A stretch of DNA of 64,000 nt from Promethearchaeota archaeon. Lineage in GTDB: Archaea; Asgardarchaeota; Lokiarchaeia; Sigyniarchaeales; SOKP01. Location: NCBI GenBank assembly GCA_016839555.1, contig JAEOUA010000011.1, positions 192,001 to 256,000 on the forward strand, in the 5' to 3' direction. Numbering within the stretch: position 1 is the first letter of the stretch; each line of letters opens with the position of its first letter. The translations under genes were made by a program, and so were the position numbers. Of this stretch, positions 1-64,000 are shown one piece after another. A model generated the notes under the pieces. That model made no database searches. It worked only from the letters and a program-made list of their open reading frames with translations, and was not told the DNA's origin.

Positions 1-86
1 AAAATAAAAATTTTTCAATTAAGATTAATTAAAATCCCTAATAATACATCTGGTTTAATAAATAATTAACAAAATTAAATGTAAAA

Positions 87-1448
87 ATGGATTTAACCAA
101 AATTATATCTGGGATTAATTCAAAAAAATTAATTATTTCGGTATTTGGCTTAGGTAGGATTGGGTTACCTACAGCATTAATGTTTACAAGAGCGGGATAC
201 AATGTTATAGGAGTTGATATTGATAAAGATTTATTAAATGATTTGAAAAAGAAAAAAACTTTCATAGACGAACCAGGATTGCTAGATTTATTAAATAAAG
301 CGATTCAAAAGAATTTAATAGAATTCAGTTCAGATTTTGAATATGCTGTAAAGAAGGCTAATATATTGATTATCTGCGTACCCACTCCTATTAGTGAAAA
401 TAAAGTACCTGATTATAGCGCCATTAAAGATATTTCCGATAAAATTGGAAATTCTCTTACTCAAGGGCAAATAATAATATGTGAAAGTTCGGTTAGTCCA
501 ACTACAATTAGAGATTTAATTATACCTATAATTGAAAAGAAGAGTGAGTTAAAGTTAAATAAGGATTTCGGAGTGTGTTCATGCCCAGAAAGAGCTGATC
601 CAGGGAAAATTGTCGATAATTTTGATAAAGTTACACGAATAGTTGGGGGCTCTTCTTATAAAATCGGTAAAGTTATTATAGAATTATATGAATCAATCAC
701 CAATGCAAATATAATTCAACTTAGCACTCCTGGTACTGCTAATGCTGTGAAATTAACGGAAAATATTTTTAGAGATGTAAATATAGCTTTAATTAATGAA
801 TTGGCTGTTTTATATGAAAAATTAGGAATAGATGTTAAAGAAGTGATTAAAGGAGCATCCACAAAATATAATTTCCAGCCACATTATCCAGGACCGGGTG
901 TTGGCGGTCCTTGTCTCCCTGCAAATCCGTATTATATTATCCAAGACGCAGATAAAATGGATTATATACCCTTTCTTATTCGCGTAGCTCGTGAAGTGAA
1001 TGATCGTATGCCAGCTTATACCTTAGATTTAATAACAGACGCTCTTAACTATGTAGGAAAAAGTGTTAAAGGAACTCGGATAACCGTTTTGGGGCTTTCA
1101 TATAAAGCAGATATTAAGGATATTCAAATTTCTCCATCTCTAAAGGTCGCACATTTATTGAAGGAAAAGAATGCTTCTATTCAAGTATGGGACCCATATT
1201 ATAAAGGTAAAATTATTAAAGATATAAAAATTTTAGATTCATTTCAAGAAGCCTTAAAGGAAACTGAATGTATTGTTCTCCTAACAGATCATAAAGAATT
1301 TAGGGACATCAATTTTCAACACATTATGAAAATCAAAAATGAAGATAGTCCCTTAGTGTTAGTGGATAGTAGGAACATTTATGATCCAGATAATCTCCCT
1401 AAGGGAATAGTCTATTGTGGAATTGGGCGAAAGATACTAGAAACCTAA
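87..1448 (+). CDS. Nucleotide-sugar dehydrogenase (UDP-ManNAc/UDP-GlcNAc 6-dehydrogenase, WecC/WbpA family)
   Basis: Rossmann GLGRIG, ICVPTP, CPER, KLTENIFRDVNIAL, catalytic GPGVGGPCL, GLSYK. Confidence 0.92.
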   Translation: MDLTKIISGINSKKLIISVFGLGRIGLPTALMFTRAGYNVIGVDIDKDLLNDLKKKKTFIDEPGLLDLLNKAIQKNLIEFSSDFEYAVKKANILIICVPTPISENKVPDYSAIKDISDKIGNSLTQGQIIICESSVSPTTIRDLIIPIIEKKSELKLNKDFGVCSCPERADPGKIVDNFDKVTRIVGGSSYKIGKVIIELYESITNANIIQLSTPGTANAVKLTENIFRDVNIALINELAVLYEKLGIDVKEVIKGASTKYNFQPHYPGPGVGGPCLPANPYYIIQDADKMDYIPFLIRVAREVNDRMPAYTLDLITDALNYVGKSVKGTRITVLGLSYKADIKDIQISPSLKVAHLLKEKNASIQVWDPYYKGKIIKDIKILDSFQEALKETECIVLLTDHKEFRDINFQHIMKIKNEDSPLVLVDSRNIYDPDNLPKGIVYCGIGRKILET

Positions 1449-1589
1449 TTTTTTATTTTTTAAAAGTTAAACCTTCATAGAATTCAAATAAAGTTTTTTA
1501 ATAAGAGATTTTTTCTAAAATTATTTCAAGAAATAAAAATTTAAATGGTTTAGGAAAAAAATAATAAGTTTTTTATATAAAATACTAAA

Positions 1590-2972
1590 ATGATGACCGA
1601 GCAAAAAAAGAAGATAGTTGTAATTGGGATGGGCTATGTTGGAATACCGATGGCAGCCCTTTTAGCGGATGTGCCAAACTTTTATGTGATAGGGATTCAG
1701 AGAAAATCTGAGAGAAGCGGATGGAAAATTGATTGGTTAAATGCTGGAAAAAATCCGTTTAAAGGAGAGGAACCTGGTTTAGATGAATTAATCGAAAAAG
1801 TGGTTCGTAATAAAAAATTTCATGTCACTGATAAATATGATAATTTAGATGATGCAGAATATGTTCTTATTGATGTGCAAACACCCATTGATTTATATAC
1901 AAAGGTCCCTCGATATGAATCACTTATCGAAGTGTCCGAAAAAACGGCTAGACATATGAAGAAAGGAGTTACAATTATTATTGAATCCACAGTAGCTCCT
2001 GGCACAACGGATAATATTATTCAACCTCTTTTAGAGGATGTAAGTGGATTAAAACGGAAAAAGGATTTTTATCTTGTCTTTTCTTTTGAAAGAGTGATGC
2101 CGGGCAAATTAATCGAATATATTACAGATTTTCCACGCGTTATTGGAGGAGGCTGCTATGAAGCAAACCAAAAAGCAAAATATCTTTATGGAAAAGTGGT
2201 TAAAAAAGAACTACAAGTGACAGATACACTCACCGCAGAATTAACTAAATGTATTGAAAACTCTTACAGAGATGTAAATATCGCATTTGCTAATGAGATG
2301 GCACTTTTATGCGAAGATTTTAATCGAGATATTTATAAGATTATAGAATTGATAAATTATCGCCATGATAGAATGATGCATTATCCCGGTTCTGGGGTTG
2401 GTGGCCATTGTTTAACTAAAGACCCCTATTTACTTTTATATGGACATGAAGCTTACTCTGAAAAAAATTATAAATCTCATATTAAACTTGTTCCTTTTAG
2501 TAGAGAACTTAACGATTTTATGCCAGTCCATATGGTAAGTTTGATGGAAGAAGCCTTGCAAGAAGCCAGAAAATTAGTCGATAATATCAAGGTAACCTTA
2601 ATGGGAGTCTCATATAAAGCCAATACAGATGATACCAGAAACACTCCCGCACAAGGTATCATAGAAACTTTGATGAAGAGATATCATTCCCATAATATTG
2701 TCTATATAGCTCATGATCCTTATGTAAAAGAAAGAGATTATGATCTTACGGTATTAACAGATGATTTTAATAAAGCTGTGGAGAATTCAGATGTTTTACT
2801 TTTTGCAACAAATCATAAACAATATTATAATATTGATTTAGACGCTTTAAAAGAAGCTATGAGAACACCGATAATTATAGATGGTCGAAATATTTTTAAT
2901 AAGAACTTAGTTGAGGAAAAAGGATTTATATATAGAAAGGTGGGAGAAGGCCCAAAAAATCATAGTTTTTAG
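1590..2972 (+). CDS. Nucleotide-sugar dehydrogenase (WecC/WbpA family), second paralogue
   Basis: GMGYVG, VQTP, ESTVAPGTT, ERVMPG, ENSYRDVNIAFANE, GVGGHCL. Confidence 0.92.
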   Translation: MMTEQKKKIVVIGMGYVGIPMAALLADVPNFYVIGIQRKSERSGWKIDWLNAGKNPFKGEEPGLDELIEKVVRNKKFHVTDKYDNLDDAEYVLIDVQTPIDLYTKVPRYESLIEVSEKTARHMKKGVTIIIESTVAPGTTDNIIQPLLEDVSGLKRKKDFYLVFSFERVMPGKLIEYITDFPRVIGGGCYEANQKAKYLYGKVVKKELQVTDTLTAELTKCIENSYRDVNIAFANEMALLCEDFNRDIYKIIELINYRHDRMMHYPGSGVGGHCLTKDPYLLLYGHEAYSEKNYKSHIKLVPFSRELNDFMPVHMVSLMEEALQEARKLVDNIKVTLMGVSYKANTDDTRNTPAQGIIETLMKRYHSHNIVYIAHDPYVKERDYDLTVLTDDFNKAVENSDVLLFATNHKQYYNIDLDALKEAMRTPIIIDGRNIFNKNLVEEKGFIYRKVGEGPKNHSF

Positions 2973-3057
2973 GTTTAGGATTTATGAATAGATATTCAAA
3001 AAAACTTTTATTTGAAGAAAAACTATAAAAACTATAAAAATAAGGAAAGTGATTCTT

Positions 3058-3462
3058 ATGAAAATCGCAATCAGTACGGATAATGGTCGTGTATGTGCGC
3101 ACTTCGGCAGAGCGCCGGCATTCACATTTGTCACCATTGAAAATAATGAAGTTGTTGACAAGGAAGTGCTTCCAAATCCTGGACATACCGTCGGTAATAT
3201 TCCAGAATTTGTACATAGAAATAAAGCCACATATATGATTGCTGGAGGAATGGGGGGAAGAGCAGTAAGTTTTTTTAATAAATATGGCATAGAGGTTATA
3301 GTTGGTGTTCAAGGCACCATTGATGAAGTAATTCAAAAGATCATTGATGGTACTTTAGAAGGGGGAGAGAGTCTCTGCGCACCAGGTGGGGGAAAGGGAT
3401 ATGGTGTAGATAAGATCCATACAGAAGCAGATGATGAATATCATCACCATCACCAACAATAA
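3058..3462 (+). CDS. NifB/NifX-family (MTH1175-like) metal-cluster binding protein with His-rich tail
   Basis: MKIAIST...HFGRAPAF...GGMG; C-terminal EYHHHHQQ; ATG at 3058 preferred over GTG at 3049. Confidence 0.85.
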   Translation: MKIAISTDNGRVCAHFGRAPAFTFVTIENNEVVDKEVLPNPGHTVGNIPEFVHRNKATYMIAGGMGGRAVSFFNKYGIEVIVGVQGTIDEVIQKIIDGTLEGGESLCAPGGGKGYGVDKIHTEADDEYHHHHQQ

Positions 3463-3622
3463 AAATTTTTTGTTTAAATTCTTTTATTTTTGAAATATTT
3501 TAATATTTAGAAAAATTTAATTTGTTCAAATTGCTATTTCTGAATAATTGCTTTTGAATTGTAAAAAAACGGGATTATACTTTTTAAAAGAATATTATTC
3601 CGTATTAATTCTACAAATAAAT

Positions 3623-3976
3623 ATGTTGGGAATAAAAGATCTTAAAGAAGAACTTACTGAAATGAATGCTGAAATGAAGGCGGTGCGCGAACAATTAGAA
3701 AAACTTTCAGAGCAAGTGGGCTCGGTTAGTGAGCATATAACTTCCTCCATGGATAAAATATCAAATACATTAGAAGAAACTAATGAAACTATCAGAAATT
3801 CTTTAAACTTAACCTCAGAAACTATCAATAACATGAGTATTAATTTTTCTAAGGCGCTTGAAAATGCACTGGAGAAAATGGCTAATTTCAAAGTCCAAAT
3901 GGACATTAGAGAAACGGTATTAAAATCTTTAGGACTAAAAGATATTATACCTCATTTTCTCAAAAAAGATAAGTAA
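3623..3976 (+). CDS. Hypothetical amphipathic/coiled-coil protein
   Basis: ORF 3548..3976; first ATG at 3623; long helical S/T/N/E-rich sequence with periodic hydrophobic residues. Confidence 0.65.
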   Translation: MLGIKDLKEELTEMNAEMKAVREQLEKLSEQVGSVSEHITSSMDKISNTLEETNETIRNSLNLTSETINNMSINFSKALENALEKMANFKVQMDIRETVLKSLGLKDIIPHFLKKDK

Positions 3977-4047
3977 GTCTTAAATTATTTGTATTTTTTG
4001 AAAATTCTTCAACAAAAAATTGAAACTTCTTAATTAAAATTGATATT

Positions 4048-4950
4048 TTATTTAAGTAAATTTATCAAGAGTGCTTTTTGTAAATGCAATCTATTTTCTG
4101 CTTGCTGGAACACAATAGATCGTTCAGAATCTAAGACTTGATCGGTTATTTCTATTCCACGATGAGCAGGAAGACAATGCATAATATACGGCATTTTTTT
4201 TGCATAACTTAAAAGCTTATTATTTATTTGATATGGTTTAAATACTTTTAATCTCTTTTTCGTTTCGTTTTCTTGCCCCATAGACACAAAGGTATCGGTA
4301 TAAACAATATCTGCTTCTTTTACAACTTCCTTGGGGTCATTTTTCAATGTTAATAAATGTTCTTTATTATTTTTTTTAACCCAATTGAGTACGTCTTTAT
4401 GGGGCTCATAGCCGGACGGTGTTGCAACACAAATAGGAAGTTCTACTTTCATACATCCTAAAATCAAGGAATTACATATATTATTGCCATCACCTACATA
4501 AGAGAGCGAAACACCGTCAAAAGTTCCAAATATTTCTCGAATTGTCATTAAATCAGAAAGAATTTGACAAGGATGATATTTATCTGAAAGACCATTAATA
4601 ACTGGAATATTTGCTGCTTTTCTCATAACTTCAAGAATTTTATGCTCATATACTCTCGCAACTATTAGATCGACATAGAAAGAGATACATTTTATCTCAT
4701 CGGGTAAGGCTCCAAGATGCAAATTGGTAGTAGTCCAATCCAAGTAGAGTGATGTTCCGCCTAATTGATATATCCCACTCTGAAATGAAATTCTTGTTCG
4801 AGTTGAAGTTTTCTGAAATAATAAGCCAATAATTTTGCGACGTAATTTTGATGAATAATCTTCTGGATTCTTTTTAATATTAAGAGCTAAGTTTAGTAGG
4901 TTATATATTTCATCTGTATTTAGATTTTTTATAGATAAAAGATCTCTCAT
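4048..4950 (-). CDS. argF: Ornithine carbamoyltransferase
   Basis: STRT carbamoyl-phosphate motif, HPCQ, SMG, HCLP, QAENR. Confidence 0.96.
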   Translation of the reverse strand: MRDLLSIKNLNTDEIYNLLNLALNIKKNPEDYSSKLRRKIIGLLFQKTSTRTRISFQSGIYQLGGTSLYLDWTTTNLHLGALPDEIKCISFYVDLIVARVYEHKILEVMRKAANIPVINGLSDKYHPCQILSDLMTIREIFGTFDGVSLSYVGDGNNICNSLILGCMKVELPICVATPSGYEPHKDVLNWVKKNNKEHLLTLKNDPKEVVKEADIVYTDTFVSMGQENETKKRLKVFKPYQINNKLLSYAKKMPYIMHCLPAHRGIEITDQVLDSERSIVFQQAENRLHLQKALLINLLK

Positions 4951-5012
4951 AATAATTAGTTTCTTTTATTAAATTGCTTTTATACATTAGGTTTATCTAA
5001 TAAAATCCTCTT

Positions 5013-5219
5013 CTATAAATTTTTTGCTTGAGTTGCTTTCTCTTGATATTTTTTTAATATAAAATATAAAATAACGAGTGAAATACTATATATAATCAAA
5101 ATTATTATCCAGAAAATTAGTTCATCCTTATTTTCATTTAAAACAGCCATTATAATTTTATAAATAAAATAGATACAAAATAAAGATAATAAGGTAATTT
5201 TATTTCCAATATTTTTCAT
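5013..5219 (-). CDS. Small two-TM membrane protein
   Basis: 68 aa, two hydrophobic segments with basic termini. Confidence 0.55.
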   Translation of the reverse strand: MKNIGNKITLLSLFCIYFIYKIIMAVLNENKDELIFWIIILIIYSISLVILYFILKKYQEKATQAKNL

Positions 5220-5290
5220 TGCTTTTTATGAAATTATTTTTATGAAATTATTATTATATATAATATTAAATATTAAATTCAATTAAAATT

Positions 5291-5491
5291 ATGATAAACA
5301 AATGTTATATTTGCAAAAAAGAACTCTCTAAAAAAGAACTCTCCTCTACCCACTATTGCCTCTGCGATGCGACAATTTGTAGCGATTGTATTGAAACAGT
5401 AATGATTAATGAGAATTATTGGAAATGCCCAAAATGCGGTGAAAAAAATAATATTGGAAAAACTAAATTATTCAGAGAGAAAAAAGAATAA
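5291..5491 (+). CDS. Stand-alone C4C4 RING-finger protein (NOT4-like spacing)
   Basis: C-x2-C-x14-C-x-C-x4-C-x2-C-x12-C-x2-C (CYIC...CLC DATI CSDC...CPKC). Confidence 0.75.
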   Translation: MINKCYICKKELSKKELSSTHYCLCDATICSDCIETVMINENYWKCPKCGEKNNIGKTKLFREKKE

Positions 5492-5535
5492 AATTCATGA
5501 TCACTTCGCTTAATTAGAGATTAATAATTGAAGAG

Positions 5536-5603
5536 TTGCCAATGATGAAAACACTACGGAAATGATCTTAAAATGATCTAACAATTGAGGAAGTCTGAGG
5601 CGA
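5536..5603 (+). ncRNA. Box C/D guide sRNA candidate
   Basis: Box C ATGATGA 5542-5548, D' ATGA 5562-5565, C' ATGATCT 5573-5579, box D CTGA 5595-5598; terminal stem TTGCC/GGCGA; 13- and 15-nt guide spacers; intergenic. Confidence 0.75.
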
Positions 5604-5763
5604 TAATCTTTTAATAAAGGAAGTTTTAAAACTTTATTAGGAGTTTTTGTCATTACGATTATAATAAATTATGTAAAATCAAAATTGTTTTTAAGAAAAA
5701 GTTAAAATCTAATGAAATAAATTCTTATATAATTAAAAAAGAGAATAATTGAATTGATGATAT

Positions 5764-6237
5764 GTGTCTTCAAATTTAATTTCTAAAGTTGTTGAAATTA
5801 ATTGTCCCAAAGAGGAATTATTAAGAGCTATATATACTCCAGAAATTTGGGAGGAAATAAGTCCAGTTAAAAGGATTAGTATCGAATTTACTGCTCCAAA
5901 TGTATTTTATAGTGAAATCTATGATGAAGTTGATATAATTAAAATACCGATTGAGATGAGTGGCGAATTGGTCATGATCGATAAAGGAGAGGATCTTGAT
6001 AAAGGTAATTTGATAGAATTGAATGTAAGAAATAATAAGGATGTGGAAAAATTAGAAGCACGATTACGAATAAAATCACTTGGTCCGAATCTCTCAAAAG
6101 TGGGAGTGTTTATTCATACCTTTAAATTAACTAGTGATTTTCTAAATTTATTAGGGGGAGCAAGCGATTTAATTTTGAGAAATAAATTAGCAGCAATTTT
6201 AAGAAATCTTCAGAAGTATTATAAAAATCGAGTTTAA
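5764..6237 (+). CDS. SRPBCC/START-fold (CoxG-like) protein
   Basis: VEINCPKEELLRAIYTPEIWEEISP N-terminus, beta-rich core and long C-terminal helix. Confidence 0.55.
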   Translation: MSSNLISKVVEINCPKEELLRAIYTPEIWEEISPVKRISIEFTAPNVFYSEIYDEVDIIKIPIEMSGELVMIDKGEDLDKGNLIELNVRNNKDVEKLEARLRIKSLGPNLSKVGVFIHTFKLTSDFLNLLGGASDLILRNKLAAILRNLQKYYKNRV

Positions 6238-6270
6238 AAATTATTTAAAAAATAACTTATTAAGAAAAAG

Positions 6271-7104
6271 ATGAATATTTGGGTTTTAGATGCGGGTTCT
6301 GGTATAACATTAGTTTATCTACCCTTTCGGGAAATTCCTATTAACGAGGATCTTGTGAGCGGATTACTTACTGCATTAAATAAATTTACTGTATTTGAAT
6401 TTAAGCAAGGTATAGAATCAATCGAAATGGGAGGATTAAGATGGGTATATCTTGAGGATAAGGAATCAAATCTCCTATTTATTGCAGCTGATAATAAAGA
6501 AGTAAGTGCCGATATGTTAAAAGCACGATTAAATGTGATAAAGCAAACTTTTTTAAAAGAATATGTCGAAACTAATATATTTAAAAAAGATAAATGGGAT
6601 GGAAATACGGATCCTTTTGAACCTTTTAAACAAGTTATAGATGAATATTATCGCCAATGGAAAAAAGCAGAAAGTATTACGACAGTAGGGGAGTTTTTCG
6701 ATATATTAGGGATTTTTCAACAAGTATTAAATATAATTATGAATGGGATGCAAAATGTTATAAAAAGAGATAAAATATTAAGCAGAATTGCAAATATGTT
6801 ATTTATTATGAAAACTAATCCAGACTTTCAAAAGGAGTCGGAATTGCAGAAAATAACCTTTAGTATTGAAGATGGCTTTAATATAATTGATATAAATCCT
6901 AATAAATGCGATATGGTGACAGTTGAACGCCATCTTATTCAATTAGTTAAAAACTCTGTTCAAATTATAAAAAATGAATTAAGTAGAGAAGAATTTGTGT
7001 ATTACTTTTTAAAAGAATATTTATTTAATTACCTTCTTAATAATTTAAGTTTACTGAAAAAACTTAATCTTGATTCTTTCCTTCTCAAACTATTTTTGAC
7101 TTAA
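6271..7104 (+). CDS. Longin-domain protein
   Basis: IWVLD..SGITLV...EDLVSGLLTALNKF..E...IESIEMG...LLFIAAD...WDGNTDPF, the Asgard longin pattern. Confidence 0.75.
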   Translation: MNIWVLDAGSGITLVYLPFREIPINEDLVSGLLTALNKFTVFEFKQGIESIEMGGLRWVYLEDKESNLLFIAADNKEVSADMLKARLNVIKQTFLKEYVETNIFKKDKWDGNTDPFEPFKQVIDEYYRQWKKAESITTVGEFFDILGIFQQVLNIIMNGMQNVIKRDKILSRIANMLFIMKTNPDFQKESELQKITFSIEDGFNIIDINPNKCDMVTVERHLIQLVKNSVQIIKNELSREEFVYYFLKEYLFNYLLNNLSLLKKLNLDSFLLKLFLT

Positions 7105-7272
7105 TTATATATCTTTCTCTTAAAAGAAACTTTAAAAAACTATAATCAATAGCATTATAAAGAAAAGGACTAAAAAAAAGATAAACTCGTTATAAATAAT
7201 TTTTCTATAATTTCATCATAAGCTCATATTAAAACAAAATATTGATTTCAATTTTTTAATTATTAATTTTCT

Positions 7273-8214
7273 TCAAATTTTTTTTGTTGTTTTTTCATAA
7301 TTAATTATAAGAACAGCGATTAGAATGATAATTCCCCCCATTATATTCCAGATAACTATTATTTCATCTCGTTGGAGGAGGAAAGAAAAAAAGAGAGTCA
7401 AAAAAGGTTCAATATACAAAAAAGAGGCTACTTTAGAGGATTCCATATTTCTCTGAGAGCTCTGCCATATAAAATAACCAATAACATAACAACCAAGGCC
7501 CAAATATAAAGCACATAGGATTAGAATTAGATTTAAAAAATTATTTAGAAATCCTGATAATTCTCCAGTGAATAAGACAATTAAAAATAACTCAAGGGTT
7601 CCTAAATAACAGAGGTATTTTAACATCTCTAAACTAGACTTATTCTTAATTTGTTTTGTCATTGTGGAATAGATCCCCCAAAATAAAGGAGTAAGGAGCG
7701 CTAGAAAATAACCCAAAAAATTTGGTGAATTAGGAGCCAGAATTGTGACATCTCCACCCGTAACTAATAAAAATCCACCAATCGTAGCAATAATGAATCC
7801 AATTATTTTATATTTATTTAATTTTTCATCAAAAAAAATTAAGGCGAAAATTATAATTAAAACAGGAGATAAGAGACAGACAAATAGTGCTGGTAAAGAT
7901 GGCCCAATTAAATTTATCGCATTATATTGGGAAAAGAAAAAGAGCGAAATACCTGTAAAACTGGAAAAAATTATTAAGATCCATTCTCTTTTAGTATACT
8001 TTTTTTTATTTTGATTTGAATTTCGCTCACTATTCTTGTTATATCTTCGAATTTTCTTTAGAAAGTCTATTATTAAAAACGAGATAGAGGCAACTATGAA
8101 ACGATACAAGGCAACAGACATCGGAGAAATAAAATTTACTGCGATATCAACAATTATAAACGAAAAACTCCACAAAAAAATCATTACAAATAATAATATG
8201 TAAGAAATAATCAT
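7273..8214 (-). CDS. DMT/EamA family transporter
   Basis: About 10 TM segments in two EamA repeats; LWSFSF, RFIVAS, LSPV, YIEP. Confidence 0.9.
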   Translation of the reverse strand: MIISYILLFVMIFLWSFSFIIVDIAVNFISPMSVALYRFIVASISFLIIDFLKKIRRYNKNSERNSNQNKKKYTKREWILIIFSSFTGISLFFFSQYNAINLIGPSLPALFVCLLSPVLIIIFALIFFDEKLNKYKIIGFIIATIGGFLLVTGGDVTILAPNSPNFLGYFLALLTPLFWGIYSTMTKQIKNKSSLEMLKYLCYLGTLELFLIVLFTGELSGFLNNFLNLILILCALYLGLGCYVIGYFIWQSSQRNMESSKVASFLYIEPFLTLFFSFLLQRDEIIVIWNIMGGIIILIAVLIINYEKTTKKI

Positions 8215-8394
8215 GATCTAAATAATTACATTTTTAAAACCTTAAAAATCCATTATTTTTTCAGTTTATTACATATAAGTTAGAAATCTAATTATGATTC
8301 CCGAAAGATCTTAATTTACTCTGGAATTATTTACGTCGTAAAAATTCTTTATAGAAACTATTTTAACTTTAGTTCTGCTAACATTATTTAAGGT

Positions 8395-9780
8395 TTACGG
8401 CATTTGAATAAGAGTAAGGAATATTAGATATATTATTGAAAGTGTAAGATGAATTAATGCGAAGATAGCCCCATTTTTAAGAAGTCGCTTAAAATTGAGA
8501 TTTTCTACCCCTGAATCTCGGGCAATTTTGAGGGTCATCAGATCACATGCTGCCCCTTGGGGTAAAAAGTTTCCCCCTAAATTAATCCCGATGATAAAGG
8601 CAAAAAGAATAGGTGCTGCTACATAACCCGAATTTATGATTGTTTGAACAATAGGAATAAAGATGAGCGCTGTCGGGGTGTTAGCTACCGCTCCACTCAA
8701 TCCACTCACTATTAATAATATAATAATACCTAATAGGATGGGAGAAATACCCGCTTCTATAGAAAAAAGTTTTTGGAATCCGGCTTCTAATAAACATCCA
8801 ACAACAATATATAGAGAAAGAAAAAAGAAGATCACTTCCCATTCCACATCTTTTAGAAGATCACGTGTTGATTTTTTAGTAAATTTTTTATTGATAAGAA
8901 TAAGCAGCATTGCAGCAATAATCGCCGTTATATAAAGAAGAGGCAGGATTGCAAAGAGTAAAATCGTAATAAGAATTCCTATTAAATTAATATAAAACAT
9001 TTTTTTATTCTTTACTACAGTATCAGTATCTATTAGTTCAATAATAAATTTCTTTTGTTGATCTTCAATTTTAGGCTCTTTTTTCAAATAAAAATGATCT
9101 ATTAAATAAATTGTTAAGAAAAGTAGGGCGAATGAGAAAATCCAGAAATTTTCGATAAAATAAAGCGTATTCAAATTAAAAGCAGTTGAGATAATAATAT
9201 TTTCTCCACTTGAGAATGGTGTAATAATAGATCCAATATTAATACAAATAGTCATACCCATTAAATAGGTCCCCGACCGAATTTTTAGAAAGTGACAGAG
9301 CCTAATAACAACCGGGGCAATGATTAATACTACCACTACATCTGTTATTATCGCCGCAAGAAGTGTGGTAATAATACAGATAAAATAAAAAAACGTATGT
9401 TGATTTCCACCAGATAATTTAAAAAGTTTTACCGCAAAATATTCTAAAATATTTGATTCCTCTGCAATCTTAGTAATAATAGACATACTCAAAATAATTA
9501 AGATCGCTTCAAATTCAATATGGGAAATAAATGTTTCTATTCCCAATTGGAGTACCACACCTGTGATTAGAGCACATATAAACGCACATATTAGTGAAAT
9601 CGCAACAAAATCTAATTTTTCAAACGAATAACTTATAATAATTAAAACGAAGAAAATAAAGGACATTAGTAATATAGGGATATTTAATTCAGTTGGGGCT
9701 TCACCTAAAAATAATGTATTATATAAATTCTCTAATAATGTTTTTAATGGCTCAAGATTCATCGATAATAAAAGTTTCAC
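8395..9780 (-). CDS. ArsB/NhaD/SLC13 (P-protein-like) ion transporter
   Basis: Polytopic; NIGSIITPFSSGENIII, VEWEVIFFF, SGAVANTP, NLGGNFLPQGAAC. Confidence 0.85.
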   Translation of the reverse strand: MKLLLSMNLEPLKTLLENLYNTLFLGEAPTELNIPILLMSFIFFVLIIISYSFEKLDFVAISLICAFICALITGVVLQLGIETFISHIEFEAILIILSMSIITKIAEESNILEYFAVKLFKLSGGNQHTFFYFICIITTLLAAIITDVVVVLIIAPVVIRLCHFLKIRSGTYLMGMTICINIGSIITPFSSGENIIISTAFNLNTLYFIENFWIFSFALLFLTIYLIDHFYLKKEPKIEDQQKKFIIELIDTDTVVKNKKMFYINLIGILITILLFAILPLLYITAIIAAMLLILINKKFTKKSTRDLLKDVEWEVIFFFLSLYIVVGCLLEAGFQKLFSIEAGISPILLGIIILLIVSGLSGAVANTPTALIFIPIVQTIINSGYVAAPILFAFIIGINLGGNFLPQGAACDLMTLKIARDSGVENLNFKRLLKNGAIFALIHLTLSIIYLIFLTLIQMP

Positions 9781-10051
9781 GCTTAAATTTTTAGAATATT
9801 AAGAATATTAAATCTAAAACATTTTATAAACCTAATTAATTAGTATAATGGAGCTAAAGGTTTATTATAATATTTATGAAGTTGGGTTTTAATTGTATTT
9901 AATAAATATTTGACAAAAATTTGATAAGATCAATTAAATAGACTTAATTATTTTTCTTTATTCAATGTTTAAATTCCTAGATGCTAAGAAAATTTTAACC
10001 CACAAGAATTTAGTTTTTAAAAGGAATTTATCACATTCCTTAATAGAAAAT

Positions 10052-11254
10052 TTATTTATCTTGATATTTATCCCATTTCTTATTTAATTCAGGATTTTTC
10101 AATGTTTCCATGACATAATTAGCAAATTCTTCCCCAGTTTTTCCCGTATCCCTCCCTGTAAGAATAATTTTCTTTTCGTAAAGCCCACATATATCTAAAG
10201 CTTTTTCTAATCGTTTTGCTTTCTCATTATATCCAATATGATCTAACATCATAACTACAGCTCTTAATAGACTTGAGGGATCGGCATATTTAGCTCTTTC
10301 TTCTTTAACCATCCTTGGAGCTGACCCATGAATGGCTTCAAACATCGCATATCTTTTTCCAACGTTAGCACTTCCTGCGGTTCCCACTCCTCCTTGCATC
10401 TGAGCAGCCTCATCAGTGATTATATCACCATATAGGTTAGGGGCCACGATTACTCTAAATTGTGATTGCCGAGAAGGATCAATTAATTTTGCAGTCATTA
10501 TATCTATATACCAATCATCCCATTCTATATCGGGATATTTTTTTGATATTTTTTCTGCCATGGACAGGAATTTACCATCTGTTAATTTTACTACATTAGC
10601 TTTCGTTACTATGGTTACTTTTTTAATATTATTTTTTTTTGCATACTCAAAAGCCAGTTTTATAATTCTTTCTGCACCTTGAGTTGTAATCACTTTAAAA
10701 TCTATAGCTAAATCATCGGTTATTTCGATCCCATTTGAACCAAGGATATAAGCTCCTTCAGTATTTTCTCTAAAAAATATCCAATCTATATCTTTTCCAG
10801 GTAATTTAACAGGACGAATATTTGCGAAAAGATCTAATTCACGTCGCATAGCTACATTGGCACTTTCTATATTCGGCCATTTATCTCCTTTTCTTGGTGT
10901 AGTTGTTGGACCTTTTAATAAGACATGACAGGATTTAATTTCTTTTAAAATATTATCAGGAATAGCTTTCATTACTTTGGCCCTATTTTCAATCGTTAAT
11001 CCTTTAATCTCACGCAGTTTTATTTTTCCATCATTTATTTCATCTTTTAATATGAATTTAAGTACAGATTTCGCATGTTTTGAAATTTCTGGACCTATTC
11101 CATCTCCACCAATTATTCCTATAATTATGGGTTTCAATTTGGAATAGTCTATCCAATCTCCTTCATCTTTTAATCTTTTAACTCGATCTAATTGTTCTCT
11201 TATTAGGGCTTCAAAATGATCTTTTGCGTGTTTAATTTCTTTTTCAAATCGCAT
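10052..11254 (-). CDS. Isocitrate/isopropylmalate dehydrogenase family protein
   Basis: GDGIGPEI, LKGPTTTP, RENTEG, KANV, NLYGDIITD, FEAIHGSAP. Confidence 0.93.
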   Translation of the reverse strand: MRFEKEIKHAKDHFEALIREQLDRVKRLKDEGDWIDYSKLKPIIIGIIGGDGIGPEISKHAKSVLKFILKDEINDGKIKLREIKGLTIENRAKVMKAIPDNILKEIKSCHVLLKGPTTTPRKGDKWPNIESANVAMRRELDLFANIRPVKLPGKDIDWIFFRENTEGAYILGSNGIEITDDLAIDFKVITTQGAERIIKLAFEYAKKNNIKKVTIVTKANVVKLTDGKFLSMAEKISKKYPDIEWDDWYIDIMTAKLIDPSRQSQFRVIVAPNLYGDIITDEAAQMQGGVGTAGSANVGKRYAMFEAIHGSAPRMVKEERAKYADPSSLLRAVVMMLDHIGYNEKAKRLEKALDICGLYEKKIILTGRDTGKTGEEFANYVMETLKNPELNKKWDKYQDK

Positions 11255-11313
11255 ACTTATTTCAATTAATTACAAAATTAATAATTGTTTATATAAAAAA
11301 TGAAAGAGAATTG

Positions 11314-12168
11314 TTAATCCATTTTGTATCCGCATTTTGGACATTTGAAGTCAAGTGGTAAATTAATTTTAGCTTTGTTTCCACACGATGGACAATACCA
11401 GAATGCTTGTTCTCTACTTTTAATTAAATAAGAAGATTTTTGACCAATTAATAAGTCCAGTGATTTTCTCTTAAAATAGGATTTAGGTTTACCACATATA
11501 ATACATTTCCAATTATTAGGTAATTCTTCCATTATAACTTGATCCCCACATTCCATACATTCCCAAATTATTTGTTCGTCTTGAACAAAACTTAAATATT
11601 TTTTTTGAAAATAGGATTTAAGTTGTCCACATGAAGGACACAGCCAATCTTCAGGTAAATTTTCTATTGAAATCTGAAAGCCACAACCCTGACATTCCCA
11701 AAGTGGTATACTTTCTTTCTTTAGTAAGGATTTATTATCAAATGCATTATCCAAGATTTGCAATATTTCATAAGCTTTTCTTTCTCTCTCAGCAATAAAA
11801 ATTAATCGAGATGAAATTTCATTTAAAGCTTCTTTATGTGCAATCTCAGCAAAATTTGGGTAAATCTCACGCCAAGCTTTAAGTTGCTCTCTGAGAGCAA
11901 CAGTAAGATTATCATATGTTTTTTCAATAGAAGGAATATCTCCAAATAGAGAAGAGGGTATTTTTAAGGAATTCTTATTTTCAATTTTTTTTAATAATAA
12001 ATAACTCCATTTTGCAAGTTCTTTTTTTAGGTCTGCTAAATTTAAAAAGAAGTTCGCAATTATTAGGAATCCATCTTCTTTTGCTTGATTAGAAAATAGT
12101 TCAAAAAGACATCTCATATGAGACTGATATAGATACGAAAACATTAAATTTTTAATTGTCCTTTCCAT
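11314..12168 (-). CDS. Rubrerythrin-like protein with a degenerate di-iron domain and three rubredoxin-like domains
   Basis: Ferritin-like helices (FSNQAKEDGF, IYPNFAEIAHKE) followed by WECQGCG...CPSCG, WECMECG...CIICG, WYCPSCG...CPKCG. Confidence 0.8.
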   Translation of the reverse strand: MERTIKNLMFSYLYQSHMRCLFELFSNQAKEDGFLIIANFFLNLADLKKELAKWSYLLLKKIENKNSLKIPSSLFGDIPSIEKTYDNLTVALREQLKAWREIYPNFAEIAHKEALNEISSRLIFIAERERKAYEILQILDNAFDNKSLLKKESIPLWECQGCGFQISIENLPEDWLCPSCGQLKSYFQKKYLSFVQDEQIIWECMECGDQVIMEELPNNWKCIICGKPKSYFKRKSLDLLIGQKSSYLIKSREQAFWYCPSCGNKAKINLPLDFKCPKCGYKMD

Positions 12169-12235
12169 CGCAGATTTTACTTAGATTTTTTAACCTCATT
12201 AAAATAATAGATATGATAAAAATAGAATGCAAAGT

Positions 12236-13000
12236 TTATTTATCAAATTTCTTTAAAAAATTACTAATCTCTGAAGGCATAAAGATAATTATCTTTTGAG
12301 AAGGCTCTTGGGAAATGTCTTGTATCGTTTGTAAAGTGCGCAAACTTAGAGCTCCTGGAGTTTGGGATAATATTTTTGCCGCTTCAGCAATATTCTTAGA
12401 AGCTTCATATTCTCCTTCTGAGGCAATAATTGCTGCTCTCTTTTCACGCTCTTTTTCTGCTTGAACAGCCATAGCACGCTTCATATTTTCGGGTAATTCT
12501 ATTTGTTGGATTTTTATTTGTGTAATTTGTATTCCCCAATCTCTTGTTTCTTCATCAACAACCTTTCGAATCTCCCTTGAAATCTTTTCTCTTTGCGTTA
12601 AAACTTCATCTAATTCCATATTTCCAATTACATCCCGTAAAGCCCCTTGTGTATAATTGAGCACCGCTCTCATAAAATTTTCAATCTTTGTTGTTGCATA
12701 TTCAGGATTAATCACTCGATAAAACACAGACGTATCTATTGTGATTGGGATATTATCTTTAGAAATGATTTCTTGCCGAGCAATGTCCAATGTTTTGATC
12801 CTTAAATCAATCTTAATTCCTTTTTCGATTACTGGTAATAAAAAGATTATCCCTGGTCCTACCGTTCTTTTATATCTTCCAAAGCGAAAAATAACCAATC
12901 TTCGGTATTCGGTTACAGTTTTTAAACTTACTCCCATTATAATGAGTATAATGACGGAAATAGTAACAACAAGTCCGATGATTAATAATAAATTTACCAT
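12236..13000 (-). CDS. Stomatin/SPFH (band 7) protein
   Basis: N-terminal TM, FRFGR, GPGI, ISKDN, WGIQI, RAMAVQAE, LRTLQT. Confidence 0.93.
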   Translation of the reverse strand: MVNLLLIIGLVVTISVIILIIMGVSLKTVTEYRRLVIFRFGRYKRTVGPGIIFLLPVIEKGIKIDLRIKTLDIARQEIISKDNIPITIDTSVFYRVINPEYATTKIENFMRAVLNYTQGALRDVIGNMELDEVLTQREKISREIRKVVDEETRDWGIQITQIKIQQIELPENMKRAMAVQAEKEREKRAAIIASEGEYEASKNIAEAAKILSQTPGALSLRTLQTIQDISQEPSQKIIIFMPSEISNFLKKFDK

Positions 13001-13168
13001 TGTTTTAACCTCTTATTTACTTAATGAAGCTCGCTATTTAAAAATTATAATATGATTATTATTTTTCTATAAAAACTTATATTATTTTATCAATAGACAT
13101 CAAAAAGAGTTAAAGGATTAAAGAGAGGATTACTTTTTAATTTATATTTTAGAAAAAAAAAATTTTCT

Positions 13169-13882
13169 TCACAAAAAACTTTTAACTTTATTAATATCAT
13201 TTGTTATGAGGCCGTCAACTCCCCATGCTATCAATTTCTTAATCGCAATTATGGAATCAACAGTCCAAGGATGAACTCGTAAGTTATTTTCATGAGCAAA
13301 TGTGATTAACTTTTCATTAATTAATCTATAAAGCGGATGAATGGCATAACATTCTAAATTTTTTGCATTTTCGACCGCTTGTTTTTGATAACCCCATTCC
13401 TTCGACCAATTAGTTCCCGTAGGTTCTAATGATGCTATTCGCACACTTGGTTCAATTTTATGTACTTCTATTAATTCCTTATGGTTAAAGGAACTAATAA
13501 TAGTATCTTCTATAAAAGAAGAGTTTCTGAAGATATCTACGAGCGCAGATGCCATTCCTTCTGCTTTAATTTCGCACTGCAATCCGATTTTTCCCTTTGC
13601 AAGATCTATTAATTCTTGTAAGGTTGGAATTTGCTCACCCTCTTCGCACTGAAGCCTTTTTATTTCTTTTAGAGTCATATCTTTAATTAGTCCCTTATGA
13701 CCAGTAGTCCTAAAGGTATTTTCATCATGAATAATTACGATTTCTTTATCTTTTGTGAAATGCACATCAAATTCTACATAATCCGCTCCCAATTCTATAG
13801 CCCTTTCAAAAGCTTTTAAAGTATTTTCTGGAGCTTCTTTACTGGCTCCTCTATGAGCAATCAATAAAAAGTCTTTTTTCAT
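13169..13882 (-). CDS. Glycerophosphodiester phosphodiesterase
   Basis: IAHRGAS, PENT, EFDV, IHD, EIK, WTVD, GVDGLITN. Confidence 0.93.
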   Translation of the reverse strand: MKKDFLLIAHRGASKEAPENTLKAFERAIELGADYVEFDVHFTKDKEIVIIHDENTFRTTGHKGLIKDMTLKEIKRLQCEEGEQIPTLQELIDLAKGKIGLQCEIKAEGMASALVDIFRNSSFIEDTIISSFNHKELIEVHKIEPSVRIASLEPTGTNWSKEWGYQKQAVENAKNLECYAIHPLYRLINEKLITFAHENNLRVHPWTVDSIIAIKKLIAWGVDGLITNDINKVKSFL

Positions 13883-14158
13883 ATTTAACCACTTATTATA
13901 GTCTTCTACCTATACTATTTTGTTTATTTTTAGGTAAGTTATGTTATTATATAATTAAAAAAATTTATAATATATAATAAATATTGTAAATAAATTTATA
14001 TTTTTAAAACCAAACATCTATATACTTTCCCGATTGTTAATAAATTGTTTTGAAATGTTTTGAATAAGTTTAAATATAGGAATTTATTTTAAATGTAAGT
14101 TAAGGTTAATTTTTTTAATAAAAGCGTGCAAAAAAAAATAATAAGGTGACCTACATAG

Positions 14159-14413
14159 ATGAGATTCTGCCCAAATTGCGATAATATCTTAATTCCAAAA
14201 GATGGGAAGCTTTATTGTCAAGCCTGCGAAGAATATTTCGAGCTTGGAAAGAATGATAAGGATTATACCATTAGCAAAAAAATCCATCACGATGATCGTG
14301 AGAAGAGTTCCCGGGTTTTAAAGAAGAGTTCTAGAGTTAAATCAACGATTTCGATTGAAGATCGGAAAGCTTATGAAGAATTTTTTACGAACTCGGAGGA
14401 AGGATCTTATTAA
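14159..14413 (+). CDS. TFS/RpoM (Rpb9/A12/C11-like) N-terminal zinc-ribbon protein lacking the C-terminal ribbon
   Basis: MRFCPNCDNILIP...LYCQAC; no second CxxC or ADE motif; AAGGTGA SD-like site upstream. Confidence 0.7.
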   Translation: MRFCPNCDNILIPKDGKLYCQACEEYFELGKNDKDYTISKKIHHDDREKSSRVLKKSSRVKSTISIEDRKAYEEFFTNSEEGSY

Positions 14414-14609
14414 TTTTCTTAACTTGTTTTAGAAATAGATATATTCTTATTCTTACTCGAAATATATCACTTCAAATTTATTTTTGTTTGATTTATTTAT
14501 ATTTAATTTAAATTAAAATATCTTCAAAATTTAAAAACTTAAAATATTTTCAAAATTTAAATTATATATCAAAAAATATCAAAAAAAATAAGATATTAGG
14601 AAAATAAAA

Positions 14610-15008
14610 ATGTCAGAAAAAAAAGAAAAAGGGAAGAAACTTAAAGGATTAGCAAAAATTCTAGATGATAATTTATCTCCTTTAAATCAGAATAAAAAAT
14701 TTAAAGAAGAATATAAAGATGCCGATATAAAGATTCTTATAAATGCTGTTGACGGGCGATGGGCTGCATTAATAAAAATTATTAAGGGTATAATTGAAGT
14801 GGAAGGTGTTAGAAACAACAAGGAGGAAATTACAAAAGAGAAGTTAGGATGGGACGGAAAATTAGAGACAACCACTGAAATTTTATTGAATATTGCGATG
14901 GGTAAAATATCTACACTATCATTCATGGGAAAACTCATAACGCGAAAAATTAAAATCAAAAATATGAAAAAAGTGATGGTATTAACTAACTTATTCGCTT
15001 TGCTTTAA
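14610..15008 (+). CDS. SCP2 sterol-carrier-like protein
   Basis: Basic 132 aa; C-terminal D-G-K-L-E-T...IAMGK...LITRKIKIK resembles SCP2. Confidence 0.6.
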   Translation: MSEKKEKGKKLKGLAKILDDNLSPLNQNKKFKEEYKDADIKILINAVDGRWAALIKIIKGIIEVEGVRNNKEEITKEKLGWDGKLETTTEILLNIAMGKISTLSFMGKLITRKIKIKNMKKVMVLTNLFALL

Positions 15009-15236
15009 TCTATAATTTTTTATTATTATAAAAGATTAATCTAAAGTATCAAATATTTTAAAAATTTTATTTTCTCTATAGATTATTTTCATTTGAATAA
15101 GATTCAGATATATCAATAGAAAATTATTAAATTAAGTTATAAGGAAATAAATTCTTATTATTTAGGTTTAATTAAGAAATTTTCACGTTTTATTTATCTC
15201 TATCTTAATTTGAAAGAAAATCATGCTAAATATAAT

Positions 15237-15674
15237 TTATAGATTTAGTTTAAATGTGTGTGTAAGAGATTCCAATTTCTCTGATAGATTATTGATATCG
15301 GCCCGAGTTAAATCATTTAATAAAACTGTTTTATCAGATTCAGAGATATCTGAAAATTTATTGAGAAATTTTCGTAAAAAGAATACTTTTTTGACAGGAG
15401 TATTTCTAATATCTAAAATTGTTTTATTAATAAGAAGTTGAGGTATAGAATATTGTTTTTCAGCTTTATCCTTATATAAGTCTTTCTGTAAGATACCCTC
15501 ATTTTTAAATATTATATTTTTTAAGAGAAGATCTTCATGAATTTTTTTAATTAATTCTTCTCTGGAAAGAATGGACATTTCTGAAATTAATTTTTCCAAT
15601 TCAAGGATATTATTATTTAGGTTATCAATTTTCGAGAGAAATTCTTTCCATATTTCATTATTAGTTTTATCCAA
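15237..15674 (-). CDS. Hypothetical helical protein
   Basis: 145-aa ORF with TTG start and native-like composition; no motif recognised. Confidence 0.6.
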   Translation of the reverse strand: MDKTNNEIWKEFLSKIDNLNNNILELEKLISEMSILSREELIKKIHEDLLLKNIIFKNEGILQKDLYKDKAEKQYSIPQLLINKTILDIRNTPVKKVFFLRKFLNKFSDISESDKTVLLNDLTRADINNLSEKLESLTHTFKLNL

Positions 15675-15757
15675 AGATCACACCATTACTATCATTCACT
15701 AAATAATAATCTGTTCTAAATTTTTAAATTTATTCAACAATTAATATTAACGTTGAG

Positions 15758-16489
15758 ATGATTGATAAAAATAATCTTGAGCAACTACAAATCTTTCTCA
15801 ATTATCATTTTCGAGACAAAAACTTATTATCTCAGGCCTTAACTACTCCACAATTAGCTCATCAAAAAGGATTAAAGGATTATGAAATTTTAGAAACCAT
15901 TGGCGATGCTGTGATAAAATTAATCTTTTTATTAAAAAAGTATAAATCTGGAGTTCGAAAGCCAGGAAAAATAACTAAAATTAAACAACAATTAGAAAAT
16001 GATGATACATTAAAAAAAATAGCTCAAAAATATTTTCATTTAGATAAATTTATACTCAAAGCTGACGCTCAAGAAATAAAGGGTACCAAAATATTAGCAG
16101 ATATATTAGAAGCATTATGCGGGGCAATGTATCTGGACTCTAACGAAAATATAAAAATTGTTGAAGAAAAAGTCATTAATAAGTTTTATGATCAGTGGGA
16201 TGACCTTGTTGAGGGATCCGCCATTTTAAATAAGAATAAATTGTTGGAGTTTTTGCAGTCAAAATTAAGATTTACTCCTACTATAAAAACAGAGTTTAAA
16301 TCATTTGGTCCTGATAATCAACCATTTTGGATTGCTAAAAATCCAAAAATTTATGATAATAATAATAGAAAATTAAAAAATATTACAAAATTTGTAAAAG
16401 ATTTAAGTTCTGAGAAAGCAAAAACAAAAAGAGAAGCGGAACAAATTTTATTTTTGAAAATACTTAAGATTTTAAAGCAAAAAATTTAA
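15758..16489 (+). CDS. rnc: Ribonuclease III with C-terminal dsRBD
   Basis: LNYHFRD..LL.QALT, EILETIGDAVI, ADILEALCGAMYLD; dsRBD-like KNKLLEFLQ...GPDNQP...TKREAEQ. Confidence 0.85.
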   Translation: MIDKNNLEQLQIFLNYHFRDKNLLSQALTTPQLAHQKGLKDYEILETIGDAVIKLIFLLKKYKSGVRKPGKITKIKQQLENDDTLKKIAQKYFHLDKFILKADAQEIKGTKILADILEALCGAMYLDSNENIKIVEEKVINKFYDQWDDLVEGSAILNKNKLLEFLQSKLRFTPTIKTEFKSFGPDNQPFWIAKNPKIYDNNNRKLKNITKFVKDLSSEKAKTKREAEQILFLKILKILKQKI

Positions 16490-16514
16490 TTTGAGAAATT
16501 TCTATTAGAGCATA

Positions 16515-16871
16515 ATGAGAGAAAAAGAAAATTATATAGTAATGCAATATAGGTGTAATTTTTGTAATGCTATGCATGATGTAAGAATTAAAAAAAAACT
16601 TTTGGAGTCTCAAAGTAAATATCCTTTCCCCTATGTATTTTTACATAATTCTATAAAGAAAGGAGAAGCGAAGGAATTATTAACCATTTTATATATCGAC
16701 CGTGATGGACGAGTTCGCGGCCAAGAAATACAAGAGTTTGGAAATGATAATCTTTTTTCAAGGGAACAAGTAATGGCAATGATAGAACCATTAATGAAGG
16801 AAATTCGGTTTCTTCGTCAAGACAATCTCAAATTAAAAAAAAAGATTGAAGAATTAAAAAATAATCATTAA
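16515..16871 (+). CDS. Hypothetical protein with CxxC/His motif and C-terminal coiled coil
   Basis: CNFC...H...YPFPYVFLH...LYIDRDGRVRG, followed by a heptad-repeat tail. Confidence 0.7.
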   Translation: MREKENYIVMQYRCNFCNAMHDVRIKKKLLESQSKYPFPYVFLHNSIKKGEAKELLTILYIDRDGRVRGQEIQEFGNDNLFSREQVMAMIEPLMKEIRFLRQDNLKLKKKIEELKNNH

Positions 16872-17089
16872 TATTACCAATTATTTTTAATTGAAATAGA
16901 CTAGCAAATAATATTATTAATTAATTATAATATATTTATTAGATAAAACTTAATATTTTATAGTCCTATAGCTATTACAATTATAAATACTAAAACAATA
17001 AAAAATAAAGATAGGATTTTTTTTTTAAGCTTTTTTTATTTAAGTAAAAATTAAATAAATATATACAAGAAGAAAAGGATAAGTAAGAT

Positions 17090-18250
17090 ATGCGAGAAAC
17101 AGAGCTAATGAGAGAATACGAAGAAGAAACTGGTAATTTGGCAGTAATAGATGGTGAAATAACGACTAAATATGAAAATTGGAAGAATATGAAAATAAAA
17201 GAGAAGATTAAAGAAAAAAGAAAACAAGAGTTACTAAGTTCTAAACAAACACGTAAAAAAATAAAAGAGGAATTTGATCAAGGCAAAAAAGTTGATAAAG
17301 ACTATGATCATCTTATAGTGGTTGAGAATATTCATAAAACTTATCTTCTTGGCACAACTGCTATCGCGGCTCTCCGAGGAATAAATTTAACGATCGATAA
17401 GGGAGAGTTTACGCTAATAATGGGACCTAGTGGGAGCGGAAAAACAACTCTCCTAAATTTAATTGGAGGCTTAGACACGCCAACCAGGGGTAAAATCTTC
17501 CTAGAGGGCAAAAATATTGCAACATTGAAGGATTCAGAGCTTGCAGACATCCGGAGAGACAAAATTGGCTTTGTCTTTCAATTTTATAATTTATTACCAC
17601 AAATGACAGCTTTAGAAAATGTAATGGTACCCCTTCATTTTAGTGGGAAGCTCTCAAAAAGAGGTAAAGAGAAGCGTGCAATGGACCTCCTTTCTATAGT
17701 CGGGCTAGAAGAAAGAGCGCATCATACACCGAGCGAATTAAGCGGTGGTGAGCAGCAGCGTGTTGCGGTAGCCAGAGCATTTGCAAATGATCCAGCTATT
17801 TGTGTTTTAGACGAACCAACAGGAGATTTAGATTCCAAAACAGGTATTCAAATCTTAAATCTTTTGAGGGATCTCAATAAACGAGGGGCTACTTTTATTG
17901 CAGTAAGCCACGATGCTGCGGTTTCTGAATTTGCTACTAGGACCTTACATATGAGAGATGGAAAACTTATACGTGAGGGGAAGATCGTAGGATTAAAAGA
18001 AACATACATAATGGAGATTCAAAGGAAAAATGAAGCAGAAATTAATAAAGAAAAATGCAAGAGAAAGATATATCAGTATTTATTTAACAATCAAGGGAAA
18101 AAAGAGTTCAAGATCACAGATATAGCAAATAGTATCCCAGAGCCGATATTAAAAAATTTGCCGATTCATTTTGATGACATATTAAGAGAAATAATTGAAG
18201 ATGATACGATTAAAGGACAAATTAAAGAGGATATCTTGATTTTAAAATAA
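17090..18250 (+). CDS. ABC ATPase, LolD/MacB/FtsE type, with N- and C-terminal extensions
   Basis: [45 protein letters not shown]. Confidence 0.95.
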
Positions 18251-18300
18251 AATTTTAATTAAAATCTCCTAAAAAATCGAAATAAGTATCAAAAAACGAT

Positions 18301-21270
18301 ATGGTTCATCTCAAACTAATTTTTAAATATGCCTTTAATGATTTAAAGAAGCATAAAATCCGTACCATTTTAGGCCTTATTGGAATCACTATTAGCATCG
18401 CTTTATTATGTTTAGTTTTATTTATTGGAGATTCCGCCAGTTCAACGATGGTAGATTATATCGCTTCGGATTCTGGAAATCAAGATCTTGTTATATCCGT
18501 ACGCCATTATAATGAAGAGCCTGAAAATAGATCCAATTATTTTTCATATCTCCCTATGGTAGCAACACTTGAATCCCAAACTTCTTCCATCGATAAATAT
18601 ATTCCTAGAATGGAAGTATATGGAAAAGTAAATGCTTCAAAAGGATTTGATACGCAAGAATTAACGGCCTTACAAAGAACTGCATTAATTTCAGGTATAA
18701 ATTTTATGTTCGAAAACCTGATTGGATTTGGGTATTTTTCTTGGCCGATAATAAATCGCGAAATTCCAATCCCTTCTTTACCTGCCAATAGTTGTGCAAT
18801 ATACTACGGTTTTGATAATGATATTAAATATTCAATAGGAGATACTATTGAGATAGATATGAAATTGATGGATGAAAATAGTACTTATATTACAAAAAAT
18901 TTTACGGTTTCTTTTATATTTGATTTTAATTTTAAATGGCCCGTTAATTATAAAATAAAAAATTTAATTTGTGTAGATATAAATACTCTTTATGAAATTT
19001 TTGGAAAGGACGAATTTGAAGGGAAATGTTCTAAATTAATTACTACTTTTAATCAAGATGCGGGTTTTTATGATGTGAGAGATGTCAAAGGATCAGAAAA
19101 TCGGGTATTAGAACTCGCTACAATAATCCAAATTTTAATCGGGATGAATGAATACAATATACAATTACCAAAATTATTACTATTCAGTTATTCAGAGATT
19201 CTAAATATGATCTTCACAATCGCTATTGTGTTTGTAGCAATAATAACTATGCTGATTTCAGGGATTTTAATTAATGGAATTCTTAATACATCTGTTGAGG
19301 AGAGAATTAGAGAGTTTGGGATTTTTAGAACACTTGGAGCACATCAATTTCATAATTTAGCTACTGTTTTAGTTCAAGGGCTTCTATTATGTAATATTGG
19401 AACAATTATAGGAATCGCAGGAGCATTCCTTGGCACCAAATATTTTATATTACCAATAGCAAATGAGTTATTACTCACAAGATTTTATTCTGTTTTGGGA
19501 GGAGCAACATTATCTTTCAGTTTTACTTATGTTTCTATAGTGATTGCTTATCTTATTGGATTAATAGTTGGATTAATAGTCAGTATTTCTCCTGCAATAA
19601 GAGTGATGAAATTAAATCTTATAGAGTCCATCCATCCCTATCGACATCCTGAGGAACTTTATAAATTACAAAAGAAATCAACTATTAATTATAAACTTAT
19701 CATTACAGGCCTTGTACTTGCCATTGCTGCAGGTTTTATATTTTTCATTGTGCCGAGAATTATTATCTCATTTGATTTAACATTAATGGCAGGTGTCTTA
19801 ATTGGATTACTAATGATGTTTATCTTGGGTATGACATTAGCTGGTTTAGGATTAATGCCTGTGATACTTAGATTTTTTATTGAAATTTTTAGACCAATAA
19901 GTAGAAAACTTCATAATGTTGTAAAGACCTTTACATATAGATATCAGCGGAGAAATACAAGTACGATAGTCATTTTCGCGATATCATTTTCATTTGTAAT
20001 ATTTGTGTCAATATTTATTGAAGATTTATCTAATCAATCACAATCAGGAATATATTTAAATTATGGTTCTGATTTATTAATCGAATCAGATGGTTGGGCA
20101 GAACCAAGCGGATCTTTTGGGTTTTTTGGTGGAGGTAGAGGAGACGAATCAGAATCTACTAATAATTTAGACGTAAATAAAATATTTACAACGGAATTCC
20201 AGACCGAACTACTAAGTATTTATGGAATTGAACGAGTTTCGTCTGCTTTAGTACAGCCAAATCAATTAACACAGATATATTCAGAGAATGAGCAAAATAA
20301 AGAATTCTCAGCCGAAATGGGAGATTACGCGGGTCTTTTTACTCAAGATATTTCACTGATTGGTGTTGATCGAAATTTTTACTTCACTATTAATACAAAA
20401 TATATGAGATTTGAACAAGGAAATCCATCTGAAGCGTTTACTTTAATAAATACTCAAAATCCCTACTGGTGTATTATTTCTCAATCAATAGCTAATGAAT
20501 TAAAATTAAACCTATATGATTTGATTCGAATTGTTATTCATAGGGGGGAAGAAGTAGAAAGATTTAATTTTAGAATCGCCGGTATTGCTTCAAGCATTCC
20601 AGGGTTTTCTGGATCTTTTAGTGGTTCCTCAACTTTTGGTATGGGAGCCAATGGTGTATTAGTTTCCAAAGAAATATATTTAGATATTATGGAAATGTCA
20701 GAACCTATTTGGGTAGACAAATTCTTTATCAAAATCCAGAATGGAAATCCTAAAATTGCGGAATTCTTAGAATTCTATCTTACAAATAAATATTCTGATC
20801 AGTATAATTTTGATATCGGAAATTTAGCGAGTAGAATTGAGAGCCAGGAATCTTCTTTTGCTTTAATAGATACTTTTTTTATGCTTATTTTGATGTCTAC
20901 TATAGTTATATGTTTATTTGGGTTAATGGCATCTTCCTATTCTACTATAATTGAGCGAAAAAAAGAGATCGGAATAGTAAGAACACTTGGGCTGCGCGGG
21001 GGACACCTTAACCGATTGTTTATTTTAGAAGCTATAATAATAGTTCTTGCGAGTGGAACTGTAGGGACGATAGCGGGAATGCTAACTGGCTGGCTATTTG
21101 GTTCTTCGATGGGATTATTTATGAATACTTCTTATACATACTATTTTCCATGGATAAATTTTCTCGGGATATATGGTGCTTCTATAATATTCGTCTATAT
21201 TGGAATGAAATTACTCTTATGGAGAATTAGAAAGAAAAAAATTACAGAAATTTATAGAGAAACTCTTTAG
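18301..21270 (+). CDS. ABC permease, double FtsX/MacB type
   Basis: Two FtsX repeats (EERIREFGIFRTLGA; ERKKEIGIVRTLGL), each with a large extracytoplasmic domain. Confidence 0.92.
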   Translation: MVHLKLIFKYAFNDLKKHKIRTILGLIGITISIALLCLVLFIGDSASSTMVDYIASDSGNQDLVISVRHYNEEPENRSNYFSYLPMVATLESQTSSIDKYIPRMEVYGKVNASKGFDTQELTALQRTALISGINFMFENLIGFGYFSWPIINREIPIPSLPANSCAIYYGFDNDIKYSIGDTIEIDMKLMDENSTYITKNFTVSFIFDFNFKWPVNYKIKNLICVDINTLYEIFGKDEFEGKCSKLITTFNQDAGFYDVRDVKGSENRVLELATIIQILIGMNEYNIQLPKLLLFSYSEILNMIFTIAIVFVAIITMLISGILINGILNTSVEERIREFGIFRTLGAHQFHNLATVLVQGLLLCNIGTIIGIAGAFLGTKYFILPIANELLLTRFYSVLGGATLSFSFTYVSIVIAYLIGLIVGLIVSISPAIRVMKLNLIESIHPYRHPEELYKLQKKSTINYKLIITGLVLAIAAGFIFFIVPRIIISFDLTLMAGVLIGLLMMFILGMTLAGLGLMPVILRFFIEIFRPISRKLHNVVKTFTYRYQRRNTSTIVIFAISFSFVIFVSIFIEDLSNQSQSGIYLNYGSDLLIESDGWAEPSGSFGFFGGGRGDESESTNNLDVNKIFTTEFQTELLSIYGIERVSSALVQPNQLTQIYSENEQNKEFSAEMGDYAGLFTQDISLIGVDRNFYFTINTKYMRFEQGNPSEAFTLINTQNPYWCIISQSIANELKLNLYDLIRIVIHRGEEVERFNFRIAGIASSIPGFSGSFSGSSTFGMGANGVLVSKEIYLDIMEMSEPIWVDKFFIKIQNGNPKIAEFLEFYLTNKYSDQYNFDIGNLASRIESQESSFALIDTFFMLILMSTIVICLFGLMASSYSTIIERKKEIGIVRTLGLRGGHLNRLFILEAIIIVLASGTVGTIAGMLTGWLFGSSMGLFMNTSYTYYFPWINFLGIYGASIIFVYIGMKLLLWRIRKKKITEIYRETL

Positions 21271-21276
21271 GAGGTG
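21270..21276 (+). promoter_or_regulatory. Shine-Dalgarno-like GGAGGTG overlapping the upstream stop codon
   Basis: GGAGGTG lies 5 and 8 nt before in-frame ATA codons (21282, 21285) of the next gene. Confidence 0.55.
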
Positions 21277-21308
21277 CTAGAATAATAAAATTTAACCGTA
21301 AAAAGAGA

Positions 21309-24300
21309 TTGGTTTCCATCATTCTGTTTTTTGTATTGATATTCCCTATAATTAATTCACTTTTTGGAAACCAAGAATCATCGAGTGATAATATATTTCC
21401 TAATGGGATACAAAAAAAATCTTTAAATAGCTCGGATATCGCAGGAATGGATTTATACGCAGAATCAATCGGAGCTTATGTAGCGGGAAATAGCTCTTTA
21501 ATTAAACATTCTATCTTTACCAATGATACAAATATTTTAAGAAGTTTCGATTTATCAGATCCTGCATTTTACAAATGTAATATTTTTTTAAGTGCATCTA
21601 ATAATATTAATTCTCCTATTTTTCCGCTTCCATTGACAGAAAGAGAAGTTGAGCAACAATTTAAAAATCCCATTAATTCATTTGTTGGATTTCTATACTA
21701 TGACCCAGATGTAAGTTTAAATGATGCTCAAGAAAGAGCTGAAAGAGCTCTTGAAATTATTAAAATGAACCTTGAAATGGATTTAATTATGGTAAACTCT
21801 TCTGAGCCGAATTTTTATCCATTTATCGGATATTACCCTAAATGGCATATTTTGTTAGGAGAATTCACAGAAAATATACCTAAAGATGGTTATTGGAAAG
21901 CATTCGATTTAAAAAGATTGGAGAGTCATACTTATAGAAATAATAACCATTTATCATTTTCATTTGCATTAATTAATTCACCGGATTTATTTCAGGAAGA
22001 AATAAACTTCGGAAATGATCAATTAAATTTTAATACTGGAGCGGCAATTTCCCCCTTTTTAAAGGGAAATATTATAGACGATATTTTTAATCAACTTACT
22101 AATATTTTAGAAGAAAATGAAGATTTACTTGAGAATTTGGGCATTTATTTAGGATTAAATGAAACTGATTCGATTGAAAATTTTGATGATTTAACCACAT
22201 CCTTTGGAAACTTTTCACTCTCAAAAAATTCTCATTATAGTATTATTGAAATTCAATATGAAGGATTAGAATCAGGAATTCAAAAAATAGCACCAAATCA
22301 ATATGAATTTAATTTATTTGATGCTTTAGGATATACTCAAAGTTCATTAGCCCCTAGCGAAAAAGTATATTCAGCGCTTATTGGGGGATTTCTATCACGA
22401 TTAGATGTAAACATTTTATGTACGGATATCATTGATTCGTCTCCAGATAATATTGCCTTTAGTGATTATTTCATAGATCAATTAGCATTATTATTTAGTT
22501 TCATGGATACTGATTTTAATCCATATGACCTACAAAATTATTCATTTCAATTATCCTGGAGAGATCAAGGGGGATTAAAAAAAATTTATACTAATTTAAT
22601 TAATGAAAACGATGAATTTGATCTTATTAATTTCTTACCAATTCTTGGTTTCACAGGATTTCCTACGTTTCCATCTGGATTAACAAATCCGTTAAATAAT
22701 TTAAATGTAAAATACGAGCTCTTGAATTCTGAGGCTAATATTAAGCTTGATAATCTGTTAATTGGAAAAAATACATCATTTGGAGCATATAAAAATTTTG
22801 ATTTTAATATTTCGGCGAAAACTGTTGGAAATATATCTGCTTATGGAGTTCCAATATCAATCCCCCTAGATTTGGATACAGTTCTCTATCTTATATTTAG
22901 AATAGAGGGAGGAAATCCCGATTTCATTGATGATCTAAAAGACGCCATAAAGAGTATTATTAATTCGGAATATCCTGGTGAATATGATGATTTAGAGGAT
23001 TTTTTCAATTTCGACGAAGAACCAAGAATTTTTCAATTTGATACTAATAATGATGGTTCCAACGATTATTATTTCCCAGATCCTTTAAATATTTCAAATT
23101 TATATCCATATAATGAAAAAATGAATGAAGTTGTGGATATTCTATTTATAGAACATTATTCTTTACTCGATAATATAGGATGGGAGGCAACACCAAGAGA
23201 GACTGCAAAAAGAGTCGAGGAAAGCTTTACAAATATATATAGTGTGTGGAATGATGATAATTGGGAATTAGAACCAGATAAATTTATATCCTATACCCAC
23301 AAAAATTATTCTATTTCTGATTCAGATACTTATACAAGATTCCATGCATTTGATTTTATTATAAACAACTCTTTAGGATTGCCCCGAATCATCTTTGGTG
23401 AGGAAGCTGAATCGAATTCTCCTGAGATGGCATTATATCCAGATAATGAGAATTGGACTATAATTTCAGAGGAATATTTTGATGAAAATAGAATTGAAGT
23501 TCAATTTGCTGCACAAAATACCACTTTTATTGATCTAATAAATAATACACTTGATAGAGTCTCTCTTACTTATAATTTCACTGAATCATTTACAAATATT
23601 GAATTTGAGCTTTTTAATTATACTAATGAAGAATATTTTGATCTCCAACCATATTTAACAGCTATGACTAAGACCTCTAGGATCTTTTCTGTAACAAAAT
23701 ATAATAATAGCATAAATCATATTTTTCAAAGTCCTTCTCAAGGAGATTATACTATAATATTTAGAATAAAAAAAAAAGATAGTAATCAATTTAATATATC
23801 AATTGATAATATTGACATTAAATTCTTAACGAGAGATATTAACCCCGTTGAAATACAAAGCAATATTAAATATACTTCTAAGAGTGGTAATGTGAAATAC
23901 ACTTGTTATTCAAATTCAATTACTTTAAGTACCGATAATATGTCTTCAATAGTTTCTTATTCCAGTCTTTCTAGCTATACGTCAAATCAAGGAGATATTA
24001 TTTCTTATTTCTTAAATTTGAAAAATATTGGTTCCGATCTTGCTACAAATATTACTATAAAAATTCCTATTCCGGGAATTATTCAGAGCTTTAATAACTT
24101 TAGTTTAAAAAATAATTGTCTTTTTTATCGTTTAAATTCTTTATATCCGGGCAGTGAAATACACTTAAATTTCTCTTTCTATGTTCCAAATTCTGAATTA
24201 TTTGAAAATCATATCATTAAATATAACAATTCAAAATTCTTAGAAAAAGGTAATTCATCAGTTCTATCATCTCATCCTAATAATCTTTATTCTGTTTCAC

Positions 24301-25226
24301 CCTTAAATTACAAAAATAGAACACCATATATACATATAATTGATATTTTTCTAAATTCTTCAAAAGAAAGTCCCTCAATTTCTGAAATATTCAATATATC
24401 ATTAAATATTAAAAATATTGGTCCCCAAGGTTTAATTATTGATAAAATTAATATTTCTTCAAGAGATAAATATGGAGATTTAATTAGAAGATCAAATGAA
24501 CATCTTATTTTTTACAATATATCTTATAATCAAATAAAATCTATTACTTATAGTATTAATAAAACGGAATGGAAGGGATATTTATATCCCGCAATAAATC
24601 TCTTGGATAATGGGGATAGTAAAACTTATCAGATACGCCAATCTGAACCTTTGATATTGGGTTCTATAATAATTTCAGTTAAAAAGTCGGTTAATAAAAA
24701 TGAATTAGAAAGGGGGGAAGTTATAATCGTAAATGTTAAAATTAAAAATGAAGGTACTATAATTGCTAAGAATTTAAAATTAGACGACATTGTAGGCTAT
24801 CCTCAGGATATTTTTACATTAGAATCAGGGAAATTAATTAAAACCATTGATACTTTAAAGCCTGGAGAATCAACATATATTACCTATATTTTAAAAGCAA
24901 ATACTCAAGCAATGACAATATTAACAAGCGCAAGACTAGAATACGATTTTCTATATAAAAATATTGCTAATTCAAATATTCTCTCTATAAAAGTTATTAT
25001 ACCAAAATCAATACAAAATTTAAACATATTAATTCCCATTGCTATTGTGGGAGGAATTTTATTTATATACATTTGGTATTTAAGGAGCTATAAGAAAAAA
25101 GTATTAGAATCAGAAAGGAAAGAAATTAAGGTCCTAAGTCTCACTTCACGGGAATCAATTCTTACCTCTGAAATAAGTTTAAAAGAATATTTATCAAATT
25201 TTAAAGAAGAAGAAGGAGGTTATTAA
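21309..25226 (+). CDS. Large membrane-anchored surface glycoprotein with C-terminal Ig-like (DUF11/CARDB-like) repeats
   Basis: N-terminal signal/TM, many NxS/T sequons, three repeats (L/I)KN.G (LNLKNIG, LNIKNIG, VKIKNEG), C-terminal TM and short cytoplasmic tail; true start probably 21282/21285. Confidence 0.8.
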   Translation: MVSIILFFVLIFPIINSLFGNQESSSDNIFPNGIQKKSLNSSDIAGMDLYAESIGAYVAGNSSLIKHSIFTNDTNILRSFDLSDPAFYKCNIFLSASNNINSPIFPLPLTEREVEQQFKNPINSFVGFLYYDPDVSLNDAQERAERALEIIKMNLEMDLIMVNSSEPNFYPFIGYYPKWHILLGEFTENIPKDGYWKAFDLKRLESHTYRNNNHLSFSFALINSPDLFQEEINFGNDQLNFNTGAAISPFLKGNIIDDIFNQLTNILEENEDLLENLGIYLGLNETDSIENFDDLTTSFGNFSLSKNSHYSIIEIQYEGLESGIQKIAPNQYEFNLFDALGYTQSSLAPSEKVYSALIGGFLSRLDVNILCTDIIDSSPDNIAFSDYFIDQLALLFSFMDTDFNPYDLQNYSFQLSWRDQGGLKKIYTNLINENDEFDLINFLPILGFTGFPTFPSGLTNPLNNLNVKYELLNSEANIKLDNLLIGKNTSFGAYKNFDFNISAKTVGNISAYGVPISIPLDLDTVLYLIFRIEGGNPDFIDDLKDAIKSIINSEYPGEYDDLEDFFNFDEEPRIFQFDTNNDGSNDYYFPDPLNISNLYPYNEKMNEVVDILFIEHYSLLDNIGWEATPRETAKRVEESFTNIYSVWNDDNWELEPDKFISYTHKNYSISDSDTYTRFHAFDFIINNSLGLPRIIFGEEAESNSPEMALYPDNENWTIISEEYFDENRIEVQFAAQNTTFIDLINNTLDRVSLTYNFTESFTNIEFELFNYTNEEYFDLQPYLTAMTKTSRIFSVTKYNNSINHIFQSPSQGDYTIIFRIKKKDSNQFNISIDNIDIKFLTRDINPVEIQSNIKYTSKSGNVKYTCYSNSITLSTDNMSSIVSYSSLSSYTSNQGDIISYFLNLKNIGSDLATNITIKIPIPGIIQSFNNFSLKNNCLFYRLNSLYPGSEIHLNFSFYVPNSELFENHIIKYNNSKFLEKGNSSVLSSHPNNLYSVSPLNYKNRTPYIHIIDIFLNSSKESPSISEIFNISLNIKNIGPQGLIIDKINISSRDKYGDLIRRSNEHLIFYNISYNQIKSITYSINKTEWKGYLYPAINLLDNGDSKTYQIRQSEPLILGSIIISVKKSVNKNELERGEVIIVNVKIKNEGTIIAKNLKLDDIVGYPQDIFTLESGKLIKTIDTLKPGESTYITYILKANTQAMTILTSARLEYDFLYKNIANSNILSIKVIIPKSIQNLNILIPIAIVGGILFIYIWYLRSYKKKVLESERKEIKVLSLTSRESILTSEISLKEYLSNFKEEEGGY

Positions 25227-25269
25227 AGTATTTCAAAACTTTAATAAAAAATTTTTGGAGGGTAGGGAG

Positions 25270-28200
25270 ATGAATAAAAACAAATCAAAATCGAAAAAAG
25301 TATTCATAATTACAGCTTTATTACTATTTTCAAGTTTTTTGTTCATTTTTCTTCCTAAAGATAATTCATCATCTCAATTGCCAGCAGGATTAAATAAACA
25401 AGCCATTTATTCATCAGATGACTCTGATAATAATAGCTATTTGATAGTGTATTTCAAAAATTCTACATATAATCCAGGGGTGAAAAATAAGTTTGAATTC
25501 TATGGAGGTATAGTTCATAAAAATTGGAATGATACATTTGAATCATTTAGTGGATTTTCTGGAATAATACCAATAAGCAATAAATCTTTATTTCAAGAAT
25601 ATATTGAAAATGAAGTTCCCAATGCAACTTTAGAAAACGATGAAATTATTGAAGCACAATTAAATTTCGCCTCATTCCAAACTGGGGCTGTCAATTCTAC
25701 ATGGTTTAATAATGGTTATAAGGGGGATACAAATAGTTCCATAGCAGTTTTAGATAGCGGAATAGATCTTTCCCACATCTTCTTACAAGATAAAGTGATT
25801 GATAATAAAAGTTTTGTAGATGGAGAATCACCTTTAGATATTTATGGTCATGGCACTTTTATAGGATCCGTTATAGCGGGTACGGGAAAGGATCCGTATA
25901 ATTCTACACTTCCAAATCAAATATATATTAAACAGAATTATACACATTCAGAAATTTTTGGTTTTTCTATCGAACCAAAGAACTATTCAATTAAAATAGC
26001 CACATTTAATATTTCAGAACCTAATGAATATATCTCGGTTAATTCTTCTTGGAAATTAATAACTGAAGGAATAGATGAATTTTGGGTTCAAATATATTAT
26101 AATGGAGAGTTGGTTAATTCTTCCTTTAATGAGAATCAATCACAATATTATCTGATCAAACACAAGATTTCCAAAGATGAGTTAGGATTGTATGATGTGA
26201 TAATAAAATACTCTAAAGAAAGTTATAAAAATCCTCACTTTTCAATATCATCATATATCGAATTTTTTCCAGAATTTTATGTCCAAAATTATAACTATTT
26301 CACGGGCATTGCAAATGGTTCAAAATTGGTGAATTATAAAGTCTTAAATAATTCTGGTAAAGGGAGAGTATCCAATCTAATATCTGCTTTGGAATTTGTC
26401 TATAAAAATAAAAATTCTTCGAAAATAATAAGTGTCTGTTTAAGTGTAGGAACTCTTGGAAATGATATCTCGGCGATCAATAGAGTTATTGATGAAATTT
26501 CAGATGAGGGTATTTTAGTAATTATTGCTGTAGGAAATTATGGAATACAAAATTTTGAGACTTTAAATACATTAGGAAAAAATAGAAATTCAATCGTGGT
26601 AGGAGCTATAAATGATGATGATCAAGTTACTTCTTATAGCAGTATGGGCAAGATTATTGATGGAGGGATGATAAAACCAGATATTGTAGCTCCTGGTGGA
26701 AGTAAAATTGTCCAGCATCGTAATATTATTAGTGCAGCAGCTAATACTAATATTACTTCTTCGAGTTATGGAACATCTATATCAACAGCTATTATAGCCG
26801 CTGCGATAAATATTCTTATTGAAGCTAAATGGAATAATTGGATTCAATGGAATAGTCTTAACACTACAAAATGGAGTAAAATTATGAAATCCATTCTACT
26901 TATGACCGCAACAGAGACTTATCTTGAGAGAGAAGATGATCCAAATACAGAGGTAGATGAAAGCCAATATTCACCATCATTATATCAGGCTCAAATTAAT
27001 TCTACTCACCGAGCAGGGTTAAAAGATGAACATGAAGGATATGGACGAGTTAATATTCAAGCAGCAATAGACGCATTAACAAAAACCATCAGTCCTAATA
27101 TTACATATGAAGGGCATTTAGTAAGTTCTAGAAATAATCCACTTGGAACCCATGCTTTCGCTAGAAAGGTTAATTTAATTGCAGATCATCAATACCTTTT
27201 TAATCTCACAGATATAAATCTATTCTCTACATTTGACTTATATTTATATTCAAATGAAACAAATAGATTTGGTGAACCAATATTATTAGCATCATCACGA
27301 AAAAGCTATAATTCTTTTGATTATCTCTATTTCACCCCCAGAAAAAATGAAACGAATCCCATTTTAGTTATAAAAGCAATTAATGGCGAAAGTAATTTTA
27401 CCTTCAATTTAACTGAGGTCGAAAATATATTTGATCCAAAACTAAAAATTCCAGAAGTCTCTTATATCAACGGTCCTAAAAATACAACTGTATTAAGTCT
27501 TAGTGAAATTCAAGGAGATAAGCCCGAATATAATATTACACTTGACAGATACAAATTTTATGTTGAGTATTTTGATAATGATACAGCAAATGTTCCTCCT
27601 CAACAAGTTTATGTATATATACAAGAATTAGCCAAAAATTTTACTTTAACTCAATTAAATCCAGAAGATAATAACTATACTAATGGAGCAATATTTTCTA
27701 GCCAATATATAGAATTGCCGGAAAATAAAACCTATCATTATCGTTTTTATGTAAAGGATGGACTACGAAATGCAATACTTCCAATTGATATTTTTAATTT
27801 TTTTGAGATAGATATATATTTTCCTCCCGTAATAAAGCATTTAGAGTATCATCATCATTTTAATATTGGATTAGATAATTGGACAATAACAGGGACGGGA
27901 TGGGATTTATTAATTCAAAATAACTTAAACGATAATCGCTCTAGAGTATATGAAAATGATTGGAAATCCATTTATTTTGGATCATATCATAATTATCCTA
28001 AAAATTACACTTATCAACCAATAGGAACTGAAACATATTTAAATGGTTCATTTACAAGTCCCTATTTTAACTTAACAGGATTAGGAGAAGATTTCGTACC
28101 TATTGCAAAAATTGGATCAAGAGTAAGTATTAATGATTTAGATTCTATAAATCTTTATATCAATGTAAATGGAACGGGCTGGAAATCAACACCTCTGAGA

Positions 28201-29889
28201 AATTTTTCAAACTTGGAAGATGATTGGTTTCTCGAAGAAATAAATTTAACAGATTACAAAGGAAATTATGTAAAATTTAGATTTAATGCATCTTTAGATG
28301 AAAAACCAGATTTTATTTATTATAAAGGTTTTATGCTAGACTATTTTGCTATTGAAAATGCATCCAATATATCCCCTCCAGAAATCAATTTTAATTTAAG
28401 TAAAAATATACATTTCTCTCAAGATTTAAAATATCAGAAAGTTAAATTTTCTTTAGAATATTTTGATCAAGATAATAATTATCCTGAATATGTCTATCTT
28501 GAAATTAATAATGATAATTATTCTATGATTAATTATTTTGGAGATTGGAATGCTAGTTCCAATAAACCTGAAGATAAAGGGATTTATTTTGTACGATCTT
28601 TAAATTTAAATGAGATTTTAAATCAATCCTTTAAATTTTACGTTTCAGATGGTAATTTTACTAATTCAACTATACGTTATAATACAAATAATGAATTAAT
28701 TACGTTTAATACTCCAGAATTATTAGAATATAATGTTTATCAACAAGAAATTCCTATAGGATTTTTATTTTCTAATTCTTTAGAAAATCTTTATGTAATT
28801 GGTACACCTATTAAAACAGAAAGAACAGCTTGGCTACGAGGAGATAATACATGGCACATTATACATAAATTATATCGTGAGTATTTCTATGGAGGAATGG
28901 GACAAGGATTTAGTGAAAGTTTTAGAGGTTATGGGCAAAATTGGGATGCTCAATTAATTACCAAACCAATTAGAGTTTTATCAAAAGATAAGATATTTTT
29001 AGAATTTAAATATGAAATAGATCTCGAATATGAGGGGTCTCGTCCTGAGGATGAAAGAGATTATTGTCAAGTTTCGATTTCTAGTGATTTTGGAGAAACT
29101 TGGAAAATTTTGAAAAATTATTATTCTGATCCTGAAATGATCCTAAAAGGAAATGAAAGTATAGATATCTCTAGTTATAGAGGTGAGACTGTTATGATAA
29201 AATTTTCTCTTCATTCTAATGATTACGCTGGAGGATCCCCCGGTTATGGTTGGTTGCTATCTGATATTTATATTGGCTACGATAGAAATAAAGATCATAC
29301 TTCTCAAAATATTTTTAGTCTCTATGGTTATTTTTCAACTATTTATGATGAAGAGCAGATTAAAGCAAATCAAATAATTGATCCGATATTAATTTTTTAT
29401 ATTATTTGTGGAATAGCATTCTCAATTGTGTCGATTTTCATTATATATAAATCAGCATTATATCTAATAGGTATAAGAAATAAGATTATATCAAGAGAAA
29501 GAATTAAACAAGATTCGATATTAAGAACATTAATGACTAAGAAAAAAAGTTCAGATATTATTGCCGAAATAAAATATCTGGAAAAAACTCAAGCAGAGAA
29601 TCCTTTAATATTATATTGTAAATATTGTAAATCTTGGTTTTATACTAATAAAAAATATGATATAATCTGTCCTATTTGTGAAAAAGATCAAATTTATGCT
29701 GCTTATAATTGTATTAATTGTGATAAATGGTACTTTAAGGACAAACCAGATACAAATTATTATTGTGATGAATGCAATATCAAACTTTTAAAACAAGATA
29801 AAGAAATTATTGAAAATTTAATTCATGAAAAAGGAAAGATTTTACAAGAATATACAAAAAAGAAAGACCAATTTAGTATTTTGGATTGA
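25270..29889 (+). CDS. S8 subtilase-family protease, type-I membrane protein with cytoplasmic zinc ribbons
   Basis: AVLDSG, GHGT, AVGN, KPDIVAPG, GTSIS, GYGRVN; TM, then CKYC/CPIC/CINC/CDEC; ATG at 25270 follows GGAGGGT. Confidence 0.88.
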   Translation: MNKNKSKSKKVFIITALLLFSSFLFIFLPKDNSSSQLPAGLNKQAIYSSDDSDNNSYLIVYFKNSTYNPGVKNKFEFYGGIVHKNWNDTFESFSGFSGIIPISNKSLFQEYIENEVPNATLENDEIIEAQLNFASFQTGAVNSTWFNNGYKGDTNSSIAVLDSGIDLSHIFLQDKVIDNKSFVDGESPLDIYGHGTFIGSVIAGTGKDPYNSTLPNQIYIKQNYTHSEIFGFSIEPKNYSIKIATFNISEPNEYISVNSSWKLITEGIDEFWVQIYYNGELVNSSFNENQSQYYLIKHKISKDELGLYDVIIKYSKESYKNPHFSISSYIEFFPEFYVQNYNYFTGIANGSKLVNYKVLNNSGKGRVSNLISALEFVYKNKNSSKIISVCLSVGTLGNDISAINRVIDEISDEGILVIIAVGNYGIQNFETLNTLGKNRNSIVVGAINDDDQVTSYSSMGKIIDGGMIKPDIVAPGGSKIVQHRNIISAAANTNITSSSYGTSISTAIIAAAINILIEAKWNNWIQWNSLNTTKWSKIMKSILLMTATETYLEREDDPNTEVDESQYSPSLYQAQINSTHRAGLKDEHEGYGRVNIQAAIDALTKTISPNITYEGHLVSSRNNPLGTHAFARKVNLIADHQYLFNLTDINLFSTFDLYLYSNETNRFGEPILLASSRKSYNSFDYLYFTPRKNETNPILVIKAINGESNFTFNLTEVENIFDPKLKIPEVSYINGPKNTTVLSLSEIQGDKPEYNITLDRYKFYVEYFDNDTANVPPQQVYVYIQELAKNFTLTQLNPEDNNYTNGAIFSSQYIELPENKTYHYRFYVKDGLRNAILPIDIFNFFEIDIYFPPVIKHLEYHHHFNIGLDNWTITGTGWDLLIQNNLNDNRSRVYENDWKSIYFGSYHNYPKNYTYQPIGTETYLNGSFTSPYFNLTGLGEDFVPIAKIGSRVSINDLDSINLYINVNGTGWKSTPLRNFSNLEDDWFLEEINLTDYKGNYVKFRFNASLDEKPDFIYYKGFMLDYFAIENASNISPPEINFNLSKNIHFSQDLKYQKVKFSLEYFDQDNNYPEYVYLEINNDNYSMINYFGDWNASSNKPEDKGIYFVRSLNLNEILNQSFKFYVSDGNFTNSTIRYNTNNELITFNTPELLEYNVYQQEIPIGFLFSNSLENLYVIGTPIKTERTAWLRGDNTWHIIHKLYREYFYGGMGQGFSESFRGYGQNWDAQLITKPIRVLSKDKIFLEFKYEIDLEYEGSRPEDERDYCQVSISSDFGETWKILKNYYSDPEMILKGNESIDISSYRGETVMIKFSLHSNDYAGGSPGYGWLLSDIYIGYDRNKDHTSQNIFSLYGYFSTIYDEEQIKANQIIDPILIFYIICGIAFSIVSIFIIYKSALYLIGIRNKIISRERIKQDSILRTLMTKKKSSDIIAEIKYLEKTQAENPLILYCKYCKSWFYTNKKYDIICPICEKDQIYAAYNCINCDKWYFKDKPDTNYYCDECNIKLLKQDKEIIENLIHEKGKILQEYTKKKDQFSILD

Positions 29890-29929
29890 AATATTGAATA
29901 AAGAAAACTAAAAAAATAATTAAGAACAA

Positions 29930-32881
29930 ATGAATATAAGAAAATATCTGTATGAATTAAAATCAAGGTTCACCTTTCAAGCATTAAAACAAAGTTGGCT
30001 TGATCTTAAACGAGATAAGGCAAAATTGATTTTCGCCATATCAGGGTTAGCCATAAGCATTTTTCTATTGGTTGCTATCGGAACTATTAATGATACCCTT
30101 AACTACAATTATATTCAAATCGCAACTGAAAATTCTTCTGAAGCGGATCTCATTATAGCTAAAAATCCCACTACAGGTTTAACTTATGATCCTTATTTTA
30201 ATGAAAGCATAATTACTAAAAAGCTAGCAGGAGTTCCTGGTGTGGAACAATTTTTTCCTCGTATCACTATGCTTATTGAAGCTGGTTCTGAAAATACAAA
30301 TAAAAATGCAACAGTGCAAATGTATGGAATAGATTTTTTGACGGAATTTATAAGTGGTGATATGGGAGATCTAAAACTTGCCACTAAATTTTTCACTACA
30401 GATTTTATCTATCCTGGGAAACCTGATAAGGGGGAATGTATAGTTTTAAAAAGTGTAGCAGAATATCTAAACGTTTCAAGAGGAGACACCATCCATTTAA
30501 CTTACCAACAATTTGAACAAGATTTTGTGGTTGATCAGGTATGCACACAAGATAATAAATTTATGCAATTTGAAACTGCACTAATAATTTTGAATTTAGA
30601 AGACGCGCAAGAATTCTTGAATAAAGAAAATAAAATTAATTTCATCTATGGAACATTATTAAATCCGGAATCAATCTATGATGCGAGTAATATAGACACG
30701 ACAGTACAGAAAGCAAGACAAATCGGTACATATGTACAGTTAAGGTTAGATATAAATCAATATTATGTTTCAATGCCAAAATTAGAGGAATTAATTCAAG
30801 GAGAATATTTTTTAATGACCGTCACGGTTATTTTCTGGTTTATAATAATGCTTACTATGTTGATCACTTCTATCTTGATAAATTCTATATTATCAACCTC
30901 TGCGGAAGAACGAATGAGAGAATTTGGCATTTTACGTGTGGTCGGGGGTCAGAAAAAATTTCCTATTAAAATTGTATTGATTGAAGGGCTTATTTTGGGT
31001 ATAATAGGATCAATTATAGGAGTAATTTTAGGATATTTCTTAACTGAACCAATTTCAAGGTTATTTTTATCAAACTATAATTTTGGGTTTTCTGATTTAA
31101 CATTTGTCATACAATCAACAACGATAATTTCTGCCGCGATAATTGGAATTTTAGTAAGTCTAATTGTATCTTTTATACCCGCTATCAAAGCGGCGCGAAA
31201 AGATTTGATTAAATCGATTACCCCATTTAGAGCCGAGGAGGAAGGTTTCGAAATTAAAAAAGAGACAAGTGTAAAATTAAAATTAATGTTAGTAGGAATA
31301 GCTCTCTCCATTGTAGGGATCATTATGTTTATTTTAATGCCAAGAATATTGATTACAAATGATACTATGCTTATTAATGGGCTATTTATTGGGCTTCTGA
31401 TTACAATTTTAATAGGTTTGGTATTTGCGTCTATAGGAATAATTCCATTAATCCAAAGCCTCCTTTTAGGAGTAATATCTCCCTTAATAAAAAAATATTA
31501 TCAGATTGTAAAAATTTCGCTTAAACGATATAGAAGGAGAAATATTAGCACTATATTAATGTTTGCGATGTCGTTTTCATTTATCTTCTTCATCACAGGA
31601 TTAGTGGAAATGGAGGAAAAAAACTCAATCCTCTCCTTAAATTTTCAATATGGTTCTGATATAGTGTTAACAAATAAAGAGGGAAGGGATGTGGAAAATT
31701 CAATCACTCTGGAAATGATTAATGAAATTAAAGTAATGCCAAATGTAGAACAAATTGCTATAGTGCTTCATAATAGTATTGATCTTCAATCTATTCTTGG
31801 CTCATTATTTTCGGGATCGCTAGAATCAGGTGAAGAATCTCAAGAAGAACTATTTCAGGCGATTTTCGAATATTATTTAGGCGCGGAACGAACAAAATAT
31901 ATTGTCCATGCATCGGATATAGCCCAATATTCTGAAGTAGATGCGGGATTCATAGGAATTAATCCCAATTTTATAAATATAATAGATAGAGATCTTATTA
32001 TGTGGGATAGCCTTAAAAGCAGTGAGGAATCTTTTTTGAATTTATTCCTATATAATAATACTTGCATTATTTCCAAAGCTATCGCCGATAGATTAAACAT
32101 TAACGATATTGGTGCTCTTATACGATTAACCTTTATTAATCCCCAAATAGAAGATGATCCAGGCAATACTACTATCTTTCAAGTAGTAGGAATATCGGGA
32201 GGGATGCCCGGATTTTGGAATTTTCGAACCTCTTTTATGGCTGCTAGTGGTGGAGGTGTTATGGTGTCTTTGGACGATTATATGAAATATATGGATGTTG
32301 AAAATGCTGGAAAATCTAATATGATCGTTGATAAAGCCTATATAAATCTTAGAATTAATTCTGAATTTGTTGTTGAAGATTTTAAAGATGAAATTGAAAC
32401 ACAATATGGTAATATAGATTTTAATATTGATGATTCTGTTTCCAAGATAAATGATACACAAGAAACAAATGAAAGTAGAAGCGCTCTAATGGAATTGATT
32501 TTAATGTTTACCGTTATAATCTCTATATTCGGTCTAATCAGTAATATGTTTGCGGTAATCAAGGAGAGGAAGTTTGAAATTGGCATTCTTAGAAGTATGG
32601 GACTTAAGACGAGAAATATCAGGCAAATGTTTTTAACGGAAAGCATAATTGTTATGATCTCTTCCGCTTTAATGGGATTTTTGATTGGATTGCTCTCGGC
32701 TTATCTTTTAGAGACTACAATGGCATTAATCACAGAGATGCCCACGGTATTTTCTATTCCTTGGGATACAGTATTTCGGGTGTTTTCTATAACAATTATA
32801 GTAGGAGTTATTGGTATGTATATTATTCTGTGGAATGTAAGCAGACAAAGTGTTGTAGAGATTTTCCGGCAAACTTTTTAA
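29930..32881 (+). CDS. ABC permease, double FtsX/MacB type (paralogue of 18301..21270)
   Basis: EERMREFGILRVVGG; KERKFEIGILRSMGL; same architecture, ending EIFRQTF versus EIYRETL. Confidence 0.92.
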   Translation: MNIRKYLYELKSRFTFQALKQSWLDLKRDKAKLIFAISGLAISIFLLVAIGTINDTLNYNYIQIATENSSEADLIIAKNPTTGLTYDPYFNESIITKKLAGVPGVEQFFPRITMLIEAGSENTNKNATVQMYGIDFLTEFISGDMGDLKLATKFFTTDFIYPGKPDKGECIVLKSVAEYLNVSRGDTIHLTYQQFEQDFVVDQVCTQDNKFMQFETALIILNLEDAQEFLNKENKINFIYGTLLNPESIYDASNIDTTVQKARQIGTYVQLRLDINQYYVSMPKLEELIQGEYFLMTVTVIFWFIIMLTMLITSILINSILSTSAEERMREFGILRVVGGQKKFPIKIVLIEGLILGIIGSIIGVILGYFLTEPISRLFLSNYNFGFSDLTFVIQSTTIISAAIIGILVSLIVSFIPAIKAARKDLIKSITPFRAEEEGFEIKKETSVKLKLMLVGIALSIVGIIMFILMPRILITNDTMLINGLFIGLLITILIGLVFASIGIIPLIQSLLLGVISPLIKKYYQIVKISLKRYRRRNISTILMFAMSFSFIFFITGLVEMEEKNSILSLNFQYGSDIVLTNKEGRDVENSITLEMINEIKVMPNVEQIAIVLHNSIDLQSILGSLFSGSLESGEESQEELFQAIFEYYLGAERTKYIVHASDIAQYSEVDAGFIGINPNFINIIDRDLIMWDSLKSSEESFLNLFLYNNTCIISKAIADRLNINDIGALIRLTFINPQIEDDPGNTTIFQVVGISGGMPGFWNFRTSFMAASGGGVMVSLDDYMKYMDVENAGKSNMIVDKAYINLRINSEFVVEDFKDEIETQYGNIDFNIDDSVSKINDTQETNESRSALMELILMFTVIISIFGLISNMFAVIKERKFEIGILRSMGLKTRNIRQMFLTESIIVMISSALMGFLIGLLSAYLLETTMALITEMPTVFSIPWDTVFRVFSITIIVGVIGMYIILWNVSRQSVVEIFRQTF

Positions 32882-32956
32882 CAAATTTAATGGATTTGTT
32901 TTTTAATGTCTTGAAACCATAAAAAGGAAAAAAAAAAAATTTGGTTATATTTGTAA

Positions 32957-34669
32957 TTACGAGATATGCCAATAACGCCGCTTTTTCGCCCATATCACTA
33001 GTATAACACTTATTCCAAGTAAACTCAATAGTATAACAATGCTATAGCTTGGAATTTGAGCTGAGGGAGGTGTTAAGGTAAGTAGGAAAAGCAATATATT
33101 TGGAGGCTCTGAGGGATAATCGTTTTCATCCAAAGGATTTGTACCCACCTTTATTTCTTCTCCATCAGTATATCCATCGCCATCCGTATCGTTATTAGTG
33201 GGATCCGTAATATAGCCGTCGATCCCTATGATTACCTCCTCTCCATCCGGAATCGAATCGGAATCCGTGTCATTATTGATTGGACTCGTACTATATATTT
33301 CTTCGGTGTAATTGCTTAGCATATCAAAATCAGGATCATGAAATCTCTGATTCTTATTTCTTCGAAAAGTAGTATCCCCTGAAAATCCTTGCCAGTAAAT
33401 TCTCTCACCCGAAGGAGAAGGTTTTAGTGCATAGATCTTATTATCATCACTACCGACCACCACCTCGAGTGTGCCATCGCCGTCAATATCACCCAATGCC
33501 GGCGAAGACCATACATCTCCCTGCGTTGTATAGCTCCATAGTATAGTGCCGTTTTCCCCTTCCAGTGCATATATCTTATTATCATCACTACCGACCACCA
33601 CCTCGAGCATGCCATCGCCGTCAATATCGCCCAGTGCCGGTGAAGAATCCACATCATTATTTGTTGTATAGCTCCATAGCTTGGTACCACTCTCCCCTTC
33701 CAATGCGTATATCTTATGATCCCAGCTGCCAACTACTACCTCGAGCATGCCATCGCCGTCAATATCGCCCAATGCCGGAGAAGGATACATAACTTTTCCC
33801 GTTATCGAAGTCGTATAGTTCCATAATTCAGTACCATCCTCTCCTTTTAACGCGTATATTTTATTATCCTCGCTGCCGAAAACCACCTCGAGCGTTCCAT
33901 CACCGTCAATATCGCCCAGTGCTGGAGAAGATTCCACACCTATCGCCGTATAATTCCATAACTCAGTGCCATCCTCTCCCTTCAGTGCATATATCTTATT
34001 ATCCCCGCTACCGACCACCACCTCGAGCGTGCCATCACCGTCAATATCGCCCAATGCCGGAGAAGAATATACATCACTCATCGTTGTATAGTTCCATAGT
34101 TCAGTACCATTCTCACCCTCTAATGCATAAATCTTATTATCATAACTACCGATTACCACCTCGAGCATGCCATCACCGTCAATATCACCCAATGCCGGTG
34201 AAGAATACACAACATCTTTTGTTGTATAATTCCATAGTTCGGTGCCATTTTCACCCTCTAATGCATAAATCTTTTTATCGAAACTACCGACCACCACCTC
34301 AAGCTTATCATCGCCGTCAATATCACCCAATGCAGGCGAAGACCACACAACATCTTTTGTTGTATAATTCCATAGTTCGGTGCCGTTCTCACCCTCTAAT
34401 GCATAAATCTTATTATCCCTACTACCGACCACCACCTCGAGCATGCCATCGCCGTCAATATCGCCCAGTGCTGGTGAAGAGACCACATGATCTTCTGTCG
34501 TATAATTCCATAGTTCTGAGACACTTGCCGAAGAATGGATTTTAGAATTTTCAGCTGGAAGAGTGAAATTATTCATAGTTTTTTCTTGTTGAAGGGATGG
34601 AAATAGCCACCATGAACTTAGAATGGCTAAAAACACAATAAAAACTATATATTTATATTTTTTTTTCAT
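32957..34669 (-). CDS. Secreted FG-GAP/PQQ-like 8-repeat beta-propeller protein with DxDxDG Ca-binding repeats and a C-terminal sorting/TM tail
   Basis: Eight SPALGDIDGDG.LEVV.GS.D.KIYAL repeats; DTDSDSIPDGEE and DTDGDGYTDGEE; IPSY-TM-KKRR tail. Confidence 0.88.
   Translation of the reverse strand: MKKKYKYIVFIVFLAILSSWWLFPSLQQEKTMNNFTLPAENSKIHSSASVSELWNYTTEDHVVSSPALGDIDGDGMLEVVVGSRDNKIYALEGENGTELWNYTTKDVVWSSPALGDIDGDDKLEVVVGSFDKKIYALEGENGTELWNYTTKDVVYSSPALGDIDGDGMLEVVIGSYDNKIYALEGENGTELWNYTTMSDVYSSPALGDIDGDGTLEVVVGSGDNKIYALKGEDGTELWNYTAIGVESSPALGDIDGDGTLEVVFGSEDNKIYALKGEDGTELWNYTTSITGKVMYPSPALGDIDGDGMLEVVVGSWDHKIYALEGESGTKLWSYTTNNDVDSSPALGDIDGDGMLEVVVGSDDNKIYALEGENGTILWSYTTQGDVWSSPALGDIDGDGTLEVVVGSDDNKIYALKPSPSGERIYWQGFSGDTTFRRNKNQRFHDPDFDMLSNYTEEIYSTSPINNDTDSDSIPDGEEVIIGIDGYITDPTNNDTDGDGYTDGEEIKVGTNPLDENDYPSEPPNILLFLLTLTPPSAQIPSYSIVILLSLLGISVILVIWAKKRRYWHIS
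33425..34516 (-). repeat. Eight intragenic tandem repeats of about 138 bp (46 aa)
   Basis: Recurring DNA unit ccgaccaccacctcgagcatgccatcgccgtcaatatcgcccaatgccgg on the + strand. Confidence 0.95.
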
Positions 34670-35034
34670 CCATTTTCACTTCTTAAGTAAATAATTTTCA
34701 ATAAAAATTTTAAAATTAATACACATTTTATTGAAATCGTTTAAAAAATTGAATCAGATAGATTACATAATCATTTAAATACTTTTCTATACCATCCATC
34801 TATAGAAAATGGTGAATAATTACTCAATGTAAATTGTCAAATTGACTTAAAATATAGTTCGAGAAATTAATATCTTTGAGAAGTTAAATTTATTATATCC
34901 AAAATCTTTAAAATTTTTTCCAATGTTCAGTAATTCTATTTTGATTAATCAAATTTTAAGATTTAGTATATTTTTTAATCTTTTTTTTCCAATATTTATT
35001 AATTGTTTTATATTATAAAAGATTATATTATTAT

Positions 35035-35409
35035 ATGCCAACGAAGATGACTCAACCAGATTTAGAACTTCTCGAAGATGAGAATACATCCGGAATGAGG
35101 GTTGCCATTTTAGAAGAACCGTATAAAATTCGTCTTGCAAGAGCAAAAATTCCTGAGCCTCGCAAAGATGAAGTTTTAATTAAAATAAAATATGTGGGTA
35201 TTTGCGGTAGTGATGTAGAAGCATATATAGGAAACAGGGAATATGATCTGACTGATGAAGAGGCTCGTGGAAAATTTTTAGGTGTTGCCAATATTTCTCA
35301 AACGATTGGAAGAATACCAGGGTTAATGCTCGGAGGATATATTGCCGAATTTATCCCTTTTTTAAGCAATTCTTTTAATTTCGAAATAAAAAGAATTATT
35401 CATACTTAA
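35035..35409 (+). pseudogene. Chimeric remnant: Zn-dependent alcohol dehydrogenase N-terminus joined to an MFS-like fragment
   Basis: MRVAILEEP...PEPRKDEVLIKIKYVGICGSD stops before the GHE motif, then DLTDEEARGKFLGVANISQTIGRIPGLMLGGYIAE; runs into the 3' end of the next gene. Confidence 0.7.
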
Positions 35410-35977
35410 TAAATTCGATTAATTTTGTTAAAGCTCTTCCTCGATGGGATATTTTATTTTTTTCTTTTTTGGAGAGTTCACCAAATGTTTTTTTTGGTCT
35501 CTCATTAGGGATAAAAATAGGATCATAGCCGAAACCATGAGTTCCTTTAATTTTGGGAGATATTTTTCCATCAACTCTTCCTGTAAATACAAGACTTTTA
35601 TCAGAACTATCATGATATAAAGCAATACATGAAGAAAAATGTGCTATTGAGTTTTTAAAATCTTTAATTAGCTGTAGAATACCTTCATTTCCGATAGTTT
35701 TAAAAACATAGGATGAATACACCCCAGGAAATCCTTTTAATGGATAATCAACAAAGAGTCCCGCATCTTCAACGAAATATGAGCCAATAACTTGATCTTT
35801 CATACTTTCTAATTTATATAATGCAACTTTAGCTATAGAATCTGCTTGAATCTCAATGGGTTTTAAATCTAATTGCTTTAAATCATATGAGAGATTTGCT
35901 TGCTTGAATAAATCTAACACTTCAGCAAATTTATGGGTATTTCCGGTTATAAAAAATATATCTTTTTTTTCAGTCAT
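35396..35977 (-). CDS. rdgB: Non-canonical purine NTP pyrophosphatase (HAM1/RdgB)
   Basis: FITGNTHK, EIQ, VEDAGL, GFPGVYS, GFGYDPIF, KNKISHRGRA. Confidence 0.95.
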   Translation of the reverse strand: MTEKKDIFFITGNTHKFAEVLDLFKQANLSYDLKQLDLKPIEIQADSIAKVALYKLESMKDQVIGSYFVEDAGLFVDYPLKGFPGVYSSYVFKTIGNEGILQLIKDFKNSIAHFSSCIALYHDSSDKSLVFTGRVDGKISPKIKGTHGFGYDPIFIPNERPKKTFGELSKKEKNKISHRGRALTKLIEFIKYE

Positions 35978-36072
35978 TTCTTATTAGATTAACAAATTAA
36001 TATCTAAAAAATATAAGATAAAAAATCATATAATTTTCTTTGTATTATTATTAATATACTAGGGAGGAAAAA

Positions 36073-37377
36073 ATGAGTAAAAAATATAATTATATAATAA
36101 TTGGAGGCGGGATTTCTGGTTTACACATTGGCGCATTATTATCTCAGCATGGAAAGGTTTTGATTTTAGAAAAATTAAGTTTTTTAGGGGGTCGAGCCAG
36201 AGTTTCAATAATAGACGGTTTTAAATTAGATTTTGGACCACATCCTATAAGATTTGGTCCTGAAAGCGCATTGGGAACTTCATTATTAGAAATTAATAAA
36301 TCAATTGATTTTATTAAGCCAGGAAAATCTTGGGCATTTTTAAAAAATGGAGAAAAAATGTTATTTCCCACAGGAGGATTAGTAACCATCATTAGAAGTA
36401 AAATGGTATCTTTTATTGAGACTATAAAACTTTTAATAAAAATAAGAAAAATGGAACCAAACGAGTTTTACGATTTATATGATATCTCATTAGAAGATTG
36501 GTTTAAAAAAGAGAATATTTCTCCAAGGACTCAAAAATTTTTACTTATGACAAGTTCTGCTATGCAGGTCAATCCTTTTCCAGAACGTTCTTCTGTGGGA
36601 GAATTAATGCATAATATTAAGAGGGTTTTAGAAATTGGGAGTGTTTATTATCCAAGTGGGGGTTGGAATTCCATATTTTCAAAATTTATTGATAAAATAA
36701 GGGAAAATGGTGGAGAAATAAGGCTAAATTCGGAAGTAGAGAAGATAATAGTAGAAGATAATATTTGCAAGGCTGTAGAGGTTGATGGTGATAAAATATT
36801 TAGCGATCATGTCATCTCAACAATACCAGTACAGAACTTATTTACCATATTAAATGAGAACTTATGTGATAAGGAGTTCGTTGAAAAATGCAAGGAATTA
36901 AGACCAACTGCGGGAGTTTCTATTGATTTTTGTTTAGATAAAGCCATTAGTGATATTGATGGTCTCGTCTTTTTTGAAGAACCCTTGAGTTTTGGGTTTA
37001 TCCCTTCCAATTTATCTAAAGAAGTTGCTCCTAAAGGAAAATCTTTAATGACCTTTTTACGAGTTGCCAATGTTGAGGATATTAAAGATAAAAATAAAGC
37101 AGAAGAGCTTTATAAAGAATTTCGTCAAACCATCATAAATTTTTTCCCAGAAATTGAAAATCACATACTTCATGAACGATTGATATTTTTAGACATGGTT
37201 GATGGTGTTGAAGTCAATATTAATCAACATCAATTTAAACGTCCTGGGAATAGGATAAAAGGAATAAATAATCTATGGTTAGCAGGAGATAGCGTAGGAG
37301 GAGAAGGAGCTGGAGGAGATATTGGACATACTTCAGTAAGAGAATGCTGTAAACACATTTTGGAAAGAACTGAGTAA
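36073..37377 (+). CDS. FAD-dependent oxidoreductase, phytoene desaturase/amine oxidase-like
   Basis: IIGGGISG, EK...GGRA, DFGPH, YPSGG, NLWLAGD. Confidence 0.85.
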   Translation: MSKKYNYIIIGGGISGLHIGALLSQHGKVLILEKLSFLGGRARVSIIDGFKLDFGPHPIRFGPESALGTSLLEINKSIDFIKPGKSWAFLKNGEKMLFPTGGLVTIIRSKMVSFIETIKLLIKIRKMEPNEFYDLYDISLEDWFKKENISPRTQKFLLMTSSAMQVNPFPERSSVGELMHNIKRVLEIGSVYYPSGGWNSIFSKFIDKIRENGGEIRLNSEVEKIIVEDNICKAVEVDGDKIFSDHVISTIPVQNLFTILNENLCDKEFVEKCKELRPTAGVSIDFCLDKAISDIDGLVFFEEPLSFGFIPSNLSKEVAPKGKSLMTFLRVANVEDIKDKNKAEELYKEFRQTIINFFPEIENHILHERLIFLDMVDGVEVNINQHQFKRPGNRIKGINNLWLAGDSVGGEGAGGDIGHTSVRECCKHILERTE

Positions 37378-37409
37378 TCAAAAAAAGTATTATTTCCTAT
37401 AATATTTTG

Positions 37410-38117
37410 CTATAACATTTTGGGATCTATCATGGGAACAACGAATATATCCCAAACAGGTTTACTATTATAATTCACCTTTTTAACCGCTTTTTTTAAG
37501 CGTTGATGATACATCTTGGGTATTTCCACAACTATATTAACTCGTTCTCCATTACCAACTCTTTCAATTAATGGAATACACCATTTTTGTGGGACATTAG
37601 CATACATTCCTTCAACTAATACTAATTTTTGATATAATTCATACGATTCTTCGCCATATTGATTAATAATGTTATCAATATCTTTCCAGAACTCTTGATA
37701 TGTTTTTGGTATAAATTTTAGAGATTTTTTTTGCTTCTTTAATTCTTCTCTAAATGTATCTTCAAATTTTTCGACAATATCCTTAGCTAATCCGCTTAAA
37801 ATTGGTTCAGTAGAAGCGGAAGACTGGGAGCGGGGGTATTGAATCATTAATGCTACAAATACAAACTCTCCAGAGCTAAATCGTGCTTCTAAATCGCCTG
37901 ATCGCATTAAGCTAACACCAGAAGGAAAATGGATTTCTTTTGCAAAATTATTAAGAGCAACAAGAAATCCACTAAGTAATTGATCATAGGAGTCTTCGGG
38001 AACTGTAATTATCGTATATTTATATAAAAGTAATCCTGAGTCTTTAGTAATTATATAGACTTCTACAGGATTTGATATTCTTTCATATTCAAAATTCTCT
38101 ATATTATTCTTCTCCAT
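37410..38117 (-). CDS. Longin-domain protein
   Basis: VYIITKDSGLLLY...DQLLSGFLVALNNFAKEI...IVEKFEDTF. Confidence 0.72.
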   Translation of the reverse strand: MEKNNIENFEYERISNPVEVYIITKDSGLLLYKYTIITVPEDSYDQLLSGFLVALNNFAKEIHFPSGVSLMRSGDLEARFSSGEFVFVALMIQYPRSQSSASTEPILSGLAKDIVEKFEDTFREELKKQKKSLKFIPKTYQEFWKDIDNIINQYGEESYELYQKLVLVEGMYANVPQKWCIPLIERVGNGERVNIVVEIPKMYHQRLKKAVKKVNYNSKPVWDIFVVPMIDPKML

Positions 38118-38172
38118 TTTTTTAATCTACAATTTTCATATATTTAAAATATTTTTAAAATTTAATTTTCGA

Positions 38173-39420
38173 TTAAAATTTCAGTGTTTTAACATTTCCT
38201 TCCTCATCTATAGATTGAAAAATTATTGGAGATTTTCGTTTTTCGTCTTTTTCATCTACATCTAAAAGCTCTTTCATTAGGTGGAGGACATCCATAACAT
38301 TTACACATGCTTCTGGGGGTATTACTCCTTTTTCATTGATTTTTCCACGTTGGATTAAAATTGCACCAAAAGCAGCAGGGATACCGGTTCCCTCGCCAAG
38401 CCCCATTCCTTTCCCAGCACCTTCAGAGACAAATGAAAACACATAACTTCTATCTTCTTTAGTTTTTTTCTTTTTTCCTTTCACTACAATTTTTACACAT
38501 CCTTTAGGTTCTCCGAAATTAGTTTCTTTTAGAATTTTTTCTCTCTGCTTAATTAAGTATTGAATTGAGAAATCATATGGTTGGATTTCGCGAGGCACTC
38601 CCTCAATATCTTTTACTGTTATAGATTCTTTACTATTGAGCCCAAGAGCATGAATTTTTCTTGTTAACTCATAATATCTTTCGGGAAGTACAGAACCTTT
38701 ATTTGTTACTCTTTGAACTCCTTTAATATACATCGGCAGAGTTATTGGCTCGGGATGAGGATATGGATATACCGTGTATTCTCCAGGAAGGTTTATAAAT
38801 TCCACTTGCTCTATATATTTATTACTTTCTTTTGGCTCAATTTTTTTTGCTTTTCCATCTAAAAATATTGGAATGGGATTTGACATACAATAAAATCTAT
38901 GGCCGATAACAGCGGGTCCTTCATTCGGTTCACCACCGTGAATATGATACATATCAATTGATTCACATTCGTCTAATAAATCGTTCGCAGCATATTTAGC
39001 TAAAACATTCGTAATACCCGGGCTTGAGCCCATACCTATTAAGACGGTGATTCCAGCGTCTTGTGCCGCAGAGTCTAATTCTAATGCATCGTAAGTAGCA
39101 CCAGTATCATCACATATATCGACATAATTGATTTTTTGTTCAATAACAGCTTCAAGAATGGTTTTTTCATATTTATAAAAGGGACCTATACAATTTACCA
39201 CCAAATGCATTCCATTAATAGCATTTGAAATAGAATCTTTTTTATTGGCGTCAACTTTCATAGCTTTTACTTTTTCTCCCAAATTTTTTGCCAAATTTTT
39301 TGCTTTTTCTAAGTTTATATCACCAATTAATACATCCGAAAAATCGGGAGCTTTAGAGAGAATATCAACCACTACCGAACCTACAACACCACAACCTCCA
39401 AGAACAATTACTTTTGCCAT
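38173..39420 (-). CDS. Saccharopine dehydrogenase family oxidoreductase
   Basis: LGGCGVVG, VVNCIGPFY, YVDICDD, GMGSSPG, HPEP, GVIPPE. Confidence 0.88.
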   Translation of the reverse strand: MAKVIVLGGCGVVGSVVVDILSKAPDFSDVLIGDINLEKAKNLAKNLGEKVKAMKVDANKKDSISNAINGMHLVVNCIGPFYKYEKTILEAVIEQKINYVDICDDTGATYDALELDSAAQDAGITVLIGMGSSPGITNVLAKYAANDLLDECESIDMYHIHGGEPNEGPAVIGHRFYCMSNPIPIFLDGKAKKIEPKESNKYIEQVEFINLPGEYTVYPYPHPEPITLPMYIKGVQRVTNKGSVLPERYYELTRKIHALGLNSKESITVKDIEGVPREIQPYDFSIQYLIKQREKILKETNFGEPKGCVKIVVKGKKKKTKEDRSYVFSFVSEGAGKGMGLGEGTGIPAAFGAILIQRGKINEKGVIPPEACVNVMDVLHLMKELLDVDEKDEKRKSPIIFQSIDEEGNVKTLKF

Positions 39421-39594
39421 AAAAACTTCAATATTTGTTTGTTTTTTTTACATTCTATAATATTTGATACAATAATATATTTTATATCTAAGTAAAAAAG
39501 TTGATTTACTTAAAAGAAATTATCAAAGCAAATAAATATAGAATCTGAGAAAAGTATTAGAAAAATTTTAAAAAAATAATACTTAAATAATGAT

Positions 39595-41130
39595 TTAAAT
39601 TTTATATAAATGACTCGCAATCATATCAGATATATGTAGGAATTCGCCCAGCTTATTTGGCTTGAATGGCTTGTATTTAGCCCATCTTCCATGGTGGAAA
39701 ATTATAGCCTGATAAATGTCTTTATCTATCGAAACCCCATACCTCTTTAAAACTGCAAGAGTTTCATCTACATGAAGATCTTTTCCATCGAAGCCAAAAA
39801 TTTCCTTAATTTCATGGTTAATGGCATCTTTTTCATAGTTTGAAGAGTAAATTTTTCTCACTTGGAATTGTTTTCGATAAGAATAATATGATACTTTTCC
39901 CATATCATGAAGGATACAGGATTTCACTACTCGTTTTAGGTCAAGATCTGAATAATTATCAGAATATGGAATGTTATATTGGTCCAAAAAGTCGCGATAT
40001 TCTGAAAAAAGGTTAGGATTTTTATAAAGTACATAAGAAATGTTAGAAACTAATAAAATATGGTCAAATAATCCTCCTCGATAATCACCATGGTAGCCTC
40101 CTAACGCAGCAGGAAGTTTTTTGGACTCTTTTAACATAATTTCTATGTTTTTCATTGCTTCTTCCTCTGTATTAAGCAAATTTAGAAAAAATTCTATGGA
40201 ATGACATTTAAATGGTAATTTATTTTGAATTTCTTTATTACAGAAAAGAAGTTCTTTCTGTTTTATTCTTTCCGTCTTATAATAATCTTTAACTTGAATA
40301 ACTAATTGTATTAAATGATGGAATCCCGAGAAACCTTCTTCTAAGGTTCGTAGTAATTCGTTAAAAGTAATTTGGCGATGAAATTTTCCACTTGTTAATT
40401 GACTAAATAAATAGATAATAAATTTATTCCGAAATTTTGAAAAATTTTTTGGAAAAGATTGATGGCCTCTACGAAATTTCATACTTTTGACTATTATTTT
40501 CAAAATTTTTTCATCAATTTTTTCTTCTAGTACGAGTTCATTTATTTTAGGTAGAATAACAGTTATAGATGTGGAATTAAAGCTTGGATCAAACAAGACT
40601 GCTAAATAAAATCCCAATTTGAAACAAGCTTTTGTGAACTGATGTATTGAGGCATTCTCATTTTTAGAAATATCTTCTTGAATACTTTTTTCTAAATGAT
40701 AAAGAACTCTTGCCAGAATATCATCGTAATCATATTTTATACTTGATATTTCGGGCAATTCTGCTCTTATATCTCGCCCTTCTAATAATTGCGAATTTTC
40801 AGGATTTTTTAATTCTAAAAGGGACCATTTATAATTTGTAAAGGATTGTTGTTTGAAATTTTCTTTACTGGAGTATGCTTCGAGAGAATTAAATCCAATC
40901 CAAATATCATATCCATTGAGGGCTTTTTTCTCATATCTTACATTAGTCCAATTTTTTTTAGGAATAAGGTCTAAGGAGTCTAAAAAAACAATTAGGTCAA
41001 TATCATTTGTAGCCCAATCCTCGGGAAGCGAAGGATCGAAATAACTTCCAATACCATAAATCGCGATGATATTTTCTTTATAGGTTTCTTTTAATTCAGA
41101 AATCAATCGGGTAATAAATGGTTTGTCCAT
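39595..41130 (-). CDS. Pol-beta-family nucleotidyltransferase fused to an HD-domain phosphohydrolase
   Basis: IYGIGSY...NDIDLIV...DIW NTase; helical domain; PAA..YH...GGLFDH...LHDMGK...H...HHG...HISDMIAS HD domain. Confidence 0.85.
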   Translation of the reverse strand: MDKPFITRLISELKETYKENIIAIYGIGSYFDPSLPEDWATNDIDLIVFLDSLDLIPKKNWTNVRYEKKALNGYDIWIGFNSLEAYSSKENFKQQSFTNYKWSLLELKNPENSQLLEGRDIRAELPEISSIKYDYDDILARVLYHLEKSIQEDISKNENASIHQFTKACFKLGFYLAVLFDPSFNSTSITVILPKINELVLEEKIDEKILKIIVKSMKFRRGHQSFPKNFSKFRNKFIIYLFSQLTSGKFHRQITFNELLRTLEEGFSGFHHLIQLVIQVKDYYKTERIKQKELLFCNKEIQNKLPFKCHSIEFFLNLLNTEEEAMKNIEIMLKESKKLPAALGGYHGDYRGGLFDHILLVSNISYVLYKNPNLFSEYRDFLDQYNIPYSDNYSDLDLKRVVKSCILHDMGKVSYYSYRKQFQVRKIYSSNYEKDAINHEIKEIFGFDGKDLHVDETLAVLKRYGVSIDKDIYQAIIFHHGRWAKYKPFKPNKLGEFLHISDMIASHLYKI

Positions 41131-41267
41131 AAAAATTATTATATTAAGAATCTTTTAAATCTAAATAAATTTTGCTTAGAAATCAAAAAATTTTTTTATT
41201 TTAATAAACTAGAGAAACTATAAGCAATTAAAAAATTTCTTTTAATCTCTTAATATAGTGAGGAAAT

Positions 41268-41726
41268 ATGGCACGATTGCACAGTAGGAAAAAAGGAAGA
41301 TCAGGTAGTACAAGGCCTGCACAATTGGAAAAACCCGTTTGGATTGAGCGTTCAGCAGAAGAAGTTGAAGCAGAGGTAATAAAGCTCGCAAAAAAGGGAT
41401 TTACAAAATCTCAAATTGGATTACATCTAAGAGATACATATGGAGTCCCATTAGTTAAAGTTATTACAGGAAAAAAAATAAGTCAAATTCTTGAAGAAAA
41501 CGAGCTTCGAGACCCACTTCCAGAAGATTTAACTAATTTAATTAAAAAAGCCTTAAACCTAAGGAGTCATCTTGAAAATAATAAAAAAGATTTAGAAGCA
41601 AAGAAGGGGCTCAATCGCATCGAATCAAAAATCTATAGACTACTTAAATATTATAAAAACAAAGGAGTAATAGCTAAAGATTTCAAGTACGATTCTGAAA
41701 AGGTAAGAACTTTAGTTGCTAAATAA
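41268..41726 (+). CDS. rps15: 30S ribosomal protein uS15 (S15/S13e)
   Basis: MARLHSRKKGRSGS, IGLHLRDTYGVP, LPEDL, IESKIYRLLKYYK. Confidence 0.97.
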   Translation: MARLHSRKKGRSGSTRPAQLEKPVWIERSAEEVEAEVIKLAKKGFTKSQIGLHLRDTYGVPLVKVITGKKISQILEENELRDPLPEDLTNLIKKALNLRSHLENNKKDLEAKKGLNRIESKIYRLLKYYKNKGVIAKDFKYDSEKVRTLVAK

Positions 41727-41774
41727 TTAAATCTTCTAAAATTTTCACAAATAATCAAAATGGTTTAAGAATTC

Positions 41775-42524
41775 ATGAGTCAAAAGGCAAAGTATAAAGA
41801 GAAGCAATGGTTTGATGTATATGCGCCAGTAAGTTTTAATAACGAAAAGGTCGGGGAGATCATCGGATTAGAGACCACCATTTTAAATAGGACAGTGGAA
41901 GCTCTATTGTACGATTTTACCGATGACTATAACCACATTAACTGTAAGTTAAAATTTAAAGTTATTAATTTGAATCCAAAGGCGAATAAATGTGACACTA
42001 CATTAGTCGGACATGAATATACTAATGATTATGTCAGAAGCCTTGTGGGAAGAGGTGCTACAAAGGTCACCTCTATAAAAAATTATACCACTAAGGATGA
42101 ATATATATATCGCATAACAGTGGTATGTGTTACTATTCGGCGAGCTCGAAGTTCCCAACAAGTTATAATAAGAAAAATTATGAGGGAAGTTCTTCAAAAA
42201 TTTGCTGTAAAGCTTAATCACGATAAATTTATCCGAGGGATGATATTCGGAGAGTTTGAAGCTCAAATTAAAAGGATTGCGAAAACCATTTATCCGCTCT
42301 TCAGTTGTACCATCATCAAGAGTAAATTAATATCGATGCCCGAAGGAGGGAAAGATAAAAAAGTATCTGATGAGGATTTTGATATTATAGAATTGGAAAT
42401 CGATAGAACCCGGAAATCTGAAATAAGACGCTCGGAACGGATAAATGTCAAAAAATACGCGCAACAAAAGGCAAAAGAAGAAGAGAAAGAAACCGAAGAA
42501 GAAGTCGAAGAGGAAGAAGAATAA
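41775..42524 (+). CDS. rps3ae: 30S ribosomal protein eS1 (S3Ae) with acidic tail
   Basis: KQWFDVYAP, NRTVE..L.D, GHEYTNDYVRSLVGR, TIYPL...IIKSKL. Confidence 0.93.
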   Translation: MSQKAKYKEKQWFDVYAPVSFNNEKVGEIIGLETTILNRTVEALLYDFTDDYNHINCKLKFKVINLNPKANKCDTTLVGHEYTNDYVRSLVGRGATKVTSIKNYTTKDEYIYRITVVCVTIRRARSSQQVIIRKIMREVLQKFAVKLNHDKFIRGMIFGEFEAQIKRIAKTIYPLFSCTIIKSKLISMPEGGKDKKVSDEDFDIIELEIDRTRKSEIRRSERINVKKYAQQKAKEEEKETEEEVEEEEE

Positions 42525-42594
42525 ACCAATAATTAAAATTCAAGTTGTAGAGAATATCATCTTTTTTTAAAATTTTTTTTAATGTATTTAAATC

Positions 42595-42620
42595 TATTTA
42601 GGGTTTGAAAATCCTAAATA
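42595..42620. other. Intergenic hairpin/inverted repeat after rps3ae (possible terminator or TF site)
   Basis: TATTTAGGGTT-TGAA-AATCCTAAATA, 11-bp stem with one G-T pair; T tracts precede it. Confidence 0.35.
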
Positions 42621-42756
42621 TCTGCATTTTAACTCATTTTCTTCGGTAATCTTTTTTTCTTCAATCAAAATATAATGTACAGTTTCTTACAAATAAAAGA
42701 TTTTTAAATCTTGAAATGTATAATTAAATTAGGAATCTTAAAAAAGGAAATTAAAT

Positions 42757-44484
42757 ATGTATGGAAAAAATCAAGAAGGGGATCGCGATAATCCATATGA
42801 TTTTGATGATTATCTTTTAGTGAGAGACCAGTTTAATTATTATAAAGATGATGCATTTTTTCAAGCGTTAATTAAACACTATGTTTCAAAAGATGAATAT
42901 GAAAAAATCAATAACGATTTATTGGCATTATCAGATTATGTTTCGTATAAATTTAGGGATCTTGCAGATGCCGCAAACACCCTTGATAAGCGCTTAAAAG
43001 TAACTCAAATTAAACATTATGATGCGCATAACCACAGAATTGACAGAATTGAACGATGTAAGGAAACGGAAACATTAGAAAAAGAGATTTTTAGTCTTGG
43101 GCTATTCGATCCTAATAGAAATACTGCATGGAGTCGATTTGCGAAGTTATTTTTGTTATATCAAAATTCGGAATTTGGTGTGATGTGCCCAATCGCCTGT
43201 ACTCATGGGATGGTAGAGTTTTTACAAAAATATGAAGATGATCTTGACCCTGAAGCTAAAAAAATCCTTTATTCTGTGAGAGATGGTAAAGGGGGCGAAT
43301 ATAAGTTAGGGGCTCAATTTGTAAGTGAAATTCAAGGAGGTAGTGATGTTCCAGCCAACCTTGTTGAGGCGGTATATGAAGAGGATGAGGGAAAGGATGG
43401 AATCTCGAATTGCTGGCGATTATATGGACAAAAATTCTTTTGTTCTGCTATTCAGGCGGATCAAGCGGTTGTAACGGCAAAACCAAAAAATAGATCATCA
43501 TCGACTCGAGTTGCTGCTTTTGTAGTGCCTTCATGGTTGCCAGGAAACAAGCAAAAAGAAATTAGAAATTCATATACAATAGATAGATTGAAACCGAAAA
43601 TGGGAACCTCAGAATTACCCACAGCTGAAGTTACTTATAACGGAGCCGTTGCATATCCTATTGGACCTCTTGAAAAGGGATTAGCGAATGTCGTTGGTAT
43701 AGTCCTTTCAATTTCTAGGCTTCATATTGCATTTGGGATGGCAGCTGCAGCATTACGAATTGCTCGTGAGGCAACTTTATATACTCAATTTCGCACTGCA
43801 TTTGGTGTTCCTGTATCCTCGTTTCCCCTTATGATGAATCAAATAAATGATCTCAACGAATATGCGAAAAGAACCGCGGCGGGAGCCTTTAAAGTATATT
43901 CAGAATATATCCATTTTGATGAAGAACTTATCTCGGGAATTCGGGATCTTCAAAATATTGATGATTTACTAGAGAGGAAACAAAGATTTAGACTAAGAGA
44001 ATTAATTATGCTCCAAAAAATTGTTGTAGCTGATGAATCACCAGCAATGACGCGCATGGCAATCTCTTTCTTTGGAGGGCATGGAGTAATGGAAGACTTC
44101 TTATCTCTTCCACGATTTATACGTGATGCGTTTATCATGGAGTTATGGGAAGGACCTCGGAACGTATTATTAACACAAATGCATAGAGATATGCAAAGAG
44201 TAAGAGATTGGTATCCCCCAGAGGAATTTATAAAAGATTTATTAGAAGGAGCTGAATCTGATGTACTAAACTCCTTAAGCAATAAATATACGAAAATAAT
44301 AGATCATGATAGTCTTTTAAAAGTTGATGAAGAAACGCTTCAAATATGTAGAGACTGGCAAGATGTATCTAACGCTATCTTTAGAGAATATCAACGGATA
44401 GCATTAAAAGAAATGGAATATACGGAAAAACCATTGAAATTCTCAAGCTTGCTAAGAAAATTCAAAAAGCGAGAGAATATTTAA
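42757..44484 (+). CDS. Acyl-CoA dehydrogenase, AidB-like
   Basis: CPIACT, QFVSEIQGGSDV, WRLYGQKFFCS, RLKPKMGT, FFGGHGVMED, ELWEGPRNV. Confidence 0.9.
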   Translation: MYGKNQEGDRDNPYDFDDYLLVRDQFNYYKDDAFFQALIKHYVSKDEYEKINNDLLALSDYVSYKFRDLADAANTLDKRLKVTQIKHYDAHNHRIDRIERCKETETLEKEIFSLGLFDPNRNTAWSRFAKLFLLYQNSEFGVMCPIACTHGMVEFLQKYEDDLDPEAKKILYSVRDGKGGEYKLGAQFVSEIQGGSDVPANLVEAVYEEDEGKDGISNCWRLYGQKFFCSAIQADQAVVTAKPKNRSSSTRVAAFVVPSWLPGNKQKEIRNSYTIDRLKPKMGTSELPTAEVTYNGAVAYPIGPLEKGLANVVGIVLSISRLHIAFGMAAAALRIAREATLYTQFRTAFGVPVSSFPLMMNQINDLNEYAKRTAAGAFKVYSEYIHFDEELISGIRDLQNIDDLLERKQRFRLRELIMLQKIVVADESPAMTRMAISFFGGHGVMEDFLSLPRFIRDAFIMELWEGPRNVLLTQMHRDMQRVRDWYPPEEFIKDLLEGAESDVLNSLSNKYTKIIDHDSLLKVDEETLQICRDWQDVSNAIFREYQRIALKEMEYTEKPLKFSSLLRKFKKRENI

Positions 44485-44712
44485 GGACTTTATCAAATGT
44501 AAATCAAATTCTTTTTTGAAAATTTTTTATTAAGAAAGCTTACTTAAAAATTTAAAGAGATTAATTAGTAAGACAAACAAGTTTGTGAGATGTTTGAAAT
44601 AGGAAAGCTATATTACCTTTTATTTTTCAAAAATGGACTATATTAAATAAATAAATCAGAATTGATTTATTAAAAATAATAAAAATTTTAATAAAATTAT
44701 TTAAGTGAGAAT

Positions 44713-45246
44713 ATGATAACAACAGATTATGAGAAAGTTTTTAGATGCCCTTCATGCGGCTCTCTGGGTGCAATATTTCTCGTAAAAGTGGATGGGGCTC
44801 AAGTTATAATAAAGCAGAAATGCCCCATACATGGCGGGAGGGTATTTAAAGTTCCTTTAAAGGAATTGGAGTCTTATATGAATCTTATTTTAGATGGAAT
44901 TTATCGATGCTATACGTGTGGAGGACCCGCTCTCTTGGGTCCTGTCCAATATAGTGGACCTTATGCCATAATTAAATGTGTTTGTCAAACCACTCATGCA
45001 GGTCAAAAACCTCAAAAAATTTGGAGTACCATTTATTTAGATGCTATTAAGAATCAATTGGAGCGACCAGAACCAGTAGTTCAACAGATTAAAGAAGAGG
45101 AAATTGAAGTAAAAGCACCAGAAATCGTTCCAGAAGAAGAGGAGGAGCCTGTACCAGAAAAGCTTAAGATATGTCCTAATTGTGGTACAGAGCTAGAGGG
45201 CAACGAGAAATTTTGCGGTATTTGCGGAGCAAAATTAACAGATTAA
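44713..45246 (+). CDS. Multi-metal-ribbon protein (two CxxC...CxxH-type modules plus a C-terminal zinc ribbon)
   Basis: CPSC...CPIHG; CYTC...CQTTH; E/P-rich linker; CPNCG...FCGICG. Confidence 0.75.
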   Translation: MITTDYEKVFRCPSCGSLGAIFLVKVDGAQVIIKQKCPIHGGRVFKVPLKELESYMNLILDGIYRCYTCGGPALLGPVQYSGPYAIIKCVCQTTHAGQKPQKIWSTIYLDAIKNQLERPEPVVQQIKEEEIEVKAPEIVPEEEEEPVPEKLKICPNCGTELEGNEKFCGICGAKLTD

Positions 45247-45531
45247 TTTTTTTTATTCTTTTTTTCATTATTTTATATAAAATATTAAAATGTAGAGAAA
45301 AGAAAATGAAACCTAATCGCTATTAATTTTATTGCATGATTTATAAAAAAGAAATTAAAATTCAATTTAATTAATTCAATTACCATTTTTTTAATTAAAC
45401 ATTTTTCTAGGTTAATTAACTGTTAACATTCTAAAAGCTATAACTTTAAATATAATTAATGTTATGTTATCTATGGATAACAAAATTTAAAATAATAGGG
45501 AAAAATATTCAGTTTGGGGGTTAAAAAAATT

Positions 45532-45681
45532 ATGAATCAAATAATAAAATCTAGAGCATGTAGAACATGCCAGAATTATGATTACGAAAAGCAGATATGT
45601 ACATTTTTTAAAAGAAAACTCTCTCCTGATAGTTATTGTGTTATCGATGAGAATAGAGTTTTTTTTGTCAATTCACATTAG
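45532..45681 (+). CDS. Uncalled 49-aa four-Cys protein
   Basis: ATG 45532 to TAG 45679-45681: MNQIIKSRACRTCQNYDYEKQICTFFKRKLSPDSYCVIDENRVFFVNSH; GGGGG upstream and T tract downstream. Confidence 0.6.
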   Translation: MNQIIKSRACRTCQNYDYEKQICTFFKRKLSPDSYCVIDENRVFFVNSH

Positions 45682-45861
45682 TTTTTTTTAATACTTCTTA
45701 TATTTAGTATAATTCTTTAAATCTTAACTAAGATAACCAATAAAAATTAAAAAGAGTTATATATATTTTATTCCAATTGGTTTTATTAAGAAGAAATGAA
45801 GGATTTTTTTGTTTCTAACTTCTAAATACGCTATTAATTATTATTTTAAAAAAGAAGTTAT

Positions 45862-47007
45862 TTATATAGGTGTATCGAACGCGTTTCCTTTATCTTCAAC
45901 TACCCTACCATTAAATTTATTATATTTTTTGTCAAAGCGTCGGTTTTTTTTAATTTGTACCCATCTCTCTCTGTCACCATGACTCCAATGAATATCCGGG
46001 AAGTCGCAATCGGCTGCTATATCATCTATATGAATTCCTTTATGATAGATACACGGTGCACAGTCATCTCTCCATTTTACAAATGCTTTATCATCTCTAG
46101 GACATAAAAATCCTGTTAAATTGAAGAGATACTTACTTAAATGCCGAAATGGATTTAAATCTCCACAAAATTCTTTCTTTAGAATAGTTTCTTGGGAGAG
46201 TTCTTTTTTAAGCTTAAGAAAGACTTTATAAAATTGAGAAAAATTGCCATATGCGACAAAATCTAATGAATAATTATTAATATATCCATATAAAATAATT
46301 ATTTTATGTTTTCTGTTTTTTAAATCATTTATAAAGATTTCTTTGATATTTGTTTCAGCTCTTATCATTGTATTCATTGCGATTGTTGCCAGTTTCGCGG
46401 AAAGTTTTGAACAAAAGACTTCTATCATTTCGTCACTTGCATCCTCATCTAAGTTATCGAAAAAGTCGGCATTATATAATTTCGAAATTATGGGTAGCCC
46501 TTGAGTTGAAAGTCCGCAATAAAGCAATTTATTATCCTTTATATATGGGTATTCCGTAGGGTTGATTCTTTGTCTAATATCCTCTGATTTCAGCTTGTCA
46601 TCATATTGCAATTTTAAAAAATCAGTTTTTACCCCAAGTATTTCATCCATCATCGATCTTACTTCAGGTTGGAGCATGGAGTCTATTGAGCTATAAAATT
46701 GATCTACCTTTTTTTGATAATCTATTAACATCCTATAGCTTTCCTTAGAATCAGGATTGAAATACCCACTTATGCAATAAAAAAGATTGTCACCTTTATT
46801 ATTTACAATGTGTTTTATTATTATGCGCTCTTCATTTCCATCCTCACCTTCGCTATCCCCCAAGTAGATAGAATCTAAACGCCATATATTATTGATACTT
46901 TTCATTAATTTTTCGATAAATAGAATTGTCTCGAAGATATTATATTTCTCCTTATCCGATACGTATAAAATTTCCTCATTTAAGATAATAGCGAAGGCTG
47001 TAATCAT
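45862..47007 (-). CDS. Tandem longin/roadblock-like protein with Cys/His-containing tail
   Basis: AFAIILNEEILY... domain; second domain LSTQGLPII...LSAKLATI...FCGDLNPF; tail CPR...CAPC..H...C. Confidence 0.6.
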   Translation of the reverse strand: MITAFAIILNEEILYVSDKEKYNIFETILFIEKLMKSINNIWRLDSIYLGDSEGEDGNEERIIIKHIVNNKGDNLFYCISGYFNPDSKESYRMLIDYQKKVDQFYSSIDSMLQPEVRSMMDEILGVKTDFLKLQYDDKLKSEDIRQRINPTEYPYIKDNKLLYCGLSTQGLPIISKLYNADFFDNLDEDASDEMIEVFCSKLSAKLATIAMNTMIRAETNIKEIFINDLKNRKHKIIILYGYINNYSLDFVAYGNFSQFYKVFLKLKKELSQETILKKEFCGDLNPFRHLSKYLFNLTGFLCPRDDKAFVKWRDDCAPCIYHKGIHIDDIAADCDFPDIHWSHGDRERWVQIKKNRRFDKKYNKFNGRVVEDKGNAFDTPI

Positions 47008-47251
47008 TTTGACTTATTAAGAATTCAGTAGTAATCTACTATTAATAAAAAAAAATAATCAATCATTAATAAAAAATATTCTTAAATATAAATATATTGA
47101 TTTTCTGTTTTTTTATTCACCTACCTTTTAGGGAAACTTAGGAAATATTAGAGTCTGAAAAATGAAATATTATTATATTAAAAGGCTCAATTTTTAATAT
47201 GAAAAAAGTTTTAGTTTAATAAGAAAAATAAAACAACACAGAGATTTTTAA

Positions 47252-48064
47252 ATGGCGATTTTGAAATTAACGGAACGGAAAAAGGTACATCACGCTGCTG
47301 AACTCCTACTCAATTCTTCAAATGCAATCGCTTTAACGGGAGCAGGTATCTCGACTGAGTCTGGAATTCCAGATTTTCGAGGGGAAGGAGGAATTTGGAC
47401 CCGTTACAAGCCCGAGATATACGGAAACATCAAAAATTTCATTAGAGACCCCACAAAATTTTGGAAGTTGGCAGAGAAAGTGGCGCCCAAGCTTTTTTCT
47501 GCAGAACCAAATCCGGGACATTATGCTTTAGCAGAATTAGAGGATATGGATATTATTAAGGCCGTTATCACTCAAAATATTGATGAATTACATCAAAAGG
47601 CAGGATCGGTTATTGTCTATGAAGTCCATGGAAATATTAATCGCTTTACATGCTTTGGCTGTCGTGCGAGCTATACAAAAGACCAAGTTATGCGCAAATT
47701 AAAAAAAGAAAAACATTATCCTCCTCTATGTGACATGTGCTCCGCACCATTGAAACCGTCAGTAGTACTTTTCGGGGAATCATTGCCAACCTTTGAAATT
47801 TACCAGTCTCAAGCATTAGCCGAAAAGACAGATGTTATGCTTATTGCTGGCTCCTCCCTTAGCGTAGATCCAGTGGCAGATTTACCATTATATACTTTAA
47901 GTAATGGGGGTAAATTAATAATCGTAAATGATGCACCGACTCATTTAGATGAAAGAGCTGAAATAGTTATTAATCATAAAACAGGAAAAATATTACCCTT
48001 AATTGTTGAAGAAATAAAAAGATTACAAACCATACAGAACGAAGAACAGGATCCTTCCAATTGA
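47252..48064 (+). CDS. cobB: NAD-dependent protein deacylase (sirtuin)
   Basis: GAGISTESGIPDFRG, TQNIDELH, HG, two CxxC, KPSVVLFGE, GSSL. Confidence 0.95.
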   Translation: MAILKLTERKKVHHAAELLLNSSNAIALTGAGISTESGIPDFRGEGGIWTRYKPEIYGNIKNFIRDPTKFWKLAEKVAPKLFSAEPNPGHYALAELEDMDIIKAVITQNIDELHQKAGSVIVYEVHGNINRFTCFGCRASYTKDQVMRKLKKEKHYPPLCDMCSAPLKPSVVLFGESLPTFEIYQSQALAEKTDVMLIAGSSLSVDPVADLPLYTLSNGGKLIIVNDAPTHLDERAEIVINHKTGKILPLIVEEIKRLQTIQNEEQDPSN

Positions 48065-48175
48065 TCAATAAATATTCTATTTTTCATAAATATGAAATTT
48101 TTAGTTGGTTAATGTTTAAAAAGGTTTTTTAACTCCAGAGAAAAAATCACGCTTTTCTAATTAAAAACCCGTGAA

Positions 48176-49333
48176 TTAATAATCTCTAAAATCTCGAATT
48201 GTGTCGAACATTGCTACAATATTTTCTGGGGGAACCTCAGCTGTAATATTATGAATATTGGCTGCAACATATCCACCCCCTGGTTTAAAGCATTTCATAT
48301 TGTATTTTACTTCTTCTCTTATTTGTTTTGGTGTACCAAATGGCAATGTGTTTTGAGTGTTGCACGCGCCACCCCAAAAAGTGATAATATCTCCAAATCT
48401 GGACTTTAGGCTGCAGGGTTCCATATCGTAGGCCGAGATTTGAACGGGATTATAAATATCATATCCAATATCGGCAAAATGGGGAATAAATTGTGGTGTT
48501 GATCCGCAACAATGGTAATTTATTTTCACATCTGCGAGTTCATGAATTTTTTGTGATAATTTGTGTTCTATTGGCTTAATAATTTTTTCATATACTTTTA
48601 CATTCATAATCGGTCCTGCTTGTTCAGCTAAATCTCCATTTACGCATATAACATCTAAATATTCTCCAACTTCATCCAAAAAAGCGATATTATAATCAAT
48701 CCAATATTTCAATAACCCTTCCATTGCTGCAATTATTAACTCTGGTTTAGTTTTTAGGTTTCTCAGAGCTGTTGTGAAGCCAAAGAGGAAAGTTGTATAT
48801 TCATAAATACATCCAGTAGTAGACGTAGATAATGCATACTCTGTATTTTCGTGAATATTTTTGGCATATTGCCTTAATCCTTTAAAAATAGTTGTATCCT
48901 TTCCATCAGGCCAATTATAATTTTCTATTTCCTGAACAGTTTTTAAGTCTTTAAAAGGATGAATTACAGGATCGTAATAAAGGATATCATCAAGATCCTT
49001 ACTAGCGTCATTACCCCAAAAAACACCAAACTGATCGTAGACCCCAACATATTTACCTTCATATTTTGGCTGGAAATCTTCTTTTACTTCCCAGCCTATG
49101 GGGCGAACATATCTCACATCTACTTCGAATCTTTCTAATAATTCTTCGCAAGGAGCAGCAATATGTTGTACAAAATCGGAGAATGTGATATTTTTATCTT
49201 CAATATCTAAATAGTCCAGTAACCTTTTATAAGCTTTAATGTGAATACTAGACTGATTTCCGCCTAAATCAATAGGAACCTTATCGGGTTCTTCATGATT
49301 TAAGGCTTTATTTACTCGTTCTCGAGAATTCAT
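48176..49333 (-). CDS. URO-D / MtaA-CmuA methyltransferase family protein
   Basis: MNSRERV..ALNHEEPDKVP, YHCCG, NPVQ, FWGG, PGGGY, HNI. Confidence 0.88.
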   Translation of the reverse strand: MNSRERVNKALNHEEPDKVPIDLGGNQSSIHIKAYKRLLDYLDIEDKNITFSDFVQHIAAPCEELLERFEVDVRYVRPIGWEVKEDFQPKYEGKYVGVYDQFGVFWGNDASKDLDDILYYDPVIHPFKDLKTVQEIENYNWPDGKDTTIFKGLRQYAKNIHENTEYALSTSTTGCIYEYTTFLFGFTTALRNLKTKPELIIAAMEGLLKYWIDYNIAFLDEVGEYLDVICVNGDLAEQAGPIMNVKVYEKIIKPIEHKLSQKIHELADVKINYHCCGSTPQFIPHFADIGYDIYNPVQISAYDMEPCSLKSRFGDIITFWGGACNTQNTLPFGTPKQIREEVKYNMKCFKPGGGYVAANIHNITAEVPPENIVAMFDTIRDFRDY

Positions 49334-49549
49334 ATCGGAATTTTTTATTTTTGTTTTATTATTTTTTCAAATAATTTTGCAGATTATACTTTAAATAGTT
49401 ATTTGAAAAATTATATTTTTCTATTTTTTGATTTATTTCTTTATTATAAATAATGAATTAAAGTATTTTATAAACTTACTAATTATGATTTAGTTAGTGA
49501 GTGAAAAATTCATAATTATTTTTAAAAAGAGCTACTGGGATGATGATAT

Positions 49550-51142
49550 ATGGAAGCACAAGAAGAAATTAATGTTATTATAAAAGATTGGCGCACTATA
49601 GATATCTCATTTGGGCTTATTTATCCCAATATCTATTCGCTTGGGATGTCTTCTTATTCTATTAAGTTACTATATTCATTAATTAATGGATACAAAAATA
49701 TTGTCTGTGAACGTATCTTTTTACCCGAGAAATTGTATTATCCCGCCATAGAAGATTATAATCCTGAAAATGCCATTCGAAGCTTTGAAAACAGGATTCT
49801 TCCACAAAATTTTGATATTTTGGGCTTTTCAATTCATTTTGAAAATGATTTTCGAAATATTTTATGGTTATTGGATAAATCAAATATTCCATTATCATAT
49901 AAAGAGAGGCAAATGGAGAGAAAAGAAACTGGTTTGGAATTTCCTCTAATAGTGGGGGGAGGACCTGCGGTCACTTCAAATCCCCAACCCTTAAGTAAAA
50001 TATTCGATATCTTTTTTATTGGTGATGCAGAACCTATCTTGGAAGACTTTTTTCAAGTATATCTAAGATATAAGCTTAATAACCTCGAATTTAATCAATT
50101 TTTGAAAGATTCAGCTAAGATACCTGGACTTTATATTCCCTCTTTAAATAATAATGTAAATCGAGCTATCCTTGACAATTTAGATAAATCTAAAGTACCA
50201 ACTTATCAATTAATTCCAAATTTTAAAAAGAAAAAGGGAGCATTTGAGGAAAGTTTTTTTATAGAAATAAATAGAGGATGCCCATTTCAGTGTAGATTTT
50301 GTATATCATCCTATCATAATAGGCCATTTAGAAATCGAAGTCTTAATGATATATTAGAAACGATAAATATCGCCGTGGAGAGTTTCGAATTTGATAATAT
50401 TAGTTTAATTGGATCTTGTGTCTCTTCTCATCCACAATTTATTGATATTTGTAAACAGATTATTGCGAAACAAAAGAGATTATTAATCCCTTCCATAAGA
50501 ATTGATCAATTATCCCCTAAAATCATTAAAGTACTTGAAAAGGGTAAAATAAAAACATTAACCATTGCTCCCGAAACAGGATCAGAAAAATTAAGATTTG
50601 ATATAGGAAAAAAAATTACTGATGAATTAATTTATAACAAAATCGCCATGATTAGAGAATCGAAGATTCAAAATATTAAATTATATTTTTTAATTGGTTT
50701 GCCTTCAGAGACGGAGGAGGATATTGAAAGTATCATTTCTATGATAAAAGAAATTAATGAATTAAAATTCAATAAAAATGCCCTACGAATAAGCATAAAT
50801 CCAATGATACCCAAATTAAATACCCCTTTTGAGAAGGAAGTGGACTATTTTCTAGAGGAGAATCTCCCTATTTTACATGAGAGATTTCAGAGAATAAAGG
50901 ATAAACTAGCCCTTTTGAAATCAGTAAAGCTTAAAATAGGAGATCTATCCACACTAATTAAAACAGCACGACTTCAAACACTATTTTCCTTAGGAAATGA
51001 AGAAATTTCCGAAATTTTGATCGATTATTATCGTAATGGAGCTACTTTTGGTGCTTTAAGGAGAATTTTTAATCAGCGGCATTTTTCTATGGATGATTAT
51101 TTATTCCGTATAAAAAATGGGTATAGTCCTTGGATCTTTTGA
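49550..51142 (+). CDS. Radical SAM protein with N-terminal B12-binding-like domain
   Basis: YPNIYSLGMS, GGGPAVTSNP, EINRGCPFQCRFC, TIAPETG, LYFLIGLP. Confidence 0.9.
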   Translation: MEAQEEINVIIKDWRTIDISFGLIYPNIYSLGMSSYSIKLLYSLINGYKNIVCERIFLPEKLYYPAIEDYNPENAIRSFENRILPQNFDILGFSIHFENDFRNILWLLDKSNIPLSYKERQMERKETGLEFPLIVGGGPAVTSNPQPLSKIFDIFFIGDAEPILEDFFQVYLRYKLNNLEFNQFLKDSAKIPGLYIPSLNNNVNRAILDNLDKSKVPTYQLIPNFKKKKGAFEESFFIEINRGCPFQCRFCISSYHNRPFRNRSLNDILETINIAVESFEFDNISLIGSCVSSHPQFIDICKQIIAKQKRLLIPSIRIDQLSPKIIKVLEKGKIKTLTIAPETGSEKLRFDIGKKITDELIYNKIAMIRESKIQNIKLYFLIGLPSETEEDIESIISMIKEINELKFNKNALRISINPMIPKLNTPFEKEVDYFLEENLPILHERFQRIKDKLALLKSVKLKIGDLSTLIKTARLQTLFSLGNEEISEILIDYYRNGATFGALRRIFNQRHFSMDDYLFRIKNGYSPWIF

Positions 51143-51212
51143 GGTATAGTAAATAAGTAGTTGAAATAAATAGTTAAAATAGAAATCATAGTTCAAAAAT
51201 ATAGCTTAAAAC

Positions 51213-52016
51213 TCATTCTTCTTCAATATTATTTACCTTTTTAATAATCCTATCAAATAAATATTCTGCAATGCCAAACGGAGTAGTAATATTAAAAATT
51301 AATACTAGAAAATAATCCTCATTAATAAATTTAGAAAAAATAAGCTCTCGTTCTGTAGTATAAAATAATTTTAAAATTGCTTTATTTATAATCTTAACTC
51401 TAAAATCTATATTCTCCAAGATATAATTTAATTTTTCGTATGTAAGTGAACAATATACGATTCTTCCTTTATTATCAAACAAAATAAGACCTTCAACATC
51501 ATTTCTAAACAGAAATTTCTTTAATATCTCTTTAATTAACGCTTCTTTATTTTTTTCATAATTGCTTTTCTTCCTATTCTTATTTTCATTAAGAATTTTG
51601 TCAATATATCTATTTATAGATTCACTTCTGATACTACCTACATTTATATCTATATTATGTGTATTTATATATTTTCTGAGACGATTGTCAATAGAATCAA
51701 TATAATCTTCTAATATAATAGAATCAATATAATCGGATAAAAATCCGTAAAATAAATTATACCTCTGAATAATCACAATTTCAAGCGGATCCATATCGAT
51801 TTTTTTAATTCTTTTACCAACCATCTCCTTAGAAAAGGAAATTAAAGCACAACAAAATGCAGAGATTAATTGTTCATCTATTTCAATAACATTAGAATAG
51901 TTTCTGGCATAAAGACATACACCGCCTAAATTAGAAACAAAAAAATAGTGTATTAAAGGAGATTTATTATGCTTTTCTGTTGTTTTTTTGATCGATTGTT
52001 TATTTTCAATAGACAC
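51213..52016 (-). CDS. Longin plus roadblock/LAMTOR-like two-domain protein
   Basis: SNLGGVCLY...EQLISAFCCALISFSKEM (longin); DVEGLILFDNKGRIVYCSL...LVLIF...TPFG (roadblock). Confidence 0.68.
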   Translation of the reverse strand: MSIENKQSIKKTTEKHNKSPLIHYFFVSNLGGVCLYARNYSNVIEIDEQLISAFCCALISFSKEMVGKRIKKIDMDPLEIVIIQRYNLFYGFLSDYIDSIILEDYIDSIDNRLRKYINTHNIDINVGSIRSESINRYIDKILNENKNRKKSNYEKNKEALIKEILKKFLFRNDVEGLILFDNKGRIVYCSLTYEKLNYILENIDFRVKIINKAILKLFYTTERELIFSKFINEDYFLVLIFNITTPFGIAEYLFDRIIKKVNNIEEE

Positions 52017-52097
52017 GAAATCTTTTATATTAATAAATAAAAAAACTACAAGTTTTTTATGGGAAAAATAAGAAGTGAAAAAATGAGCTTTTTAATT

Positions 52098-53939
52098 TTA
52101 ATGATCTTTAGATTTCTTTGAAATTCTCTGTCGTTCTATCTGTTTCATTTTTTCAATTTTTTTGGCATCTCCAAAGATCACAGCATCTAAGAATAAATAG
52201 GTAAGGATATAAGCAAAAGGATAAAGTAAAATCCAAAACAAAATTCCCAGAATCTTTGTTTTTAAGAGTTTTCTTTTTGCATTTAAAATGTGAGGAATTC
52301 TCTTACAGATTAATTTTTGCTCATTTTTTTCACTCACTATTCCTTTCCTATTATATCCTTGTTGGAATTCATTTTGCCGCAGAAAAGAGCGAAAATCTCT
52401 ATAAATCCAAATAAACCAACCAGCTAGATAATCCTTTGCATTAAATGTGCGGATCGAATAATCAAGCACATGAAGCTGTCGTTCTTCACTAAATTTAAGT
52501 TGTTTATTCCAATCAGCATGAAATCCATATTTCGCACCTGCTCCAAATTCCGTATAAATCCAAGGTTTATTAAAAGTGGGAGTTCTCATAACATCTAACA
52601 TAAAACTTATTAATCTTGCAGAGCCCACATACCACCCAAAATAGAAATTAATTGTGGCAACATCAGCGTATCTTCTTGTTAAATCTGTAAATAATTTCAT
52701 TGATACATAAGTCACTATTCTTGTATCATCATGCATTCTTGTACATTCCATCAATCTTCTCATAAATTTAGCTACCTCTGGACGTTCAATGGGGATTTCG
52801 TTGCCTACACTCCACCAGATAACAGAGGGATGGTTTATATCTCTTTTTATTAAATTTCTAATCATTCGTGCAGCAGATTTGAAGGTTTCATTACTTTTAA
52901 AATTGCAGACCCAATAAACAGGAATTTCCTCAAGTATCAAAATTCCTTCCTTATCAGCGATATGAAGTAAATCTTCATCATGAGAATAATGAGCGGATCT
53001 TAAGGCATTAAAGCCTAAAGACTTCATAGTCCTTATATCCTTTTGTCGCTCTTTATAGGGAATAGTCCTTCCATATGGCATTAATTCTTCATGTAAGCTG
53101 ACACCTTTCATTAGCAATCTTCTTTTATTTAAAAGAATGGTAGTGCCTTTAATTTCAATTTCCCTAATCCCAAATGCAGTTTCATAAAGCAATTCTTTTT
53201 TATCTTTCTCAAAAATTCTTAAAATATATAAGTAAGGATGATCGGGGGACCAGAGCTGTGGATTTTTAAAAGTAAGGGTAATTCCGCTTTTTCCAGTAAT
53301 TTTTGAAATTGAACCCCCAAAAAGAGGGGCCGATTGTCCAGAGTCTAATATTTCCCATTTCAAGGAAAGTTCTCCGAGTATTATAAATGAAATCTCGATT
53401 TTACTACATAATCTTGATTCCAGATGAGTTTTTATAACCACATCTTTTATACGATTCTTATTTAGAATCAAAAATTCAACATCTCGATAAATCCCACCCC
53501 AATTAAACCAATCGAAGCTTATTGCCGGAATTCTGTTCTTTTTTCTTATATTATCTGTGCGGACTGCTAAAAAATTGTTATTTGGTTTGAGAGCATTTTT
53601 TAAGTTAAAATGAAATGGTGTGAATCCTCCCTCATGTTCTCCTAGATACTTTCCATTTAACCAGACTTTTGTTTTATAATTGCTGCCCTTAAATTTAATT
53701 CTATAATCAAAACTTTGATTAATAATTAATTGATCTAAAGAAAATTGATAAAAGTGCCAGAATATTCCTTCATAAACTTCAAACCCTTTTAAAGTATTGA
53801 AACTCATTGGAATTTGTATTTCCAATAATTTTAAGTTATCTTTATTAAAATTACTGGGAAGATACCACTTTTGATAAATTCCCTCATCATTATAATCAGG
53901 TTTACATTTCCAATTTCCATTGAGTGAAATTTTTTTCAT
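52098..53939 (-). CDS. GH2 glycoside hydrolase, beta-glucuronidase-like, with C-terminal TM segment
   Basis: GVSLHEE, RSAHY, RDINHPSVIWWSVGNE, YTEFGA, NRKG. Confidence 0.9.
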   Translation of the reverse strand: MKKISLNGNWKCKPDYNDEGIYQKWYLPSNFNKDNLKLLEIQIPMSFNTLKGFEVYEGIFWHFYQFSLDQLIINQSFDYRIKFKGSNYKTKVWLNGKYLGEHEGGFTPFHFNLKNALKPNNNFLAVRTDNIRKKNRIPAISFDWFNWGGIYRDVEFLILNKNRIKDVVIKTHLESRLCSKIEISFIILGELSLKWEILDSGQSAPLFGGSISKITGKSGITLTFKNPQLWSPDHPYLYILRIFEKDKKELLYETAFGIREIEIKGTTILLNKRRLLMKGVSLHEELMPYGRTIPYKERQKDIRTMKSLGFNALRSAHYSHDEDLLHIADKEGILILEEIPVYWVCNFKSNETFKSAARMIRNLIKRDINHPSVIWWSVGNEIPIERPEVAKFMRRLMECTRMHDDTRIVTYVSMKLFTDLTRRYADVATINFYFGWYVGSARLISFMLDVMRTPTFNKPWIYTEFGAGAKYGFHADWNKQLKFSEERQLHVLDYSIRTFNAKDYLAGWFIWIYRDFRSFLRQNEFQQGYNRKGIVSEKNEQKLICKRIPHILNAKRKLLKTKILGILFWILLYPFAYILTYLFLDAVIFGDAKKIEKMKQIERQRISKKSKDH

Positions 53940-54318
53940 TCATATATCAACTTTTTATACAATTATTAAATTGAATTTATTCTTTTTTTTACTTTATTTT
54001 TATTATTTTTCCATCTAATATTCTAATAGTAATTTTGTTATTAGGGAGCTTGAAAAGGTTAAAAAATATGGTCTTTTTGTATAATGCGATAAGGAAAGGA
54101 AAGCTTATCATATTTTTATTCTTTAAGATCTAAAATATAATTCTTAGCCTCTTAGAGACTGAGAGATTTGTTTTTTAAAAAATGCTATTTATGACCCTCT
54201 TAATAACATTCTATCACATTTTTTTAAGCTAGATTTAAATAGAATGGAGATAGAATTAATAATAATAATAAATTAAAAAATTTCAATTTTTAATAAATTA
54301 ATAGGAGGAATAAAAAAT

Positions 54319-54501
54319 ATGGCAGAAATATTATTTGTAAAAAGCAAAATTCGAGATTATATTAAAGTCAAAAAATGCAATACTGGTGGAGATGTAGTAG
54401 ATGGGGCTGTTCTAAATAATAGAATAATTGAGATTCTTGATAGAGCTATTGAACGAGCTAAGGCAAATGGACGAAAAACTGTTCAAGAAAAAGATCTCTA
54501 A
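54319..54501 (+). CDS. Short non-canonical histone-fold protein
   Basis: 60 aa; FVKSKIRDYIK...ILDRAIERAKANGRKTVQEKDL containing RxTxxxxD; AGGAGG SD upstream. Confidence 0.85.
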   Translation: MAEILFVKSKIRDYIKVKKCNTGGDVVDGAVLNNRIIEILDRAIERAKANGRKTVQEKDL

Positions 54502-54630
54502 ATTATTGAATTAATAAGAAGAACTACTTAACAAAATTGGGTTTTTTTTTAATTCTCTTTATTTTTATATTTAATTACACGAGAGATTAAATATCTTAAG
54601 TATTTAAAAAGGAAAATAAGATTATCATAA

Positions 54631-55845
54631 TTAATTAATTGTTATCGGATATTGACCGAAATCTTCTACAGCGTGATTATAAGCTTCAAAATTCTCCAAT
54701 TTACACCATTGTGTCACTGAATGTGAAGAAGATATAATATGCCCTCCATCTCTCGATACATTTTCTAATAAATATTTAACATAATCATAATTATCCTTAG
54801 CGGTACCATGTGTTAATAAGGGGATTGGAACATTTCCAACTAATGTGATTTCATTACCATACTTACGTTTAATTTCTACAATATCGTTCCCCGCAGCTTT
54901 CTCGATAGGATGGAGCGCATCAAGACCTGTATCGATAATATCTTGAAAAAGTTCCATTACATAACCACATGAGTGCATCATTACATAGCCATCAAGCTGG
55001 TGAACTTTCTGACAAAATTTTTTAATCCCTGGCTTAAAAAATTCACGAAACATTTTAGGAGAAATTATACTGCGCCCCTTATATCCCAGATCACAAGTCA
55101 TATAGATGAATTTTCCCCCTCTTTCAAGGATTTTTTCAGCTACAATAATAGAATAGTCATTCAATTCTTTCACTATCTTTTTTATAAAAGCTTTATTTTT
55201 CACTAACAATTTAAATAGAGTTTCAAATCCAAATATTCCACACAATTCTTCGAAAAATGCACAGCCAAAAACGGAAAATATGGGAACAATATCTAATTCC
55301 ATACATTTTTTTACCGCATCTTCAACTAATAAGAAATTACCTGGATGTTCTCCGTCAAATTCTATATATTTATCCCAATCTTCTGGAGTTCTGAAAAAAC
55401 CATGGCGAGTATGAGCTCCATCTTGACTTACTTTCCATATTAATCTCCCATTTGGTCCACGAAGAATATTTCCATCTTGTTCACTATAAAAATCTTGAAA
55501 AAATTCATCTTTTAAAACAATAGGTAGGCCGGGGACATATAAAAACATGTCATAATTATAATCCCTGTGAATCTTACTCATACTCTCAACATCTGGAATT
55601 GCACTCCTAAACACATTCCTGCCCTTCTTCGCATATTTTTTAAATGCTGTAAATAATTCAGGATTTTTATGAAGAAGATCAATTTGTTTTGGACTAAAAA
55701 GAAAAACAGTAGAGGGTTCAATCTGTCCTCTAATGATAGGATTCAACTGTGGAATTTCTATTGAGCCCTCATACTTTGGCACCCTGTCTGGAATTTGTTT
55801 TTTAAAGGCGGCTTCAATTCTGCTATGAGAATTCCAAATAGTCAT
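54631..55845 (-). CDS. URO-D / MtaA-CmuA methyltransferase family protein
   Basis: PDRVP, CDLGYK, MHSCG, LHPIE, LVGNV, GGHIISSSHS. Confidence 0.86.
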   Translation of the reverse strand: MTIWNSHSRIEAAFKKQIPDRVPKYEGSIEIPQLNPIIRGQIEPSTVFLFSPKQIDLLHKNPELFTAFKKYAKKGRNVFRSAIPDVESMSKIHRDYNYDMFLYVPGLPIVLKDEFFQDFYSEQDGNILRGPNGRLIWKVSQDGAHTRHGFFRTPEDWDKYIEFDGEHPGNFLLVEDAVKKCMELDIVPIFSVFGCAFFEELCGIFGFETLFKLLVKNKAFIKKIVKELNDYSIIVAEKILERGGKFIYMTCDLGYKGRSIISPKMFREFFKPGIKKFCQKVHQLDGYVMMHSCGYVMELFQDIIDTGLDALHPIEKAAGNDIVEIKRKYGNEITLVGNVPIPLLTHGTAKDNYDYVKYLLENVSRDGGHIISSSHSVTQWCKLENFEAYNHAVEDFGQYPITIN

Positions 55846-55979
55846 TATCTAACTCATTAATTCAAAATAATATAAATAAATAATTAAAGAAATAAATAAT
55901 ATCAAAAAAATCATTTAATTATTAATTAAGAATTTTAAGTTATTCAAAATTAAATGTTTCTATAATATTAAATCTTTTT

Positions 55980-56789
55980 TCATTTTTCCAAGAATTCTAT
56001 TAATCGAGAAAGCACTTTATCAGTTTCGTGAGCAAACAGCGCATGAGCAGTATTTTCAAACATCGCTAATTCTGAATTTGGAATTAATTCATGGAGAACC
56101 TCAGCATTTTTAGAAGGCATAAGCACGTCCTTTTTTCCTTGCATAATTAACGTTGGGATAGTTAAATTTTTCAACTTTCTACATGTGTTATGTTTAAATA
56201 AAGCCTTTCCTTGCAGTTCATAAACCTGATCCGAGATTGGATATTTATTCATATTTTCTTTTGCTTCCTCGATTTGATTAGCATAACTTTTAATAAAATC
56301 CTCTGTATAGAGAAGAAGAATTGTTTCCTCAGTTATCTCATTTCTGGAACGTCCCTCTCTCGGTTTTAAAAGAATTTTCTGGACTTCGGGGCCTGGTGGA
56401 ATAAACTTTGTGCCCCCACAAGATGTGGAACATAAGACAAGTTTTATTACCTTTTCAGGAAAATTAAGAGCCACTTCTTGGGCTATCATTCCTCCCATGG
56501 AAACTCCCAGAATATAAGCTTTTTGTATATTTACTTTATCCATTAGATTTACCACATCTTCAGCTAAATCCTTCATCGTAAATTCCTCAGCAACAACATC
56601 AGATCTACCAGTTCCTCTATTATCTAAAATCATAACTTTAAATGTATTACTTAGTTGATTAATTAAGTCTTCGCCCCACCATTCGGAATTCGCCCCTAAC
56701 CCAATTATCATTACTAGAGGGATTCCTTCTCCACTTATTTCATAATATATTTCAAATCCATTAATTTTTACTTTAGGCATTTTTTTCAA
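55980..56789 (-). CDS. Alpha/beta hydrolase
   Basis: DNRGTGRS, GVSMGG nucleophile elbow, GKKD, AH. Confidence 0.92.
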   Translation of the reverse strand: MKKMPKVKINGFEIYYEISGEGIPLVMIIGLGANSEWWGEDLINQLSNTFKVMILDNRGTGRSDVVAEEFTMKDLAEDVVNLMDKVNIQKAYILGVSMGGMIAQEVALNFPEKVIKLVLCSTSCGGTKFIPPGPEVQKILLKPREGRSRNEITEETILLLYTEDFIKSYANQIEEAKENMNKYPISDQVYELQGKALFKHNTCRKLKNLTIPTLIMQGKKDVLMPSKNAEVLHELIPNSELAMFENTAHALFAHETDKVLSRLIEFLEK

Positions 56790-57040
56790 ATCCTTTTGAG
56801 AATTTAATTTGATTTAAATTAAAACATATGATTTCATGAAAAATACAAATTTTTACGATATAAAAAAACCTTTTTTACATATAAATGATACTAAAATTGT
56901 CTTAATTTATATTGAATTTCTCAATTTTTCTTAAGTGTGAAAATTTGTTGATATTACCTCAAAAAATTAGAAAATCAAAAACCACTTACTTTTTATATGC
57001 TAATATAAATATTCTTTATACAGCACACAATCTTATATGA

Positions 57041-57132
57041 AGGAAAGTAGTCCCCCTTAAATAAACGTTCAAATACAAATCGCCTGAAGCATATCTTTTT
57101 CTTACCTTAGAACGTTTATTTAACTACTCTCT
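57041..57132. repeat. Long intergenic inverted repeat
   Basis: TTAAATAAACGTTC (57057-57070) and GAACGTTTATTTAA (57110-57123) form a perfect 14-bp pair, extended by AGTAG/CTACT. Confidence 0.7.
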
Positions 57133-57172
57133 CTTTTTTTTTAAGGTTTATCTGTTTAAAATTAGATAGTAG

Positions 57173-57685
57173 CTATTTCAACTTTTTGCTGTCAATTTCT
57201 TTATCAATAATAAAAAGTCCTATGGAATGGACGCTTTTTAACCGTTCTAGAGTCTTTTTTAATTCCTTAACCCTCTCATAAGGGCCATTTACTGCAATAA
57301 TTTCTACGCATTTATCGTATTGAATATGAATGTGCATCGTAGAAATAATAATATTTAAGTAGTGATGTTCTATATCGGTTTTCAAAAGTTCATCTGATTT
57401 TATAACACTTGCATAACTGGGCCTACTGCTAAAATCATGTTCATGCTTGTGGGAGTCATCATGTTGGTGGGTGTCTTCAAAATGTTCGTGGCTATAAATC
57501 ATAGAAATACAGCCCACTACATCTCCAGGTGTTTTGGGAATGTTTTCTTGCATAGAAATATATCTATGCATAGCTTTTCGGACGGCATCAGAGCGAGAGA
57601 TATCTAATTTTTTCCTAAATGCTTCAAATTCTTCATATAGATTCTTGGGAAGCGAAATAGTAAATCTTTTGTATTCTTCACTCAT
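57173..57685 (-). CDS. nikR: Nickel-responsive regulator NikR with His-rich insertion
   Basis: RHH domain RFTISLP...SRSDAVRKAM; metal site EHHY...MHIH...C.E; insert HEHFEDTHQHDDSHKHEHD. Confidence 0.9.
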   Translation of the reverse strand: MSEEYKRFTISLPKNLYEEFEAFRKKLDISRSDAVRKAMHRYISMQENIPKTPGDVVGCISMIYSHEHFEDTHQHDDSHKHEHDFSSRPSYASVIKSDELLKTDIEHHYLNIIISTMHIHIQYDKCVEIIAVNGPYERVKELKKTLERLKSVHSIGLFIIDKEIDSKKLK

Positions 57686-57726
57686 ACTTTTTTTAAATTG
57701 CTTATATTAAATAAGGATTTTATAAT

Positions 57727-58467
57727 TTATTTTGCTATAAAAACGGCAATTGGGACACTAGCTTCGCGCCACTGAGCAATCTTCCCAGAATATTCGAAAT
57801 CTAGTTTTGAGCGACCGTGATCACCGAGGATAATCATTAATGAACCAGGCCTGAGCTGTTTATAATTTGTTTTAATCCATTTATCAGTTCTTAATATTAA
57901 CTTCTCGATTAATTCTTCTGGAGTGCGTTGTTTTAATCGTTGTTGTTGTTTATGAAGATTTTCGAAATCAAGATAGTGCATCCAAGTAAGGTCATAATTG
58001 TTAATCACTTTCGCAGATTCAATCCAAGTATTCATATCAGAATCTTTTAGTTGAGAAAAAGTTCCTCCATCATAACGTTTTAAATCTTTTTCTCTGCCTA
58101 TAAAGCACGAATTTTTATCATGAGCATTAAGATATTTTAAGAAATGAAATCCATTAGGCTCTACCTCAAACCCTCCAAACATCATTTGGTGAAGCACACC
58201 TAAGGTATAGGGATTTTTTGTACTTAGAAGAACCATAACTTCTGAGTTAGTGATAATAAAACGGGGCTTAAAATAAGTAATTTCGAAAAGCCCAAAATTA
58301 TCTATTAGGTTTATACTAACCCTTTTTATTCCTGCATATTTTTCTATAATAAAATCTATAGGTTTTGGGATCTGATTAGTGGGGGGTTCTACTTCGAGTA
58401 ATTTTAGAATGGTTGCGGGTAATTGATTAAGATACGCTTTAATATTTACTAATTCACTCATAGACAA
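57727..58467 (-). CDS. Reduced alkaline-phosphatase-superfamily (NPP/PglZ-like) protein
   Basis: LPATILKLL, LIDNFG, HYLDFENLH, ILGDHG, VPIAVF. Confidence 0.6.
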   Translation of the reverse strand: MSMSELVNIKAYLNQLPATILKLLEVEPPTNQIPKPIDFIIEKYAGIKRVSINLIDNFGLFEITYFKPRFIITNSEVMVLLSTKNPYTLGVLHQMMFGGFEVEPNGFHFLKYLNAHDKNSCFIGREKDLKRYDGGTFSQLKDSDMNTWIESAKVINNYDLTWMHYLDFENLHKQQQRLKQRTPEELIEKLILRTDKWIKTNYKQLRPGSLMIILGDHGRSKLDFEYSGKIAQWREASVPIAVFIAK

Positions 58468-58716
58468 TCGTACTTTTATATTTAATAATTTTTATTTTTT
58501 TTTTATATTCTAATATTATAATAATAACAATAATTATTAATTAATTGTTTATTTATTAATTCAATAGATGAGCCTCTTATTCGATTATGGCTTCATACAA
58601 AGAAGATTGAATAATTTAAAAGCAAAAACAATTTAAATTTATAAAATCGTTGTAATATATATCAAATAGAGCAAGCATATTCTAAAAGAAGAATAATAAA
58701 TAAAAAGGTTTTAATA

Positions 58717-58962
58717 ATGAAAAGATCTGCAAGCGAAAAAATAGCTCTTATTGATAAGGTTTTAGATCGGTGGGACGATGGAGTCTGTTTATATTGTGGC
58801 AACGTGTTAAATGGGGATATGGAAGGGCCAGATTATGATTCGATGCGTTCAGATACCTTCTGTCTGAACTGTGGTAAAGATATTGATCCTTATGATGAAT
58901 GGGATGATAGTGCTGTAAAAGCGATCAAAAAAATAGTCAATGATGAAAAATTTAAACCTTAA
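58717..58962 (+). CDS. Small acidic zinc-ribbon protein
   Basis: CLYCG...FCLNCG, 81 aa. Confidence 0.7.
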   Translation: MKRSASEKIALIDKVLDRWDDGVCLYCGNVLNGDMEGPDYDSMRSDTFCLNCGKDIDPYDEWDDSAVKAIKKIVNDEKFKP

Positions 58963-59117
58963 CTTATTTTTCTTTTATTATTTTTTTTACTTTAAGAAAT
59001 TTTAATTTAATTTAGCGTGTAATAGAAAGTTAATCATGAAAAAGAGTAAAAAAGATTTAAATTAAATTGATGGGGTAAATTAAAAGAATATAATGAGAGA
59101 AAAAAATTCTAGCATAA

Positions 59118-60419
59118 GTGGCGAGCAAATTTTTGAATATACTTTATATTGATTGTACCAACTCGGGAATATCGGGAGACATGTTTTTAGCAGCATTATT
59201 AGATTTACTTCCAAATCCAGAACAAATTTTAGATCTTTTATCAGATTTAAAAGAATATTTAACAGGAGTCTCTAAGTTAAAAATCAAATTAAAAAAAGTG
59301 AATAAAAATGAGCTACGAGTTAATCAATTACAACTAAAAATTAAAGAAAAAAAAGCATATCGCTCTGTAAAAGCTCTTAAAGATTCTTTAAATCGTTTTA
59401 TAAAGGAGAAAGGATACTTATCCCAGGTTTCTAAATATGCTAATAATGTTTTAGATACCCTAATAAAAGCTGAGGCACATGTACATGAAAAATTAGACGA
59501 TAAAATACATTTACATGAGCTTAGCTCAATTGATACTTTAATTGATATCTTAGGAGTGAGTAAAGCTTTAGAACTACTCGGAGTTTTTTCCGGTAATTTC
59601 AAGATTTATTGCAGTGACTTACCCGTAGGTGGTGGAGCTATTGAAGCTGCTCATGGTTTAATTCCAATTCCTGCGCCCGCTACAGTTAATATTTTAGAAA
59701 CATCTAATCTAAAAATCACCCCCGGTCCAATCCAAGATGAATTAAGTACTCCAACGGGTGTAGCATTATTAACTAATTTGAATCCCATTCTAAAAAAGCC
59801 ATCTTTTAATATTCATAAGGTTGGTCAGAGTCTCGGACAGAAGAACTTTCCGAATTTTTTGAATATGTTAAGAATATTTATTGGTCAAATTGATTCAGAG
59901 ATAAGCGAAGATTTAGATAACCCACTACTCAAATATAGGGAAAAAGTCTCGGTAATTGAGACGAATGTTGATGATATATCTGGAGAAGTTATTGGAGATT
60001 TCATAGAAATTATGGAAAATGAGGAGGTATTAGATGTTCAAGTGAACCAATCTATAACAAAAAAGAATAGACCAAGTTATGTTATTAAGGTGTTAACTAA
60101 ACCTGAATCAAAATATCAGATTATTGGAAAAATTATTCACACTCTAGGAACGTTGGGAGTAAGATATTATACAGTTGACCGCATCTGTGTAGAAAGACAA
60201 ATTAAAGTAACGCAGATTAACATAGATCAAGCCATATATCCCATACGATATAAACTTTCTTATATTATCATTGAAGGAGAAAAAAAAATAGTAAATATTA
60301 AGCCAGAATACGATGATCTTAGAAATTTACGAGATAAAACAAAATATTCTGTAAATATATTACAAGATTTGTTTTTTAATAGTATAGATATTGAAAAAGA
60401 AAAAGAAAAATCTAAATAA
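59118..60419 (+). CDS. larC: Nickel pincer cofactor biosynthesis protein LarC
   Basis: SGISGDM, AEAHVH...HLHE, AHG.IP.PAPAT, TPTG, ETNVDD, TKKNRP, TLGVR, KPEYDD. Confidence 0.93.
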   Translation: MASKFLNILYIDCTNSGISGDMFLAALLDLLPNPEQILDLLSDLKEYLTGVSKLKIKLKKVNKNELRVNQLQLKIKEKKAYRSVKALKDSLNRFIKEKGYLSQVSKYANNVLDTLIKAEAHVHEKLDDKIHLHELSSIDTLIDILGVSKALELLGVFSGNFKIYCSDLPVGGGAIEAAHGLIPIPAPATVNILETSNLKITPGPIQDELSTPTGVALLTNLNPILKKPSFNIHKVGQSLGQKNFPNFLNMLRIFIGQIDSEISEDLDNPLLKYREKVSVIETNVDDISGEVIGDFIEIMENEEVLDVQVNQSITKKNRPSYVIKVLTKPESKYQIIGKIIHTLGTLGVRYYTVDRICVERQIKVTQINIDQAIYPIRYKLSYIIIEGEKKIVNIKPEYDDLRNLRDKTKYSVNILQDLFFNSIDIEKEKEKSK

Positions 60420-60550
60420 CTCTGATAATCTTTAATTTAAAATAGAAATAAAAAATGGAATTGAAATAAATTCCAAAATTAATTGAAACTTATTTTTTTA
60501 TCCTTGATATAGTATTTTGTTTTTCTTGTAAAATGTATAAGCTTTTTTTT

Positions 60551-61093
60551 TTAATAATCGTCTATATTAAACTTATTTAACATGTAATCTTGCTCTAATG
60601 CTTCTTTTGAAAAATCTTGTAACTTTTTCAATTTCTTATTAATCATAGTAACTTCTTTTTGTTTACCCAATTCTTTAAAAATCTGCATTGCTTCCTTATA
60701 AGTATCAATTGATTCATCATAATCCCCTCTGACTTCTAAATCCTCAGCTATGAATATGAGCCCTTGAGCAACATCAATCTTTTTACCCAATTTTTTCTGA
60801 ATTTTCAGAGATAACCAGTGATGTTTTAAAGATTCTACATATTGTTTAAATATAGAATAAGTTCGCCCCATAGCTCTTAAAACAATAGCTTCTTCTTCTT
60901 TAAGATTATTTTCTTTACAATGTTTTAAAAATTTCGAGAGAAAACTAATATACTGTTTGCTATCCTCTGAATGATTAATCTTTGAAATTGCCTTTTCATA
61001 TGTTACTAAGGAATTGTTAATTTCGCCATTTTCAAAAAATTCTTTTGATCTTTGAAAAAGATCATTCATAATTGCGACCAATTTTAGTCTCAA
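60551..61093 (-). CDS. Tetratricopeptide-repeat protein
   Basis: A.VL..MG..Y, SLKIQKKLG, A.GL..IA, Y.EAMQIFKELG. Confidence 0.75.
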   Translation of the reverse strand: MRLKLVAIMNDLFQRSKEFFENGEINNSLVTYEKAISKINHSEDSKQYISFLSKFLKHCKENNLKEEEAIVLRAMGRTYSIFKQYVESLKHHWLSLKIQKKLGKKIDVAQGLIFIAEDLEVRGDYDESIDTYKEAMQIFKELGKQKEVTMINKKLKKLQDFSKEALEQDYMLNKFNIDDY

Positions 61094-61558
61094 CTACGTT
61101 TTTATATTTTACTTTTTTTTAGATGATTAAAAAATAGATTCATATAACATATAATCATCAACATATTTATAGTTATCGGGTCTTAAAATTTAGAACTAGG
61201 ATTGGTGAAATAGGGAAAAATTAGAAGTCTGCTAATGTCCGCCTCCTATTAAAGTTTCAATCAAACAATTGTTTTATTAAATTATTATTTTATTAAGTAA
61301 ATTCTCTTTTAAATTTTCAAGAGAATTTAAAAATAATCCCTTAATTTTAGTGTATTTTGATTAAATCTTTGTTGAAGTTATGAGATAGTCAATTTTATTC
61401 AATATCGATTTATTGATTTAAGAATGATGATTTGGAATTTTTAAAATCTATTATGATTTATAATTTCTAAAATCTAAGAACTAACTATTTAGAGTACTTT
61501 AAGAATAAGAATTATAATAGAAGGAAAAAAAAATATTTAATTTTCATGTTTTAATGTT

Positions 61559-62209
61559 TTAAATCCATCCTAATAATATAAATATGAAGAATGCGCCTCC
61601 TCCAATAGCATAAATAGTACCTACAAATTTTATTTGTTTCTTTTGATCTTCTAAATCATGCACATAAAACGCACCCACAAAAAACCACAAGTATCCTATA
61701 GGGTATATTAAGATTGGATTATACCAATTCCACCATGGATATTCCCAGATAAGATAATTACCCCAATTTAGTAAAATCTCTACGAAAACACAAAATGCTG
61801 CGAAAAGAAGGGCGTTGAACCAACGATTCGAAATACCAAAAACTTTTTCTTCTTTATTATCCGATAAAAATTTCGAGAACACAATTCCAGCGATAGAAAA
61901 CATAAAAAATATTTCTATGTTCCATCCAATTAGAATAATATATGCACTTGCACCTGGGGTTGTCCAAAATGCAGAATAATCGGTGAAAAAGAAGACTAGA
62001 GCGTTCCAGACCTCATTTATCAAATCTAAGCCTAAAACGGTCAATCCAGCAAAAATAGGAGACCAATTTCCAGTTTTTCTAGCTTTTTGTATTTCTACTC
62101 CGTAAATATATAATACAATAGCAAGGATGGGGATGATATACCAGCCGAAATGAGGATTTAAAACACGCAAATTTTCAAGAGCTTTTTGAGATGCCGCAGT
62201 TGGAGCCAT
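61559..62209 (-). CDS. Trp-rich integral membrane protein of unknown function
   Basis: About 6-7 TM segments with intramembrane D/E residues (DLINEVWN, WNIEI, VEILLN). Confidence 0.75.
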   Translation of the reverse strand: MAPTAASQKALENLRVLNPHFGWYIIPILAIVLYIYGVEIQKARKTGNWSPIFAGLTVLGLDLINEVWNALVFFFTDYSAFWTTPGASAYIILIGWNIEIFFMFSIAGIVFSKFLSDNKEEKVFGISNRWFNALLFAAFCVFVEILLNWGNYLIWEYPWWNWYNPILIYPIGYLWFFVGAFYVHDLEDQKKQIKFVGTIYAIGGGAFFIFILLGWI

Positions 62210-62689
62210 ATTTATTTCTATTCTCTTTTAATTTTTAATATATATTTATTATATAAATCTATATCAGAGATATTAATAAATGTTTAAAATTATTGCTTAG
62301 AAAGAAATATAAATTATAGAGAGAATTTTAAAAATGTATAGAAAATATTCAGATTTAAGGCATTTATTTTTATAAATATACTTAAATGAATATTTCTAAG
62401 AAGGAAGATTCTGAAAAAAATTATTTATTTTTTTTTAACTAAAATTATCTTCATTCTTCACGGATTAATCAATTCTTTAATTCCTGTATTAGAATCCTTT
62501 TAGATAAATCATATACTCATAGTTGCAACAAACACGGTAATATCATTATTCTTTAGCCAAATCTATTAACAAATTTTATTTATAAAGATATTGTGAGAAC
62601 ATGAAATTAAAATAAAATAGGAAGCTTTTTTATCTCTATTTTAAAGATATAATTTCAAAATTGAAATTTAATATTAGAAGGAAATAATC

Positions 62690-62920
62690 TTATTCTAGTT
62701 CTTTTTTAAGAAGCTTAATATAATTTTTTTTTAACGATGTTATTTTACTATCTAAATCTTTTGGTTTTATAAAGTTTCTATAATCTATAAATACTTTTTT
62801 GCATTGTGATATAAAGTGATAGGCATCCAGCTCATTAGTATTTTTCTGATTTTTCTTAATTGTTTTATATTCACTCTGAGGTGTCATTTTATTAACTTTA
62901 CCTGAAACTCTATTGGACAT
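62690..62920 (-). CDS. Hypothetical basic protein
   Basis: 76-aa ORF; no motif recognised. Confidence 0.35.
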   Translation of the reverse strand: MSNRVSGKVNKMTPQSEYKTIKKNQKNTNELDAYHFISQCKKVFIDYRNFIKPKDLDSKITSLKKNYIKLLKKELE

Positions 62921-63068
62921 AGTTAGATTGAAAATCTCTTCATTAAAAAATCATAGAAGGCTGATGATTTACTATGATCACATAAAATAAATTTGTTTTG
63001 AGATAGAAAATATAAGGAAGAAAATCGTAATGTTTTGAAGTTCTATTAAAAAAAGAGTGAAAGGTTTA

Positions 63069-63305
63069 TTATTTTCGTTTTAATGACAAATTTTTTAGAG
63101 CTTCAATTACTTCTGGCGTAAATAAGGTTCCAACGAGAATAACAGACAAAAATATTAGAATTAAAGTTAATACTATATTCATCCCAAAAATTATTATTAA
63201 AATAATATCCAAAACAAGTAGTATTATCAAACTTATAGGTAAAATTTGGTATAATAATTCTTTTCTCTCTGCCTTAGTTTCATTTTCAGTTTCTTCAACG
63301 CTCAT
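63069..63305 (-). CDS. Small two-TM membrane protein
   Basis: Hydrophobic hairpin, 78 aa. Confidence 0.6.
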   Translation of the reverse strand: MSVEETENETKAERKELLYQILPISLIILLVLDIILIIIFGMNIVLTLILIFLSVILVGTLFTPEVIEALKNLSLKRK

Positions 63306-63438
63306 TTTTTAAACCTATTTTACTATAAAATTATTAATTAATTTAGATTATTCATTTCTTCATTTAAATTTTGTTGATTATAGAAATTTCAAAAACTAAT
63401 TTGATTTATATATGAAGAGTTGACTTAAATTGAATAAT

Positions 63439-64000
63439 TTATTTTCTTACTCTATTTGCAATCAATGCCGCAGAAGCCCCAGCCCCAAATCCATTATCTA
63501 TATTTACCACTAATAATCCAGGGGAGCATGATTGAAGCATAGTAGTTAATGCTCCTTCTCCATTCTTTCCTATCCCATATCCCGAAGAAATAGGCACACC
63601 TATAACTGGTACATCAACTAAACTGGCAACAACTCCGGGAAGAGTTCCTTCCATTCCCGCTAAAACAATAATCACATCCACACCTTGTTTAATCATTTCA
63701 CTTAATGGTTGAAAAATGCGATGAATACCTGCAATTCCAACGTCATAGCCAGTAATTACAGAGCATCCCATTATTTCTGCTATAGTTTTTGCTTCTTCTG
63801 CTATAATAATATCCGAGCTACCAGCAGTAATTATTCCAATAACTCCTTTTCTTTTCTTAAATGAATATTCTTTTTTTTTTATAATTATAATTTTCCCTAG
63901 CTCATTAAATTTTATTTCATATTGCGTATTTTCCTTGAATGTTTCTATTAATAGACTTTTCTGAGTTTCTGTAACTTTTGATACAATAACAAAATGATGT
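63439..64000 (-). CDS. larB: Nickel pincer cofactor biosynthesis protein LarB (5' end outside the window)
   Basis: Frame stays open to the window edge: IITAGSSD..AEEA, DVGIAGIHR, AGMEGTLP, PVIGVP.S.GYG, CSPG..VVNIDNGFGA. Confidence 0.93.
   Translation of the reverse strand, partial: HHFVIVSKVTETQKSLLIETFKENTQYEIKFNELGKIIIIKKKEYSFKKRKGVIGIITAGSSDIIIAEEAKTIAEIMGCSVITGYDVGIAGIHRIFQPLSEMIKQGVDVIIVLAGMEGTLPGVVASLVDVPVIGVPISSGYGIGKNGEGALTTMLQSCSPGLLVVNIDNGFGAGASAALIANRVRK

What the first reader, a model, noticed from the sequence alone, without database searches (positions are those of the whole stretch)
39595..41130. Nucleotidyltransferase-HD hydrolase fusion: candidate single-chain writer/eraser or nucleotide-messenger enzyme
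Seen: an N-terminal pol-beta-type NTase with intact GS and DxD motifs and a likely third Asp (YDIW), then an all-helical domain, then a complete HD domain (H...H...HD...H...HH...D) of YhaM-like appearance. The gene is head-to-head with rps15-rps3ae across a 137-bp gap. Established: NTase+HD combinations occur in GlnD, RelA/SpoT and some CCA-adding enzymes, where the two domains act in opposition or in repair. This protein lacks their other hallmarks (no ACT or TGS domain, no RRD motif). Inference: an uncharacterised reversible NMPylation, RNA-end repair or alarmone synthase/hydrolase, possibly linked to translation.
Basis: partly seen in the sequence, partly recalled or inferred. Interest (0 to 1): 0.72.

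Follow-up and report, generated by a model that had tools for sequence, protein, structure and literature searches.

The report
Asgard nucleotidyltransferase fused to YhaM-like nuclease
This gene is real and is a one-protein version of a two-gene unit found only in Loki-type Asgard archaea: a nucleotide-adding enzyme shaped like antibiotic adenylyltransferases and HalB, joined to a nuclease-like HD domain shaped like bacterial YhaM. It most likely adds and trims nucleotides on single-stranded DNA or RNA ends, and its position next to ribosomal genes looks accidental.

Summary
The 511-aa ORF (39595-41130, minus strand) is real, and both halves keep their catalytic motifs. Residues 1-290 model as a two-domain ANT/KNTase/HalB-type nucleotidyltransferase: a pol-beta core with invariant G28-S29 and D43-x-D45, plus a HEPN-like helical bundle. 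The proposed third Asp (D75, "YDIW") is not conserved. Residues 292-511 are an HD domain whose model matches YhaM far better than any other HD protein (Z 13.7 against 8.8 for the next). It carries YhaM's H..HD..HH..D two-metal motif.

The fusion itself occurs only in this species cluster (three sequences, 77-78% identical). In eight other genomes the halves are adjacent genes, seven as a tight HD-then-NTase operon, with no conserved third gene. Other members of the same NTase family are fused to a RecB-like PD-(D/E)XK nuclease, to SNase, or to an OB-fold plus Zn-ribbon.

I therefore read it as a module that extends and trims single-stranded nucleic-acid 3' ends. The chemistry is inferred, not shown.

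The rps15 adjacency recurs only in a 77%-identical relative, so a translation link is not supported. GlnD, RSH, CCA-enzyme and MNT-HEPN memberships fail.

Other windows of this scan found the same module independently on other DNA. No paper describing the family was found.

The parts
39595..41130 (-). Whole ORF, 511 aa (P0001): fused NTase-HD protein
   Evidence: the same 511-aa architecture occurs in P0002 and P0003 and in metagenome locus L026
40756..41130 (-). Pol-beta-type nucleotidyltransferase core, residues 1-125 (G28-S29, D43-x-D45; G118-x-D120-x-R122 after strand 5)
   Evidence: Motifs invariant or nearly invariant. Model with alpha-beta-alpha-beta-beta-beta topology. Fold matches to ANT(3'')(9) Z 12.4, AAD(9) Z 12.1, HalB Z 11.6. 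Weak PF18765 hit, E 0.016.
40267..40743 (-). HEPN-like helical bundle, residues 130-288 (conserved D134, D137, R141, Y144, H145, K167, K171, R220, H251); no Rx4-6H RNase motif
   Evidence: Model. VIA match to HEPN protein AF_0298, Z 10.4, over residues 133-254. Conservation.
39598..40257 (-). YhaM-like HD phosphodiesterase module, residues 292-511; predicted metal ligands H357, H408-D409, H479-H480, D502
   Evidence: PF01966 E 1.6e-5. Model pLDDT 94.5. YhaM 9h3f is the only Foldseek hit below 1e-3 and gives VIA Z 13.7 against 8.8 for the next hit. YhaM ligand set from PMC12107432. phrog_5889 E 3e-14.
39952..40011 (-). Insertion of about 20 residues (374-393) between the first His and the HD dyad, shared with the short cassette-type HD genes and absent from the SWIM-HD family
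   Evidence: Alignment A4; marks the fusion's HD as derived from the cassette type
41131..41267 (.). 137-bp divergent intergenic region shared with rps15; presumably holds both promoters
   Evidence: the adjacency is conserved only in the 77%-identical relative L026

Best explanation
The ORF is the single-chain form of a two-gene module restricted to Promethearchaeia (Lokiarchaeia). The module consists of a short YhaM-like HD phosphodiesterase and an orphan nucleotidyltransferase with the two-domain ANT/KNTase/HalB architecture. Shown: both halves keep their catalytic motifs; the halves are adjacent, mostly co-transcribed genes elsewhere; no third gene is conserved. Inferred mechanism: the N-terminal module uses (d)NTPs to add nucleotides without a template to the 3'-OH of a single-stranded nucleic acid, or possibly to a protein-primed chain as HalB does. 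The basic face of its helical domain (R141, H145, K167, K171, R220) would hold the acceptor or the NTP. The C-terminal two-metal HD domain would act like YhaM, as a 3'-to-5' exonuclease or phosphodiesterase that trims or removes those additions. One polypeptide would then set the length or state of a 3' tail. In sister operons the NTase carries an OB-fold plus Zn-ribbon, which would supply the single-strand-binding function that YhaM has on its own chain. The biological role (DNA-end processing or repair, RNA 3'-end turnover, or virus defence) is open.
For: Fold of the N-half: ANT(3'')(9) Z 12.4 with 218 residues aligned, AAD(9) Z 12.1, HalB Z 11.6, HEPN-like C-domain Z 10.4. Fold of the HD: YhaM Z 13.7, 155 residues aligned, 21% identity, about 5 Z units above all other HD proteins. 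The H..HD..HH..D ligands match YhaM H163/H193-D194/H250-H251/D274 in order and spacing. Linkage: short HD immediately upstream of the NTase on the same strand, with a gap of about 170 bp at most or an overlap, in G006, G002, G303, L060, L061, L065 and L067; convergent and adjacent in G012; fused in G000, P0002 and P0003/L026. The fusion's HD shares a 20-residue insertion with cassette HDs only. Fusion partners of the NTase family elsewhere are all nucleases or nucleic-acid binders: PF01336 OB-fold plus Zn-ribbon, SNase, and a RecB-like PD-(D/E)XK domain with GKPD..EYK..QxQxY. The own genome has no separate copy of either half.
Against: No biochemical data exist. The NTase assignment is sub-threshold by sequence, and profile searches against PDB sequences reach neither ANT nor YhaM. 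No canonical third carboxylate could be assigned. Twelve genomes of the same family carry the NTase without any HD of this family, and about 17 carry a SWIM-HD without the NTase, so across genomes the two families co-occur no more than chance predicts. Gene order in the cassettes (HD then NTase) is the reverse of the fusion. The best structural matches to the NTase are small-molecule-modifying enzymes. HD enzymes of similar fold also hydrolyse nucleotides (YqeK, PgpH, dNTPases; Z about 7-8).
Confidence: 0.5

Rival explanations
1. Hailong-like nucleic-acid signal or decoy system. The NTase constitutively makes a protein-primed or free homopolymer such as oligo-dA, and the HD nuclease trims or turns it over. 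The module would serve antiviral defence rather than repair or RNA processing.
For: HalB is among the top three structural matches (Z 11.6, 194 of 217 residues aligned). HalB makes Tyr-primed poly-dA that cellular nucleases shorten (review PMC13434031). The distribution is patchy: the NTase is in 20 of 68 other genomes of one family and in 0 of 232 elsewhere in the phylum. Divergence is fast: about 45% identity against 69-73% for rpS3Ae within the genus. The nuclease partners are shuffled, as in conflict systems. The HD matches a phage family, phrog_5889.
Against: No HalA-like membrane effector or any conserved third gene lies next to the module. There are no defence-island neighbours. PADLOC gives only weak Cas3-HD hits. 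tblastn finds no phage relatives.
Confidence: 0.2
2. Reversible NMPylation writer/eraser acting on a protein or small molecule. The NTase would AMPylate or UMPylate a target and the HD would remove the mark.
For: The closest solved folds (ANT, KNTase, LinB, DrrA, GlnE N-domain) are adenylyltransferases of small molecules or proteins. MNT antitoxins AMPylate HEPN partners (8xdj and 7ae2 appear). HD domains remove UMP in GlnD (established knowledge).
Against: Every other fused partner of this NTase family is a nuclease or a single-strand nucleic-acid binder. The HD is specifically YhaM-like. No target protein gene is conserved nearby. The conserved residues of the helical domain are basic, unlike the acidic aminoglycoside pockets of ANT enzymes (inference). 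There is no ACT or PII context.
Confidence: 0.15
3. Synthase/hydrolase of an alarmone or cyclic (oligo)nucleotide second messenger (RSH-like or CD-NTase-like).
For: Synthetase plus HD-hydrolase on one chain is the RSH logic. HD phosphodiesterases such as PgpH and HD-GYP appear among weaker matches (Z 7.4-8.0).
Against: Neither an RSH synthetase nor a CD-NTase is among the top 50 fold matches of the N-half. The Rel hydrolase scores only Z 7.3 against 13.7 for YhaM. No TGS or ACT domain and no sensor or effector gene is present.
Confidence: 0.05
4. Translation-linked factor co-regulated with rps15-rps3ae from the shared 137-bp divergent promoter region.
For: Head-to-head arrangement in the window, and the same synteny in L026.
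Against: L026 is a 77%-identical close relative, so its synteny is inherited rather than independent. None of the eight cassettes lies next to ribosomal protein genes. The module is missing from most genomes of the family.
Confidence: 0.03

Closest known systems
YhaM (Bacillus subtilis / Staphylococcus 3'-to-5' exonuclease; PDB 9H3F; PMC12107432)
   Same: The HD domain fold is the best match by a wide margin (VIA Z 13.7, rmsd 3.2 over 155 residues, 21% identity; Foldseek E 9.8e-5). The extended two-metal motif H..HD..HH..D is the same, in the same order and with similar spacing. In sister operons a PF01336 OB-fold, the type YhaM carries, sits on the partner NTase.
   Different: This chain has no OB-fold. 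The N-terminus is an NTase instead. There is a 20-residue insertion between the first His and the HD dyad. No sequence-level hit was found (profile against PDB sequences, E>1). Hexamer formation and exonuclease activity are untested.
Two-domain ANT/KNTase aminoglycoside nucleotidyltransferases (ANT(3'')(9)/AadA 7UY4, AAD(9) 6SXJ/6XZ0, ANT(4') 1KNY)
   Same: The architecture is the same: a pol-beta NTase core with GS and DxD followed by a HEPN-like helical bundle. VIA Z is 12.1-12.4 over about 215 residues. A conserved acidic residue (D134) lies at the start of the helical domain, where KNTase has its proposed base E145 (the KNTase detail is from memory and the correspondence was not checked residue by residue).
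   Different: Identity is 11-16%, below Pfam thresholds. The conserved residues of the helical domain are basic rather than acidic. The family is fused or linked to nucleases and to OB-fold/Zn-ribbon modules, not found in resistance contexts. It is confined to one Asgard family.
Hailong HalB (PDB 9DBH; template-independent, Tyr-primed poly-dA synthase)
   Same: Comparable fold match (Z 11.6, 194 of 217 residues aligned). It is a precedent for a minimal NTase of this fold polymerising nucleotides, with the product processed by nucleases.
   Different: No HalA-type ion-channel partner gene. The priming Tyr is not identified. The partner here is an HD nuclease. Archaeal rather than bacterial.
   Same: The logic of opposing nucleotidyl-transfer and HD phosphoesterase activities on one chain. 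The CCA enzyme's HD repairs 3' ends, which is the nearest functional analogy.
   Different: No ACT, TGS, PolyA_pol head or RRD motif. The N-half fold is ANT/HalB-like. The HD is YhaM-like. The domain order and the helical middle domain differ.

Membership tests
ANT/KNTase-type two-domain nucleotidyltransferases | Pol-beta fold core with G-S and D-x-D(E) metal-binding motifs | tested here: met
   G28-S29 and D43-x-D45 are invariant in close homologs; fold Z 12.4 and 12.1
ANT/KNTase-type two-domain nucleotidyltransferases | C-terminal HEPN-like helical substrate-binding domain on the same chain | tested here: met
   Model helices 135-284; HEPN protein 2hsb Z 10.4 over residues 133-254
ANT/KNTase-type two-domain nucleotidyltransferases | Sequence membership in a curated NTase family (PF01909, PF18765 or ANT-specific models) above threshold | tested here: not met
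   The best hit is PF18765, E 0.016, 15.8 bits against a cutoff of 26.9. Only 3 of 12 members hit it at E<1. NCBIfam gives none.
ANT/KNTase-type two-domain nucleotidyltransferases | Catalytic base / third carboxylate (for example AadA E87, KNTase E145) | tested here: inconclusive
   D75 and N81 are not conserved. D120 and D134 are nearly invariant candidates. No residue-level superposition was available.
Hailong HalB | HalB-like NTase fold | tested here: met
   9dbh_A Z 11.6, 194 residues aligned; 9dbj/9dbh Foldseek E about 1e-3
Hailong HalB | Operon partner HalA (transmembrane DNA-gated channel) | tested here: not met
   No conserved third gene around eight cassettes or the fusion
Hailong HalB | Tyr-primed template-independent poly-dA synthesis | not testable with these tools
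   Needs biochemistry
YhaM | HD domain with the extended two-metal motif H, HD, HH, D | tested here: met
   H357, H408-D409, H479-H480 and D502 are invariant in 29 sequences; YhaM set from PMC12107432
YhaM | Specific fold similarity to the YhaM HD domain, above other HD proteins | tested here: met
   Z 13.7 against 8.8 for the next hit; the only Foldseek hit below 1e-3
YhaM | N-terminal OB-fold on the same polypeptide | tested here: not met
   Pfam finds no OB-fold in P0001. The OB-fold occurs on the NTase partner in L061, L065 and L067.
YhaM | Sequence-level homology | tested here: not met
   The A4 profile against PDB sequences gives no YhaM hit at E<=1
GlnD / RelA-SpoT / class II CCA-adding enzymes | ACT or TGS domains, RSH synthetase fold, or PolyA_pol head with RRD motif | tested here: not met
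   No such Pfam or NCBIfam hits. In one search, CCA enzymes appear only at E>0.01 with TM<0.3. No RSH protein is in the N-half top 50.
MNT-HEPN toxin-antitoxin | HEPN Rx4-6H RNase motif | tested here: not met
   The only conserved Arg/His pair is R141-x3-H145, in the first helix. No conserved Rx4-6H is seen in the alignments.
Cas3 HD nuclease | Match above threshold to Cas3-HD models, and a CRISPR-Cas context | tested here: not met
   TIGR01596 gives 22.6 bits against a cutoff of 43.45; PF18019 is below its cutoff; VIA Z 6.8; no cas genes among the neighbours

The most novel reading that the evidence does not exclude
The module is a previously unrecognised, Asgard-specific system built on a HalB-like template-independent polymerase. 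The polymerase would write single-stranded (deoxy)nucleotide tails or free homopolymers, and interchangeable nucleases (YhaM-like HD, RecB-like PD-(D/E)XK, SNase) would erase or process them. It would act either as a new kind of antiviral guard or as a DNA-end-processing accessory of the Mre11-Rad50-HerA-NurA machinery, next to which three cassettes lie.
Probability: 0.25. Interest if true: 0.8.

Novelty: new variant of a known kind. Interest (0 to 1): 0.55.

Why it matters
NTase + HD pairs are a recurring way for cells to write and erase nucleotidyl marks (GlnD, RSH, CCA repair). This would be a new lineage of that logic, built from an ANT/HalB-fold transferase and a YhaM-type nuclease, and it is confined to the closest archaeal relatives of eukaryotes. 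The fused gene in this window is the Rosetta-stone evidence that the two proteins work together. It is also the most convenient single construct for biochemistry. If the transferase proves to be a template-independent polymerase, it would extend HalB-type chemistry to archaea and give a function to about 100 orphan protein clusters.

Tried and rejected
I used the genome search and the search for related loci instead.
- Sequence searches that gave nothing useful: phmmer and profile searches against PDB sequences; NCBIfam, which gave only a sub-threshold Cas3-HD hit; PADLOC, which gave only weak Cas3-HD hits; tblastn of the HD half against 50,697 phage records, with no match.
- The protein atlas returned only unnamed clusters, plus two NTP_transf_2/Polbeta clusters at 0.92.
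- BFVD gave only generic viral nucleotidyltransferases with low TM scores.
- The primary Hailong paper (PMC12360457) is not held, so HalB facts come from a review.
- Conserved third gene: rejected. All-against-all comparison of neighbours of 8 cassettes, 10 SWIM-HD loci and 10 other NTase loci found only synteny among close relatives.
- rps15 linkage: rejected.
- Mre11-Rad50 linkage: seen in L060, L061 and L067, but these belong to one NTase clade. That Mre11 type is unlinked in G006 and was not detected in G000, G002, G012 or G303 at E<=1e-15. I keep it only as a lead.
- Single origin of the HD association on the NTase tree: not shown. HD-linked NTases sit in several lineages, and many tip labels lack context.
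- Genome-level co-occurrence of the NTase with any HD of this family: not above chance.

Full report
**Observation.** The window holds one uninterrupted ORF at 39595-41130 on the minus strand (511 aa, P0001). The frame is open for only 8 codons upstream of the ATG. The same 511-aa protein, 77-78% identical, occurs in two other assemblies (P0002, P0003) and on metagenome contig Ga0209918_1002366 (L026). The fusion is therefore not an assembly artefact.

Pfam finds an HD domain at residues 355-485 above its gathering score. The N-terminus gives only a sub-threshold pol-beta NTase hit (PF18765, E 0.016).
- rps15 at 41268-41726 and rps3ae at 41775-42524, divergent across a 137-bp gap;
- a saccharopine-dehydrogenase-like gene downstream.

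**The two halves are separate families elsewhere.** A search of 5.8 billion proteins found the full-length architecture only in P0001-P0003. Residues 1-290 match a family that occurs in several forms:
- alone, at about 285-300 aa;
- with a C-terminal PF01336 OB-fold plus Zn-ribbon, at about 450 aa;
- with an N-terminal SNase;
- with an N-terminal domain of about 270 aa carrying the RecB/Cas4-type signature GKPD..(13)..EYK..QxQxY.

A profile of this family, scored against 1.84 billion representatives, found only 105 proteins at E<=1e-3 and did not run into any known NTase family.

Residues 292-511 match two HD families:
- a short form of 216-235 aa, in 36 clusters;
- a form of about 331 aa with an N-terminal SWIM-like zinc-finger domain (HDCPDY...KFCKH).

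The fusion's HD shares a 20-residue insertion (residues 374-393) with the short form only.

**Structure.** The N-half model (pLDDT 83, pTM 0.78) is a pol-beta core followed by a helical bundle. Its best matches are the two-domain aminoglycoside nucleotidyltransferases and Hailong HalB:

| Match | Z | Residues aligned |
|---|---|---|
| ANT(3'')(9) 7UY4 | 12.4 | 218 |
| AAD(9) 6SXJ | 12.1 | 214 |
| HalB 9DBH | 11.6 | 194 |

The helical part alone matches HEPN proteins (Z 10.4).

G28-S29 and D43-x-D45 are invariant in close homologs. Across divergent members the residues that persist are G28, S29, D45, G118, D120, R122, D134, Y144, K167, K171 and R220. D75, the 'YDIW' Asp, and N81 are not conserved. 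No Rx4-6H HEPN RNase motif is present.

The HD-half model is very confident (pLDDT 94.5). YhaM (9H3F) is the only Foldseek hit below 1e-3. It gives VIA Z 13.7 (155 residues aligned, 3.2 A, 21% identity), against 8.8 for the next protein, 8.0 for YqeK, 7.4 for PgpH, 7.3 for Rel and 6.8 for Cas3-HD.

YhaM binds two metals through H163, H193-D194, H250-H251 and D274 (PMC12107432). The invariant H357, H408-D409, H479-H480 and D502 here follow the same order and spacing once the 20-residue insertion is allowed for. The paper characterises YhaM as a Mn-dependent 3'-exonuclease of single-stranded DNA and RNA whose OB-fold binds the substrate.

**Linkage.** In the window's own genome the fusion is the only copy of either family. 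In related genomes the short HD gene lies immediately upstream of the NTase gene on the same strand, with a gap of about 170 bp at most or an overlap. This holds in G006, G002, G303, L060, L061, L065 and L067. In G012 the two genes are adjacent and convergent.

The partner NTase varies: alone in G006, G002, G303 and L060; OB-fold plus Zn-ribbon in L061, L065 and L067; PD-(D/E)XK-fused in G012. No third gene is conserved.

The short HD and the SWIM-HD were never found in the same genome. In G303 the cassette lies in the neighbourhood where related genomes carry SWIM-HD, and that slot is empty.

The linkage is specific to the short HD. Twelve genomes of the family have the NTase with no HD of this family, and about 17 have SWIM-HD without the NTase, so overall co-occurrence is about what chance predicts.

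The NTase family was found only in one taxonomic family: 20 of 68 other genomes there, and 0 of 232 elsewhere in the phylum. Records name the organisms Promethearchaeota or Promethearchaeia, that is, Loki-type Asgard archaea. Both halves are about 45% identical to the copies in genomes of the same genus, where rpS3Ae is 69-73% identical.

**Context.** The rps15-rps3ae adjacency recurs only in L026, a close relative. The cassettes sit next to unrelated genes:
- G006: thermosome, actin, Lrp, MsrB, HisI and an aaRS;
- G002: VWA and MoxR;
- G012: acyl-CoA dehydrogenase and thiolases.

Three cassettes border the NurA-HerA-Mre11-Rad50 operon. L061 and L067 are convergent with Rad50, with UvrD upstream. 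L060 is divergent from NurA. These three belong to one NTase clade, and the adjacency does not hold in G006. I keep it only as a lead. There are no defence-island neighbours and no PADLOC system hit. The HD does match a phage family of unknown function, phrog_5889, at E 3e-14.

**Interpretation.** Shown:
- the fusion is real and both catalytic motif sets are intact;
- it has an ANT/KNTase/HalB-fold NTase and a YhaM-fold HD;
- the two-gene linkage is recurrent and tight;
- the distribution is Asgard-restricted and patchy.

Inferred: because the same NTase core is repeatedly joined to nucleases of three unrelated folds, or to a single-strand-binding OB-fold plus Zn-ribbon, its substrate or product is most likely a single-stranded nucleic acid. 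The simplest mechanism is template-independent nucleotide addition to a 3' end (or HalB-like primed synthesis), opposed by YhaM-like 3'-to-5' trimming.

I put about 0.5 on this, 0.2 on a Hailong-like signal or decoy role, 0.15 on protein or small-molecule NMPylation, and little on alarmone synthesis or a translation link.

**Comparison and novelty.** The protein fails the membership tests for GlnD, RSH, class II CCA enzymes, MNT-HEPN, Cas3 and Hailong (no HalA). For ANT/KNTase and YhaM it passes the fold tests but fails the sequence and architecture tests. Literature searches found no description of the family. I class it as a new variant of a known kind, meaning opposing NTase and HD activities.

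Other windows of this scan reached the same module independently on other DNA (e1-5590462, e1-5590463, e1-5575448, e1-5425866). Their main claims (ANT/HalB fold, HD pairing, occasional fusion, restriction to one family) agree with what I tested here.

Noticed in passing
L024:9395-11056 (G024), L023:9850-11514 (G012), P0070: Members of the same NTase family, about 550 aa long, carry an N-terminal RecB/Cas4-like PD-(D/E)XK nuclease domain (GKPD..x13..EYK..QxQxY). Pfam sees it only weakly (PDDEXK_1 E 0.0037; Exo5 E 0.0064).
   Followed up: partly
G000:C12:36275-36604 and G000:C11:98841-99164 (both outside the window); one or two copies in nearly every genome of the family: A protein family of about 230 aa shares only the SWIM-like N-terminal domain (HDCPDY...KFCKH) of the SWIM-HD proteins. 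It was found in 67 of 68 genomes of the family through the N-terminal columns of profile A4. Its C-terminal part was not examined.
   Followed up: no
P0008, P0056, P0096: NTase family members with an N-terminal SNase domain. In P0008 this is preceded by a hydrophobic leader and followed by a Pro/Asp-rich linker and a hydrophobic stretch, which suggests an extracellular nuclease tethered to a cytoplasmic NTase. P0096 also carries a CARDB domain.
   Followed up: no
L060:1-4024; L061:6329-10747; L067:6371-10788: Three HD+NTase cassettes abut the NurA-HerA-Mre11-Rad50 operon from opposite ends, and L061 has a UvrD helicase upstream (the equal-length upstream ORF in L067 was not scanned). All three belong to one NTase clade, so this may be inherited synteny.
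   Followed up: partly
L021:6765-7702 (G006:C66): Two adjacent minus-strand ORFs (175 aa and 129 aa) both hit the Actin Pfam model, at its C- and N-terminal parts respectively. This could be a split, frameshifted or intervening-sequence-bearing Asgard actin gene.
   Followed up: no
L074 (DATKTW010000034.1): A contig labelled 'Candidatus Nanopelagicaceae bacterium' carries a 296-aa NTase of the Asgard type, the same length as in the genus-g2 loci. It is probably a mis-binned Asgard contig.
   Followed up: no
P0054: One NTase family member (481 aa) has C-terminal TFIIB/cyclin repeats (PF00382, E 2.6e-32). This is either a real fusion or a merged gene call with a neighbouring TFB gene.
   Followed up: no
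window 37410-38117 (-): A 235-aa ORF two genes downstream of the fusion has no Pfam match at E<=0.01.
   Followed up: no
window 39598-40117 (residues 338-507 of P0001): The HD domain matches phage family phrog_5889 (function unknown) at E 3e-14, far better than the generic Pfam HD model. tblastn against 50,697 phage records found nothing.
   Followed up: partly
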